From: Corallochytrium limacisporum Hawaii
Taxonomy: Eukaryota; Protista; Pluriformea
Assembly: GCA_002811645.1 (NCBI GenBank)
Contig: PDIP01000027.1
Location: forward strand, 62,001 to 126,000
DNA: 64,000 bases
Direction of reading: 5' to 3'
Below, piece by piece: positions 1 through 64,000 of this stretch; position 1 is the stretch's first letter; the number at the start of each line of letters is the position of its first letter. The position numbers were made by a program, and so were the translations under genes. Below the pieces are notes generated by a model that had not been told where the DNA came from, did not search any database, and saw nothing but the letters and a program-made list of their open reading frames with translations.

Positions 1-2
1 CA

Positions 3-1436
3 CTCAAAAAATGGGGAGAGCTTAGTGTAAGTGTACCTGAATCGCACGCGGTCCACCCTCGTCTCCAGAAGGGTCATGTCGAGGATCGTTTGAAGAAGAT
101 TCGCGGCCAGAAGGCCAAGAAAGGCAGCACTGAGGCCACCCCAGTGGTGGATTGGGCTACTGCTGAAGCAATGGCGTTTGCATCTCTGCTTGCTGAAGGC
201 TACAATGTCCGTCTGTCAGGGCAAGATGTCGGGCGTGGTACCTTCAGCCAACGCCATGCCATGCTCGTGGATCAACAGACTGAAAAAGCGGTCGTTCCGC
301 TAAACCACAATGACCTTATAACTGGCATTGTCAAGCACCCGAAGGCAGCACAGGGTCGCCTGGAGATTGGCAACAGTCCGCTTTCCGAATATGCCGTTAT
401 GGGCTTCGAGTATGGCTACAGTCTGGAGCACCCCAATGCGCTTACACTGTGGGAAGCCCAGTTTGGAGATTTCATGAACGGTGCACAAATTATCATCGAC
501 ACCTGTATCAGCAGCGGAGAGACCAAGTGGTTGAAGCAGTCTGGCCTGGTCCTGCTTTTGCCGCACGGTATGGATGGTACGGGTCCCGAACATTCAAGTT
601 GCCGTGTGGAACGCTTCCTGCAGCTGACAGACTCATCCACGCGCTACTTTGACGCCGCCGGTGTGAACATGCACGTCGTCGCACCCAGTACACCGGCACA
701 GTACTTCCATCTTTTGCGCCGTCAAATGTGCAGGCCCTACCGTAAGCCACTGATTGTCGTCGGCCCGAAGACAATGCTGCGCCTGCCTGAGTGCCAGTCG
801 CAGATTAGCGCACTTGGCACCCACGCAAGTTTCCATCCGGTGCTCCTGGAGGGTCAGGACTCGCACAATGGTAATGCAGTGGTGCAGGCCAACACAGACC
901 CTATGGTCACCAAAGTCCTGTACTGCAGTGGAAAGATTTTCTTTGATCTCATGGCTCAGAAACAACAGCGCGGTGACGAAGTCAAGGACACTGCCATTGT
1001 ACGTGTGGAGGAACTATGCCCGTTCCCGGCCCTGCAGCTACGCCAGGTGGTTCAGGACTGCTACCCCAATGCCCGCCAGCATACTTGGGTGCAGGAGGAG
1101 CACGCAAACCAGGGCTACTGGTCCTTCGTGGAGCCACGGTTCCGAAATCTAGTTGGCAAGTCCCTGTCCCTGGTTAGTCGGGAGCATAGCGCTGTGCCTG
1201 CAGTGGGTGTCGGTTTACACCACCGCCGCGAGGTGTCGCTGCTTTTTGAAACAGCCTTCGGTGGGCTCCAAGAGGCACTGCCCCCGGTGATTCAGGAACA
1301 GTCCGCGGCAGCAACCTGTGCGCGCGAGAACCGCAACGGCAACGGTCTCGTCGCAGGCAAAGGTAGCCACCGTCTTCCGAAGCATCGAGATCACCACTAC
1401 AAGGATGGGCCACCCCCTAGGGCGCACTATCTGTAA
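3..1436 (+). CDS. DHTKD1: 2-oxoadipate dehydrogenase E1 component, mitochondrial (5'-truncated by the window edge)
   Basis: Frame is open from nt 3. Motifs DWATAEAMAF, RLSGQDVGRGTFSQRHAMLV, WEAQFGDF.NGAQIIIDT, LLLPHG.DG.GPEHSSCR.ERFLQ and WVQEEH.NQG fit the DHTKD1 branch of the OGDH family. Confidence 0.9.
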   Translation, partial: LKKWGELSVSVPESHAVHPRLQKGHVEDRLKKIRGQKAKKGSTEATPVVDWATAEAMAFASLLAEGYNVRLSGQDVGRGTFSQRHAMLVDQQTEKAVVPLNHNDLITGIVKHPKAAQGRLEIGNSPLSEYAVMGFEYGYSLEHPNALTLWEAQFGDFMNGAQIIIDTCISSGETKWLKQSGLVLLLPHGMDGTGPEHSSCRVERFLQLTDSSTRYFDAAGVNMHVVAPSTPAQYFHLLRRQMCRPYRKPLIVVGPKTMLRLPECQSQISALGTHASFHPVLLEGQDSHNGNAVVQANTDPMVTKVLYCSGKIFFDLMAQKQQRGDEVKDTAIVRVEELCPFPALQLRQVVQDCYPNARQHTWVQEEHANQGYWSFVEPRFRNLVGKSLSLVSREHSAVPAVGVGLHHRREVSLLFETAFGGLQEALPPVIQEQSAAATCARENRNGNGLVAGKGSHRLPKHRDHHYKDGPPPRAHYL

Positions 1437-1903
1437 TGTGTGACGTAGTGTTGTGATGCCATCTCTGGTGTTGTCAGCCCATGTTTTTCAAAAGAGGGCA
1501 AAATAGTGCAAGACATAGACTTCCCCCCCACCCCCCTTTTCCCCTGGAGTGCACAATTTGCTCCGTTGTTTTAGTATTGTTGAAATGCGCAAGCTGTCCG
1601 AACCTCCCCAAGCTCCCTCGGCCCTCGCTTCTTGTTCCTCGTGTGCTATGGCAGACTTCGCAAACGAAGTTTCATACTAGTTCATATGTATATTTGAACG
1701 CCTGGCGATTGGGAACTACACAAGGTGGCTCGGGTTTGGATTCCAAACCCAATTACGGCGCTTGGGAACTTGACACTACAAACTGAGACAGCGCAAAACA
1801 TGACTACCTAAGCATGCAAAACATGTTCCTGATGTTACAGATCTATTATGTTACCTTGAGTGGTTGTTTTTGGTGAAAAGCTATGGTAAACCCGGTTCCA
1901 TGT

Positions 1904-2791
1904 TTACTTGTTCTGGAAGTTCGCCTTGCGCTTGGCAGCAAACGCCTCCATACCCTCCTTGCGATCGTCGAAGGCAAAGGTAGAGTGGAACATGCGACGC
2001 TCATACTTGCAACCCTCGGCCAGAGTCATCTCAAAGGCCTTGTTAACAGATTCCTTGCAGATGTTGACAATCGGAGTGGACAGGTTGGCAATTTTTTCCG
2101 CCTTGCCGATGGCCTCATCGACGAGGGTGGCAGCCGGATAGACACGGGCAACGAGGCCACTAGAGTAAGCCTCTTGAGCATCGATCTGTTCACCAGTCAG
2201 GCAGAGCTCCATAGCCTTGGACTTACCAATGGCACGGACCAGGCGCTGCGTGCCGCCAGCACCGGGGATGGTGCCCAAGAGAATCTCGGGCTGACCAAAC
2301 TTAGCACCATCGCCAGCATACATAATATCGCACATCATGGCCAATTCACAGCCACCACCGAGGGCATAGCCATTGACAGCAGCAATGGTGGGCTTGGGGA
2401 AGTCAGCGACAGCAGTCCAAGAGCTGAGGAAACCACCCGAGTGGCACTTCTGGATGGTCAGAGGAATCATCTCCTTGATGTCAGCACCAGCCGCAAAGGC
2501 CTTCTCGGAACCAGTAATGACGACCGCACCGATGTTGTCGTCCTTAAGGAATCCGTCAAGGGCGCACTGGACTTCCTGCATTAGTTCATCACAGAGGGCG
2601 TTCAAGGCCTTAGGGCGGTTGAGCTGGATAAAGCCGACATTGAGGTTCTTGCCCCGGACGTCAGTCTTGATCATGTTGAAACCCTCACTGTAGTGACGGA
2701 CCATGGAGAGCAAACCAACGGAACTGGCGCGAGTCAAGGAAGACTGACTACGCACGGAGCGCAGACCAGTATGAGCAATCTGACTAATCAT
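1904..2791 (-). CDS. ECHS1: Mitochondrial short-chain enoyl-CoA hydratase (crotonase)
   Basis: [60 protein letters not shown]; Arg/Ser-rich N-terminal presequence. Confidence 0.97.
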
Positions 2792-3741
2792 GGCAGAGAT
2801 GTCTTGTTATCGAAACTTGCAATTGAACGACACTTGCGTGTTCAGGGTCTCGTACAGACCTTACACTCGTATCTCACGTGATCCAGCCACTGAAGTACCT
2901 TCGCTAACCCAGGAATCGAGACGGTCGGACAAAATGATGCCTTGGGATGCAGTTACGTTAGGGGCCCCCTTTTCACAAGTACACAGGCTCTGCCGACCGG
3001 GACGTGACATCCCGACCTGTTGGGGGGTCCCTCTGGTTTGCTGGCAGTGTGTATCCCACTGTGGAAAACAAAGTCCCGACCGGTTCAACCACAGCTGCGC
3101 AAGTCCTGCATTACTGGTCCGCACATCGAGAGCGAAAACAAAACGTTCCCACACCAAATTTGTTGGGTGGGGGGTGGTGGGGGCTCGCGAGTGGCTGGCT
3201 TGTGGGCGGCGTGTTACAGCTGATTAGTTGCCAGGCTTGGCGCACCGAACTGTGTGTACACCGCAGAGACAGACAAGGAACGGGTTGGTCTGAAGGCTTC
3301 GGGCAGCTCTCCTTGGGTTCTTCTTTCTTTTTCATTGTCCTTGCTCGTTCTTTGAGTTTGGGGTCAAAAATAGAAAAACGGATAGGCTCTGAGCCTTCGC
3401 AATAGTAATATAGTGCTACCCGCCCCCCTCTGCCGGAGGGCCGGGCCAGGAGGGCCGGGCCCGGAGGGAGATGGGAATTGGACCGGTTGGAAGAACCGAG
3501 GAAGTATACGACGAGTTGGAGAGTCCCCTGAAGTGTGATGGAGAACCGGTACCGCCTTTGCCGGCGCGATCGCCTTCGTGAGTTGGTTGGGGAGAAGGAG
3601 AGTATTCAGAGCGATGACGACCATGTCATGTTACGCTGGAGCGTAAGGCTGTGCAAAACAGGGTTCTTGCTCATGCTTTGGCAATCTACTCTGCCACAAT
3701 ACGTTTATTGATTATCTATGTTTTGGATATGCGGTTAGCTT

Positions 3742-4437
3742 TTACAATGCCTCGGCATTCGCGAGCTGAGTTAGTCTGCTATCCTCTTGCGCTTGCAGTG
3801 TCTGAGCTACAATGCGGTCCATCTGACGATCCCGCGTAAACTCTCGGATGGCCTTATGGCAAACGGGACATTTAAAAGCCGATTTCTTCGAACGCCTGGA
3901 CTGGCTCTTGCGGATCTCTTCGATTGAGGCGCGGCTGAAGACATGCCCACACTCTCCTCGCATCGGGCTCTTGAGCACACTCTGTGAAATGGGGCATTTG
4001 ATGCTGACTTGGGCATCTACTACTGCCAGATCTTCGTCACCATCGTCAGCAGCATTGACGTTCTGATTGCCCCGCTCCTGAGCCCTGCGTTTGAACTCCT
4101 TCACAACTGGGTGGCGCTTGGTATTCTGTGGCAGGCGTTCTCGGCGGTTGTTGTATTCCTTCTTGTAAATCTTGGCTGCATCCACCGTACCTTCATCATC
4201 TTCATGTCCAGCCGCCTGGGTCATGGCTTTACTGTACGCTTCTTCCATATCCTCCATACGCTGCAATAGGCTGGCGATCTTTAGCACCTGGCCATCGATT
4301 CTCTCGTACTGTTCTCGCGAATCCACTGCATCAACTGTGTCATTAAGAGTAGATGCCAGAGCTTTCAAGCGCTGACCAGGTCCATTTACTTGTTGGAACA
4401 GCTCGCGAAATGCGCTATTATCGGCTGTTGCTGCCAT
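3742..4437 (-). CDS. NSMCE2: SP-RING E3 SUMO ligase Nse2/Mms21 (Smc5/6 complex)
   Basis: Helical N-terminus, acidic DDGDEDL stretch, then KCPIS...P...CGHVF...I...CPVC SP-RING; 231 aa. Confidence 0.85.
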   Translation of the reverse strand: MAATADNSAFRELFQQVNGPGQRLKALASTLNDTVDAVDSREQYERIDGQVLKIASLLQRMEDMEEAYSKAMTQAAGHEDDEGTVDAAKIYKKEYNNRRERLPQNTKRHPVVKEFKRRAQERGNQNVNAADDGDEDLAVVDAQVSIKCPISQSVLKSPMRGECGHVFSRASIEEIRKSQSRRSKKSAFKCPVCHKAIREFTRDRQMDRIVAQTLQAQEDSRLTQLANAEAL

Positions 4438-4725
4438 GATTTCATCTAAAGCCAGTTTCGATATGTGCGTGTCTCCCTTCCCGTTTTATATTTGTTTTCG
4501 GGTTCTGAACCCCATACACACCATCGATGTAAGAATTTTCATTTCATATACAATGTTGTTTGCTATGAGACTTCTATCTTTGTCGTAGCCCTTTGTCATC
4601 GTATACCTTTGGAACCGCTTCAGGCGTTTGCCACGTCAGGTTTCTCATTGTTGCTACCGCGAATCCTATGCAGAGGGAAGTGGTCCCGTAGAGGTGGGGA
4701 GGCCGTGTACGGGAACCCGGGAGGG

Positions 4726-4737
4726 TTTTGGCGCCAA
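4726..4737. promoter_or_regulatory. Palindromic E2F-type site TTTTGGCGCCAA in the NSMCE2/HAUS8 bidirectional promoter
   Basis: Matches TTTSSCGC; core TTGGCGCCAA (4728-4737) is a perfect palindrome between divergent genes. Confidence 0.45.
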
Positions 4738-4923
4738 GCTTTTGCGGGAGCTCTGAGACCAAGATACCCCGGAGGGGGAACTTGGACTTTAAAGGTATAC
4801 AAGGGCTTGGATACTTGTGCGAACAAGAGCACAGCGCCGTACACCACAAAGGTTAATCAAACCTCACAGAAACTTTGAGAACCTTCCCTTCCCAGTAGAG
4901 CAGATGTTTACAAGAGTTAAAGG

Positions 4924-6399
4924 ATGAACACAGATAGGGGAAGGTCCCGAACACGGGCAGAAGATCCGATGACCGCCGCGCGGGAGCGGTCGGCCTCGGC
5001 AACAAAACGGAAAAAGAAGCCTCCGCGCGTTGTGCAATCACGGTACATGCTCTCGGCGGCCCCAAAGAAAACATCGGGAACGCCCCTGCCCCATGCAGGC
5101 TCAGATCAGCAGAGACCCACCTTCCGTAAATTTGTTGGAACCAGCAACATCAACAAACCTTCTGTGGGCAGTGCCTCTCGGCAGCGCCCTTCCGTGCCGA
5201 ACGCCAACGATGCTTCCATTCGTCGCCGGATCAATCAGCTGGGTAAAGCCTCTGCGGCACCGACTCCACTAAGTAAAGGACCGAGCAATATGTACACCAC
5301 TCCGATTGCAGCCACGAAAACTACTCGGGTCGTCAAGAACCACATCGAAAGACCTTCTGCAAAGGGGAACAGCGGTACCGCAACCGACACGGCCGTCGCA
5401 GAGCCCTCTTCATCAGCCTACCGTACAAGTCGTAGTTTTATCACCCCGGGACGTTTTGATAAGAGGTCTTCGGTAACATCATCCGCACAACGATCTAGAT
5501 CGTCCAGCAAGACCAGGGTCCCTGCGGTAGCTCAGAAAACATCCGCAAAGAAGGAGACATTCGTAAGCCGCCGGCAAGCCCCCTCCTCTTCACTTCAGAA
5601 GAAGAAGACCTCAGTCAAGAGCTCAGTCTCCTCTTCTGGACTCAAGCCAAAGCGGGGACCCCTGCTGACTACTGCGGACAATACACCCGAAACTGGCGTG
5701 TCCACCGCCCCTGAAAATGACGCGAAGCACAAGGCAAAAGCCACGGACCCACTCAGCCGTATGGAAGCGATGCCTGGACCTCTTGCAGCTCTGGTGGCGC
5801 AGGCGGACTTGGCACAGGCGCTGTACCTCAAAGTTTTTGCTCAGCACCAAGTCAACTCAGAGCGCAAGGCTGCACGAGAGCAAATTGCCGCTCTCTATGC
5901 CACCACCGCACGAACTATGCGTGATGTTACTGTGCTCAAATGTGAGACCGTTCAACAGGCTCTGGATGAGTCTCAACAGGCCGCCATGGATCGACAGGAG
6001 GAACTGCTTGCTGTCAGCATGGACCTGGTCAAAAAGGCCCAAGAATGTGTGGAGATTATCACCCGCGCACTGGACTCGGCGACCCATCGCATGGTCACAC
6101 ATGGGATCAAAGTGGACAACTTGCTGGAGGTGGAAGGTGCTGTTCGTGAGGCTCTTGACGGCGTGCAGCACCTGTACACACCTGCGATGCAGGCCCTCAA
6201 CAACTCTCTAGTACCGGCATCAAAGCACATGAATGACTTGGTGGCCGGTGTGGAACGTGCGACGCGTGAGATCAATCGTTTACACCGTCTCACCGATGCG
6301 GCAAACTACTGGTCGACGTACGATGAGAGTCTGAGATTGTTTGGGGACGCTGAGAAGGCTGTTGGCTCTACCAGAGCCACGTCGTCCTCAGCGGCATAA
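4924..6399 (+). CDS. HAUS8: Augmin subunit HAUS8/Hice1/QWRF-like protein
   Basis: N-terminal RVVQSRYM motif (HAUS8/QWRF R-x-[VI]-x-SRY), long basic Ser/Thr-rich disordered region, C-terminal coiled coil of about 200 aa. Confidence 0.65.
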   Translation: MNTDRGRSRTRAEDPMTAARERSASATKRKKKPPRVVQSRYMLSAAPKKTSGTPLPHAGSDQQRPTFRKFVGTSNINKPSVGSASRQRPSVPNANDASIRRRINQLGKASAAPTPLSKGPSNMYTTPIAATKTTRVVKNHIERPSAKGNSGTATDTAVAEPSSSAYRTSRSFITPGRFDKRSSVTSSAQRSRSSSKTRVPAVAQKTSAKKETFVSRRQAPSSSLQKKKTSVKSSVSSSGLKPKRGPLLTTADNTPETGVSTAPENDAKHKAKATDPLSRMEAMPGPLAALVAQADLAQALYLKVFAQHQVNSERKAAREQIAALYATTARTMRDVTVLKCETVQQALDESQQAAMDRQEELLAVSMDLVKKAQECVEIITRALDSATHRMVTHGIKVDNLLEVEGAVREALDGVQHLYTPAMQALNNSLVPASKHMNDLVAGVERATREINRLHRLTDAANYWSTYDESLRLFGDAEKAVGSTRATSSSAA

Positions 6400-6467
6400 C
6401 GCTTTACCTTACATTACATATACACCGTTGTAAATAGTAGTCTCGTTTACATGTCTCATGCATTTTA

Positions 6468-7523
6468 CTACCCTAAGTTGTGGAGACTTGACATTGCATC
6501 CAACCATTCAAGATGTTCGTGAGCCCAATGTGAGCAATTCTGGGCCTGGAGGTGATTGGTTGTGAGGTCTTTTCTGTCCATATCTAGGAGATGTGCCATT
6601 CCGTGCTCGATAGTATCGTGAATCAGATCTTTGCGATGACCCCAGTAAACGATAGATGTGCTCCATTGTCGGCACTGAATGTGACAATGGCCCAGACTGG
6701 CCACAAGAAACTCCTCTTCAAACACTCCGTTATTCTTCAGCAGCATCAGCGCCTTACAGACACGATACCGATGGTCAATGGCACATATATCTAAAGGTTC
6801 CTTCGCAAGGAATTCCTGAGTATGCATAGCTTCCTGCGCCATTTGAAATTGCACTTCCATAGAATCAATGACACCTTGATTGCTATGGTACCAATTCAGC
6901 CAGTCCTCGGTCAAACTCCATCTGTATTCCCAGGAATAGTAGTTCTTAGTGTGGCATGTCGAGCGGTGCAAATGGATCGGCCAAGATTTGCTCAACCATG
7001 ATTGTGTTAAAATCTTGGACTGTTCTTTTTGGTCCCAGGAGAGCTGATTGCACACTGTGTGGTCAAACACAGCAAGCATGCTCTGTCGCCAGTGCCACAT
7101 CAGCTCCTCGCACTTGGCATGCTTGCGGGACAAAAATTCAACGAGATCAAGCTCTCTTTGCAGTGCCGATAAGGTTAAGTTGTCGCAGAGGATACGATGA
7201 CGCGTAGACCAGGCTTCATCATCTTCTGAATTTATCATCAGCAATACTATGGACGCCGGGTCAGCTGTGAGTCCCTGAGACCCTATCCTTAGCCGACCCA
7301 GTGCATACTGCCCTAGCTGAGCGATAGACGAGTAGGGCACGCCAATCACTACTTCTCTTCGATCTTTTGGTACGTCCTCACCTTCATTAATGACATCAAC
7401 AACCACTGCATCTCCATGACAAAAGTCGAACTCTATCCGCTCTAGATCATACTGTGCGAGCAGTCTGACTACCACTGCGTAGGTCTCTGAGCCCGACAAG
7501 ACTGGAGTTTGATCTACTGGCAT
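6468..7523 (-). CDS. PTAR1: Protein prenyltransferase alpha-subunit repeat protein (GGTase-III alpha-like)
   Basis: LLMINSEDDEAWSTR, ELDL...L.RKHAK...WH.R, KNYYSWEYR and WGHR are PPTA repeats. Confidence 0.7.
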   Translation of the reverse strand: MPVDQTPVLSGSETYAVVVRLLAQYDLERIEFDFCHGDAVVVDVINEGEDVPKDRREVVIGVPYSSIAQLGQYALGRLRIGSQGLTADPASIVLLMINSEDDEAWSTRHRILCDNLTLSALQRELDLVEFLSRKHAKCEELMWHWRQSMLAVFDHTVCNQLSWDQKEQSKILTQSWLSKSWPIHLHRSTCHTKNYYSWEYRWSLTEDWLNWYHSNQGVIDSMEVQFQMAQEAMHTQEFLAKEPLDICAIDHRYRVCKALMLLKNNGVFEEEFLVASLGHCHIQCRQWSTSIVYWGHRKDLIHDTIEHGMAHLLDMDRKDLTTNHLQAQNCSHWAHEHLEWLDAMSSLHNLG

Positions 7524-7924
7524 TTCCTCATCTTTCAGCCAAACCTAAAGACCCCGATCATCTAAATTCTCTTTATTATTTGCAGCACTGCGTTACCAGA
7601 GCAAGCCATCGAAGTACCTGATAGACCCGTGAACAGCGAAGCCTTACCAAGCCAATCTTCGAAGCGGGAATGCAATCCCTCCCCCCTCCTTCCAACACTC
7701 CTCACCCGGGTCCGCACCAGAAGGGCTACTTGGGGCAGCCTTGTGGGGTTCAAAACAAAATAATTGAGTTGAATGGATGGTGTGTCTCGTTTCGTCCTCG
7801 TTCTAACAGCCAAGTGAAATTAGTGGAAAGCGATCACGGCTAAGACTGAATCAGAGTCTACCTAAACGTACGAAAGTCACAAACTAAATTCATGCGGTAG
7901 CAACCAAAACAATAAGAAGGAAAA

Positions 7925-8632
7925 ATGTCTTCGGGCACATTGCAGTTGATACAACATCGCTCGGCATGGGGAGCCATGTCTTGGGACCCTCTATGTCTCG
8001 CAGTACAGACGTTTTTGCGATTCAATGGCCTAAAGTTCTATGTGAACTCTTGCGGAAATAATTTGATCTCGCCAAAAGATATTTTGCCTCTACTTCGGGA
8101 CAGTGGGCAACAGATTGCAGGCTTTGAGGACATAGTCGACCATATTTATAACACAGGTCGGAATAAATATGGCTTTGATGGCAGCGAACGGCGCCGGGCC
8201 ACTCTAATCATTGCCATGGTCAAGGATGCTCTACGAATTCCCCTCTTGGATGCCCTCTGGGGTGACCGTAAGGATTTTGAGACATGCGTGCTGCCGCTGT
8301 ATGAGAAGATGCATCCTTGGCCATTGAGCCGTCTCCTTGCGGAGCGTGACCGAGCGGACACTCTGACACTGATGTATGAAGGTCGGAAACACCTGGATCG
8401 CGACGCAATCGTAAGGAAACTTGAGAATGTCCTTTCACTGCTGTCAGATATGCTGCAGGGAAAGAAGTTCGTGCTCGGTGGATCGGCGCCTTCGGAAGCA
8501 GATGCCATAATCTTCGCGTATCTGTTCTTGCTCAAAAGCTGTCCTTCAACACAGTTGCTCTGGCGTAGACGTCTGGAGAAGCATAGTACGCTCGAGGGGT
8601 ACTGCGAACGGATACGCATGGACTACTTCTGA
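7925..8632 (+). CDS. Metaxin-family (Sam35/Sam37-like) GST-fold mitochondrial outer-membrane protein
   Basis: WG..S.DP.CLAVQTFLRF, SP...LP.L, LS.LSD.L....F..G..PS..DAIIFAYL, L..YCERI...YF; no C-terminal TM. Confidence 0.85.
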   Translation: MSSGTLQLIQHRSAWGAMSWDPLCLAVQTFLRFNGLKFYVNSCGNNLISPKDILPLLRDSGQQIAGFEDIVDHIYNTGRNKYGFDGSERRRATLIIAMVKDALRIPLLDALWGDRKDFETCVLPLYEKMHPWPLSRLLAERDRADTLTLMYEGRKHLDRDAIVRKLENVLSLLSDMLQGKKFVLGGSAPSEADAIIFAYLFLLKSCPSTQLLWRRRLEKHSTLEGYCERIRMDYF

Positions 8633-8781
8633 AGTGCTTCGGCCCGTGGTCATTTTCACAGAAGTACTCTTGCGACACTGTAAATTAAATACCTAAAGTA
8701 GTAGTCAAGTCTATTGAAGCATGGTATGTTGTGCTCAGATCTATCATATACAGGTTTTCTTTAATGAGTAAGCTCGCAACT

Positions 8782-9081
8782 CTAATTTTTAGTCACCTTC
8801 CAAATGCTCCAATTGCTATCCCATTTAGTGCGCCGGTTGTCCTGGCGCTTGAAGTAAGGCCGCTCAATCATCCATGACCGAATATGCATCTCTGGGTTTC
8901 TGGCGTGCAGAGTTTTCTCTTCGGCCATGGTCAGGTACGGAGTTTCGATCAGTTTCAGGACGTTGTTGATGCGTGCCTGCTTGGCCATTTCATTGATCTT
9001 GCGTGTCCGCGTGTACTTGCGCTGGCGAGCACCCTTGCCGAACCATTGCATACCAGAATACAGTACCCTTGTGAAGAACAT
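8782..9081 (-). CDS. MRPL57: Mitochondrial ribosomal protein mL63 (MRP63)
   Basis: 99 aa, basic; MF.T..L...G.QW.GK..R.R and L..PYLT..EE fit the mL63 pattern as recalled. Confidence 0.7.
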   Translation of the reverse strand: MFFTRVLYSGMQWFGKGARQRKYTRTRKINEMAKQARINNVLKLIETPYLTMAEEKTLHARNPEMHIRSWMIERPYFKRQDNRRTKWDSNWSIWKVTKN

Positions 9082-9673
9082 GATTTCTATTCTCAGTTTT
9101 CCCGTGTCAATGTAGTATATCAGATCCAGTACGATGCACGTGGGCGTCCCCTATAAACTAGTTGCGGTCCACCCTATATAACAAACCTGCCGTCAACTAT
9201 CCGACCATGCTAACCAGTATTTATGCTCGGTCAGCTACACAATAGAAAATACAGCAAGATCTGGTACAAGTTAAAATATCTACAGTACAAGTCAGGGTCC
9301 TCAAGTGCTCCCGGTCCAGCCTTCCACGCCCTGACCCCGTGGTCTCAAGTACCTCTCCCCCACCTCGCTTCCCCTCGCTTTCCCAACTGACGCAGCCCAC
9401 ACCTCAAGAAGCACGGGTTACTGGGTTCTCATAGCGGGAGCACTACCGCACCCCTTCCTTCCAGCGGCGCCTATACTTTCACTACCGAAGACCGGAATAA
9501 AACAGAGTGACCACCCCGCAAACCCCCTTGCGGATGAGAGAGTGGCTTTTTCTCCCCGTCCTCCAGGTCACCGCCCCCGCCCCCCTTTTACACCGCGCCG
9601 GGAGACGGGTGGGGAGACAAGGGGCAACAAGGAAACAGGTAAAGCAAAAAAAGGCGAAACAAACGAACAACCT

Positions 9674-9695
9674 CCCCCCCCCCCCCGGGGGGGGG
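9674..9695. repeat. C13-G9 homopolymer palindrome in the mL63/XPO6 divergent intergenic region
   Basis: Directly visible: ccccccccccccc ggggggggg. Confidence 0.9.
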
Positions 9696-10049
9696 CGCTT
9701 ACTCAACGGTCTCAAGAGCTCCCCCAGTCCTCCTCCAATTGGTTGGGACGCTCGGCCGCGCCTGGAACCATCGTTCCCGTAGTGTGCAGAGTTTTGAGCT
9801 GGTGTTCATCATGCCATTGATGGAATACGGTAGGTATATCAAGCATATCATCACTAGCAACATGATGATAAGGATGAAGGCATCAGATCATTCAGAGAGT
9901 ATATCTCAGGGGGCTCCAGTGAACAAAGCGAACACAACAATAGGGATGACCAGACCGTTAGGACGATCAAGGCGTAGGGTAGATTTCATGACGATGTAAC
10001 ATATGGACACCGTTAGCGTTTGACTTCTGTATCAGTAGCAGACAGAGTC

Positions 10050-13000
10050 ATGTCTAACCAGAACGAACCCTATGCGACTCAACTGCAGGGCCTGATGCAG
10101 GTTCTGTCGGAGTTCTACGATCCATCATCGTCGCCGAGTCGGAAACGAGAGCTTGAAGCTAATCTTGAAGCATTTCGACACGTGCCAGATGCCTGGTCTC
10201 AGTGTCTGTATTTCCTGCAAAACACGTCAAATCCAAATGTTTTGTGGTATAGTGCTAGTGTGCTTGAGTATGTCGCAGCCCAGCGGTGGTCCGCTCTCTC
10301 TACCGATAACAAGACACAGATCAGATCGTTCCTGTTTCCGTGGCTGGTCAACCATGGAGGGACCATTCCGGCTTTTGCACAGAACAAAATCATGAAAGCT
10401 CTAGTGAGCATTGCGAAGAATGACTGGCCCTGGGACTATCCAGACTTCTACAAAAACATCATGGAGTTGATGGACGATCCTAGGACAGTGCCTTTGGCTC
10501 TTCAGCTCATTCGCATGGTAAGTGAAGAGTTTACTAGTAGCAATCAAGACGTCTCTGCTGCCCGCAATGCAGAATTGAAGAAATTGTTACTCAAAGAGAT
10601 GCCCCAGACCCTCTTGCAAATCCAGAAGATCCTGCACAGTCGATACCTGCCAACGGTTGAAACCAACGACAACAGTCCACTGAAAATGAAAGGCAGCGGC
10701 CAAAGGCCCAGCGGTGAATTTGCGGGAAACGTGTCTCATCTCTCACCGAACATGTTGTTAGTCGGCGGAGGGGATCCAAGCAGTTATGCGGGCAGTCAGA
10801 GTAGCCGCGGTGCCATGATACACGGACAGAAAGGCACAGATTTAGACGGCGTGGCCCTGTCGAACGGCTCTCCGGGAGGAATCCTGCAATCACAATCCCC
10901 AGTCTCTGCTGGTATGTTGGGCCGGTATTTGGATTCTCAAGTGTCAGGTATTGTGGAAACAACCTTCAATTTCACAGAAGAGGATCTGCACAAAGTGCAG
11001 AAGCTGGCACTGGAGTGCCTTATTCAAATTGTCAGCTGGATTCCACCCGTTGAATATATCGACGCCAGCCTTCTGCAAACCATCTTCAGCTATGCGCAGC
11101 TTCATGGTGAGAATACGGCATCTTTCGGTGTGCTCGGGCTCACCTGTATCAATGAGATTCTCAGCATGAACTTCATTCCTCCAAACTTCCATGAATTCCT
11201 GATCGAAATCTTCAAGCAATGCTATTTGTTGCTAAAGAATTTGACGTCTGCTGAGAACAGTCTGAGTTCTCTAGATGACACGTACTTGGAGAGGTGCACT
11301 GATTTTTTGCAGCTGTTTGTGTCCAAAGACTTGCGCCGGGTTGAGGGAAATGAGAACTTCCCGACGTTGGAACTCCTGGAGTTGTTGTTCCGCTACACCT
11401 TGCGTCAGCCAAACGATGATCAATATGTAAGGTGTTTGGATATATGGTGTGACTTCATCGACTACATCCACGCACGCACGGCGGAGACGGGCTCGGACGC
11501 CATCGTCCAGAAGTATGCCCCGGGATTGGAATCCTTGCAGATTGAATTGTTGAACAATATTATGTTTACTGTCTCTGGGCCCAAAAACACTGACGATGAA
11601 GACGAAGCGGGTGAAGATAGCGATCGTTCCGAGGGTGAGGTGTTTCAAGCCATGGGTAACAGTGATTGGAAACAGTACTTAAGATCCTCTGTGGAAGTGA
11701 TTGGACGCATATCAGAGCTTTTGCCCACAACTGTGGCCAGAAACTTGCTTCCCGTGTACATGCGGTTGACCCAAACATACGTAGACATCTTTCAGTGTCA
11801 AACCAATGGCAATTCCCCAAGCAAGGTTGAAGGCGTTGACAATGTCGAGTATCTCGTTCGTGACACGTCCACCATTATGCAACTCTTCACACGACTCGCT
11901 GGTCTGTACTGCAACACCCAACGAATCGGAGTGGGACGACAGATTGTCGGCAAAGCACTTGACGTGGGATACTGTACGTACCTTCGGACAGAAATGCTGC
12001 AAACCTTTACAATTCGTAAAGTGCACGTACAAATGTCAATGCTCCTCCAGAGCTACTGTGAATGGCTTGCAAACTATGTAGCTCTCGCCCTAGCCGGAGA
12101 TCAGAGTGTGCTCATGTTCTTTGCGGAAGCTGGTGGTGATCCCGGACAAGCAGCACGGGAAGATTGCCACCAACTTGTGGAGCACATTTTACAAATGTCC
12201 CTGCAGATGTTCAGCTCAGGACTAGACAACGCAACCAGACAGCTGCTTCTGGCGGCATCCCAGTCCTTGCTCTCAGTGACCCGACTCACCCGACCTCCGT
12301 TCCTCTTAGGCACCTCACTGTTAACATCAATGATGCAGCAGACTTACTCATTGTGGACCTCAAGTCAGGACCCGCGTTTGACTATTGAAGTGCGGCTGTT
12401 GCACTTCCGGGCGACGACATCCGTATTCCTCTTGCCATGGCATGGCAAATCGCAGAATGAGCAAGAATGGCCCAAACGCAGTGAGCAGTTCAGTGAATTT
12501 ATTTCGCCGCTGAAGTTGCAGATCATTGAGACGGTTGGTGACAGGGCTGGACACGTTCAGCGTAAGCAATTGATTGTTCACAAAATCGAGCTGCTCAAGA
12601 TCCTGTGTGAGGCTGTGAATGGCGAACCAAAGCCCGCCAAGGACATCCTCATGGAGCATCTAATTCGACCAATGATGCCACACATCTACAACTTGTTGAA
12701 GGCATCTGCATTGGATTTGACGGTACTGCCGGCGATCATGGATCTACTACTCCACCTCTTCAAGGTTCTGTCCAGGCAGCTCGGTGCTGAGGGCACAGGA
12801 CCAATCATAGAGCTGTTCTTGGAGGTGCTCAACAGTGATACCATTGCCCAGTTGCTGAAGCAGCCCAATCAAGCGCAGAAAATTGGTTTAATTATGGTGG
12901 ACTTTCTGCAGCTGCTACGTTTCATTGTGCAGGATAAGAGTGCCATGTTCCGACCATTTACCGCAAAGGTTGTCAACTTGGCAATCTACGATTTGGGCCC

Positions 13001-13589
13001 ACTAATCGCTCAAATGCCGCACGAGGTCGAAGAGTGCTACTTCTCCCTTCTCAAAGACATTGTTACCTGCAATCCGAAGATGATTCCGCGTACCCCCGAA
13101 GAAGTAGAAGGTCGCCTGGGACCCAATCGCCAGCCGCAGGAGGGTGACGGCAAGCTGCTGGCAGGCATCATTGAGGGACTGGCGTCCAAGTTGAAGCAAC
13201 AGGACATTATCCTTTTCAAGCAGGCAATTCAGCATCTGGAAGAGATTGACGAAAGATGCCAGCTCTTCACCTGTCAGTTTTTCCGCCGTAATATGACCAA
13301 TGAGTTGGTTCAGATTCTGTTGCGATCCTTATTAGACGGAAGTCACGACCTGCTCAGTGACGAGATTTGTTCGCTGCTCTACCGACTGGCCAGTGCCGAC
13401 TGGCCGTCGTTCTTCCAACTCTACCTTGTCGAGTTCCTGCGGGCCACCCCGAACGTAGACAATTCCATCAAGGAGGGCCTATTGGCAAAGTTCAAGCAGG
13501 ATCGGGACCACCCCTCGTTCGTTGCAAACACCATGGAGCTCATGAACGACCTCAAGTTCGTCAACGCCCAGAACGATGTGCGATTCTGA
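10050..13589 (+). CDS. XPO6: Exportin-6 (actin/profilin nuclear export receptor)
   Basis: Importin-beta N domain (EFY...RKRELE..L..F....AW..CLYFL), NK..K.LV.IAK.DWP..YPDF, C-terminal HDLL.DEI...LY.LAS.D...F and D.PSF..N...L.NDL. First ATG at 10050. Confidence 0.93.
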   Translation: MSNQNEPYATQLQGLMQVLSEFYDPSSSPSRKRELEANLEAFRHVPDAWSQCLYFLQNTSNPNVLWYSASVLEYVAAQRWSALSTDNKTQIRSFLFPWLVNHGGTIPAFAQNKIMKALVSIAKNDWPWDYPDFYKNIMELMDDPRTVPLALQLIRMVSEEFTSSNQDVSAARNAELKKLLLKEMPQTLLQIQKILHSRYLPTVETNDNSPLKMKGSGQRPSGEFAGNVSHLSPNMLLVGGGDPSSYAGSQSSRGAMIHGQKGTDLDGVALSNGSPGGILQSQSPVSAGMLGRYLDSQVSGIVETTFNFTEEDLHKVQKLALECLIQIVSWIPPVEYIDASLLQTIFSYAQLHGENTASFGVLGLTCINEILSMNFIPPNFHEFLIEIFKQCYLLLKNLTSAENSLSSLDDTYLERCTDFLQLFVSKDLRRVEGNENFPTLELLELLFRYTLRQPNDDQYVRCLDIWCDFIDYIHARTAETGSDAIVQKYAPGLESLQIELLNNIMFTVSGPKNTDDEDEAGEDSDRSEGEVFQAMGNSDWKQYLRSSVEVIGRISELLPTTVARNLLPVYMRLTQTYVDIFQCQTNGNSPSKVEGVDNVEYLVRDTSTIMQLFTRLAGLYCNTQRIGVGRQIVGKALDVGYCTYLRTEMLQTFTIRKVHVQMSMLLQSYCEWLANYVALALAGDQSVLMFFAEAGGDPGQAAREDCHQLVEHILQMSLQMFSSGLDNATRQLLLAASQSLLSVTRLTRPPFLLGTSLLTSMMQQTYSLWTSSQDPRLTIEVRLLHFRATTSVFLLPWHGKSQNEQEWPKRSEQFSEFISPLKLQIIETVGDRAGHVQRKQLIVHKIELLKILCEAVNGEPKPAKDILMEHLIRPMMPHIYNLLKASALDLTVLPAIMDLLLHLFKVLSRQLGAEGTGPIIELFLEVLNSDTIAQLLKQPNQAQKIGLIMVDFLQLLRFIVQDKSAMFRPFTAKVVNLAIYDLGPLIAQMPHEVEECYFSLLKDIVTCNPKMIPRTPEEVEGRLGPNRQPQEGDGKLLAGIIEGLASKLKQQDIILFKQAIQHLEEIDERCQLFTCQFFRRNMTNELVQILLRSLLDGSHDLLSDEICSLLYRLASADWPSFFQLYLVEFLRATPNVDNSIKEGLLAKFKQDRDHPSFVANTMELMNDLKFVNAQNDVRF

Positions 13590-14140
13590 TTGACCTGGGC
13601 CGGCTAACCATTGCCCCCCCTTTGAGGCGAAATCGGGACCTATATTTGGACGGAGACCCTACTCACTTTCATTGATTCCTTAACTAGAGTGGGGGAGGGT
13701 CCCCCAGTAGGACGGACGGGGGAGCAGGGGGAAAAGGGAATGTGTCCGCTAAGGATCGAATTGGCAGCGAAGCCATCTCCAGTGCGAGCTTTGAGGCAGT
13801 TGCGAAAATGCAGCAAATCGACGGGCTCGGATCTTGAGAAGATTTGCGTCACACAGAGAGTTTGGAATCGAGACTTTGCGCTCAAACATCTAGGCTGTAT
13901 CTAAACTGTGCTTTTGAAAAATAGAAAATTGTAGTGAATAGTTTTGTATCAAGGTATCTAAGGAAGCCTGATGGCTGTGTGGTGGAGAATTGTAGATTTC
14001 AGTCGTAAGCGCAACAGAGTATCACTATCATGTCGAGCAGATTTTCACTCCAATTTTCACAGCAAGACTTCTTCTAGATACGGTGACCAAGCAGGTAAAA
14101 CGTGCTAAAGAGATCCACTTTGTACGAGAATGCAGAAATC

Positions 14141-14854
14141 ATGACTGCAGGGCAGAATGGACCGCCTATTATCCCATTCAAAGAGCGCATCCGGGCCCCA
14201 CTGGCTCGGTATTGTGATGGAGTGGGACACTTGCTGGCACAGCACTGTCCAGTGAGCTCCGATAGCTGGCAATGCAAAAAGCTCATTCTGGGCGGCCCCT
14301 TCATTATGGAGCATTTCCGAGAGCACCACTTGGACAGCGGATACGGTATTCCTCGAGGATCCGTATGCTTGTGGTGCCAAGCAGCAAATGATCGCGGTGA
14401 TCCCGGTCTGGCTAAGCAATGGATCCGTAAGGCGATGGCAGATGATGGAGTGGATCCGGACAAGGCCTTTGTCATTGATGTTGACAAACTGCCGACGTGG
14501 AATTTGTTTCTGGACCAGCATGTCTTCCGCTACCATGAGTCTAGACGGGTTCCGAAGATAAGAGACTCCAACATTGAGTCTGAACCAGCCAAGCAGCAGA
14601 GACTTATGAAGGCGAAGGCTCTGCGCAAGGTTCGGCTACAAGAAGCTCGAAGCCCGATAGTAGCCAACTATGGGCGGCCAGCAATTACCGTCAATTCACC
14701 ACAGAATGTGGTAGATGTCTCCGCATATGGTACGGATGGCTATGTTCAAAGCACCCAAACCAATCCGGCACGAGGAAACTACTATGTTCAAGCGAGCCCC
14801 TGTGTCCAAGGTTTTGTTGACATGCATCAACATCACAAAGCGGGGTCCAGCTGA
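14141..14854 (+). CDS. Hypothetical protein with an atypical C2H2-like zinc finger
   Basis: ATG in the AGAAATCATG context also used by mL63; C-x8-C-x12-H-x3-H, a later CxxC...H-x4-H, and a basic helical segment. Confidence 0.6.
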   Translation: MTAGQNGPPIIPFKERIRAPLARYCDGVGHLLAQHCPVSSDSWQCKKLILGGPFIMEHFREHHLDSGYGIPRGSVCLWCQAANDRGDPGLAKQWIRKAMADDGVDPDKAFVIDVDKLPTWNLFLDQHVFRYHESRRVPKIRDSNIESEPAKQQRLMKAKALRKVRLQEARSPIVANYGRPAITVNSPQNVVDVSAYGTDGYVQSTQTNPARGNYYVQASPCVQGFVDMHQHHKAGSS

Positions 14855-15904
14855 TGTGCACTTATCAGTGCGGCTCTGCGCCACGTACCAGCACCAAAGG
14901 ACAGTCACTTTTTCTCTTCCCCCCTCCCCCCCCGGCCCTCCCCCGGGGCGTATTTCGCAGAAACTCATCTGATCCTATGCCTTTGACAGAGTGCGTTCGC
15001 CAGGGGAGGGGGAAGGGAGGGCAGCCAACTAATTTTGGCTGTTGCCGTCTGAACAGCGCAACGGACACCCGCACATCGACCAATTCCCGAAAAAGTGGAG
15101 TTTGCTACAGAAGCGGGGAATGACGATACTATCGAACCCTTGGACATATTGGTGGGTTGGAGGTGGGAAGTTAAAATCGGGGCTGCGGCTTTATCTACCG
15201 GCTTCGCAGGAGGTCTTTGGTCACGACCTTCTGAACTCGCATTTGGAACAACCCCACGTAAGAAATGGACCAGCTTTGTCGTGTTACGTATTTCCCGGTA
15301 TGGCTATGTCTCAAGTACAGGCTCTTGTAATACCTAGTTTACTTGATGCGTTTTCATGCTCACACATCAGCTGGCGTATCTCACTTCAACCGATCCATCT
15401 ACTTGGGAATCACACAGCAGTATTTCTGAATACCACACTTGGACACCGAATGCCGGTCATTTTGACCAGCAAGCTCAGGCATTCCAATGGAGTTGGAGAA
15501 AGTACGGTTCCCTTCGGAGCTTCACATTAGTGGAGGGAGGAAGAGGCACTTATACCCGGCCACCTCGTCTGCACATGTCGATACGTACGTAAACCACCGC
15601 CACCAGACGATTCAAGACCTAGAATCATCATTGGCCAAAACTTGGCAGGAATCAGCACACGGATCTTCTTTGGGGACAGGTCGAATTTTGGACTGTCAAA
15701 CCCCTTGTGATCTCCCGATCAGAGAATGACACAAGGCATTCTATTGTGACGGTTGGCCGCATCTTTGCCATACGGAAGGGGGCGGGAAGTAACAGGGAAT
15801 GGGGGAGGGGCCGACGGGACACCGGGTTCAAAGGGATCTGGGGTCTATTTAATTTTGAGCAGAAGATAAATTTAGGCCCCTATTCCGATCAGAGTTCCCT
15901 TGGG

Positions 15905-15918
15905 TTCGCGCGCGAAAA
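15905..15918. promoter_or_regulatory. Palindromic E2F-type site TTCGCGCGCGAA(AA) upstream of GINS4
   Basis: 12-bp palindrome 15905-15916 containing TTTCGCGC on the minus strand, about 240 bp upstream of a replication gene. Confidence 0.45.
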
Positions 15919-16150
15919 TTCTCCTTGCCATTCAACTGATCTGCGGGGTGTTTGAGGGGGCGGTGCGTGACCGTCTTAAGCAAGCCACCGTTCGGCTTAC
16001 GATCACCGACAGTTTGAATAGCCACATTCTGATCTTTATGGCTGCCTTCCGAAGCTAAGATATTTCTTGACAAAATTCTTATCACTCTAAACGAGGGATC
16101 CTTTTCAGACAACACGATAACCTGTGAACGAGTAGTGAGGAGAAACTACC

Positions 16151-16846
16151 ATGGATAGCTATAGTGATCAATACAATGGAGAAGAGCATGGCACGGTCAG
16201 TGTAGTAGATTCTATGCGTAGGGCATGGCTAAATGAACAGCACTGCCCGGAATTTCTGCCCTATATGCAGAACTTGGTGGAGCAACTAAAAGGGGTGCTG
16301 GACAAACGACAGGCCGAAATTGACAGTGTCGGAAACCATAACCTTGATGATTACCTCACGGCCAACATTATGCAGACGGAATTAGAACGGATTGTTTTTA
16401 TGTTGCGCAGCTATTTTCGTGTACGACTATGGAAGATTCAAAAACATCCCGCTCTCATGCAGGAGCGAATCAACGAACCCGGACTGCTGTCAGTGAGCGA
16501 GCAAGGATTCCTTAACACTTACATTCGGATTCTAGAAGGACACTTGGAAAATAGTTTTACAGCAGACCTTCCAGACATGTTGAAGGCACATTTGAACAGG
16601 AGATCACATCAAGACGAGACAGCCTTCCCACAGCCACCAACCGCAATGGACCCACATTCAATTTCTGAGCCGAATCTAGACCAGTTCGTGCTGGTCGAGG
16701 CATTGGAAGACTGTTTCGCTCTAGAACTGAACGACAATGCGCTGGACGCACACGCGAAGCATACCCTTCACAAGGGAGAAAAAGCAGTGCTACGGTACCG
16801 CAAGGTAGCGGAGTACATGAACCGGGATCATTTGCAATTGATATGA
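16151..16846 (+). CDS. GINS4: DNA replication complex GINS subunit Sld5
   Basis: AWLNE..CPE.LPY, MQTELERI.FMLRSY.R.RL.KI.K, LS..E..F, PNLD.FV and C-terminal LRY. Confidence 0.95.
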   Translation: MDSYSDQYNGEEHGTVSVVDSMRRAWLNEQHCPEFLPYMQNLVEQLKGVLDKRQAEIDSVGNHNLDDYLTANIMQTELERIVFMLRSYFRVRLWKIQKHPALMQERINEPGLLSVSEQGFLNTYIRILEGHLENSFTADLPDMLKAHLNRRSHQDETAFPQPPTAMDPHSISEPNLDQFVLVEALEDCFALELNDNALDAHAKHTLHKGEKAVLRYRKVAEYMNRDHLQLI

Positions 16847-16995
16847 AATAATATGCAACTCATCCCACCATTAGACACCCTAAGCCATTGCTCGTACATT
16901 TCTCCTAGTGGGTATGTCTTTCATCTTTATACTTTCAAGAATAATTTTGTGCTGCAGCTCCTGAAGATGAGTTTTTTGCTGCTTTCCTGGCCTGT

Positions 16996-17675
16996 TTAGT
17001 GCGTCTGGGACGGGTGACGAAATGCCACCGGTAGAGGGTGGTCAGTGTCTGTGGAAAATATTCCCGGCGTCTTGCAGAGGCTGCGGTTCTGTGCGATGCG
17101 CTCCTGCACTCGTAGAGCCAGCTCAGTCTGCACCCCCACGCCTGCCAGTGCACTGTAGTACTCGCGACGGCGCAGAACCTCGACTGTGTGCTCATCATCC
17201 ACAGAGGAACTGGAATAGGGCACATTCACCGCCGCGGGAGCAGTACTATTCATTGTTTCTTACTGTATGTCCGATTTACAGTGAAGCCTTCAAAGAAGAG
17301 TTCCGCCGGGTCGCAGGCCGCAATCTTGTTCTTCCCAATGCGTTCAAATCTCGCATTCCGAAGAAGCGAATTCATAGGAACTTCTTTAACTTCGGTAACG
17401 ATGTTTACGATGTGTACGTTACCAGTGGATCCACCCTCGATCATTGAGACTGCAGCCATTGCAGTCTTTGGCGCATGTTGCGATGGCAAGGTGGTTGGCA
17501 TAGGGGCCATGATTGGAACCTCTTTGAATAGTGACACCGGGTCCCCTTAGTCTATGAAGTGGTCTCTCACATAATCATCAAAGTGACTGTTCTTGGTGCT
17601 GCATAGTGATTCGACGAAGTCGCTGGTCAGGTTCCCGGCAGTCTCGTACTTTTCTGACTGAGGCACCCTTTGCAT
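16996..17675 (-). pseudogene. Probable disrupted gene of unknown family (in-frame TAA plus frameshift)
   Basis: ATG 17675 reads MQRVPQSEKYE...DDYVRDHFID, then TAA (17549-17547), then continues in the same frame GDPVSLFKEVPIM...SKKQ to TGA at 17250. A protein-like ORF 16996..17253 continues in a shifted frame (ATGA overlap). Confidence 0.35.
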
Positions 17676-18602
17676 GCTGTAGAACTATTTCACGGAAGGG
17701 TAACAAATGAGTGACAAACAACGGTACCAGGGCTGAAAATAAGAAAGGAACGGAACATGAAAGCAATCCGCGGTAGCAGTGATTCGGGCTTCCGTAGTGT
17801 TTGTGGTGCACGAAACCGTCCTCACCTTAGCCCCCGTGGCCTGCGCACACCAGTGACCGTCCGAACCCGCTGCCGCTCGCCGAAATGCCAATACAATCGA
17901 CACATAAAATCAAATCACAAATCTATATAAATAATGAGTATTTTCTGCATTGAGACCACGTCAATTAAACTACAACAAATCCAAGCAAAATGTACTATGT
18001 GATTTAAAGTTTAGACTGATTGCAAATATTCCAAATATACCCCTTGCAGCCAATGTGAGACAGCCCTTCACAGTCGGTACTTCAAACAGCGGCGTACATC
18101 TTTGTTTTTTGCCAGACTCTATATTGAAAGTACTGGGGGCACGCGTGCATAAACAAAATGCCAAGGAAAGTCAAGCTCTTTGCGGTGGAGAGAGCAGTAC
18201 GAAAGCCAGTACACCCGGCCCCGCATTGGGGATCACCGGGTATGGTCAGGTGTCACACACAGAGGCAACACCCTTTGTGAGATCCAAAATTCACAGCACC
18301 CACGGGGTCACTTGGTCCCACCTTTGGGCGCTGAATGGCGCAGTGTGGTAAGGCTGAGGATCCGTTCTGTTTTGGAAAGTTTATAGAAGAGTTCTTGGAC
18401 AATTGTCTCTAAATAATCGAAGTAAGTAGCAACACACGCCGGAGAGTTAATAGTCCTATGGGCAAGCTATGGCAATTGTTGTTATATGTAGCGTCATGTT
18501 TTTTATGGTATGTAAGTAAACAAAGCAAGTGAAAGGAATGGAAATCATTGTTATGTCCTTTATAGCATATGCATGTGTCTGGGTCGTTTTAGTTTAGCAA
18601 AT

Positions 18603-19097
18603 ATGTCTAGCTCAAAAATCGCCAACCTGCTCAAGAGCCACCCCGATTGGGCTGCCATTGGTAAGAAGGTGGCTCCTGCCGCGTACGCAGAGTTCAATGG
18701 TCTCCGAAAGCGCTACGATACTGTCCGGGAGAAGCTGATACAGACTTCCGAGACACCTGCGGCCATTGACTGGGACTTTTACAAGAAGCAGACTGCCAAC
18801 CCCGAAATGATCGACGAGTTCAAGGAAGTTTACGAGGCTGCTGATTTCAGCAAGGCTGGGAACAGTGCAGACCTCGAGAAAGCTGCCAAGGATTTGGCCG
18901 CCAAGCGCGAAGCAAGCATGAAGGGCGCTGCCGAAGTGGCACAACGGGCACGTGACGCAGTCGCCAAGCTGCAGGCTGACCTGGCTGTGATTGAGGGACA
19001 GAAGAAGATCAGTGAACTGACTACCACTGACATTCTAAAGGAGAACCCTCAGTACAAGGCAGAATGGGAATCCAAGATGGCTAAGGGAGAGTGGTAA
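18603..19097 (+). CDS. ATP5PD: Mitochondrial ATP synthase subunit d
   Basis: DWAAI...V, P..IDWDFYKK, C-terminal P...E......G.W; strong codon bias. ATG 18603 is preferred over 18573. Confidence 0.92.
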   Translation: MSSSKIANLLKSHPDWAAIGKKVAPAAYAEFNGLRKRYDTVREKLIQTSETPAAIDWDFYKKQTANPEMIDEFKEVYEAADFSKAGNSADLEKAAKDLAAKREASMKGAAEVAQRARDAVAKLQADLAVIEGQKKISELTTTDILKENPQYKAEWESKMAKGEW

Positions 19098-19407
19098 GCT
19101 GCGCCATATGTATATTGTCCACTCTGCCATGCAACAAACAAACCTATGGTAGGGTCAAACGGGATGCAGGCTTTGTCGTAGATTCCATGCAGAATGACAA
19201 GGACCTATCACTTTTCTTCATGAATTAGTAGAAGAATGTTGAACTCTAAGAAAGATTGAATACCCTTTCTTGAGTTGGAGATTGCCATGGGGTGACCCTA
19301 AACCCACACATCACAACCAAAGCACGATTGCTGAATATCAAATAAATTCTAAAAAACATTGAATTTCATAACAGTACAAGATTTTCTATTTCCTATCCAC
19401 GCGGTGT

Positions 19408-22400
19408 TTAGTCCAACGATGATGACACCTCGCTTTCATTACCATCTTCCACCTCTATATTGTTTTGCAGCAACTGCAGTTCTCCCTTGGTCGCATTCAG
19501 CAGGACATAGTCTCCTGTGCTTACCAGTTGCGTCACGCCAGGCACACTGACAATGCACGGAATACCGTATTCGCGGGCACACAAGGCACCATGGCTAAGA
19601 AGCCCACCAGACTCCGTAACGATGCCCTTTAGCATGGGAAAATACGGGCTCCAACCAATGTCCATGGACGTGATAACTAAGATGTCGCCGTAGCGGAGCA
19701 CCGGAGCATCACCCAGATCAGTCAAGACCCTGGCACGGCCTGTAACCTGACCCTTACACGCCGGCAGACCCCGAAGGGTACCTTCAAGGATCTTCCGCGC
19801 TGCTAAGACCGCAGAGGACAGCGTTTGCGTGCGCATGCGACCAATGATGGGATTTGGCGTCCCAATGGTTAGCATCGGGAAACGGACTTTTCGCTGGGTC
19901 GTGTCAAACTGTCGCTTCCGCTTGATGGCATTCAGAATGATAGCCTCACTGCGGCGCGCGCGTTGGTTGCTCGAAGGAAGTATAGACGGAGACTTCGGAC
20001 TCTGCGGTGCAGCACCATCGCGAGTTGGACTGCGGAACCGATTACCACCCAACGACCGCTGATCTTCGGAGGCCATGAAGCACAACCGTTGAATCTCAGT
20101 GTGGGTCATAAAGTACAGAAGTTCCGCAGCCGGCAGGTCGCCTTGTACGGCCAGCATCTCTGCGAGTGTACGATAGCCTCGGCGCAAGGTCAGTGCTACC
20201 TCGATGGCAAAGCTCTTACCGCGATCACGGTCCCGCATAGCTGCCAGAGCAAGGCGACGGACTGGGATTAGAGCCAGACGACGTGCATAGGAGAGCGAAG
20301 TGTTGAGCTGAGTAGTTCCTAGCGTGTCGCTCCTGGGGCTACTGTTGTCATGGCCACTTATGCTTGCCAGGGACGACAAATCACGAGGAGTTGAGCCAGG
20401 CGTGCTACACCTTGATCTCGCGCCCTTCCCGTCTGGAGTGGATGTGATCTCCTCACCTACAAAACTAACCTCGTTCCTCAGGCGGTCGCCGTGTTCAACA
20501 GCTAGTTTTCGAATGGCGCCAATCACATCAAGTGGATCCTCACGCCAGGTACGACTCATGAGCTCGACTTCATTGCTGCATCGGTGGCCGTGAGCCTGCA
20601 GGAAGGCCTCAAACAGGCGCCCGGCAGGAGTGCTACCTTCAAGCAAGAAAGTCAACAGTTCGGACCTACTTGACTCTTCGACCGGCTTCATACCGTACGC
20701 TTCGAGATCGACCATGGTTTGAGCCGCCAGTTTTTCCAGAGACCGTGCTATATCAGGAGCCATTCCACTATCAACTGCACTACCCCAGCCACCACCCCAG
20801 AGTCCGTCTGCTCGGTTGCCCAAGAGCTCGGCAAGGTCGGCGTAGTGTTCGACCGTCCACTTCCCGGAATCCATACTGGATCCTTCATCGTTGAGAATGT
20901 GGAGCAAAAGATTTGTCCAATGACCACAGCGAGCGGTCAAAGCGACCAGACAGGACCAGACCTGCCGATACAGCTGTAGATAGGAATCAATTTCCATGAA
21001 CAGCTCAGCGGCGTCATTGACGTAGCGCGCACTGAGCCTGCGTTCGTCAAAGCGTTCATGCTTCTTCTGCAGATCCTGCAGTATCTGGTTCGTTCGGGCC
21101 AGGCATAGCAGAAAGCGCACAAACGCTGCACGCTTCTGACCTGACGTCATTGAGTCCCCTTCAGTGAACATTTCTAGGTCTTTGAAGGGAATCTCAGTGA
21201 TGACCCTGCCGCAAAGAGTCATGTCCATAGCCGCCTTGGACGTGTAAGCCGTCCGCGTATGAAATACTGCACAAGTATACAAATTCAGGAAGGAATTGTT
21301 GCGAAAGATGGGCAAAAATTTTTGAGTGTCCATGTGTGTATCCATAATGCCAGAACTACGCAACAGGTCCTGAATACCATGCTCTAGAGCGACCGCAAAG
21401 GTACTCAGCGTCAATGGTGTCATTGCAGTCGGCATCAGCTCGCTAATGGTTGATCTCGACAACCACTCACCCTCAGAGGCAAGAGGAGTGTCAAACTCTG
21501 TGCCGATTAGATCATTCTCCACAGGAGCGCCTTCTGTCACTGGTCGACATTGCAACAAGTAGACTTTACCGGTGTTTGATATACCGTCCCATGTGACCAC
21601 AAACTCAACGGCTCGGCCCGATCCACTAAAATAACGCTCCACAACAGCACCGACACAGCACACTCTTTGTACAAGAGCTTCCAGTGCGTCCCTGGGAATA
21701 CCTGCTATTATTCCATCATCGTTCCCCATCTTCTTCAATATAGAAGTCGATCTCATGCCACTGGGGGGCTTCTTCGGTGGTGTGTCCATGATTCCCACGG
21801 AATCAATACTCTTTCGTTTGACGGAGTTGATGGTCTGGCTTGATCTACGCCGGACCAGGGGATGTCCGGAGGAAGGTAAGTACTTCTGGATTACGAAGTC
21901 CGTCAGCAACGAGTCATCCTGGCTCTCTGGGGGTCTCGGAAACTTCTCAAGCACATCAAGCCAAATCGGCCTGCACACATAGTAGGTATCAGGGTTTCCC
22001 GAGCCATCAGTTGCACCGGTGCCAATCCCATCAACTGTGCTGATGACCATGTGGGTGATTGCTGCGTCCCTTTCGCTATCCTCCCGAACATTACCATCCT
22101 TGCTACGCTGGCTCATCCGCTTGGGTATCATCGCTTCTTCCTTCGTTTCTTCTTCGGTATCTACCAAGGACTCATCTGACGTTACGAGAAGACCACTTAG
22201 GGCAGGTCCAGTCACCATTGCCTGTATAATGACCGCTATACCAGGGTCTATCTCGAGATCCATACTCAGTCTTTGGAGGACCGTGGCATACTCGAACTGC
22301 GATGCCCAGCACTGCACGATCCGTTGCAGGACACTGTCAACACCGCGGACAAATAGATACGTGCTATTTTGGCCCGCAAGTGAATGCGCTACATCCTCAT

Positions 22401-24621
22401 CAACTCCACTAGAGCGAATGGCCAGAGCCTCAGTTTTTGAGAACGTCTCACGAAGCGCATCCCTTACTGCCTTCTCGATCGTAGGTTCTAAAGAAGTCCG
22501 AAGAATCATTCGGCGCAGCCTCCTACATTGGGACTCGAGTTCGGCTTTCGGACACGTATAGACGCGGTTGATAGCGTCCTGCAGATCGAGCCCATTGACA
22601 GAATGTTCTTGTTGGTGTCGCCAAGCAGCCGCAGTCAATGTGGCGACCTTGGGCACGAAGAACTTTAATGGTTCCAGAAATTCCTCTTGATACGGACTGA
22701 AATGGAAGCTGCTTTGCTTTCGTACAGTTCCGCCTTCACGCTCAAGCTCGCTGTCAGTGTCAAAGTCGTCGTCGATGTCATTGTCAGTGTCATCCGCTTC
22801 ATTAACATCTGCAGCTAATTTGGTACGCACTGCCTTTGCATGCTGTACCAATTGATCAACCTCAGTTGCGCATTGATACAATCTGCCCAGCTCCATGCCC
22901 TTGCCACCAACGATCTGCGTATACTGATGAAGGCGGTCGTCAAGGCAGACAATAAACCTCTCCAGGTCTTCCTGATCCAAGGTCTCTTCTGGGGTCCCAG
23001 TGATAGGGTTGTTTTGCCGAGAAGTGTCCGGGTTCTCGTTCCCTGATCCCATGCTCAATGGACTCACACTAAGTGGATAGCGGATGAAGGAACTGTTCTT
23101 CGGTTTTGTACCGTGCCTGCGGTAGGCGAATCGAGTCATGACGATGGCCGGTGCACCGTTCACGGTCGCAATACCCTTATAGTAGTAAGTATCACTAGAT
23201 CCACTTGTGACCGGCGGTCCCTGTGACTCTATGATGTTGTGCATGGTGATCCGATGTGTGCCCTGAGCACCTGTGCGTTCAGTCACAGGGCCTGAAGCAA
23301 CTTCAAACTCAATCGTGTGCTTCCGATTCGGTCTCAGTCCTTCTGCAATAGTCCACATGGGGGTGTGGGTTCCAATGATCGCGCTCGTTCCACCGTGGGG
23401 CCTAATCACATAACCCCTGACCAAATGGCTCAGGGTCAACGTCCCACTAATTTCAAAGTGGATCCTCGTTCCATCTTCCAACATGACTAAGTACCCCACA
23501 CTACGATAGTAGTACCCAGAAATCTGGTGGCCGCGAGCCTCACAACGCCAGCCACATCCGTCCAAAGGGAACTCCAGTCCATCAATATTTACGTACCCGG
23601 CAACGTTTCCCCATTGCTCAATCCTTCTAAGGCGATTTCTTCTCATCTCATTGAATAATGCAGCGCTCCATGGTTCCATAGCGGTGGACATGGCGTAGCT
23701 GACCAGATTTGTACTGCCTGCCTCTGTAACCACACGGGGACTCGTTGGTTTCCACAAAAGTGTGATATTCAAGGGCACCACTTGTCCCTTCCGCAGACGA
23801 CCACGTGGACTATCGTCATCAGCATTTGCTGTCTGTCTCTTTTCATTGAAACGGGGCGGTTTCGCAAGATGAGGGGAGTAATCCGTCACGACAACATCGC
23901 CGGCAAAGCGAAGTCTGCGAGCTGCACCGGGGAGCTTGTAGTCGAGAGAGTCACCCAGCTCGTCCAGGTGCATTCCGCTCACGATCGGTCTCGGTCTACC
24001 CTCTGCGCGCGTTTGTACCTCCATTAGACCACCCCACTGATGTTGTAGTGACTCTGTGGGGATCAAGAACGAGCCCAGATCCTCCACATCAAGTCGAAGC
24101 CATGTTCTTGCACTGTCGCTTCGCCGACCAATCCGAGAAATGAGAGTTATTCCCCGATCCTCATCACATACCACGTACTCACAACTTTCAAACGCTGCCT
24201 CAGAGAATGGATCGACTTCTGTTTCTGGTTCTGTTGAAGCATAGATACCTGACTCTGCAATGGAACCTGCATTGGCCTTTTGTCCCTCTCTTCGCTTCTG
24301 CAATTCTGCCGCATTCATCTCCGCCCTGGTTCTAGCCAGAGCCTGACGCACACAAAAAATGACGTAGATGATCAAGAATTTACACCAGAAGGTTGCAGCA
24401 GAGTAGTTTACTGGTGAGTAAGGCCTTGGTCTGTTCTCAGGCCGCATGTGTAAGTCCCACAAGACGTTACGTTGGCGCAAGACGATCCAACACCCTTCCA
24501 TAGAAGCACTGATCACAGCCCACATGAACACATATACCATGTATAATCCCTGAGCCGTACTCTGCAGACTATCTAGCAGAACCGCTGTCATGACGTTGCT
24601 CTCTCGACCTTGCTTCGTCAT
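19408..24621 (-). CDS. Membrane-anchored PEP-synthase-like dikinase of rifampicin phosphotransferase/PigC/YvkC architecture with an extra N-terminal domain
   Basis: ATP-grasp (VGGKG..L, AIRSS...ED....AGQ..T.L, AVIIQ.MV, YLLQCRPVT), central substrate domain (E.MP..MTPLT; FL..HGHR...E.EL....W.EDP), C-terminal swivel His domain (GGLLSHGA..AREYGIP); two hydrophobic N-terminal segments. Confidence 0.88.
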   Translation of the reverse strand: MTKQGRESNVMTAVLLDSLQSTAQGLYMVYVFMWAVISASMEGCWIVLRQRNVLWDLHMRPENRPRPYSPVNYSAATFWCKFLIIYVIFCVRQALARTRAEMNAAELQKRREGQKANAGSIAESGIYASTEPETEVDPFSEAAFESCEYVVCDEDRGITLISRIGRRSDSARTWLRLDVEDLGSFLIPTESLQHQWGGLMEVQTRAEGRPRPIVSGMHLDELGDSLDYKLPGAARRLRFAGDVVVTDYSPHLAKPPRFNEKRQTANADDDSPRGRLRKGQVVPLNITLLWKPTSPRVVTEAGSTNLVSYAMSTAMEPWSAALFNEMRRNRLRRIEQWGNVAGYVNIDGLEFPLDGCGWRCEARGHQISGYYYRSVGYLVMLEDGTRIHFEISGTLTLSHLVRGYVIRPHGGTSAIIGTHTPMWTIAEGLRPNRKHTIEFEVASGPVTERTGAQGTHRITMHNIIESQGPPVTSGSSDTYYYKGIATVNGAPAIVMTRFAYRRHGTKPKNSSFIRYPLSVSPLSMGSGNENPDTSRQNNPITGTPEETLDQEDLERFIVCLDDRLHQYTQIVGGKGMELGRLYQCATEVDQLVQHAKAVRTKLAADVNEADDTDNDIDDDFDTDSELEREGGTVRKQSSFHFSPYQEEFLEPLKFFVPKVATLTAAAWRHQQEHSVNGLDLQDAINRVYTCPKAELESQCRRLRRMILRTSLEPTIEKAVRDALRETFSKTEALAIRSSGVDEDVAHSLAGQNSTYLFVRGVDSVLQRIVQCWASQFEYATVLQRLSMDLEIDPGIAVIIQAMVTGPALSGLLVTSDESLVDTEEETKEEAMIPKRMSQRSKDGNVREDSERDAAITHMVISTVDGIGTGATDGSGNPDTYYVCRPIWLDVLEKFPRPPESQDDSLLTDFVIQKYLPSSGHPLVRRRSSQTINSVKRKSIDSVGIMDTPPKKPPSGMRSTSILKKMGNDDGIIAGIPRDALEALVQRVCCVGAVVERYFSGSGRAVEFVVTWDGISNTGKVYLLQCRPVTEGAPVENDLIGTEFDTPLASEGEWLSRSTISELMPTAMTPLTLSTFAVALEHGIQDLLRSSGIMDTHMDTQKFLPIFRNNSFLNLYTCAVFHTRTAYTSKAAMDMTLCGRVITEIPFKDLEMFTEGDSMTSGQKRAAFVRFLLCLARTNQILQDLQKKHERFDERRLSARYVNDAAELFMEIDSYLQLYRQVWSCLVALTARCGHWTNLLLHILNDEGSSMDSGKWTVEHYADLAELLGNRADGLWGGGWGSAVDSGMAPDIARSLEKLAAQTMVDLEAYGMKPVEESSRSELLTFLLEGSTPAGRLFEAFLQAHGHRCSNEVELMSRTWREDPLDVIGAIRKLAVEHGDRLRNEVSFVGEEITSTPDGKGARSRCSTPGSTPRDLSSLASISGHDNSSPRSDTLGTTQLNTSLSYARRLALIPVRRLALAAMRDRDRGKSFAIEVALTLRRGYRTLAEMLAVQGDLPAAELLYFMTHTEIQRLCFMASEDQRSLGGNRFRSPTRDGAAPQSPKSPSILPSSNQRARRSEAIILNAIKRKRQFDTTQRKVRFPMLTIGTPNPIIGRMRTQTLSSAVLAARKILEGTLRGLPACKGQVTGRARVLTDLGDAPVLRYGDILVITSMDIGWSPYFPMLKGIVTESGGLLSHGALCAREYGIPCIVSVPGVTQLVSTGDYVLLNATKGELQLLQNNIEVEDGNESEVSSSLD

Positions 24622-24978
24622 GTCGAACAAAAACTTGGTATCTAAGCTATCCTACATATCAAAGACCGACGATGATGATGATTACCCTCTCGGTTGCGCG
24701 TCTGATACTAAGTCATGCTCGGTTTCTTGCATATTCATATCCCTTTTGTTCCGGGTTCCATCGAAGTTTTTCGTATCTGTAAGATCATGTGGATGTATAA
24801 CATTCATTGCTCAAATAACCTCACATAGATCACGGCTTCGTCCAACGATACTAAACGGGGGTAGCCCACCCGGTTCTACTTTTTGTTTTCCGGTGATCGC
24901 GCCACCGAGGCCAACTTCCCCTCCTATTTCCCGCTGCTTATTCTGAGATTTAAATGCGGGCCACCAAAAGCCTCCCCT

Positions 24979-25014
24979 GGGGAGAGGAGAAGGGGGAGGG
25001 GGGGAAGGGGAGGA
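24979..25014 (+). repeat. Homopurine G-run tract (G4/triplex-prone)
   Basis: ggggagaggagaagggggagggggggaaggggagga: 36 nt of purines only, with four runs of at least 4 G. Confidence 0.7.
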
Positions 25015-25495
25015 CTAGGTTGGCTCTGTCAGAGAGATATAGTCCGGTGGTACAGCGGCGGGAAGGTAGAAGGTCGCGGTGAGAGGGGTGGAAGGAGGAC
25101 GACTGAGCAGCCGAGGTAACAAGAAGGAGGCGGCGACGGGAGGTCTCCCCGCCAAACTGACCGCCCATCGGCGCGCACCCAAAAAGCACTGAGACAGAGA
25201 GGACAGAAGGAAAGAGGACCTAGAAAAAAAACTCGTGCTTTTTTGGTGAACCGTGACAGAAAGAGCCGGGGTCTGGGTGGGGAGGGAGTTGGAAGCGGAG
25301 GCAGTCGGGGAAAAGATGAGCAGTGGCTATTTCTATTTTTTCCCGGTTTAAGCTTGAACAAAAATATTCGGCCCCCGGGATGGGAGGGACGTGGGTTTTC
25401 CATAGGTACAATTGACGATCTTGTCAACTTAGATTGTAGTCTAACTCATCACATAACTATTACAACTGGTCATATTTATTCGTGTGTTTCACATT

Positions 25496-28006
25496 CTAGA
25501 CATCATCTGTTTCTGTGTCCACTTCTACATCATGGACATGATCACTGTCCCGGAGGGTGGATACCATCTCTGCCTGCAAAGCATTCTGTGCTCGTGGACT
25601 GTCATATTTACCAGAAGTTAGAGGATTCATGACGATGTCAGAAGTGATGTATGCCAAGTCTGGCATGGATTCCAGGACCTCAAGGGCCCGCCTACTGAGC
25701 ACTCCCGTCTTCGTTTTGGAAGTATTGAGCAAGTTCATGACTTTGTCAGAAGTCGCTGGCATAGTGGACTTGTTCTCTTTGTCAATGCCGTAAAGCAGAT
25801 CATCAAATCCACCTGGTTTTGCATGCGAACTGGGGTGCTGTGATTCGCCGCCGCCTCGATCAAAGAAAGACAGGTCCAAATCAGCACCAGACATGGCATA
25901 GTTCCCAGATGCCACACTAGGGACGGCCTGCTTGGCAGTTGCCAAATTTGGCACTGGCGCACCCTCTGTGCCATTGTTCGGTGTTTCCTGTAATATGGGG
26001 CTCTGCGGTTCGTCCATGGAGAACGCAGTCGGTTGCAAACCGCCCATAGCAAAGTGATGGGCAGCAATCCCTGCCTCATCGTCCATAAACGCAAGACCCT
26101 TGATGGCCAAATGGTTGATGTTGGCACCCATGATCTTTGCAATTTCGATCTGGTTCTTGGACCCACTCCAGTTAAACTCCTCAGACAATCGGTTCTGAGC
26201 GTTTTCCACGGAAATAAGGATCTTCATCTTGTCAGACAGCGCAGATGCTGTTAAATTTTCAACCTCCTCTGATGGGAAGGTCTCCTCAGTCCGGGTTTGG
26301 AAAACTTCGCTAAGTGTCCTCGGCTTTACATTGCTACTGCGAGCTGCCTGCATCGTACCTGAGACCGCCTGAACGGGCACCGCTGGTGGCGGTGACTCAA
26401 ACTTCGCATCACCAAAGTCGCCGAAGTCATCGTCTCCACCGGCAGCCCAGCCACCATCACCCCATTCGTCATCTTCACCTTCCGCTTGGCCACCATCTAC
26501 CCACTCCTCGTCACCGCCCCAGCCATCATCATTGCCCCATTCGTCATCCACCTGTTTGCTCTCAGCGTTAACGTCCAATTCCGCGGCACCAGTCAGGCCT
26601 TCTTTAGAGGCCTCCGCCGGGATCTCACCCTTCGTATCAATTTCAAGAGCGGTCTCTATTGCAAAGTCGTCCGCTTCATTGACCGGACCGGGCCCGGCGG
26701 GTTTAACTTCCGTCTTCATTTCACCTGCAGCAGTCGCACATTCCTGGGGTGAGTTCTCGTGAACAGATCCCCCATCTACAACTTCATTCAGCTGAACCGG
26801 TGCCAGTGCAGACTGCGGTTGATCGAACACGTCCATCCTATCAACTCGGGCAGGTTGGTCACCGACGGCGAGTTCTAGAGAGCCTGAACCTATATTTCCG
26901 TGCGCGTCGTTGGTGCCGTTTGCTTTAGCGGGCGTATCGACACTATTTTCGGTCTGCTCTACGCATGTTTTGGTTGTGTAGATATCCGCTATCTCGGAAG
27001 CATGCTCTGTCTCGATGGCGACGACCGGTGTGTTGGGGCTGTTGGGAGTTTCCGGAGAGTGCTCAGATGCCGCCTGTAACTCAACTTTCATCGGGTCTTC
27101 TGGTCCAGAATCTTCTATCGCACTCTGAGACGCATCCGACATGATTTCTTTCTCCTTTAGATCATCTTCTATCTTAGACCCTATGTGGTCAAGGCTGGCA
27201 ACAACCGCATTGTCCTCGTCACGTTCTTCGTCGGCAGGTTTCGATTCCGTTGCTACCTGCGTTCCGTCCAGTTTGATTTCCTCATTTCCATCGATATTAG
27301 CCTTATGACTATGAACGAAGTCGAAGGTTTTGTTGCTAGCAATGTTGTCTTCGTCAGCACCTTTAGTGTTAGCCATTGTGAAAGTCATACTGCTTGTTGT
27401 TGGTTCCAAATCAACAACAATCTCTTCCTCTTCTTCATCTTGCGAGTCCATGGATGCAAGCTTTTCGTTGTCACCAATCGGGCCCCATTCAGTTGGATCA
27501 TCAGCAGTAGCCGGTACTGTTGTTTTCTTGTATGGAATTCCAGGGGCAGTCTCCGACATGGGCGATGATATCGTCGCGTCATCTTCCTTGACTGTTTCAA
27601 ATCCCGATTCATTTGGAGCAGATGTCCTAGTGGCCTCTGTACCTTTTGAAACTTTTGTTAAGTCTGGCTTTGCCATGGAGTTCTTGTCCTCTGCTACAGG
27701 GACAACAAACGACCCAAATTCATCCACACCGGGCACAGACGTCTGCTGTGTAGTTGGTTCCGGAGCAGGCGTAGGAGCACAGTGATCCGTGCTCGGCTCG
27801 CTGTTTTTAGGTGGCGGCGTATCAAAACTTCCAAAGTCATCATCTCCACCACCAGTTGTCCATTCTTCCGCCCAATCGTCGCCAATGCCTGCTTTTGTCT
27901 GTGCTGGTCCTGTAAAATCATCCCAAGCGTCCTCCTGCCCATCGTCTGTATTCGCTGGCCCTGCGAAATCGTCCCAGTCGTTGTCGTCAGGAGTGGCGTC
28001 TGTCAT
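25496..28006 (-). CDS. AFTPH: Aftiphilin-like AP-1/clathrin accessory protein
   Basis: Acidic disordered protein with WDDF, DDFGSF and DDDFGDFGD adaptin-ear motifs, FNWSGS...MG clathrin-box-domain motif, and C-terminal LS..A..VL.SMPDL.Y.....MNP. Confidence 0.8.
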   Translation of the reverse strand: MTDATPDDNDWDDFAGPANTDDGQEDAWDDFTGPAQTKAGIGDDWAEEWTTGGGDDDFGSFDTPPPKNSEPSTDHCAPTPAPEPTTQQTSVPGVDEFGSFVVPVAEDKNSMAKPDLTKVSKGTEATRTSAPNESGFETVKEDDATISSPMSETAPGIPYKKTTVPATADDPTEWGPIGDNEKLASMDSQDEEEEEIVVDLEPTTSSMTFTMANTKGADEDNIASNKTFDFVHSHKANIDGNEEIKLDGTQVATESKPADEERDEDNAVVASLDHIGSKIEDDLKEKEIMSDASQSAIEDSGPEDPMKVELQAASEHSPETPNSPNTPVVAIETEHASEIADIYTTKTCVEQTENSVDTPAKANGTNDAHGNIGSGSLELAVGDQPARVDRMDVFDQPQSALAPVQLNEVVDGGSVHENSPQECATAAGEMKTEVKPAGPGPVNEADDFAIETALEIDTKGEIPAEASKEGLTGAAELDVNAESKQVDDEWGNDDGWGGDEEWVDGGQAEGEDDEWGDGGWAAGGDDDFGDFGDAKFESPPPAVPVQAVSGTMQAARSSNVKPRTLSEVFQTRTEETFPSEEVENLTASALSDKMKILISVENAQNRLSEEFNWSGSKNQIEIAKIMGANINHLAIKGLAFMDDEAGIAAHHFAMGGLQPTAFSMDEPQSPILQETPNNGTEGAPVPNLATAKQAVPSVASGNYAMSGADLDLSFFDRGGGESQHPSSHAKPGGFDDLLYGIDKENKSTMPATSDKVMNLLNTSKTKTGVLSRRALEVLESMPDLAYITSDIVMNPLTSGKYDSPRAQNALQAEMVSTLRDSDHVHDVEVDTETDDV

Positions 28007-28295
28007 TGTTGATTGAATATCAACGAGTTTTTGTCTTCATAGTTCACATGTTTTATTCCTAGTGACTGCACTCTCACTGTCTCCACCTCTGTCTCATGTG
28101 TTGAACACGTTTTTTCAATCATGGAAGTTCATTCTTCGTCTTCAACCAATATCTGAGAAGATCATTAGAATCTAAAGATATGAGTGTACCAAGTAGTAGA
28201 CAACTTGACATAGGTGCCAGAGTCTTTGAAAATAGAAATAGAGAATGAAAAGACGCTCTGTCGAAAATTGTGAATCGCTTCACCAGACCCTCGCG

Positions 28296-28315
28296 TTCGG
28301 ACCCGCTCGGGTCCG
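28296..28315. promoter_or_regulatory. Inverted pair CGGACCCG-ct-CGGGTCCG, a candidate promoter element
   Basis: Perfect 8-bp inverted repeat at 28298-28315; related copies at 7707-7718, 33996-34010 and 45377-45388. Confidence 0.4.
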
Positions 28316-29154
28316 CTATTCCCTTCCTGAATAGCGCGAAGGCCAGCAAATGATCAGTCCGCCTAGCCGTACAGAAGAAAAATTGGAAAACTGAGACTGA
28401 TCCGGAAGCTATCGTCTGATGCTCCAGTAGTGAATGTACCAAAAGTCCCTCGCTGATACCCCTTAATAGCGGGGACGACCCGGAGAGGGCCCCCGTCGGG
28501 ACCGACAGCGAACGTTTCCGACACTCTTCAGCCCCCTCCCCATAATCCCCTCACCCTGGGTTCCGGTACCTTCCCCATTGGAGCCCGGCCGGGACGAGAA
28601 AAAGTGGGGCCAGCAGGGGTCCCCTCCATCCTTTCCCGCCACTCGCGTAAGTTTGAGCAGGGGAGCGGCAATGGGAGGTGAGGCTGTCTTTTCTGAGGGT
28701 AGCCTCCCTGCTGGTCGGTCGGCCAAGTGGGCACTGTGGTTTCTGGCAAGAAAGGGCTGCGGAAGGGGTTTGGTGCGGGCCTGGCCTCGGCACCACGCTC
28801 GCACTCGTCAAGCTCGCCGACCGGGGAGTGAGTGTTGTTTGGCGTGAAGGATTTTGCGCTTTGCTCAGTGCCTAAGGTTGGCAGAGTTGGGAGGTACAGT
28901 TAGTTGGACATGGAGAGATCCCAAGGTCGGAGTTGTTTGTAGACATCATATCTCGTCTGACAGCTTAGGAGGCTACAAAAAGGCATGGTGTTATCGTGGA
29001 TCTAGAAATAAGCGGTCATAAGCACACACCGTTCTGGCGCAGAGGTCGCATGACATATTGCGGAAATAGATCGGCGTCGAGAAAGACTGCCGATACTCTA
29101 TCTAACTTGTTGCCTTGATATTAGCATTCAAGACATGAAGTAAGCAACTCGACA

Positions 29155-32100
29155 ATGAAAGGAGACGAAGTCTTCACGGAGGGGGCATCCTTCACGGAGG
29201 ACGAACGCCGTGACGCCTCAGAGCCGGTAGCAATTCCGATGTCTGGCAGCGATGAACAGCCTACTTCCATGTCATCATCGCAGGGTAAAGACAGACCAAG
29301 CATGGACACCTTTTCGGCATTAGTTTCGCCAGGTTCATACACAAACAAGGAGCCTCTGAGTCCAATTATGTCACGGAGGTACGAAAAGCTTGAGGACTCG
29401 CGGGAGGAAGGTGAACCATCTCTGTCTAAGGATGCTCAGATGCGGGCGTCTTCTTCGTACACCAACATGGGAGAAATGGCTGGTATCACTGGTCTGTCTA
29501 ATTTGGGCAATACCTGCTTCATGAACAGTGTATTGCAGGCCGTGAGCAATACAAAGGAACTGCGTGAGTATTTCATGAACAGATATTTCAAACGTGAGGT
29601 TAATTTCACAAACCCCTTGGGCACCAAAGGCCAGGTAGCTTGGGCTTTGTTTCATGTGCTCACGCGCCTGTGGGATGGTCAGCAACGTAGTGTAGCACCA
29701 CGTCAATTCAAGGAAGTTTTGGGCGAGTTTGCTCCTCAGTTTCGCGGCTATTCGCAGCATGATGCACAGGAGTTCATGGCATTCTTGATGGACGCTGTAC
29801 ATGAAGATCTGAATCGTATAAAGGACAAGAAGTACATAGAGCTTGATGAGGTGGGCAAATCGGATGAACAGAAAGCGCAGGAAAAGTGGGATTACCACAA
29901 AATGAGGAACAACTCAATCGTTGTAGATCTTTTTCAGGGTCTGATGAAGTCCAAACTCACATGTCCAAAATGCAGTCATGTATCCACCACGTTTGATCCG
30001 TATATGTATGTCAGCGTGCCCATCCCTCATCCCAAACACATCAAGAAGACAGTGTGGTTTGTCGATAAGCAACGGAATGTGAAGCAGGTGACAGTGGATG
30101 TCAAGAACGATCCCTCAGGAGTAACATACGCAGATCTGAAGACAGCAGTGGCAGAGAGTCAAGGCATTCCTGCTCATCGGTGCCTCGTGCTCTCCAGTCG
30201 TACGTATAGCACGAAGATCTGCGATGAGTCTGATCGCATGGAAGAGGGTGGTTTCGCGAATGAAATGGTGTTCGAGGTAGCTGGATTCGGATTCAACAGT
30301 GATACTTTCATGCATAGTGAAGACAAGGTGATCTACTGTATTTTCTTTGAGACAGCAAGTTCTTCGGCAAGCTACAGTGCGGAAAGACTGCATCCGCCGT
30401 TGCTCTTCTACTATAGCCAGGAGGGCTTTGTGGCTGATCTGTACCAGGAGATTGCTAAGTTGATTGAGCCCCTGGCCATCAAACCTTTCTCGGAGGACAT
30501 TCTTAATGCCATGCACGCGCGGTGGGATAGAAAGAAGGAGCAGGCGCTTCTGAAAAAGCGGGCGTCACAAATGGAGCTTGAAGTTAGTGAGCTGGAACAC
30601 TCACCTCCACCATATGCGGCCAAAGCAGGCGATGATGGCGCTGCGACACGCCCACGCATCGACTCCACTGCCACCAAGGAAACAGTATCATTCATGGATA
30701 CCAAAGAGAAAGACAGCAGCCCTGAATTGGTGGTTCAGCAGGACAATGTGGGAGAAGGAGAGAAGGACGCCGAAGACAGCATAGTGGACCTTACCGGAGA
30801 CCAAAAACAAGCCCCGAACTCCACTAGCTCCTCTCCAATCGCACTCTATGGTAGTGATGATGATATGCGCAATGCGAGCAGCAGTCCGTCCCATCGCCTG
30901 TCCTCCGAGGGCAAGACAGAACAGTCAGCTATGGACACGGGCGAAGACAACAGTCTTTCTTCCCTGCCCGAGCCTCTATTCCTGCTGCGTCCAAAGCAGC
31001 ACGGTAGTAGGGACATGTGTGAACCAGATGAGAGCCTGGCAACCTGGAAGCCCGATCGCTACGACATGACGTACTCATCGTCCTATTCATTCGGATCCTC
31101 ATACGGTCGCTATGGCTCATCGCAGGAAGAAGAGACCAAGAAAATTACCAATCCGAATCAGCTGCGCAGGGACGTTTGGGTTACGTTCAAGACCTCCATC
31201 TATGACGAGTACATAGATGCGGCGAAGTTTAACCACTCTATGGCTCGAGATGCACCGATGCCCGTCCGCTCTACGGAGACCTCCGAATCGAATACCCTAC
31301 AGCAGTGTCTCGAACTGTTTTGCGAAGAGGAGACGCTAGGTGCAAACGACGCTTGGTATTGTCCAAAATGCAAAGAGCTGCAGGAGGGTGCGACCAAGAA
31401 GCTTGGCCTGTGGACTCTGCCAGAGATCCTAGTAATCCACCTGAAGCGATTCAGCTACCAAAGTCGAGCTGGCGGCTTGCATACATGGCGGAAGAAGATT
31501 GACAATCTCGTCACCTATCCATTTGAAGGGCTAAATATGAGCGAGTTTGCAGCACCAACGGACGAGCTGACCAAGAACCCATCACTGGCACAATACGACT
31601 GCTACGCCGTCGTCAACCATTTTGGCAGCCTCAGTGGTGGTCATTACACGGCACACGCCAAAAATTCGGAGAGCGGCGAATGGTACGAATTCAACGACAG
31701 TCATGTGTCCAAGGTGAACCGAGGGGAAATTATGGACAGATCGAACTACATTCTCTTCTACGCCCGCAAGGACTCTGAAGGTCGCCGCAAGGCCAAGATC
31801 GAGGAGAACCTGCTGCCACCGAATCCGGAACTGGAGCGCATGACAGGGCCACCCGAGGAGAAGAACAGTGACGGACTGACACTGTCCCGCAGAATCAGTG
31901 ACCGCGATGAAAGGTTAAGTTACGGCACAAGCGGCCTTCGAGACTCTGGCAGTGATCTGCGCCTGGCGTCGCCGGGCTCCAATGGAGATCCGCCGTCAGG
32001 TCCGGTCAGTCCGCTCGTGGCCTCGCCTCCCTATACAAGCGACCACAGTGATGATGAAATCGAGGATGTCAACAAATCTCAGAATTCGCTGGTGGCCTTG

Positions 32101-32409
32101 GAGCCCAATGCATTGTCTGCACGGGTACAGCAGCTGGCGGATAGCTGCGCTGAGAACGAAAAAGGCGGCAGTGATGGGGACGAAGACAGCGTAGAGATCG
32201 TCGGTGAAGTCAAGCGGCCTGCCGGCGAGTCCCCAGGTGGATCAGAAGCACCTGGCGGCTTTCCCAAAATCCCGCCGCCGCCACCGCCGGCTGATAGTCG
32301 CATTGCCGTGAAAGGAGAAGCAGCCATGGCTGCCGACGATGACGAAGTAGATTCTATGGCAGACGATCCCGGGACAGCTCGTACAAGTGGTAGTGGCATG
32401 GAAACATAG
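29155..32409 (+). CDS. Ubiquitin carboxyl-terminal hydrolase, USP19/USP4-15 clade
   Basis: Cys box GLSNLGNTCFMNS, NPLG, QHDAQEFMAFL.D..HEDLNR, split catalytic domain with CPKC pairs, His box NHFG...GGHYTA, WY.FND. Confidence 0.93.
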   Translation: MKGDEVFTEGASFTEDERRDASEPVAIPMSGSDEQPTSMSSSQGKDRPSMDTFSALVSPGSYTNKEPLSPIMSRRYEKLEDSREEGEPSLSKDAQMRASSSYTNMGEMAGITGLSNLGNTCFMNSVLQAVSNTKELREYFMNRYFKREVNFTNPLGTKGQVAWALFHVLTRLWDGQQRSVAPRQFKEVLGEFAPQFRGYSQHDAQEFMAFLMDAVHEDLNRIKDKKYIELDEVGKSDEQKAQEKWDYHKMRNNSIVVDLFQGLMKSKLTCPKCSHVSTTFDPYMYVSVPIPHPKHIKKTVWFVDKQRNVKQVTVDVKNDPSGVTYADLKTAVAESQGIPAHRCLVLSSRTYSTKICDESDRMEEGGFANEMVFEVAGFGFNSDTFMHSEDKVIYCIFFETASSSASYSAERLHPPLLFYYSQEGFVADLYQEIAKLIEPLAIKPFSEDILNAMHARWDRKKEQALLKKRASQMELEVSELEHSPPPYAAKAGDDGAATRPRIDSTATKETVSFMDTKEKDSSPELVVQQDNVGEGEKDAEDSIVDLTGDQKQAPNSTSSSPIALYGSDDDMRNASSSPSHRLSSEGKTEQSAMDTGEDNSLSSLPEPLFLLRPKQHGSRDMCEPDESLATWKPDRYDMTYSSSYSFGSSYGRYGSSQEEETKKITNPNQLRRDVWVTFKTSIYDEYIDAAKFNHSMARDAPMPVRSTETSESNTLQQCLELFCEEETLGANDAWYCPKCKELQEGATKKLGLWTLPEILVIHLKRFSYQSRAGGLHTWRKKIDNLVTYPFEGLNMSEFAAPTDELTKNPSLAQYDCYAVVNHFGSLSGGHYTAHAKNSESGEWYEFNDSHVSKVNRGEIMDRSNYILFYARKDSEGRRKAKIEENLLPPNPELERMTGPPEEKNSDGLTLSRRISDRDERLSYGTSGLRDSGSDLRLASPGSNGDPPSGPVSPLVASPPYTSDHSDDEIEDVNKSQNSLVALEPNALSARVQQLADSCAENEKGGSDGDEDSVEIVGEVKRPAGESPGGSEAPGGFPKIPPPPPPADSRIAVKGEAAMAADDDEVDSMADDPGTARTSGSGMET

Positions 32410-32506
32410 GCAGAAATACGAATAGTAAAGCATACATGTAGAACTACATTCTCTACGTTATATTCTCATGGACTGTTTCTTTGTCTCGGGATTGAGTCTT
32501 GCAAGA

Positions 32507-33856
32507 TTAGTTCCACAAGCGCACCGCATGATCATGTCCACCACTGATGAGGATATCCAGATCGTCATCGTATGCCAGCGACCGAACACTAGCAGTGTGA
32601 CCAGTTAATTTCCGTATCAATCTGCAGCTATCCGTCTCGAAGACGACAACAGGTCCATCCGTAGTGGTGCCGTAGATGTACGCACCCGTCGGCGACAGAC
32701 ACACGCGTGGGTTGCTGAAGACATCACTGATGTTTGGTGGACCGTAATAACTTCGCAGCAAATGCCCACTGAGGAAGTCGTAAAGGATAAACCGGTTCTT
32801 GTCCGTGGCAATTAGGAGCAGGGGACGATCTCGTACGGCTCTCACGAAGGTTGCATCCATGGCAGTGAAGCTAACATGGTCGTCGCCAATTTCGTTCATG
32901 TTGAGCAAGCGAACATCTGCCCGTTGTGAGGCGATCTCTGAAAGCGGGCCCTTGGTTTGTGATCGAAGAGCCTCAGGGTCTACGATGTGTAGACAATGAT
33001 CCGACCGGGTGAGCACGACGAGTTTATTGGCGTGCTTGCGCTGCGCCTCTTCGGGGCAGTGCTCCATGTGTTTCGGCGAGAAGACAACACCCTCGACTGC
33101 ACTTTGGTAGTTGACCTTCGCAATCAATGCGTACTCACTCCCATCCTCAGTTAATCCAAATATTTGTACGGCCTGATCATAGCTTGCTACTGCAAACATG
33201 CTTGCATCGTCGTTCCAAGCCACGCGCACCGCGAACTTCCGGCCGCCAATGACAGTCTGGATAGTTTTGAAAGTGTAATCGCTAGGGTTCGCGTCATCCA
33301 CGCTCACTATGGTCACTGTCCCGTCCATGCAGGCCACAAGCAGACGCTTCGTGGATTGGTGTAGTCGTAGATCGAGTACTGGTGTCTTTGTAGCGAGAAC
33401 AACGCGACTGTTGTGTACGTCCAATCCGCGGGTGAGCGAAGTGGCGTCCGGATCTAGTACAGAATAGGGGGTGAACCGCACCTGCCGATCAGCACCCCCA
33501 CTGAAGACACCTCTCCCAAACAAGCAGGTTACGGCAATGACATTCGCCGAGTGCACTTTTTGCATGGCACTTAAATGATCAGCGACGTGAGTGTGGTCTG
33601 CTGGTGGCAAGATTACACCCACGGTTCCCGCAGCGAGGACACGCTCCTCTTCCCGCCTTAGGCGCTTGTCCAAAGCGGCATCATGGTCCTCAAGACCTTC
33701 TGCCTTAGCATGGGCATCGAGTATTGACAGTAAATGGCTTCGCTTTGCCGGCCGCTCCCATGGGCCGGACTCTTCCTCAAATGCGGAGAGTGTTAAAGAA
33801 AGTCCCGCCTCGTCGAGGTACTGCGCGACCAAATTACGCACATCCTTAGGATCCAT
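32507..33856 (-). CDS. LisH + WD40 repeat protein
   Basis: N-terminal LisH (LVAQYLDEAGL..TL.AFEEE); WD40 repeats (FSGGADRQV, VASYDQAV, GHTASVRSL...ISGGHDHAVRLW). Confidence 0.85.
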   Translation of the reverse strand: MDPKDVRNLVAQYLDEAGLSLTLSAFEEESGPWERPAKRSHLLSILDAHAKAEGLEDHDAALDKRLRREEERVLAAGTVGVILPPADHTHVADHLSAMQKVHSANVIAVTCLFGRGVFSGGADRQVRFTPYSVLDPDATSLTRGLDVHNSRVVLATKTPVLDLRLHQSTKRLLVACMDGTVTIVSVDDANPSDYTFKTIQTVIGGRKFAVRVAWNDDASMFAVASYDQAVQIFGLTEDGSEYALIAKVNYQSAVEGVVFSPKHMEHCPEEAQRKHANKLVVLTRSDHCLHIVDPEALRSQTKGPLSEIASQRADVRLLNMNEIGDDHVSFTAMDATFVRAVRDRPLLLIATDKNRFILYDFLSGHLLRSYYGPPNISDVFSNPRVCLSPTGAYIYGTTTDGPVVVFETDSCRLIRKLTGHTASVRSLAYDDDLDILISGGHDHAVRLWN

Positions 33857-34170
33857 GGCAGGGACTTGCTCACGATTTTCCCTCCGCTCGTATTAGCTTT
33901 CATTAAGAATACCAAAGTCATGGTGTCAAATTGGATACAGTTTGCCACGTCTCTTCTAGTAGCCCCAAACAACAAGGTCTGGCCCAAGGTGGGGTTTCGG
34001 TCCCGCTCGGTACATACGAGTACGAAACGACATCAGCCCAGCCCGATTGCTTTGGGAACAGTGAGCTGTCTCGCTGGCAGTTGGATGTACTTCACAATAG
34101 TTTGGTTCCTTACAGAAATGTAAAATCTTTGTCTTGAATATTGTCATAAAATGTATCTACTATTTGGTAA

Positions 34171-35142
34171 TCATGCTCCCTCGAAACCCGTGAAAAAGCC
34201 ATCTCGGCACTCTTGGAGCGCCCGCTGCACGAAGCCAACAGCTGCAGCACCTCCCGCAAGCTGCAGTCGATGACGTTCCGCACTTCCGCTGCGGTACGGT
34301 CCAATGTGAAGCGACTCTGCAGCTTGCAGAACGTGGGATAGATGTTCGTCTGCAAGGACGATGTGGTCGAAGTAGTCCTGTTCTGTGTATGGCAGGGCAA
34401 TGCGACGTTTCGACTCTGGTTGGACCAGGTGATATTTCTTCTTGATCTCAGCCTTCTTATCCTCTCCGTCAGTGGTTGCCACCTGCTTGCCTGCAGTTGC
34501 TGCAATTTCTTCCATTTTCAGGCGCTGCATGCGTTCGACTTCAATAGCATCTTCCCCTCGGGACAGCGCGTCCAAGACGTGCTGCTCAAGTTCCTGCTTG
34601 GCCTGCCGTTCCTGCAGCAGGCGTTGCACAGCTTCTTGCCGGTGGCGTTCGCGTTCTTCTTCTTCTTCATCTATCTCCTTCTTCATGGACTTTTCCATTT
34701 CCTGGCGGCGCAGAGCAGCCTGTGTGATAGCCGGCTTGTTCTCTTCCCGATACTTTGCCACCCGCGCCTTTGTCTCATCAACATCAACATTGTTAGTGAG
34801 ATTGAAAACGATGTCTTCGATCTCTTCCAGGTAGTCATTGTACAATCTGAGATCTTTAAAGTCCTCTTCAGTTTTGTTGTACGTACGTAGGATAGCTTTT
34901 CGCACCCGCATTTCCTTTTCGACTTCCAGGTCATCAAACTGAGGGTCTGTGATCTCATTCTCACGCAAGATCTGCCCACATTCCGGACACGTTGGATTGT
35001 GTCTCCGGAAGATGCGTTCTTTACAAGACTGACAAAATCGGTGGCCACACCGAGTAAGAAGAAGCTTAAAATTTGGGTTCAGATAGCTCTTCCGACTCTT
35101 GCATACAGGACAAACGTCCTGTTCTTCGAACTCCGCCTCCAT
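34171..35142 (-). CDS. MNAT1: CDK-activating kinase assembly factor MAT1 (TFIIH)
   Basis: RING CPVCK...YLNP..KLL...CGH.FC.SC...CP.C, F.D..VEKE..VR, YNK.EEDF..L..YNDYLEE.E.IVFNL. Confidence 0.96.
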   Translation of the reverse strand: MEAEFEEQDVCPVCKSRKSYLNPNFKLLLTRCGHRFCQSCKERIFRRHNPTCPECGQILRENEITDPQFDDLEVEKEMRVRKAILRTYNKTEEDFKDLRLYNDYLEEIEDIVFNLTNNVDVDETKARVAKYREENKPAITQAALRRQEMEKSMKKEIDEEEEERERHRQEAVQRLLQERQAKQELEQHVLDALSRGEDAIEVERMQRLKMEEIAATAGKQVATTDGEDKKAEIKKKYHLVQPESKRRIALPYTEQDYFDHIVLADEHLSHVLQAAESLHIGPYRSGSAERHRLQLAGGAAAVGFVQRALQECRDGFFTGFEGA

Positions 35143-35798
35143 GATCCTCTATCTACGCAAGTTAAGCTGTCGAGAACGTCCAAACTGGAAACACTTATCT
35201 AAATCTGTCTCACATGCTTGTAACACAACATTCTCCACGAATGAGATCAGAATACCTCAAATTATATTTACCACCAGCAACCCTTACTTATCCAAATCTA
35301 TATGATTCCTCGTTCCACACCTTACATACCTGCAAAGCCCAGCAGCTTCAGTACCACCCGCCCGGGTGTTTTCCACTTCTGTTTGCGTCCCCGTCTTCTG
35401 GCACTTTCGCGACCATACGCGAACAAAGGAAGATCAACGGTGAGCTCAGCGCAGCTTGGTATACAGCAAAACCCTCCCCGCCCCAATTCCTTCAGGGCGC
35501 CCCGTTTGCTTGCTCTGGTTCCCACCCCAAAGGTTCTATGCAGGTCAAAGGAAGCGCCACGGGTTTGAAATTGCCAGAGTCCCGGGCTTGGGCGCTCATC
35601 GCTGGCCGCATTTTGAGAGCTCCTTTCTCAAGGGTTTTGACGTAAAGGTATCTGGACAGGCTCCCTGCCATGTACTTTGTGAGGTCATGATCGGCTCAGT
35701 TACTGCGAATGGCCAGTTCGGGCTATGTCGGCGGGGTGAGTGGTTCTTGAAATTCGCATGCGTATGGATTTCATACACAGCAATAGCAGTGGTGCGCG

Positions 35799-37187
35799 AT
35801 GGCAGATGCCAGCAGCCCGGCAGAAAAGCGGACAAACATCAGTCAGGAGCAGGAAGATGACCTGGAAGGATTGTGGTGGGAGAACATCGGCGAAGAGGCA
35901 CTCGCGGAGGTGCTGGACCTTCCGAATTCGCAGGCGAATCAAACCCGCACGACGCCCTCACTAAGGACGCTGCGCCGGAAACAAAAGAAAGATCCTGAAG
36001 TCTGGACTACCGATATCGAGGATATCATAAAGTCTGAAGACGATGTCCGAAACCCTACCTACTCAGACCACCAGGTTATCTCAGTGACAGGCTTGTGTAA
36101 GGCTCTGTGGTGCGAGTATAAGTATGTATACGACCGTGTCCGTGGCCAGGAGGAGACACCTGCCATGAAGTCTGGAATAGAGATCCATGACGCCCTGGAG
36201 GCGGAAGTGCACGACATGGAAGAAGTTTACACCGAGACCAAAACGGACATCATGGCCATCAAACTGGCAAACATGGTGGTGTGCATGACAGAAGTGATCA
36301 CCAATGGGCTCACTCGAGAAATGCCCTTGTATGGCATTGTCAGGACCATGGGAGGGGACTGTCTATGGTTCAGTGGCATAATAGATGAAGTGCGCTGGAC
36401 TGCTGCGGCTGATCTGCCAGAGCGCATACCAAGAGCCTCCACGCCAGAGATGAAGACCGCTGATATGGACGACATGATGCACATTGAGGATGAAGAGCAA
36501 TGGCATGGCAGAACGATTGAAAATCGCAGCGATCTCACGGATTCCACGGTCACCGACAAGTCAACAGCGGCCCAGCCACCTCCTATAGTAACGGGTGTCG
36601 TCATATCTGATGCCAAGACTCGAGTTTCCAACACCGTACCAAAACCAGATTCAGCATCGATGCATTCTGTAAAGTTGCAATTGAATGTCTATGCTATCAT
36701 GTGGGAGTGCATGCGCAAGAACGAACTGTCCTGGACGGAACTATTTGCGCGGCTTGGCGTAGATGACCAGCTGCCCTTCTGCAGCAGTGTGCAGAATGCA
36801 CTAACTCGGCAAGGTTTGGGAGAGCACAAACGCTTAGGCGATCTTTGCGGCATGGTTGATGGGTTAGCGAGCAATTTGGCTCCAGTATCTGGGTTAGAGG
36901 CCGTGTGGTACGCGCAGAACGACCAGAAACGCATCGGCAGCCATATTTGGAAAGAAGCGGATCTGCGCAGCAGTGTGTCCTGGGCCAATGCGATCGTGCG
37001 CAAAAAGATGAAATTCTTCAATCAGAAACGTCCTATGACAGGGGTGAACATGGTCAATGTCTGGAAATGCGAGTACTGTGGCCATCGCGACTCATGCGCT
37101 TGGCGAGATAAACAAGCTCGGAAGCTTACTGAAAGAGTTGCTCAGCACCAACAGCAACCGAAGGAAAACCCACCGCAATATCAATAA
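35799..37187 (+). CDS. EXO5: Exonuclease V (Exo5/Dem1), Fe-S cluster PD-(D/E)xK nuclease
   Basis: SVT.L....WCE....Y, M..G..IH..LE.EVH, G.TRE.P..G, GIIDE, ISD.KTR, LQL..Y, WKC.YC....SC.WR. Confidence 0.93.
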   Translation: MADASSPAEKRTNISQEQEDDLEGLWWENIGEEALAEVLDLPNSQANQTRTTPSLRTLRRKQKKDPEVWTTDIEDIIKSEDDVRNPTYSDHQVISVTGLCKALWCEYKYVYDRVRGQEETPAMKSGIEIHDALEAEVHDMEEVYTETKTDIMAIKLANMVVCMTEVITNGLTREMPLYGIVRTMGGDCLWFSGIIDEVRWTAAADLPERIPRASTPEMKTADMDDMMHIEDEEQWHGRTIENRSDLTDSTVTDKSTAAQPPPIVTGVVISDAKTRVSNTVPKPDSASMHSVKLQLNVYAIMWECMRKNELSWTELFARLGVDDQLPFCSSVQNALTRQGLGEHKRLGDLCGMVDGLASNLAPVSGLEAVWYAQNDQKRIGSHIWKEADLRSSVSWANAIVRKKMKFFNQKRPMTGVNMVNVWKCEYCGHRDSCAWRDKQARKLTERVAQHQQQPKENPPQYQ

Positions 37188-38349
37188 ATGCTTCAGATCA
37201 CTGACAGAGCAAGTTCCGTGCTCAAGACTTTGCTGACAACCCCCTGCACCACGCGATCTTGGCTCTGGGCAGAGAAGCAACGTATTTCCGTCGAACGGGT
37301 CTTGCCGTGGCCAAATAAAGCTCTCCTCGGGTTCAGCTGGCATGAGGAACTGATACCCTCTTCGACAAATGGCGGGGTGAATGCGATCGTAGTAACCCGC
37401 GCTCCTTCCGGCTCTCCCCTCCTCCCCCTCGTTCCCAACCTCCCGCGCAACCGCCCGACCGGGCGCGACGATGTCTGGCTCTGTCATTGCTCCAAAATGT
37501 CACAATCCTTCCCTCCTTTAGCAGTACATTTTTCATGGCCGCCCCGGTGGGTCTTGGCGTTTCCTTTGCGTAATTCCCCCCTCCAAACCCCCCGCCCACC
37601 CCCCGAAAGCGGGCGGCGGGATTTCGAAGGGGTTTGTGAGTCGGTGGTGGCTTTTTTCTTGTCTTTCTTGTATTTCCCGGTGCTCCGGCGTTGGAGATTC
37701 TTTTTGCCGCGACCCCTGGCTGTAAAATTTCAAAAAATTGGAGCAAGCGGAAAATTTGCGGAGACGCGGCAGGGAATTTTGCATTGCATGTCAATGAAAT
37801 CTTCGGGGGAATGTCTGCGCTTGGAAAATGTGATCCTCAACTGCCTGGAACCCGACCGCTGCGGGTGCCCTTCCGAACCAAACATTGCAGACTTTGCAGT
37901 ACGACTGACCCGCCTTCCTTGGCTTCGCCGGGCCGGGATCCGCGACAGTGACTGCGTAGGGTTGAGCGCCCAGCTGAGGTCAGCAGGGAGATTTGAGTGC
38001 ACAGTTCGGTTCAATGGACACGGATACGTGTTCTGCTTCCTGAGCGGCTTTTTTTGGTCCTACTAGCATGAGAGCTTATGGGAATGGTCTTTGCACATCC
38101 AGCAGAAATACGAACGAGACGTCCAGGGAAAGGTCCAGACCGTTAAATCAAATGGTACTTTAGACCCTTGACTGGTGGCCCTGGATCTAGACATGGTGGC
38201 CGCAAGCACACATTTTTGCAATTGAGAAGAGATAGACTGAAGCACCAACGGATTTTTACGTCATGGTGCGTACAGCTATGTAACACAGAAGAGTTGATTC
38301 ATAAGTGTAAACGGGAGATACAATAGAAAACCGTTTATCCAAGTAAAGG

Positions 38350-40053
38350 ATGGCAACATCATTCACAACATTGTTCCAGCAGCTGGAGCCGGGGCAGTCT
38401 GGGCCGCCTCAGCAGCTGGTTTGGAATGACATAGAGAAGTTGACTACACTACGGGAGCGTCTGAATGAGTACTTGAAGCAAGAGGGAGGTGACATTATCC
38501 TGTCCGTTGGTAAGGACGAGCATTTGAGTGCTGAGGATGCGGACGACTTTAAGAACCGGTTGCAGACCCTCACTGAGGGCACAGATGTGAAAGTTACGGT
38601 ATTACGGAAGAAGACTGCACCAGCAGCCAACAATGGGGTAATTCTTGAAATATTAGTCCGCAGAAAGCCCCATGATCTGGACTTTGCAGAGGTGCGAGTT
38701 GCAGTGGTTGGTAATGTGGATGCTGGTAAGTCGACTTTACTCGGTGTGTTGACCCATGGCGTACTAGATGACGGTCGTGGTAAGAGCCGAACCAAACTTT
38801 TCAGGCACAAACACGAAATCGACAGCGGAAGAACGTCGTCGGTGGGCAATGATATCCTCGGATTTGACTGTGAGGGCACCATTGTGAACGAGCCGAACCA
38901 ACACTCCGGGGCCCTCGATTGGGCTGCAATCTGCAAGAAGGCCTCGAAGGTTTTGACTTTCATCGATCTGGCAGGCCACGAACGGTACCTTAAAACTACT
39001 GTGTTTGGATTGACTGGCCATCATCCAGATTATGTCATGTTGATGGTTGGAGCGAATGCAGGCCTGGTGGGCATGACTAAGGAGCACTTGGGGCTTAGCT
39101 TGGCATTGAGTGTGCCTGTTTATGTCGTTGTTACCAAGATTGATATGTGTCCTTCTAATGTATTGGACAGCACTCTAAAGCTTTTGAAGAAGGTTCTGAA
39201 GAGTCCTGGTGTGCGCAAATTACCGTTGATGATCAACACCATTGATGATGTAATCACAGCTGCCTGCAATTTCGGCAGCGAGCGCATCTGTCCCATCTTC
39301 CAGATCTCCAATGTCACCGGAGAGAACATCGACCTGCTCAAGGTATTCTTGAACCTCTTAAAGAGCAGAGGCACTTGGGTTAGCGATGGTACAAGTGAAT
39401 TTCTCATCGATGACACTTACATGGTGCCAGGTGTGGGTACTGTTGTATCTGGCACGATGATGCGGGGTACGCTGAGACCCAATGAAACCGTCCTGTTCGG
39501 TCCCGATGCCCTTGGCAAATACGAGTCTGTGACATTGAAGAGCATCCATCGCAAGCGTCTGCCTGTGAACTACGTCGAAGCTGGTCACACAGCAAGCATT
39601 GCGCTCAAGAAGGTCAAGAAGGCTCAATTACGCAAGGGTATGGTACTGGTTGGCAAGACCTTGGAAATGCCTGCCGCTGTGCGAGAGTTCCAAGTGGAGT
39701 TGCTGATCTTGCACCACCCGACTACCATCAGTTGCAAGTATCAGGCCATGGTGCACTGTGGATCTGTCCGCCAGACCGCCACCCTTATTAAGATGGATAA
39801 GGAACATTTGCGTACCGGCGATCGGGCGCATGTTACGATGCGTTTCCTGAAGAAACCAGAGTATATTAAGGTCGGTGATGCGTTAGTTTTTCGTGAAGGT
39901 AGAACGAAAGCGGTTGGTAAAATCGTTGCCATTGAAGACAACCATATGAATGAGCACATGTTGAAGATGAAGGACAAGCGCGTGCTGCCAACGAGGACGC
40001 AACAAAGTGGTGGAACATCGACGTCAAACAGTGAAACAGTGTGCGCAGGGTAA
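38350..40053 (+). CDS. GTPBP1: GTP-binding protein 1 (eEF1A-related translational GTPase)
   Basis: [78 protein letters not shown]. Confidence 0.96.
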
Positions 40054-40125
40054 ATGCTGTCCCTACTCGTGATTGTATGTTCAAATATATAATAGGAAGC
40101 CTATGGCAGCAAGAGGCTTATGCCT

Positions 40126-40836
40126 TTACTTCTTCTGCTTCCTCTGGTTTCTTTCATTCCTGTGACGCTGCCTTCTTTTTCCTCTCACTCCGCTCTGAGG
40201 CGAAAGATGGCTTTGTGCGGGTTCAGTTTGATCTGGCTTGCGTATAGATACCTTCCAGTCCTGAGAGCTCAAGAAAGTTTGCAGCTTCTGAATGACTTGA
40301 TTTTTTAAACTCTTTCGACGCTCTTGGTGGAAAGCCCAGAATTCAGCAGCCTCCTTGTATGCCAGTTCTTGTTGTCTCTCATACTGTGCCATGCAAATGG
40401 CAACTTTGGGAGCGCATTCATCTTGGATGCGCTTGTGTTGTTCAGGAGAGATCTTGTCCTTGCTGAGCTCATATTGCACCTGAGCCTTTTGTTTTTGCTT
40501 GTCCAAAAAGTGTATTAGACGTGAAAACTTCTCTTTTTCGGTCATGTGCACTCGCTGCACAGCGATATGTTGTGCAAGGACTTGGGGATACATTGTGTGT
40601 GTTACAAACAGGTAGCGGATGATCGCATCTTTAGCACTTTGGGTTTCATGGTCAACATGGGGAAAATTGCTGCTGATATCATGTGCATACGCATGCTCAT
40701 CGTGCTTTAAAGTGTCATTAAGACTCTGCGTTAGATCAACGGTTGTTGACTCTGCCATCTTTATCCCAGGCTTTGTGAATGTCCTTCCAAATGATAACCT
40801 TTGGGTCGTCGATCGTTTGATCAAGCTGACAAGCAT
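40126..40836 (-). CDS. Hypothetical protein (helical, basic C-terminus)
   Basis: 236-aa ORF convergent with GTPBP1 (72-bp gap), protein-like composition; no family recognised. Confidence 0.65.
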   Translation of the reverse strand: MLVSLIKRSTTQRLSFGRTFTKPGIKMAESTTVDLTQSLNDTLKHDEHAYAHDISSNFPHVDHETQSAKDAIIRYLFVTHTMYPQVLAQHIAVQRVHMTEKEKFSRLIHFLDKQKQKAQVQYELSKDKISPEQHKRIQDECAPKVAICMAQYERQQELAYKEAAEFWAFHQERRKSLKNQVIQKLQTFLSSQDWKVSIRKPDQTEPAQSHLSPQSGVRGKRRQRHRNERNQRKQKK

Positions 40837-41412
40837 GGTCTTGTTAAATATATCTACTTCACAGTATTTTAAGGTAGTACTGAGATTCTACAATGCTCTG
40901 AGATGATACACGAGAAAACACTGATTGATACGAGAATCTAAACTTATGAAGCGCGCACGATGGACATGGCTGTGGCAGTCTATTACTGGAAACTCTGCGA
41001 ACCTTCCCCCCTCCCCAAGAAGTCTCACTTGAGACTTTTCTCTTCATTGTGGGTCGTACCAATACCAATCACTGAAGGCCTCTTACCTGTGAGACTGGCA
41101 AAGTAAACTCAAATGATGCCGACAGCGGGGGTCCATTTGTAAGCGATCCAAGGAGACACCAACTCATAGAGGGAGCAATCCGAACGAATTCCCCTAGTTG
41201 GACAGAATAAATCCGGGGCTGTGAGCGATGGGAGGGGTGTAACCATGCAGATTGCGTACCCCAATTTATATGAAACTCGGTGCAACCAAATTAGCTGACA
41301 ACTCAGCCAGGGGAGGGATGACGGAAACAGGGGGAAAGGCTATTTGAAAGACTGCCTGATTGGAAGTCACATATGGCTACACTTCCTTGTCTGTGATATT
41401 CATCAATAAACG

Positions 41413-44409
41413 ATGGCAATATTGAATAGAGCATCTTTTCATCAGATGGCGTTGCAGTCGATAGTAACTTTCTATGTTCTCCTGATCTCAATCTCTGGAT
41501 CCAGGGCCGCAGTCTGTCCTAAGGCAACACTGGCTGGTGAAAGGGTGAATTTGTTCAATCCTGAGGATGTATCAGATTTTGAAGTTTCCGTCCTACTCAG
41601 TGATGCGTTTTGCATTGCGTCTACATGCCTGACCATTGAGGACCATGGCTATGATCTGATGGCCTACTGTGTCGCGGATGTCAACGATCCTTGTGTTTAT
41701 TTGTATGACAAGACAGGGTCAGGCAACAAGATCCTACCTACAAGCTTGTCTGCGAACATTGCAAACGAGCAATTCGGACTACTTGCTACGTTTTCAGGTC
41801 CTTTGCCCGATGCGGACTCCAGTCTAAGATTATTTTTAGGTAATGGATTTCGCAGTGGTGACAGGAGTGAGAACTTCGAGACCCAGGTGCTCGGTCACTG
41901 GATAAGCGCGAACAGTGCCTCTTTAGGCTGCTCATCATCGCCCCATGCCATTGAAGAGTACTGTAAACCTGTGACAGCTGATTTCGCACCCCAAATAACA
42001 GCAGAGTGGGGCTATGATGCGAATGAGCGGGTAATTGAAGTCATCACTGACATTGACAGGAATTCTGGCCTGCAGGCTACCTTCGAGGTGTCTTCACTAA
42101 CGATCGATGGTACCGACCATTATGACTTCGCGCATCCGATATCGATTTCTATTCAAAAACCTGCTTCGTTTATTTCCGTTGCGGTCTCCTCCACAGAGCA
42201 GGTCCACCAAGATCGGTTTGAACAACTTGACTGGCTGGACAGTTTAGATTCACAAATCGTAGAGGAGGAAAGTACCGAAGAGGAAGCGGACCGTTGGCTT
42301 GACCGCTACCGTGCCGGTGAAACTGGATTGGTTCTGCTTTACGCGCTCCCCGGTGGATACGACCCCTTGAAATCCGCTGCTGACTATTTCAGTTTAGATT
42401 GGATGAAAGATGGTATAATGACTTCATTTTACAGGGGTACACCATGGATAAAGGAAGCTCCTGCGGATTCTGTAGGTAGATATTGTCTCGAAATCTGTTC
42501 ACCACGAAGCTCACAGTGTAAAAGCTCATCCATTCAGTGTGAGGTTGGTTCATTCTCAATGCATACACTACAAACAGGAGCCTTGTTTACGAAGATGTCA
42601 ATGGGTGAGTCTGACTTCAATGAGTCCCCTCTGGATGTGACGGTTTCTTATGGAGATTACGAAGACACTCTGATTCGATTATGCAATCTTGATGCATGTG
42701 TGGGAGACACCGCAGAATATCCTGGTATGCTTGGCTTCTTCACTGCTAGTGTGGAAATTTCGGTTTCCGCTCAACCTTCTTTCCTGGATTATGAGATCTG
42801 GGTGAACTCAAATACGCTAGAAGTCGCCACTGTGACAGCGGATGAGTTTGGAGACGAATGTGGTAGTTTGGGAGTTTCCAACTACACTTTCCTTGACGAA
42901 AATCGCCTCACGAATGCAGACTTCTGTAGGGCACCTTTTGGAAGCTGTGCATTCAAGACCATGAGTAACATCGCGTCTTTTAGAGAGCCATTCGAGTCCA
43001 GTCTTATTAAAGCTGGTCTGGGTCATTTCGATCCCCTTTCCTCTAAGGCGATCTTTGACGTTGATGATGCAAACCCTTGGCAAGTTACCTTGCGAATCCC
43101 ACTGGATCATCCTCAGCTCACGGATATATTTAAAAGGCCGAAACTCCCTTCTGCTGACGATTGTGAGCCTCAGGCGGTCCTGGTCAACATTATAAACTAT
43201 CGAGTTCAGTCGTCCTTTTCAGTGTTGAACGAAGGCACAGGTACTGGAGTGATTGAAGCGTCCTTGCAATGCAGCAAGATGGCAGGAGGTGCTGTGTTTG
43301 AGACCTCTGTTGCACATGAAGTGGACGCTGGAGACAACCAGACGTTCAACTTTTCTGGATATCTACCAGCGTCATATCAGGAAGAAGATAGGGTTGGCAG
43401 TCTGTCATGTATTGTAAGCTATGAGTTGGTAACTAGAAGAAGCCTTTGGCCAGTTGAGCAGTTTGAGAGGTCTTGTGCTGCTGCTACGATTTGGACGGTA
43501 GATGGGCATACGCAACCAGTGACATCATGTGCCACAACCTCTACTCTGACTGCTGATGACTTCAAAGCTGATCGCGACATCGACAATACCACACGAGTCA
43601 ATGTTTCGGGCCTTACTTTGCGCAGCTCATGCTCTCCCACTCAGGTGACCATAGCAAGACTGTCTTTAAGCTGCGCCGCTGATGGACAAATCGTGACCTC
43701 CCAGAAATTGGTCGAATTGACTGCTGCTGAGACGGCGTTGTCGATGCAAATTGAGGTCATCAGCACAGACTTTGGTTATGATTGTGCGTTAACGATATCT
43801 ATTCTGAAACCAACTGGCGAAGAAATTGTGTTTGCGAACAACTTTTCAGTCGCCGCGGAGGAGCAACCTCCTGGTACCACGCCAGGATCCACATCGACCA
43901 GTGCCCCGTATCCAAGTGACACCACGTCCCCGACAGACCCTGAAGAAAGCGAAACAACTCCAGTTGCTGACGACAAGGACAGCGGATTGAGTCCCGCTGT
44001 GCTCGGGATCAGCATTGCATTGCCCGCTACATTGCTTTTCTTTGTAGGTGGGATCCTACATCAGAGACACAGAAAGCAGTCCAGGGCTGTTAACCCACAA
44101 CATCTGAAATTTCAAATCGAGGGGCAGGATTTCAGTTTGATCACAAGTTGGGCAATAAGAACGGAGGCCGCCACATTGACCCAAGCCAAAGCATCCGACC
44201 ATTGTGAAATACTGAAGTTTTTCTCAAACCCGGATTGGACTCTCGATGGGGTTTGCGCATTCAGCCCGCATGACCTAGTGGCTTCCATGGATCTACCTCA
44301 CGTCCAGATTCGTGCCTCCGAAGACCCAGAAATCTACACAGAAAAAGTTGGAAAGAGCACCGTTATCTGGTTGTATAGTCCTCACGGACTATACAAACTC
44401 GAGTCCTGA
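41413..44409 (+). CDS. HAP2: Divergent HAP2/GCS1-like fusexin (class II fusogen), type I membrane protein
   Basis: Signal peptide (possible start at 41446). Collinear HAP2 motifs: PISISIQK-x20-E, YRG...RYCLE, QPSFLDY, GDECGSLGVS...F...FC..PFGSC, ADD, N.G....ASLQCS. Ser/Thr/Pro stalk, single TM (about 43996-44060), basic stop-transfer QRHRK. Confidence 0.72.
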   Translation: MAILNRASFHQMALQSIVTFYVLLISISGSRAAVCPKATLAGERVNLFNPEDVSDFEVSVLLSDAFCIASTCLTIEDHGYDLMAYCVADVNDPCVYLYDKTGSGNKILPTSLSANIANEQFGLLATFSGPLPDADSSLRLFLGNGFRSGDRSENFETQVLGHWISANSASLGCSSSPHAIEEYCKPVTADFAPQITAEWGYDANERVIEVITDIDRNSGLQATFEVSSLTIDGTDHYDFAHPISISIQKPASFISVAVSSTEQVHQDRFEQLDWLDSLDSQIVEEESTEEEADRWLDRYRAGETGLVLLYALPGGYDPLKSAADYFSLDWMKDGIMTSFYRGTPWIKEAPADSVGRYCLEICSPRSSQCKSSSIQCEVGSFSMHTLQTGALFTKMSMGESDFNESPLDVTVSYGDYEDTLIRLCNLDACVGDTAEYPGMLGFFTASVEISVSAQPSFLDYEIWVNSNTLEVATVTADEFGDECGSLGVSNYTFLDENRLTNADFCRAPFGSCAFKTMSNIASFREPFESSLIKAGLGHFDPLSSKAIFDVDDANPWQVTLRIPLDHPQLTDIFKRPKLPSADDCEPQAVLVNIINYRVQSSFSVLNEGTGTGVIEASLQCSKMAGGAVFETSVAHEVDAGDNQTFNFSGYLPASYQEEDRVGSLSCIVSYELVTRRSLWPVEQFERSCAAATIWTVDGHTQPVTSCATTSTLTADDFKADRDIDNTTRVNVSGLTLRSSCSPTQVTIARLSLSCAADGQIVTSQKLVELTAAETALSMQIEVISTDFGYDCALTISILKPTGEEIVFANNFSVAAEEQPPGTTPGSTSTSAPYPSDTTSPTDPEESETTPVADDKDSGLSPAVLGISIALPATLLFFVGGILHQRHRKQSRAVNPQHLKFQIEGQDFSLITSWAIRTEAATLTQAKASDHCEILKFFSNPDWTLDGVCAFSPHDLVASMDLPHVQIRASEDPEIYTEKVGKSTVIWLYSPHGLYKLES

Positions 44410-44412
44410 GCT

Positions 44413-44979
44413 CTACGGAGCAGCTGTACTCTTCACAGTGATGGCCTGAGACGGAGTGATCTTGAAGCCGTTTAGCTGCGAGATTGCCTCCTTTGCACCC
44501 TCTTCACTATCGTATCGTACAAGGGCTGTTTGTTTCCCCGAAAGCAATTCAATTTTTGATAGTCCCTTAATCTGATTAAACAACATCATAATGACTGCTT
44601 CAGTTGTTTCTCTTGGGAGTTCTGTTACGACTACAGTGTACGAAGACGCTGCGTGACAATCCGCGTCAGGGTCAATCTCCATGGACTCCGCGACAAACTT
44701 TCTCAGAATCTTCGAGCGTTGCTTCGCATAATCTATCCGCATGGGTTTGCTGAAGAAATTAAAACCCTGGAGTTCACTCTTAGCCTCTGTTGCAGAGGCG
44801 AGATCTTTGTAGACGACGAAGGCTTGACCTCGCTTCTTTATGCCTTTGTGTGCTACTATGTCTAGCACCGGACCGTGCAATGAAAACAGGGAATACAATG
44901 CTTTCTTCAGCTCCGGAATTTTAACCTTCTCATTAAGATTATTGACGTATAACGTCTGATTCGGTTTGTTCACGCTCAT
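44413..44979 (-). CDS. U1A/U2B''/SNF family snRNP protein (two RRMs)
   Basis: PNQTLYVNNLNEKVK..ELKK.LY.LFS..G..LDIVA....K.RGQAFV; second RRM with LP.E.....LF.Q and L.GFKITP. The DIVA loop is U2B''/SNF-like. Confidence 0.93.
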   Translation of the reverse strand: MSVNKPNQTLYVNNLNEKVKIPELKKALYSLFSLHGPVLDIVAHKGIKKRGQAFVVYKDLASATEAKSELQGFNFFSKPMRIDYAKQRSKILRKFVAESMEIDPDADCHAASSYTVVVTELPRETTEAVIMMLFNQIKGLSKIELLSGKQTALVRYDSEEGAKEAISQLNGFKITPSQAITVKSTAAP

Positions 44980-45705
44980 TTCTATGCCGAGACAAGGACT
45001 CGTACTTTGCCGAATGCTTTCCTAGGTGATCATTGTGGGACTCACGACACAAAATCTACAAACTCTAAATGTCTTTTACATGTGCAACACACGATGCTCT
45101 TCGTTGACTGTTCTCTATGCTATGGCCGGAGATGCAAAAGTACCCGCACAGACCTTGCGACCGAGGGCACGTTTGCAGACTTGTCGCGCTCCGAACTCAC
45201 GGATGCCCTCCTACGGCACCACACTCAACGAGCCGCGCGGTTCGGGCCCCGATTTCTTTTCCAAACGGTTTCGGTCGGGGAGCGGGTCTCGCTCTAGCTG
45301 TCGGCCGTCGCCTCGGCCCTTGCACGTCGCGTGGGGTTTTCGGAGTAGATGGGGAAGCGGGTGCGTGGGGTGCGTGGGTGCGGACCCGCGGTCCCATTGG
45401 CGCAACGGTTCACTGTCTGCGGGTTCTGCATGGCACCAGACTATCCGAATATTTGTACTCCAGAGTCTATTCCAACGTCATTTTCCCCCCTTATTTCTTC
45501 ATAATAATCGATCAGTGTACCGGGACGATTCACCTATTTGAATTGTGTGTTTTGGTTTCTCCTTCCAGGACGCAATTGTAGCGTAAGTAAAACTCTTCTG
45601 TGACTTTCTATATATTGGTTCGGGTGTGACTATAGAGCAATGGGAAGGCGGCGTGTGGATCTTCCTTCCTGAAGAAAGTAAACAGGTGCACATTTCACGC
45701 TGAAA

Positions 45706-47172
45706 ATGACTGTGAATGACGAATCCCACGGTGCAGCTGGAGAAGACACAATGATTCGGACAGCGGCCACAAAATTACGCGGATATGACTTCTATCGCCA
45801 GGTACTGAAGTCGCCTAAGCGTCTTGTTGCGCCAATGGTAGACCAGAGCGAGCTTCCCTGGCGCATGCTATCTCGAAAGTATAACGCGGATCTGTGCTAC
45901 ACACCCATGTTCCATGCAGCTCTATTCGGTCAACACGCTTCATACAGGAAAGAGAACTTCCAGACTTGCCCGGAGGACAGGCCCTTAGTCGTTCAATTCT
46001 GTGCTAACGACCCGAATGAACTGCTGAAAGCAGCAAAGTACGTCGAGAATGACTGCGACGCTGTGGACATTAATCTGGGCTGCCCTCAGGGCATTGCCCG
46101 CAAGGGCCACTACGGCGCCTTTCTGCAGGACGAATGGGAACTAGTTGCTAGCATGGTGCGTATCCTAGACAAGGAATTGAAAGTGCCAGTCACTTGCAAA
46201 ATTCGGGTCTTTGACACCGTGGAGAAGACAGTTGCATACGCAAAGATGATTGAGGCGGCAGGCTGCAGTTTGCTTACAGTGCATGGCCGCACCCGGGAAC
46301 AGAAGGGCCAGTTGACCGGCCTAGCGGACTGGGACAAGATCAAGGCCGTGAAGGAGGCAGTGAAGATCCCAGTCATAGCAAATGGTAACATTGTAGAGTT
46401 TGAAAATGTCGATCAGTGTATTCAACAGACTGGTGTAGAGGGAGTCATGATTGCGGAGGCGAATCTGGCAAATCCCGCCTTCTTTGCCGAGACACATCCC
46501 CATATTTGTGACATAGCGGATGAGTACCTCGACCTCGTGGAGAAATATCCAATTCATCGGGGATCCATGAAGGCACACCTGTTTTACCTTTGGAAGAGGG
46601 CCCTGTACTTCCATCCTGAATTTCGGGACAGAGTGGGGACTGCGCACGATGTGCCGAGCATGCAGGCCGTGTCTCGGGATCTCCGCTCTGCGTTGGATGC
46701 GGATGAAAAGCGCTTTGCAGACAAGGGCATGGAGTGTCCCTTGGATCCTCCATACTGGCAGTGCTACAGCTTCATCCGTACACTCTTCAAGGAGCGGGTT
46801 GCAGCCATTCAGGAGAAATTGGGGGTCAAGTCAGATAAGAGTGTAAAGATGTCTACTGGTGAGGCTATGATGCAGCTTGTGGCCAGTGTTACGGACTCAT
46901 CGGTAGATGAAATCCTTGCAGAGAAGCGCCGTCAGCGGGAACTGAAACGAAAACGCCGCCAAGAGACCATAGAAATGCGAAAGGAACGAAAAGCAAAGTT
47001 TGCAGGTATGTCTTGCCCAGTATGCAATGCAAATGCTGTGAGCCACAAGTGCAACCAGCTCGTCTGCAAAACCTGCTGCATCAAAAGGTGTAAGGCAGAG
47101 GATATCTGGTGCGAACACCACCGAGTCAATCTGCAACTGAGGCATCAGCAAATCCTTGAGAAAGACAGTTAG
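45706..47172 (+). CDS. DUS1L: tRNA-dihydrouridine(16/17) synthase with C-terminal Cys/His zinc module
   Basis: APMVDQSEL.WR.LSR, DRPL.VQFCAND, DINLGCPQ.IA.KGHYGAFL, TVHGRT.EQKG; C-terminal CxxC...C....C..CC...C..H. Confidence 0.95.
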   Translation: MTVNDESHGAAGEDTMIRTAATKLRGYDFYRQVLKSPKRLVAPMVDQSELPWRMLSRKYNADLCYTPMFHAALFGQHASYRKENFQTCPEDRPLVVQFCANDPNELLKAAKYVENDCDAVDINLGCPQGIARKGHYGAFLQDEWELVASMVRILDKELKVPVTCKIRVFDTVEKTVAYAKMIEAAGCSLLTVHGRTREQKGQLTGLADWDKIKAVKEAVKIPVIANGNIVEFENVDQCIQQTGVEGVMIAEANLANPAFFAETHPHICDIADEYLDLVEKYPIHRGSMKAHLFYLWKRALYFHPEFRDRVGTAHDVPSMQAVSRDLRSALDADEKRFADKGMECPLDPPYWQCYSFIRTLFKERVAAIQEKLGVKSDKSVKMSTGEAMMQLVASVTDSSVDEILAEKRRQRELKRKRRQETIEMRKERKAKFAGMSCPVCNANAVSHKCNQLVCKTCCIKRCKAEDIWCEHHRVNLQLRHQQILEKDS

Positions 47173-47688
47173 TAGACTGGTACTGCTACGGAACCCAGAA
47201 ATGGATCTGTCGCATCTATGGAATAAATCACATCTAGATTTGCTTTGTGACGTACTGGTTCACAGCATCCAAGTTTCTCCCCGGGTTCTCTGCACCCATC
47301 TTAAGATCCGGGGCCTATTTATTTCTCCGTACCTCCCCCTTGACAAATAGGTAACCAACGTACACGGTACCACCACCCAACGTCACGCCCGGCAAAGGGG
47401 GCGAGTCTCGTGGCAGGGCACGGGACATTTCTCATTCGGTGGTACTGGTAGCGAGCAACCGGTACTTGCGACCATGTCATTCTAGCCAGGTACTCCATCA
47501 TACATAAAGCCGAACACTTTTTGTGTGTCGCACATTTCGGAAAGATAGTCAATTGCTACTTCAGCGAGGTTAGAAATCACTTTTCCACAAAATAATGTTG
47601 ATCTGTACAGGCATGGTTTACCGTAAGATTCTTTAAGAGCATAGGGTTGCAGGCAAGCGTTTGGGGTTCAAGAAATTTATTTTCAGAC

Positions 47689-49485
47689 ATGTCCCTGGTT
47701 CGCGTTGCGCAGTGCACAGGGATGCTCCACCGCAGTGGGCAATCTCTCGTAGCCAAGACGGGTGCCGTAGCATTAAGGAGACAGCAGACTGTATTGACCC
47801 AATGTTGGAGTCAGACTCGCGGACTGTCTTCCACAGTCCAAGTACAGGGCTCCGGATTCGTACGGAGGTGGACAGTGCGGCTGTGTACCGCTGGCCTAGT
47901 GGCTGGCATGTTGAACAGTCCAAAATTTCGTCGCGGCGTGGAAGACTCCATCGTCCAGGCCGAGCGCATTGCAATGGTCGACTACACTGTGTTCATGATA
48001 GTACTGGACTACAAGTGGAATCTGTGGCGCCGAGGGACGGATGATAAGCAAAAGATGAGCCAACTTTGGCATGAGCTTCACCAGCGTGCGGCAGAGCGCC
48101 TCCTGGCTCTTTGTCGCCACAATGGAGGTGTCTACATCAAACTGGGACAGCACGTCGGTGCTCTGGACTACCTTTTACCTGAGGAATACGTGAACACACT
48201 GCGGATCTTGCACGACGAGGCACCGACAGACTCATGGAATGAGGTAGTCCGCATGGTAGAAAGCCAGTTACCGAATGGTAAGAAGCTCAATGATGTCTTT
48301 TCTAGTTTCGATCCGGTCCCAGTGGGTGCAGCAAGTCTAGCGCAGGTACACCGCGCAGTACTTCGGGAGACCGGAGAGACTGTCGCTGTAAAGGTACAGC
48401 ATCCGCTTGTTGGCAGAAACGCGTACAATGACATTATTCTGACTGACTGGTTTGCACACGGTGTAGCGTGGCTATTTCCGGACTTCAAATTTCTGTGGGT
48501 TTCGGAGGAGATGAAGTTGAATGCACCAAAAGAGCTCAATTTTCTCCATGAAGCGGAGAATGCGGATCGCCTGCGACGTATGAAGGAGGATACTATACCC
48601 TGGCTGAGGATCCCAAGGATCCACTGGCAGCTCAGTACTTCAAAGATGTTGGTCATGGAATTTGTGGAAGGTGTGAAGTTCAACGACGCTGAGATGATGA
48701 AGGCAATCAAGGCGGACCCCAATCTTCTATCCCGTCGCATAAAGGAATTGTATGCACAAATGATATTTGTGGATGGTTTCGTTCATGTCGATCCGCATTC
48801 GGGGAACATCATGATTGATGTGGAGGACCCCTCCAGGATTATTCTATTGGACCATGGCATGTACCGCGATCTTCCGGATTCGTTCCGCATTTCCTATGCC
48901 TATCTTTGGAGCAGTCTGATCGATGGGAACCTGAAGAACATTAAGCGGTACTCAGAAGCTCTGGGAGTAGGTGAATTGTGGCCACTGTTTGCATGCATTG
49001 TGACGGGTCGCTCGTGGGAGAGCGTGCAACAGGGCGTTGGGGCTCCCGTCGACGCTAAGAAGAACGATGTTATGATCAAGCAGAACGTTGGACTTTATGT
49101 TAAGGAGATCATAGCTGTGCTAAATGATGTACCTCGTGACCTGCTTCTGATGCTGAAGACTAACGATTTGATCAAATCTCTCGATCACCAGCTGAAGCCG
49201 AATCGATGGGGAAGTAGCATGTCCAAAATGGCTGTGTATTGTAAGTGGGCCGTCTACAAACATGAGCAGGTCCAGGTTCGCTCGTTCACGCGACTTTGGA
49301 TCAACCGTTTGAAAATGTGGTCCTTGTATTTGAAGATCTGGCTGTACGATCTCACCCAACGGTTCTTTGACCTCACCGACAGCATTCCAGTCGTAGGCCA
49401 GTGGACTCGCCCTCAGGTGGAAGAGTGGACCGAAGATGATCTCGAGCCAGAGTCCATCGAGCGGGCCGCAGCATCTGTACAATAG
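47689..49485 (+). CDS. ADCK1: ABC1/UbiB atypical kinase ADCK1-like, mitochondrial
   Basis: NGGVYIKLGQH.GALDYLLPEEY, ASLAQVH.A, VAVKVQHP, GFVH.DPH.GN, LLDHG.Y, LL..KTNDL; first in-frame ATG at 47689. Confidence 0.9.
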   Translation: MSLVRVAQCTGMLHRSGQSLVAKTGAVALRRQQTVLTQCWSQTRGLSSTVQVQGSGFVRRWTVRLCTAGLVAGMLNSPKFRRGVEDSIVQAERIAMVDYTVFMIVLDYKWNLWRRGTDDKQKMSQLWHELHQRAAERLLALCRHNGGVYIKLGQHVGALDYLLPEEYVNTLRILHDEAPTDSWNEVVRMVESQLPNGKKLNDVFSSFDPVPVGAASLAQVHRAVLRETGETVAVKVQHPLVGRNAYNDIILTDWFAHGVAWLFPDFKFLWVSEEMKLNAPKELNFLHEAENADRLRRMKEDTIPWLRIPRIHWQLSTSKMLVMEFVEGVKFNDAEMMKAIKADPNLLSRRIKELYAQMIFVDGFVHVDPHSGNIMIDVEDPSRIILLDHGMYRDLPDSFRISYAYLWSSLIDGNLKNIKRYSEALGVGELWPLFACIVTGRSWESVQQGVGAPVDAKKNDVMIKQNVGLYVKEIIAVLNDVPRDLLLMLKTNDLIKSLDHQLKPNRWGSSMSKMAVYCKWAVYKHEQVQVRSFTRLWINRLKMWSLYLKIWLYDLTQRFFDLTDSIPVVGQWTRPQVEEWTEDDLEPESIERAAASVQ

Positions 49486-49739
49486 AATAAACAGAACTTA
49501 AAGAAATGAATCTACGCTTAGATGTAATACACACCGCTCTACATAGGGACGATTCCACTTATCCGGACCTGGTGACAATTTGATTCCACTGCAGCAACAG
49601 ATCGGCTACATTGTTACTCACCGGGCCGTAGTTGGAGTCTGCTGGTATTCCCCTTCTCCTCGCAACGGATTCCCATCCCCAAGAGAGCGGGAGTCTATTT
49701 AGCTGGCTAGAAGGAAAGGGGGAGGGAAATGGGTGGGTG

Positions 49740-49751
49740 TTTCGGCGCGAA
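49740..49751. promoter_or_regulatory. Near-palindromic E2F-like site TTTCGGCGCGAA upstream of the RecQ gene
   Basis: TTCGCGCC core on the minus strand; TTTGAA at 49881-49886. Confidence 0.3.
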
Positions 49752-50116
49752 GAATTCGGAAACGGGGCGACCAGTGCGGGCTCAGCGCCAGCGACAGGTC
49801 GACGGAACGTGAGACCCTGTGTTCATAGTGGGCCTGGTACACGGTTCACATGGCAAAGAGCCCCGGAAGTAAATGTCCAATTTGAAACTTGGGCGATTTT
49901 AAAGGACCACTTGCTGGTATGAAATGGTATGATAGAATATTGCGCTTTGTGGTGAAATTGTCCAATGATCCATGTATAGGAGTACCGCTTGGTATACACG
50001 TAGTGTCGAGAGCGAGCGTGGACAACAGAACAGTGTCCTAAGATTATACCCCAATACTGAAATATGTGAGTTGCTAAATGATTAGGAAGAGAAGATCTTG
50101 AAAGAGTCCGGTAAAC

Positions 50117-53100
50117 ATGCCATTTGTAGATCCCAGAAAGGCAGCCGGGAAGGGCCTGCATCTGGAAAAGTTAAAGAGTGGACTTTCTAACTGTAGCAAT
50201 ACGCAGGGCGTCAGGAAACCCTCTTTTGTCAGCGGCAAGTCTTTGTCTGCGAGTTCATTTTGCTCAGCCCGGGCTGACAAGGAAAATGTCTCATCAACAC
50301 AGCCAAAACGTACCAGGATAGGGATATTCACTAGCGACACCGACGATTCGGACCTGGACAGTATGTCAGTGTCCACAACGCAGTACGCGAAACCGAATGC
50401 GGAAACAAAGCGCAATGATGACATTATTGAAATTCTTGCGTCTCCAAAGAAACCCGGGCTGCCCATGAGTATACAACGAGGCCTCGACACCAATGATGTT
50501 ATCAGATTTGGAGACGACGATGATAGCGACGAAAACGACGACCCTGTGTTCACAGGGAAGCAGACTCAACAAGCCAAAGAAAACCTTGACGATAGTTCTG
50601 CTAGTATTCCTGCACAACCCAAAACCACGAAGAACAGTCTTTCAAGTGGCACGACGATTGTTCCTAGTGGAGGGAAGAGTATTTTCATGGATGACAGCGA
50701 TGACGAAAGTGACAAGAGCGACGTCTTAGATGTGCATGTCGATGGTGAGCCTACCCGTTTCCAACCTCATCTCACTGCCCCCGGTACAGTCGAGGCTCAT
50801 GACCAAAGTAGTAACAATGAACAAGCCAGCTATCCCAGTATGTCAACCGCTTTAGCGGAAGCGACTCTCAAGAACACACACTGCGAAGAGGCCAACTCGG
50901 CGAGCGACAAAAATGAGCTGGATATTGGTATCACTTTCACAGATGAAGACGAAGCCCAGACCTTACACGCCCGGCCCCTCGCAAGCACCTCACTACAATC
51001 AGGTGCAAACTTAACTGAACAGCCAAAACCAGCTTACCCATACGATTGTCAGGAGGGAGATTATGACGACCTATGGGATCTTGATGACACTAGGATCGAA
51101 TCGGCAAAGCCGGCGACGTTTGCGAAGGTAACATCCCATAACACTGTTTCTGCTCCAATTTTGGATCACAAGGCAATGAAAGACGAGCTTGTGAAGAGAT
51201 ACACAGAACTGAATGGTCTCATTCTGCAGACGCAGATGCTAGTCCGTAGGCCAGAAATCACATCATCCGAGATTCAGGACTGTATTACTCGGCGTGGACA
51301 GCTCCTCAGTGACATTGGTGTACAAGAAGAGCTTCTGTTTGACCAAACAATGCCTTCCGGGACAGAGGCAAACACACTGCAGAAAACCCCATCAGCCTTT
51401 ACAGATGGCTTTGACACTCTACTGAACCATCCTACCGGGGCAAATTACTCACCTCCTGTCCAAATCATCGGAGAGAGTCCACCATCACATCAGGTCCCCA
51501 GTGGAGGTCAAAATGGCCCAAGTTCCATTGTCACTGGACAGGACCGTAACGCCGACTGTCCTTCGGAAATGGTACAAACACTGCGACGTGTTTTCAAGAT
51601 GCAAGATTTTCGAGCGTGCCAGAGGGATGCCATCAGTGCGGCTCTCAGTGGGCGGGACGTATTCGTGCTGATGCCTACTGGCGGTGGTAAATCTTTGTGC
51701 TATCAGTTGCCCGCGGTGATGTCTATCGGATGCACCATTGTTGTGAGTCCGCTGCTAGCTTTAATTGATGATCAGGTGAATGCACTCAGGGCACGTGGTA
51801 TAGAGGCCGACTACATTAATTCCACCACCGAATACGAGCAGAAGATGAAGATCTACCGCAGTCTTCGTAGGTCAAGTTGTTCTCCACAGGATGGGTTGAA
51901 ATTGTTGTATGTGACGCCAGAGGGTCTTGCTGCAGGTAATCAACTCAAATCCGTTCTCAGTGAAGCCGCTCAAAAGGGCAATATCGCTCGTGTGGCCATT
52001 GACGAGGCACACTGTGTCTCTCAGTGGGGTCACGATTTCCGCAGTGACTACCTGAAGCTCGGTGAAGTTCGCAATTTCCTAGGTGCCCAGATTCCCATCA
52101 TGGCTCTGACGGCGACAGCGTCCAAAAATGTGCACCAGGACATCATTCATCAGCTTCAGCTGCGCAACGTGGCCCAGTTTACGTCCAGTTTCAACCGGCC
52201 CAACCTTGCCTATGCGGTTGTAGAGAAGACCAATAAGGTAGAGCTAATGATTGCTGACACGATCCAAGAACGCTTCTCTGGCAAGTGCGGTATCGTCTAC
52301 TGCCTCTCTCGTAAGGAGTGTGAAAGTCTTTCAAGTTTTCTGGGTTCGTCTGGTATCAGTGCTTCAGCGTATCATGCAGGTATGACACCGACACAGCGGA
52401 CAAAGATCCAGCAGCTTTGGGGCACTGGCCAAAAGAAGGTGATTTGTGCCACAATTGCGTTTGGGATGGGCATCGACAAGGCGGACGTAAGATTCGTGCT
52501 GCATGCATGTCTGCCGTCTTCAATCGAAGGATATTATCAGGAGACCGGTCGTGCGGGACGTGATGGCTACCCTTCTGATTGCATTCTGTTTTTTGCCGTC
52601 GGCGACATCAATCGCAGAAAGCGTTTGAATGAAATGGAGCTAAAGCGGCCAGGAAAACGAGTGACGCAGCAGGTGAGGGATCAGTTGCGAATGAAGAATG
52701 CCGCATTAAAGGAAATGGCGGCCTTCTGCGAAAACAAGAGCGATTGCCGACGCCTATTGCAACTGCGGTACCTGGGTGAAGAATTTAACCCTGCTCTGTG
52801 CGGTGGCACCTGCGATAATTGTGCCTCAAAACAGAGCCGCAATCGTGAGATTGTCGAGGAGCGCATGGACGACCAAGGATGGGTGGCGGTATCCCAGGTG
52901 ATCGCAACATGTGCCAACCGGGAGTGGAACAAGACCGAGATGGTCCAAGCCCTGCGTCTGGGTATTGGCATGGGGCCAGATTTCCGTGCCATGCGCCATA
53001 TCACTGATGCTGGTATTCACCGCTTCCTGGAGCACCTAGTATCTCATGGCGTTGTAGCCAAGAAGAACGACTTGAACAATCGTGGAGATCGTGTACTGGA

Positions 53101-53851
53101 GACTGTAGTACCTGGTCCTCGGCAGAGCAAAGTGCAAAGCAATGACCCCGCCCTGAAGAACTTTCGCTTTATCGCCGAAGAGCAGGTAAGTTTCCAGCGG
53201 CAACGTGCCCAAGAGGCAAAAGACAAACGTAACAAGAAAAGTGGTGTCCACCGTCTTGGCGGCATCGACATCAATGATGACACTGGCAAGTTTGTAAGTC
53301 GCAACGCTGACTTTACTGTCCACCAGAACCGCTTGCGGCAGTTCCTCAAAGAAGATATTAATCAGGTACAGAGCCTGAGGAGCAAGTTCGAGGATCCCAC
53401 AAGCGTCGAGGATGCCATTTGTGATCTTTGTGTTGAGCTTCCGAACAAAAAGCAAGGTGTGTTAGACATCTTAAAGCGCCACGGTCTGGAGAGCCTTAAT
53501 ACCAATGTGAATATGACATGGATGCAGCATCTGTCCAGTCTCCGCAGCACATGTCTGCAGATTTACCATGACAAGAAGGAGGGCAAGGGAAAGAAGGGTG
53601 CAGCCAAAGCAGGCCGTAAAGGCGCCAAGCGTGCCTGGAGCGGAGCGAAAGGTCGAACACCAAAGCGAACCAAGACCACGCGCAAGAGCAAAGGCGAAGC
53701 AACATTCACAGAGTCTAACATGGGCCCACCGAGGGACACTCGTCCGCTTGGAAACACCGCCAGCACAACGTCCACGACGACCTCTAAGTCCACCCGACGC
53801 AATGTCACCGGCGGTGTTGTTAAGCAAGCAAGTCGTCGGTATAACTTCTGA
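50117..53851 (+). CDS. BLM: RecQ helicase, Bloom/Sgs1-like
   Basis: Long acidic disordered N-terminus; MPTGGGKSLCYQLPA, DEAHCVSQWGHDFR.DY, ALTATA, SFNRPNL, ATIAFGMGIDK.DVRFV, YYQETGRAGRDG; RQC CRR...CDNC; basic NLS-like tail. Confidence 0.88.
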   Translation: MPFVDPRKAAGKGLHLEKLKSGLSNCSNTQGVRKPSFVSGKSLSASSFCSARADKENVSSTQPKRTRIGIFTSDTDDSDLDSMSVSTTQYAKPNAETKRNDDIIEILASPKKPGLPMSIQRGLDTNDVIRFGDDDDSDENDDPVFTGKQTQQAKENLDDSSASIPAQPKTTKNSLSSGTTIVPSGGKSIFMDDSDDESDKSDVLDVHVDGEPTRFQPHLTAPGTVEAHDQSSNNEQASYPSMSTALAEATLKNTHCEEANSASDKNELDIGITFTDEDEAQTLHARPLASTSLQSGANLTEQPKPAYPYDCQEGDYDDLWDLDDTRIESAKPATFAKVTSHNTVSAPILDHKAMKDELVKRYTELNGLILQTQMLVRRPEITSSEIQDCITRRGQLLSDIGVQEELLFDQTMPSGTEANTLQKTPSAFTDGFDTLLNHPTGANYSPPVQIIGESPPSHQVPSGGQNGPSSIVTGQDRNADCPSEMVQTLRRVFKMQDFRACQRDAISAALSGRDVFVLMPTGGGKSLCYQLPAVMSIGCTIVVSPLLALIDDQVNALRARGIEADYINSTTEYEQKMKIYRSLRRSSCSPQDGLKLLYVTPEGLAAGNQLKSVLSEAAQKGNIARVAIDEAHCVSQWGHDFRSDYLKLGEVRNFLGAQIPIMALTATASKNVHQDIIHQLQLRNVAQFTSSFNRPNLAYAVVEKTNKVELMIADTIQERFSGKCGIVYCLSRKECESLSSFLGSSGISASAYHAGMTPTQRTKIQQLWGTGQKKVICATIAFGMGIDKADVRFVLHACLPSSIEGYYQETGRAGRDGYPSDCILFFAVGDINRRKRLNEMELKRPGKRVTQQVRDQLRMKNAALKEMAAFCENKSDCRRLLQLRYLGEEFNPALCGGTCDNCASKQSRNREIVEERMDDQGWVAVSQVIATCANREWNKTEMVQALRLGIGMGPDFRAMRHITDAGIHRFLEHLVSHGVVAKKNDLNNRGDRVLETVVPGPRQSKVQSNDPALKNFRFIAEEQVSFQRQRAQEAKDKRNKKSGVHRLGGIDINDDTGKFVSRNADFTVHQNRLRQFLKEDINQVQSLRSKFEDPTSVEDAICDLCVELPNKKQGVLDILKRHGLESLNTNVNMTWMQHLSSLRSTCLQIYHDKKEGKGKKGAAKAGRKGAKRAWSGAKGRTPKRTKTTRKSKGEATFTESNMGPPRDTRPLGNTASTTSTTTSKSTRRNVTGGVVKQASRRYNF

Positions 53852-53934
53852 AAATCCCTGCATTTACACAGAGTTATCTACTAAACTTATACTATACAAA
53901 ATCATGACAAAGAACAGCAAACATCTGGTGTACC

Positions 53935-55740
53935 CTAATCCAGCTGCGGGTGATGTGCCGCCGGAGGACACGGTACGCCCTCCTTCATGCACATCTCCGT
54001 GCCCCGATGCAGATCTTCGTTGTACCGTTCGCTGTGTGGCTTCAGGAACCAGTCCCGTCCACCCATATTTATGTGCAAGCATTGCATACCACGCTCTTGC
54101 AGGGAATCACCCGCCTGTTTGAGCCGCACCACGCACAAGGCAAGCAGACGAAAGTCCATCCGGTCTGTGTCACCCAGACGGTCGTCGACGCGGTCCATGA
54201 GGTTCGTAAGCGCGCCCATTAATACACGTAGGTCGTTCATGTAGAAGCGATCGTAGTGGGAATCATCTACAAGGACGTGGTGGATGAAGATCTGTTCAGG
54301 TAGCGGTTTGGTATCAATGGGATACATCCACCCTGGGACTGTCCTGCGCACAAAGAGCCGCATGAGGCGTTCCATGAAGCACCGATCGAAGACATCATTC
54401 CAACGCTGGTGAAATACGTCCGACAGATCCGCCAATTCGATCTGCAGGATGAGCAGTAAGTACAAAGCACTGTGCAATCCGTTCTCCTCTGCACCATAGT
54501 CCCCGGTCTTCGCATCCAGCTCACCAAAGATCCATCTCACACTCTCTACCAAGTCGCCATCGATGCAGCTGCGCACGAAATCTCCCGAAATGTCGGATCT
54601 AGTATCGTTGTCAAAGTATGGTGTCGAAATGGTGGAGCCGCGGAATTGACTACACAAGAGCCACAGATATATCTGTGTCATGACGATCCAGGCTACTTCC
54701 GGATCTACATAGCTTACGTCGTCGTCGCCGAGGTCTCCACGCAGAATTCTGACTCCTTCCTTGATTTGGTATACCATGAAGGGTAGAATGTTACACTGTT
54801 GCTTCCACAACGACGTCCGATTGCCTTCCCGCCCCGATTGAGCGACTTCAAGTTCGAGCAGGCGACGGATCCACAGGCCGATGGTAAATCGCGCATCCCA
54901 GCTGTATTCTTTGGTCCAGGGCATGGCAAGCAAATGACACATAACGTCCAACGCCCGTGCGATGTCTCCAGTCTGCTTCAGAGAGGCAAAGATTGGCCCG
55001 TCCACATTATCCTCGATGTACTCTGCTGGCATCTGCCTGAGTCGGTCCTCGAATTTGGGCATCTCCGCCAATTGGTCCGTGGTGTCCTGCATGTCCTTGA
55101 GCAGTTGACCTACGTCGCTGAGGAAGTGACGGCACTGTGCGGGGCCACTCTCCCTATCAAAATCGATGAGATTCGCGTGCAAGGCGGGCGATTCGAACGC
55201 TTGCCGAAGATTTACGGCTGTTTCATTGCCGTTCGCCTGCAGCGCGAGGTATCGGAACAGTGCCTTGGCAGTCTCTTCACACTGATGCGAATCCTTCACG
55301 CCCGTGTATTTGCGGATCAATGTGACTAGATCACCAGAGGGAGTGATTGGCCGAATAGCTTCGTTTGCTATACTTTTGGCACCGGGGTCCTTGCCACCCG
55401 AGGATCCCAGTGATCGGATACTTGCTGTACGGGTTCGACGAGTTGAACTCTTCGTCGGTGTACTGTTTGCAAGTTCGCTGGGGTCTTGATCCATTGGAAC
55501 AGGAGTAGCTGGCACCACAGTGGTCTCAAAGTGCGCCTCTCTGTTGGTGATAGGGGAACTCTCCACCTTTGCGACACAATTCGCAGGGACCAGACCCATC
55601 ATTCCGTCACTCATGCGACTCGCCCGCCACCAGGTTTCGTCTGTTTTATCAAGAATCATCAAGACGTCCCCTTTATGCACGTTGAGGATATCGCCTCTAC
55701 CTGCAACACTATGTGCCTGTGTGACCGTGACTTTCTCCAT
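53935..55740 (-). CDS. NCKIPSD: SPIN90/NCKIPSD/Dip1/Ldb17-family Arp2/3 activator (SH3 + armadillo-like C-terminal domain)
   Basis: N-terminal SH3 (KGDVL.IL......WW......GLVPAN), helical C-terminal region with FYMNDL.VL motif. Confidence 0.72.
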   Translation of the reverse strand: MEKVTVTQAHSVAGRGDILNVHKGDVLMILDKTDETWWRASRMSDGMMGLVPANCVAKVESSPITNREAHFETTVVPATPVPMDQDPSELANSTPTKSSTRRTRTASIRSLGSSGGKDPGAKSIANEAIRPITPSGDLVTLIRKYTGVKDSHQCEETAKALFRYLALQANGNETAVNLRQAFESPALHANLIDFDRESGPAQCRHFLSDVGQLLKDMQDTTDQLAEMPKFEDRLRQMPAEYIEDNVDGPIFASLKQTGDIARALDVMCHLLAMPWTKEYSWDARFTIGLWIRRLLELEVAQSGREGNRTSLWKQQCNILPFMVYQIKEGVRILRGDLGDDDVSYVDPEVAWIVMTQIYLWLLCSQFRGSTISTPYFDNDTRSDISGDFVRSCIDGDLVESVRWIFGELDAKTGDYGAEENGLHSALYLLLILQIELADLSDVFHQRWNDVFDRCFMERLMRLFVRRTVPGWMYPIDTKPLPEQIFIHHVLVDDSHYDRFYMNDLRVLMGALTNLMDRVDDRLGDTDRMDFRLLALCVVRLKQAGDSLQERGMQCLHINMGGRDWFLKPHSERYNEDLHRGTEMCMKEGVPCPPAAHHPQLD

Positions 55741-56055
55741 TTTGTGCTATTCCTTGGACAAACTCTGTCTACGTCACGTTCCGCATCTTGCGCCCCCGCA
55801 CTTTGTCTCATTAGTTGCAGTGTTACGAACCAGTCCGTTTATTTCTGGTAGAGATGAGCAACCAGTTTATCTGAATTTCATGTCTCTGTTGGACATAAAG
55901 TACCCGCACAGCCTCTCTATTTGGTGGCCGTGCGAGTTCCAAACCTTCCGCTTGGGCGGGGCCTCCCCGCAGGTTTTATTGTCCAGCTCGTGGATGGGAG
56001 TAATGGTGCCGAGGGGCCACAATATGCTTGCCGCGGCCGAGAAATTCTCTGGTTG

Positions 56056-56069
56056 CGCGTCCGGACGCG
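56056..56069. promoter_or_regulatory. 14-bp perfect palindrome CGCGTCCGGACGCG in the NCKIPSD/MPLKIP divergent promoter
   Basis: Directly visible; overlaps an ACGCGT (MluI/MCB-type) hexamer at 56065-56070. Confidence 0.4.
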
Positions 56070-56266
56070 TTTCGGACGTAGAACGACGAAGCAAAGGAAG
56101 CCGTAAGAGCAGTGACACTTTTGTAATATCTTTGTATAAGGTAGTCCTCTTCCGTAAGATGTCCCGCAGAATGGAAAGGTATTCAATCTCAAGTGTTGAC
56201 CGTCCTGTGGGACCTTCTCTCTGTTCTAAACACGGACGACTCTGGAAGGAAACTGTCCAACGAGCA

Positions 56267-56767
56267 ATGGACCAAAGGGGGAGCTGTGGGGCTGACGGCC
56301 GCGGAAGAGCACAAGGGTTTCGAGGTCGAGGACGGCATCATGGACAAAATAGAGGCGGTGGATACAACCACCGCCACCGTCGCCATCCCGGTGGATATCA
56401 ACGTGGCGGGTACCACGGGCAGCACAGTAAACGCCGCAGAATCGGCCATGGGTATCACCACAAGCGACCGCAAACAGACAGATCCAAGCCACTATGGTGG
56501 TTCCGACCGAGCATGATTGAAAACCCATGGGCGCTTCTGGAAGCCAAAGTGGGCATGCATGGCACCGCAGTGGCCGACACTGACGCAGGAAAGAAGTTGA
56601 TTGCAACCGCTGTTACTGCACAGCTAGCTCCAAAGCCCACCCCCGAGCCACTGGACAGCAACACCACTACCGGAGGTGAAGAGGAGGAGCTGGACTCCAT
56701 TATGGGCACCGCCGGAGGTACAACGCTAGATACGGCAGAAAATAAAAACATAGAGAAGAAAATTTAG
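56267..56767 (+). CDS. MPLKIP: MPLKIP/TTDN1/SICKLE-like protein
   Basis: RG/GY/H-rich low-complexity region followed by WFRPSMIENPWALLE, matching the [YF]xxSM[LI]E[DN]PW motif. Start is uncertain (56159 or 56171 also possible). Confidence 0.7.
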   Translation: MDQRGSCGADGRGRAQGFRGRGRHHGQNRGGGYNHRHRRHPGGYQRGGYHGQHSKRRRIGHGYHHKRPQTDRSKPLWWFRPSMIENPWALLEAKVGMHGTAVADTDAGKKLIATAVTAQLAPKPTPEPLDSNTTTGGEEEELDSIMGTAGGTTLDTAENKNIEKKI

Positions 56768-56909
56768 TGGAATTGAACAGGGTACTATGGACATGTTTCT
56801 TTGATTGAGAGTGTTATGTTAGTCTCACTCTTACAGTCAGATGTAATACGTTTCCTTCCGCCTATGAGAAGAGTTGAATGCTACAGGTTGTTCGTTTGTG
56901 AAGCAGTGT

Positions 56910-58487
56910 CTAGAGGCCCTTGCTATCGCTTCCTCCGTACAAGTTGCTGAACAAGATACCGGAGCCCTCAACGACGGTCTTGATCTTGGCGATCGCATTG
57001 TACATACCGGCACTGCGAAGATCGCAGCGTTTTGCCCTCGCAGTCTGCATGATTTCCTGCGCGGCAACGTGCATGGTGTCGTCCAGACCAGAGTAGACGA
57101 GGTCAGCCTCAGTGGGACCGTTGATGACAATCTCACGCTCCTTACCCTTCAACTCACGACCCAATTGTCCCTCAACGAATTCAACCAGCTTTCGCTTGCT
57201 CTGCTCTTCCCACTTGCGATTCAAACGTCCAAAGCGGACATGGCTAAGGTTCTTGAGCCACTCGAAGTAAGACACGGTCACACCGCCAGCATTGAGGTAG
57301 AAATCGGGGACGATGGGAATGCCACGGCCCTCCAGAATATCATGAGCAGCAGGGGTGCACGGTCCGTTGGCAGCCTCACCAATGATCTTGCACTTGAGCT
57401 GGGGTGCATTGGCCTTGTGGATCTGACGTTCCAGAGCAGCGGGGATAAGAATGTCGCATTCGACCTCCAGTCCGGACACTGGGTCGGGAATCCAGTCTCC
57501 GCCAGTGAAACCTTCGATCGTTCCGTTTTGCTTCTTGTAGTCGGACAAAGCTTCGACATCAATTCCGTTCGGGTTGTGCACTGCACCGGTGACTTCGGAG
57601 ACGCAGACAATCTTGGCGCCGTCCTGCGACATGAATTTGGCTGCGTAGTAGCCCACATTACCGAAACCTTGGATGACAACGGTCTTGTCCTTCATACCAG
57701 CAGACAGGCCAGTCTTCTGCTGAATCTCGGGGAAGTCCAAGAAGTACTTCATGCCGTAGTAGACACCGAGACCGGTGGCCTCAGTGCGGCCGCGTACACC
57801 ACCCATCTGGATTGGCTTGCCGGTCACGCAGCCAAGGGAATCAACCTCACCAGGACGCAGCTGCATATATGTGTCCACTATCCAGGCCATCTCGCGGGCG
57901 CCCGTGTTGACATCAGGAGCAGGTACATCGATGCCCGGACCAATGAAGTTCTTCTGGGTCAGCTCCATAGTGAAACGACGGGTAATGTTCTCCAGCTGAT
58001 GTTCGTTGAACTCCTTAGGATTGACAGTGATGCCTCCCTTGGCACCTCCGAAGGGCACATCGACGACCGCACACTTGTAGGTCATGAGAGCAGCCAAGGC
58101 CTCCACCTCTTGCAGATCGACCTCGGTGCTGTAGCGGATACCACCCTTTACGGGCAGACGGTGGCGACTGTGCTGGGCACGGTAACCAGTGATTACCTTC
58201 CATGTGTTCTCGTCAGTCTTGACCGGGAAAGAGCAACGTAGGACCACATCACATGCTTTCATGTGCTCCATGAAACCTGGAGGAATTTCTTCATGCAAAG
58301 CAGCAGCCCGGTCGAAGAAGAGCTGTGCGCAGGTGAGGAAATTGGGCTCCTCCTGACGGACAGCATTGTACTCTTCCACCTTAGATGACATGAAAGCCTT
58401 CTGCGTCAGTCGCACGGGCGCTGCCAAAGTGACAGCATTCCGGACCGCAGCCCCGTTGGCGCGGGCCACAATCTGTGACAAACTCAT
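56910..58487 (-). CDS. GLUD1: Mitochondrial NAD(P) glutamate dehydrogenase (GLUD-type, short antenna)
   Basis: GYRAQHS.HR.P.KGGIRYS, MTYKCAVVDVPFGGAKGG, DVPAPD, TGKP...GG..GR..ATG.G, QGFGNVG, EAANGP, NAGGVTVSYFEWLKNL.HV.FGRL; ATG at 58487 with presequence. Confidence 0.95.
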   Translation of the reverse strand: MSLSQIVARANGAAVRNAVTLAAPVRLTQKAFMSSKVEEYNAVRQEEPNFLTCAQLFFDRAAALHEEIPPGFMEHMKACDVVLRCSFPVKTDENTWKVITGYRAQHSRHRLPVKGGIRYSTEVDLQEVEALAALMTYKCAVVDVPFGGAKGGITVNPKEFNEHQLENITRRFTMELTQKNFIGPGIDVPAPDVNTGAREMAWIVDTYMQLRPGEVDSLGCVTGKPIQMGGVRGRTEATGLGVYYGMKYFLDFPEIQQKTGLSAGMKDKTVVIQGFGNVGYYAAKFMSQDGAKIVCVSEVTGAVHNPNGIDVEALSDYKKQNGTIEGFTGGDWIPDPVSGLEVECDILIPAALERQIHKANAPQLKCKIIGEAANGPCTPAAHDILEGRGIPIVPDFYLNAGGVTVSYFEWLKNLSHVRFGRLNRKWEEQSKRKLVEFVEGQLGRELKGKEREIVINGPTEADLVYSGLDDTMHVAAQEIMQTARAKRCDLRSAGMYNAIAKIKTVVEGSGILFSNLYGGSDSKGL

Positions 58488-61400
58488 AATTAACCGCGAA
58501 ATGGACTCTATTGTCCCCAATTCTGCAGATTACTACTAAGGAGACAACAGTCCCAATAATGTGTGCCCGATCACCACTTATCAACTAGCTTCATCAGACT
58601 CTCTCCCTAAGAAAGTTTGCATTTGCAGAAAACAATGGGTGTTGTGGTTTTGCTCCTGTTGATACCAGGGGTTTATCATCCAACACTCAACCATACGACA
58701 CCTGCAAGGCAAGTAGGGCACCGTAAGCTCTTTCAGAAACTCCACAAGGGGCTCGGCTGCAAGAAGAAGTGCATACATACACGCAGGGCCGGCCCCCTCC
58801 CCGGCGCCGCCCTGTGGGCACTTGCCAACAAGGGTAAGTATTTGCAAGCGGGATTACGAAATTGCTTTTATTGTCAACATCTGCTCAGAGAAATGCGGGA
58901 GGGCTACTGTATTAGAAGTGAGACGGAAAGGGTAGAGCCTTAGTAGGGGGCCACAACTGACCCATCGTCAAGACGAGGCCACCCGTAGTTGTTGCGACCT
59001 CCATATTGAGATACACGCGACAAACCCCTGCCACACCGGCTGTTGTGCTTGCCGCTGAAACGGTTCCGTTGAGATCCTGCAGTGCGGATGGATCAGGAGA
59101 AGCTTACGGCCCACAAAAGCCTGTCGGTTTGGTGGTATATGGTTTTGGGCCTGCCGGGAGTGCGTATCCTCTGCCGCCCGTCACCCGTTACCCGCGCGAT
59201 GAGAGCTCCGGAGAAGCGAACATGAAGAAAATTGGTACCGAATCCAACCCATTGCCGGTCGGTTGGATGGGATTGTATTTCCGAGGCTTGTGACAAACGA
59301 GCCCATGAGCATGCTTTCAGCAAGGCAAGCAACCGCTGCGTAAGCGGGAAGTGTTCTTGCGACCTAGAGGACCCAATATTCGTACACACGAGAGGGTATG
59401 GATCGGCTACTGAAGTATGCGAGTGTTCGGTCCGTGGGAATTGGGCGTAAGATAGCACCTCCCTCGGAAAAAGTAACGAACATTCAGTACCATGTTATTG
59501 AATCCTGGCGGCCGCCGTGATGTCAACGCGGTGCCGCTGCCACGGCTGGACATCCTCCTCCTCCCCGTGTGCCTTACCCAAACATTTGTTTTGTTTATTT
59601 GCATTTGCGCAATGTGGGACTACGGAAGGCGGGTCTGGACAGCCCCTCCTGAGAAAAAAAATTAAACACCAAGAGTACGCACCTTCAACCACAACAAACA
59701 CCCGAGTGTTACAGCCGTGGTCTTCATAGTGAATGTACCTTACGCACTCCTGGAAACCGGGGGCCAATAATTTCTACCCCCTAGTACAGGAGACAGGCAA
59801 GGGAGAGACGGCAATTAAGTCGCCGAGCTCTGCCTAAATTAGACTCCCGATCAAAATGGTGGTACACTGAACCCCCGCCATATGCAATTAAATTGGATTC
59901 ACCTAGAGAGTGATTGGGGTTGGCCCCGAATTGTCGGAACAGGATTGGTGCCATGGGCAGCCTTCGACTGCGGGCGGAGGTTTTGTTTCACGGGGCCCGT
60001 GTATGCGCACCGAGGCCGCAATGGATACACGTGCGACGGCTCAACCAAAGTCTTATGTTCCAGAGAACTGACAGTAGCCATCAAGGTATCAAGCTGGTAA
60101 AAGAAAATGCCACAGGTACAGTGATGACCTCGAACAGGCACTCCGACACTTGCACAGATCTGGGCGGGAGGATGCCCGATTTGGATGCGTAAGCCGAGCG
60201 CAGGAATACTTGAAAGTGTGTATATATTCGAATCTCTGATATGGGTAACAATCATCTAGACTATCGCTGGCCTATTAAGATTCTGTAGCGCCTATATCCA
60301 AGGCAGATGGCTGCCAAGATGCCATGCCATAGAAGGTCCGACAAGCTGATCGATAGTAAACACTGATGTCCAGCATGGTGGATGTACGGCGATTGTGTTT
60401 ACAAAGGGCATAGATACATACCCGTAGGTACGCAAGGGCTCACTCCGAAGCAACGAATACAAGTTGGGAAGAACGTGCACGAGCGTCCAAACTACACCGG
60501 TACAAATTCTTTGGTTGTCCGTACTGTCCAGCACAAGCTCTCGCTGCCTAATAGCCTGTAACATAAAGCGAGACCGCCCTTTCATTCTTTTGTGGTCGGA
60601 GATTCGTTCAAGATCAGCGGTTGCTCTGAATATGATGTGATCGGTGAACAGGAGCAATTACCACAGCCACCACGGTCTCCAGCTACTACTCAGACGCAAC
60701 AAGGGAGCGGTTGAAAGAGGAAACGGGCAATGTAGGCAAAAGGGACTTGTGAAACGAGATGGCCTCGGGATCGCCTATCACAAGCCCCTGTTTGCGCTGG
60801 AGAAGACACGGATTTGTAATATTGACGACGACCTCAACTAGAGCATCACCATTTAATGTCTGCCATCATAGTTCCTACAAAGAACGTCCACAACAGAACA
60901 CTACTTCAGTCATTGCAAACCATCCACATGCCAATAATTTACGTTCTGTGCAACAGTCGCTGTCCCATATGAATTTGCTCTGGAAGCAGAATCTAAAACC
61001 TCCTCAACACGGAAGGGCAAGGAGTATACTGCAGTAGGGGAAGCCACTGTTTCACCAGTTGTCATCAACTTTGACCCTCAAGGCGGATAGGCAAGCTGCA
61101 CTACTCTCCGAAACCAACATTGAGTGTCAATACACATCAGCTCTTGTGGAAACTGGCCACCGCTTTGCATTCTACCACAAATTCCAAACGCATGGGGCAC
61201 CCCATTTCGATGTGCCAGGGTCATTCCCAATAGCAGTGACCGAAGATCGAAACACATTGTGATCGAAGCAACAGGCATCGGCAGCACCGCTTTAATGCTC
61301 TTCCTTCCTCGCTCGTGTTTGTCTACTGCACGATGCTTCCGACGGATCAGGTCGTTCGAAAAGCAGCAGAAATGACCGAAAAGTAAGCACTTCTACGCCT

Positions 61401-63628
61401 CTGCTCTTTGGTGTACCCCAACCTCTCCCTTGATCAGACTTTGAGCGACGGAGTGACTAATTCCAGCCTCTTTTTCTGATGCCCAGAACAGAGCACCTGG
61501 CATGGTAAGGACATGCACAAAGTTGGTTAATCTCATCTTATTTAGCTGTCTTCACTTTCTTTCTAGCATGCCAGCTAAAACGACGTCTGAAGTAAGAATG
61601 AGCCAAATTCTTACGTAGACGCTCAAGGACCTAAAAATAGATTGCGACTGCCGGCTCCTTCGCTCGGCGATCCACGCGATCGACATTTTCAATACAAAAT
61701 ATACTACAAATCTAGCAGACACCGAAGCAGAGCAGAGCTGTTCAGAGCAAGGAAAAAAGCGACGGACACTGAGAACTGCACATCTCTAAGTCTATTTGTT
61801 TTTTAGATCATCGCAAAAACTGCTTAGGAGCAAACAACATTTGGCGCCTGTTGCCTTTTTACGGACGAATGGACTCGGAACTCAGAGCACACTCCTACGC
61901 ACCGTGGTCGGTCCGACACGGGTCCTTCCAAAGTCCTCAGGTGAAAAGTCCACAGAACGAAAACGAGTACTGGCCTTAATGAGCAGGCAGACTGGAGCAG
62001 AGATTTACCTGGAAAGGACACGTGGTGCTCCATTCCCATTACTGTTTGTCATGCCTCTTACGCGGCGCGCTTGCTCCGTGCCCAAGGCGTTCTGCTGTAC
62101 AAGCTCAATAGCTGCAAGCAGCAACAGGAAGAGGCTTGCAGCAGCAGCAGCGCTAAATACCCAGAAAAACGTTTCGAGAACAGCACATGGTAGCAATCCC
62201 AGTGCAATGATTTTGAGCCCACAGGGTAGCGCTAGCAATGACTGAAAGTCCTCTGTTGCTGTGCGGATACGTGCTAGTGGATGGACGTCCCAGATTTTGG
62301 TGAGATCGCTGGATATCAACTGCGATCACTTGTCGGAACCCCGTACTGGCTCAATTCCTTCGCTGACTCGACTACGTCTCTCGCTCCCAGAAAAAGAAAA
62401 CAAAGATGGTTGTGGCAGAACAAATGGAACGGGTTATCGCGTAGCTGACAGTACGGTTTCAGACCTTATCGCCCAAACCTTGGAATGACATCGTATCTAG
62501 TTTTGGTGGGCACACTTAAATGTTCTACAGGTGACATCAAACCAAACTCACCACCACCACCCCATCGAGGGCACTACTGTTACTTCTTCGATCTCTAACA
62601 CTTTACCTTCCATACCATTTTGTTTTTCCTTCTTGGCCTGCCTCAGTTCGTTCCTCTTTGCACCGCAACTCCCCTCCTCCCTGCGGCAATGGAGAAATGA
62701 AAATGAACCCAACCCAGGCTTCTTTAAGAATACACTTTTCGTGCCGCTCAGGTTTTCGCTCTCCATCGCTCCTCTTTGTTCTGCTCTGCCCGACCGCCAA
62801 CTCCCCCACTCCTGTGCTGGCCGTCAGCTGATTGGCCGCGCAGGGGAAGTCGGATGATGGCGTACCGAACACCGTGTTCTTGCACCATCAGAAGTCCGCG
62901 AATAAGAACACGTTCGAAACCAAAACGAAGGGGAAATTAGACTCCCTTGGTGTATGTTCAGCGCTTAAATCCTCCTCTCTTCTCCGCTACCCTCCCCTCC
63001 CTTTTCATGTTCGTCGACTAAATTCATTTTCGAAGGAATTCCAATTTTTTTCTTGTTCCAGCCAACGCGTTTGTATGTATTCCGATACTCTGACTTCAGT
63101 GAAAATTACTGTGACGGGTTCACGCCGTCTCGGAACGAGGCATGCAACTGACAGCTATCGCCAAAACCAGAAATGCCGACCAACTGGGGGCTCACAGCAG
63201 TATTTTTGGTTGTGGAAATTCTGAAGCATACTCGGCAGCAGCAAAGGGAAACCGACAACCACAAAAGCAAACAGAGGAAAACAAAATAACACGAACCCAC
63301 GGGGAAATTCTTCAAATCGTGTTATTCGCCTGTGGCAGGTACAAAGCTGGAAACTCCGCGCACGGGGAGAAGGGGTGTCTATTTCATAATAGTCGATTTT
63401 CTGTATTCTTCCTTATCATGTTCTGGTCAAAGGGGCGCGGTCGGGAATCGTTGAAATCCAAGTAACAGGTATTAACGGACAGCCAGGGACCTCCCCCACC
63501 TTGCTGGGATTTAAGTTTTTCTCCCCCGTCAGGTCTCCCCCCCCCCACGCGAATGAAGGAGTTGTTGTTGAAAATATCAAACATTTTGCGTGCGGCACTC
63601 ACCACACACAAGGGAGAAAGAGAGGAGG

Positions 63629-63860
63629 GGGGAGAATTGTTTCGCCCCCCCCCCCCCTCCTTTGTTCCTCCCTCCTTTNNNNNNNNNNNNNNNNNNNNNN
63701 NNNNNNNNNNNNNNNNNNNNNNNNNNNNNNNNNNNNNNNNNNNNNNNNNNNNNNNNNNNNNNNNNNNNNNNNNNNNNNNNNNNNNNNNNNNNNNNNNNNN
63801 NNNNNNNNNGGGGAGAATTGTTTCGCCCCCCACCCCCCCTCCTTTGTTCCTCCCTCCTTT
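63629..63860 (+). repeat. About 50-bp direct repeat flanking a 131-N assembly gap (63679-63809)
   Basis: ggggagaattgtttcg(c)n tcctttgttcctccctccttt occurs at 63629-63678 and 63810-63860; probably a duplicated contig overlap. Confidence 0.8.
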
Positions 63861-64000
63861 GTCTGGGGCCACGCGGAATGCAGAGGGACAGGTACCGGAC
63901 GTACGAAACCTGTTTGACAGGTCTCTGGTGAACATACGAAGCGTTTCGTCGTATATTTTGTATTGACAGATACGTCTGTTATCTAGACATGATCTTAACG

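What the first reader, a model, noticed from the sequence alone, without database searches (positions are those of the whole stretch)
41413..44409. Hidden, remodelled HAP2/GCS1-type cell-cell fusogen
Seen: 998-aa protein with signal peptide, large ectodomain, stalk, one TM and a tail of about 115 aa. Against Arabidopsis HAP2 recalled from memory, the motifs are collinear. HPISISIQK249-x20-E270 matches PPVITVNK-x20-E, the salt-bridge Glu at the same spacing. YR341G...RYCLE matches R...AHCLR. QPSFLDY matches IPSFEDF. GDECGSLGVSNYTF...FCRAPFGSC (42850-42948) matches GLECNKIGVGYEAF...FCSSPYWSC. SADD matches RADD. N.G....ASLQCS fits domain III. Established: HAP2 is the ancestral gamete fusogen, structurally a class II fusion protein. 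Inference: this organism can fuse cells (cryptic sex or somatic fusion), and the gene is divergent enough to be annotated only as hypothetical.
Basis: partly seen in the sequence, partly recalled or inferred. Interest (0 to 1): 0.92.

Follow-up and report, generated by a model that had tools for sequence, protein, structure and literature searches.

The report
Second, heavily remodelled HAP2-like protein
Corallochytrium, a single-celled relative of animals with no known sex, has a normal copy of the gamete-fusion protein HAP2 and, at this locus, probably a second, barely recognisable copy with a rebuilt membrane-facing tip and two extra domains; whether this copy fuses cells is untested.

Summary
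The 998-aa single-exon type I membrane protein is real, an orphan, and comes from Corallochytrium limacisporum.

Remote HAP2 homology is still likely (about 0.8). The ij-loop motif (aa 480-512) scores z 5.2 and ranks second only to true HAP2 among 2,229 own-genome stretches. With it masked, the best single HAP2 still aligns at z 3.6-5.2, but full-family profiles fall to z 0.9-1.7. Six of ten domain II cysteines and the domain III pair are kept; the four lost appear to be two whole disulfides.

No independent structure was obtained: the single-sequence fold failed and the HAP2-guided model is circular.

The genome holds a canonical HAP2 elsewhere (E 6.5e-101), so the fusion/sex inference rests on that gene, which the scan had noted before on another contig. 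This one is best read as an HgrB-like divergent paralogue (precedents: Dictyostelium, Plasmodium, Leishmania), with a polar cd loop, an enlarged aromatic bc loop and two extra domains. Fusogenic activity is unproven.

The parts
41413..44409 (+). Single-exon gene, 998-aa type I membrane protein, probable divergent HAP2 paralogue
   Evidence: present as a predicted protein in EukProt, cluster of one
41413..41511 (+). Probable signal peptide (aa 1 to about 33)
   Evidence: hydropathy peak at aa 12-35; cleavage site inferred, no predictor run
41512..41904 (+). Extra N-terminal domain (aa 34-164, 5 Cys), absent from HAP2; fold unknown
   Evidence: no Pfam/PHROG hit; lies before the start of the HAP2 alignment
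41905..42222 (+). DI / first DII strands (aa 165-270) with C173/C184 and K249-x20-E270 (salt-bridge Glu column)
   Evidence: N-terminal sub-profile lands here unaided, z 2.4, 9/300 shuffles
42223..42465 (+). Enlarged bc connection (81 aa against 37 in the genome's own HAP2), no Cys, 11 aromatic residues; candidate replacement membrane-insertion element (inference)
   Evidence: helices near aa 289-300 and 318-325 in both low-confidence models
42466..42570 (+). Strand c, short polar cd loop and strand d (aa 352-386): C358, C362, K370, C376; SMHTL at the SAHCL position with Cys replaced by Thr385
   Evidence: this segment alone is not significant (z -0.3)
42850..42948 (+). HAP2 ij-loop hallmark motif (aa 480-512): G480, C483, G487, F493, C505, C512
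   Evidence: hhalign P 0.0035; z 5.2, 0/300; second to true HAP2 among 2,229 stretches
43180..43497 (+). Domain III-like Ig fold (aa about 590-695) with N606, G608, C620, C666 at HAP2 columns
   Evidence: pLDDT 65-80 in the HAP2-guided model (circular); the DIII profile alone is weak
43528..43860 (+). Extra membrane-proximal beta domain (aa about 706-816, 4 Cys), possibly a DIII duplicate
   Evidence: similarity to DIII is not significant (102/1000 shuffles); no family hit
43861..43983 (+). S/T/P/acid-rich stalk (aa 817-857)
   Evidence: sequence directly
43996..44058 (+). Transmembrane helix (aa about 862-882) followed by basic residues
   Evidence: Kyte-Doolittle 19-residue mean up to 2.2
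44059..44406 (+). Cytoplasmic tail (about 115 aa), no known domain

Best explanation
A lineage-specific, extremely diverged paralogue of HAP2/GCS1 that still takes part in cell-cell (most likely gamete) fusion, alone or as a non-redundant partner of the canonical HAP2, in the way Dictyostelium HgrB works with HgrA.

SHOWN: ORF, topology, orphan status, ij motif, cysteine pattern, canonical HAP2 elsewhere in the genome.

INFERRED FROM HAP2 BIOLOGY: aa 165-695 form DI/DII/DIII. E270 and K370 (or R365) pin the cd loop to the ij cage. On triggering, the DII tip inserts into the partner membrane, the protein trimerises, and DIII plus the extra domain and stalk fold back towards the TM anchor.

MOST SPECULATIVE STEP: because the cd loop is short and polar, insertion would be done by the enlarged aromatic bc connection (aa 271-351), freed by loss of the two disulfides that normally tie it down. 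The extra N-terminal domain may serve adhesion or regulation.
For: ij motif: z 5.2; glocal 12.1 bits against 4.6 for the next of 2,229 own-genome stretches. Whole-ectodomain glocal z 4.3 and 6.2 with a one-per-lineage profile; best of 44 long natural decoys. Global alignment to HAP2 P0011: 116/440 identities, z 5.5-6.8, still z 3.6-5.2 with ij masked (best of 47, chosen afterwards). Blind alignment keeps 6 of 10 DII Cys and both DIII Cys. The lost four include both partners of the pair matching CrHAP2 C147-C210 (PMC9259645); both partners of C167-C190 are kept (10.1101/324194). Lys at the Arg position is functional in CrHAP2 (R185K, PMC5332557). The bc connection helps insertion in TcHAP2 and bunyavirus Gc (PMC6089408). 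Second HAP2-like genes are needed for mating in Dictyostelium (PMC4910948), Leishmania (PMC10630298) and Plasmodium (PMC11957333). Intact ORF; possible transcript contigs over aa 661-981.
Against: No Pfam, PDB-sequence or language-model hit. Profile significance disappears when ij is masked (z 0.9; z 1.7; family mean 16/200). Conserved-column test only 11/400, and 28/400 outside ij. Single-sequence fold failed (pLDDT 31). HAP2-guided model is circular and only pLDDT 53, pTM 0.39. The cage Gln column holds Glu and the LxNQ motif is lost. No cell fusion or sex is reported for this organism in the paper read (10.1101/2020.11.12.379420). No functional data.
Confidence: 0.48

Rival explanations
1. 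HAP2-derived fold, but no longer fusogenic: a repurposed surface adhesin, receptor or wall-associated protein, with fusion left to the canonical HAP2.
For: Fusion-specific features are the most eroded: polar cd loop (only I374, V378, F381 non-polar), two tip disulfides lost, Gln and LxNQ lost. Branch length 8.3 changes per column against a median of 0.65. Two extra domains. A canonical HAP2 is present.
Against: The best-kept piece is the ij cage, whose known job is to hold the fusion loops (PMC5332557). E270 and a basic residue are kept. HgrB resembles HAP2 only in this motif yet is essential for fusion (PMC4910948).
Confidence: 0.3
2. An unrelated beta-rich, Cys-containing type I surface protein; the HAP2 motifs are chance matches found by scanning many genes.
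For: The pairwise P of the one strong motif is only 0.0035-0.015. By local scores I estimate 1-4 such chance hits in a 7,535-protein proteome (extrapolated). Masked profile tests are not significant. Language-model neighbours are generic Ig-like CARDB and fimbrillin clusters at under 0.8.
Against: The glocal motif score extrapolates to roughly 0.1 chance hits per proteome, fewer among large type I ectodomains (my estimate). The motif sits at the right distance from both the N-terminal match and a DIII-like Cys pair. Masked pairwise signal with P0011 and P0025. Cys are lost in pairs (about 1 in 20 by chance, partly inferred connectivity).
Confidence: 0.18
3. A fusexin acquired from a virus or an archaeal mobile element (Fsx1-like) rather than a duplicate of eukaryotic HAP2.
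For: Fourth membrane-proximal domain, few tip disulfides and a strongly acidic ectodomain (net -74) recall Fsx1 (net -67, domain IV; PMC9259645). Not closer to the genome's own HAP2 than to others.
Against: It keeps the HAP2 ij and cd cysteines, whereas Fsx1 keeps only the C147-C210-type bond (PMC9259645), the very one lost here. Neighbours are housekeeping genes. GC3 0.47 equals that of the canonical HAP2, 0.48. Nothing in viral contigs or PHROGs.
Confidence: 0.04

Closest known systems
Dictyostelium HgrB (divergent HAP2-GCS1 homologue, PMC4910948)
   Same: Signal peptide, large ectodomain and TM; similarity to HAP2 confined to the HAP2-GCS1 motif; motif shifted about 200 residues downstream (496-556 there, 480-512 here); lineage-restricted; coexists with a canonical HAP2
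   Different: No detectable sequence link (one search found only the query; HgrB itself could not be fetched); independent lineage; no functional data here; tail of about 115 aa
HAP2/GCS1 (PF10699; CrHAP2 5MF1/6E18, AtHAP2 5OW3, TcHAP2 5OW4; the genome's own Clim_evm68s214)
   Same: Order of motifs, conserved Glu, ij Gly/Cys/Phe pattern, 6 of 10 DII Cys, DIII Cys pair, type I topology
   Different: 11-20% identity in the multiple alignment, below Pfam detection; Lys at the Arg column; two disulfides lost; bc loop 81 against 37 aa; short polar cd loop; extra N-terminal and membrane-proximal domains; 998 against about 600 aa
Plasmodium HAP2p and Leishmania HAP2-2 (PMC11957333, PMC10630298)
   Same: Second HAP2-related gene in one genome; both are needed for mating there
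   Different: The Leishmania pair are both recognised by the GCS1 domain (26% identity to each other); this one is not recognised by the profile
Archaeal Fsx1 (7P4L, PMC9259645)
   Same: Extra fourth ectodomain module, acidic ectodomain, remodelled domain II
   Different: Different retained disulfides; one TM here against more than one in Fsx1; not in a mobile element; domain IV homology not tested

Membership tests
HAP2/GCS1 | Match to PF10699 above the gathering cut-off (27.4 bits) | tested here: not met
   0 families at E<=10; not a candidate in the genome search that found the canonical gene at 340 bits
HAP2/GCS1 | Signal peptide, large ectodomain, single TM, cytoplasmic tail | tested here: met
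   hydropathy; signal peptide from the hydropathy profile only
HAP2/GCS1 | ij-loop motif with invariant G, C, G, F, C, C, Q | tested here: inconclusive
   6 of 7 invariant columns of alignment A2 are kept (G480, C483, G487, F493, C505, C512), with a 5-aa insertion; the Q of LxNQ and the cage Gln are not kept; significant against shuffles and decoys
HAP2/GCS1 | Invariant Glu-Arg salt bridge (E126-R185 in CrHAP2) | tested here: inconclusive
   E270 aligns to the Glu; K370 aligns to the Arg, with R365 as an alternative; R185K is functional (PMC5332557); contact not measurable without coordinates
HAP2/GCS1 | Five domain II disulfides (10 Cys) | tested here: not met
   6 of 10 Cys kept; columns C125, C135, C153 and C189 of the genome's HAP2 are lost
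HAP2/GCS1 | Domain III long disulfide and domain I disulfide | tested here: met
   C620/C666 align to C443/C482; C173/C184 have spacing 11 against 10, but only C173 is aligned by the programs
Fusexin / class II fusion protein | DI/DII/DIII fold | tested here: inconclusive
Fusexin / class II fusion protein | Hydrophobic fusion loop in the cd connection | tested here: not met
   aa 363-381 is short and mostly Ser/Gln/Cys/charged; aromatic residues cluster in the bc connection instead
Fusexin / class II fusion protein | Post-fusion trimer, liposome insertion, cell-cell content mixing | not testable with these tools
   needs bench work or multimer modelling
EFF-1/AFF-1 | Match to PF14884 | tested here: not met
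   no hit for the protein; the genome-wide search had no positive control

The most novel reading that the evidence does not exclude
A working eukaryotic fusexin, invisible to profile searches, that has moved membrane insertion from the cd fusion loop to an enlarged bc loop and gained two extra ectodomain modules. It would form a two-fusogen system with canonical HAP2 in a unicellular relative of animals. That would imply that genomes scored as lacking HAP2 may hide such fusexins.
Probability: 0.2. Interest if true: 0.85.

Novelty: new variant of a known kind. Interest (0 to 1): 0.56.

Why it matters
HAP2 appears absent from many lineages, including fungi and most animals (own knowledge), and that absence is judged by profile searches. 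A probable HAP2 descendant scoring about 0 bits against HAP2 profiles shows how far the family can drift while keeping its skeleton. Corallochytrium can be stably transfected (10.1101/2020.11.12.379420), so both genes can be tagged and tested, making cryptic sex in this holozoan lineage directly testable. Two-HAP2 systems are already known in three other lineages, so the kind of system is not new; the architecture and the lineage are.

Tried and rejected
Homologue searches found nothing but the protein itself: word-indexed 5.8 billion proteins (length-limited), phmmer on 1.84 billion representatives, metagenome and viral contigs, cluster look-up, PHROGs and Pfam by domain, ESM Atlas by features and by shape.

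A second HAP2 search added no new sequences. Direct BLAST against the genome's HAP2 was not significant (E 0.5). hhalign -glob failed technically. The genome-wide ij-profile search did not pick this gene as a candidate, so I built a background from 278 kb instead. One search is circular, because the query is in that alignment, and is not used.

Rejected: R341 as the salt-bridge Arg; RYCLE as SAHCL; QPSF as IPSF; a tail link to sponge HAP2; DIII duplication as proven; any tree placement (branch 8.3, quick tree only); the Foldseek/VIA hits of the HAP2-guided model as evidence.

The second strain's orthologue could not be retrieved. The HAP2p primary paper was not held.

Full report
SOURCE AND GENE. 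The window is contig C172 of a 24,109,830-base genome in 286 contigs. A HAP2 from this genome is identical to EukProt Clim_evm68s214, and the size matches Corallochytrium limacisporum (24.1 Mb, 7,535 genes; PMC5560861), a unicellular holozoan. The ORF 41413-44409 (+) is open for 998 codons. It lies among housekeeping genes: Exo5, a GTP_EFTU-family GTPase, a two-RRM U1A-like gene, Dus, an ABC1 kinase and RecQ (the U1A name is my reading of the sequence). Hydropathy gives an N-terminal signal-like stretch and one TM at about aa 862-882; the ectodomain has 24 Cys, 7 sequons and net charge -74. GC3 is 0.47, like the canonical HAP2 (0.48) and below most neighbours (0.49-0.61). Nothing points to a viral or mobile origin.

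ORPHAN STATUS. There is no hit in Pfam at E<=10 (apart from three sub-threshold hits on fragments), PDB sequences, PHROGs, 5.8 billion clustered proteins, 1.84 billion representatives, or metagenome and viral contigs.

A CANONICAL HAP2 EXISTS ELSEWHERE. PF10699 finds one gene, C246:261170-262651 (-), E 6.5e-101. It encodes 600 aa with all hallmark Cys, E110 and R170 and groups with animal HAP2s (SH-aLRT 93). Mnd1 and Spo11/TopoVI-A family genes are also present. The inference that this organism can fuse cells rests on that gene, not on the one under review. I found no paper reporting either gene, which does not prove none exists. Earlier scan notes had flagged both.

IS THE WINDOW PROTEIN RELATED TO HAP2? 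I built a 45-sequence HAP2 alignment. hhalign finds one local match, aa 480-517, P 0.0035, probability 9%; hmmsearch gives 0.4 bits, beaten by 4 of 1,000 local shuffles. With a profile forced end to end, the ectodomain scores z 3.1-3.5 or 4.3, and 6.2 with one sequence per lineage. Sub-profiles free to land anywhere put the ij segment at aa 473-528 (z 5.2, 0/300), the N-terminal DI/DII segment at 165-275 (z 2.4, 9/300) and the cd segment at 344-401 (not significant), all in HAP2 order; the DIII and two other segments landed elsewhere. Among 2,229 six-frame stretches from 278 kb of this genome, the ij profile ranks the protein second after true HAP2 (12.1 against 4.6 bits glocal; 8.2 against 3.8 local). 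I extrapolate this to about 0.1 (glocal) to 1-4 (local) chance hits per proteome.

DOES THE SIGNAL SURVIVE WITHOUT THE MOTIF? Partly. Masking aa 478-518 drops the family profile to z 0.9 or 1.7, and the family-mean pairwise z to 0.61, reached by 16 of 200 shuffles. Individual HAP2s keep a signal: P0011 aligns globally with 116/440 identities, z 5.5-6.8, and z 3.6-5.2 masked; a Dictyostelium HAP2 gives z 3.3-3.9 masked. These are the best of 47, chosen afterwards, so the corrected P is a few percent. A blind add-to-alignment test matches 26 of 62 conserved columns (11/400 shuffles; 19 outside ij, 28/400).

REGISTER AND CYSTEINES. hhalign, MAFFT and mafft --add agree: E270 is the strand-b Glu, aa 352-358 is the SQGFCC motif, K370 is at the Arg column, C376 is the Cys after it, aa 382-386 is SAHCL with Thr for Cys, G431-D432 is the GD motif, and N606, G608, C620 and C666 are the domain III columns. 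Of ten DII cysteines, six are kept and four are lost (C125, C135, C153 and C189 of the genome's HAP2). C135/C189 match CrHAP2 C147-C210, a documented disulfide (PMC9259645). The kept C362/C376 match C167-C190 (10.1101/324194). That C125 pairs with C153 or C154 is my inference from the disulfide numbering in PMC5332557 and PMC6089408. If so, the losses are exactly two whole bonds, both on the bc connection, which here has grown from 37 to 81 residues; chance for such a clean pattern is 10/210. Taken together I put descent from HAP2 at about 0.8.

EXPRESSION. In a run guessed to be RNA from the same strain, contigs cover 43394-44353 (aa 661-981) and the U1A gene, but not the intergenic DNA or the upstream ORF. 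Contigs carry no strand, and the two genes end 3 bases apart, so a long U1A 3' UTR could explain this. Expression is suggested, not shown.

HOW IT MOST LIKELY WORKS. If the fold is class II, the conserved ij cage, E270 and a basic residue at 370 would organise the DII tip as in HAP2 (PMC5332557; Lys is tolerated there). The cd loop is short and polar, so it is a poor fusion loop. The bc connection carries 11 aromatic residues and has lost its tethering disulfides; this region contributes to insertion in TcHAP2 and bunyavirus Gc (PMC6089408). I therefore propose insertion through the bc loop, trimerisation and fold-back of DIII with the extra domain; all of this is inferred. The closest precedent is Dictyostelium HgrB: similar to HAP2 only in the motif, motif at 496-556, lineage-specific, and essential for fusion alongside HgrA (PMC4910948). 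Second HAP2 genes also act in Leishmania and Plasmodium mating. A role in fusion (0.48) is only moderately ahead of a repurposed non-fusogenic protein (0.30); chance resemblance is 0.18 and foreign origin 0.04.

MEMBERSHIP VERSUS LIKENESS. It fails three defining tests of HAP2 (profile cut-off, five DII disulfides, hydrophobic cd loop) and should not be filed as HAP2 proper. It is best called a probable HAP2-derived, HgrB-like protein.

VERDICT. Observation partly confirmed, interpretation partly supported.

Noticed in passing
L001:1300-3102 (-) = G000:C246, about 2.2 kb from the contig end: Intact canonical HAP2/GCS1 (600 aa) in Corallochytrium, for which the life-cycle paper read mentions no sex or cell fusion; it groups with animal HAP2s.
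   Followed up: yes
G000:C186:184510-184689 (+) and G000:C25:74792-74977 (-): Mnd1 (E 3.4e-24) and Spo11/TopoVI-A family (E 3.1e-23) matches in open frames, consistent with meiosis.
   Followed up: partly
window 43948-44133; L003:1312-2601 (-): The TM and flanks (aa 846-907) resemble those of an otherwise unrelated 429-aa type I protein in the same genome (38%, E 0.0017): a shared anchor module or convergence.
   Followed up: partly
window 44409/44413: The gene and the convergent U1A-like gene end 3 bases apart, so their 3' UTRs must overlap each other's coding regions.
   Followed up: no
window 44705-45079, run X9: A second sample under the same species label differs at 28 of 375 bases in U1A (about 7.5%), more than the 'almost identical' strains described in 10.1101/2020.11.12.379420; possibly a cryptic species.
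   Followed up: no
window 41393-41775 and 42326-42592, runs X4-X7: Near-identical short pieces of this gene occur in 2025 marine metagenomes of one study (one difference, 41504 G>T), so the gene is not confined to the cultured isolate's assembly.
   Followed up: partly
window 40126-40836 (-): 236-aa ORF without a Pfam hit, transcribed divergently from this gene across a 576-base gap, with similarly low GC3 (0.48).
   Followed up: no
window 25496-28006 (-): 836-aa ORF with no Pfam hit, in a region of strong AT skew.
   Followed up: no
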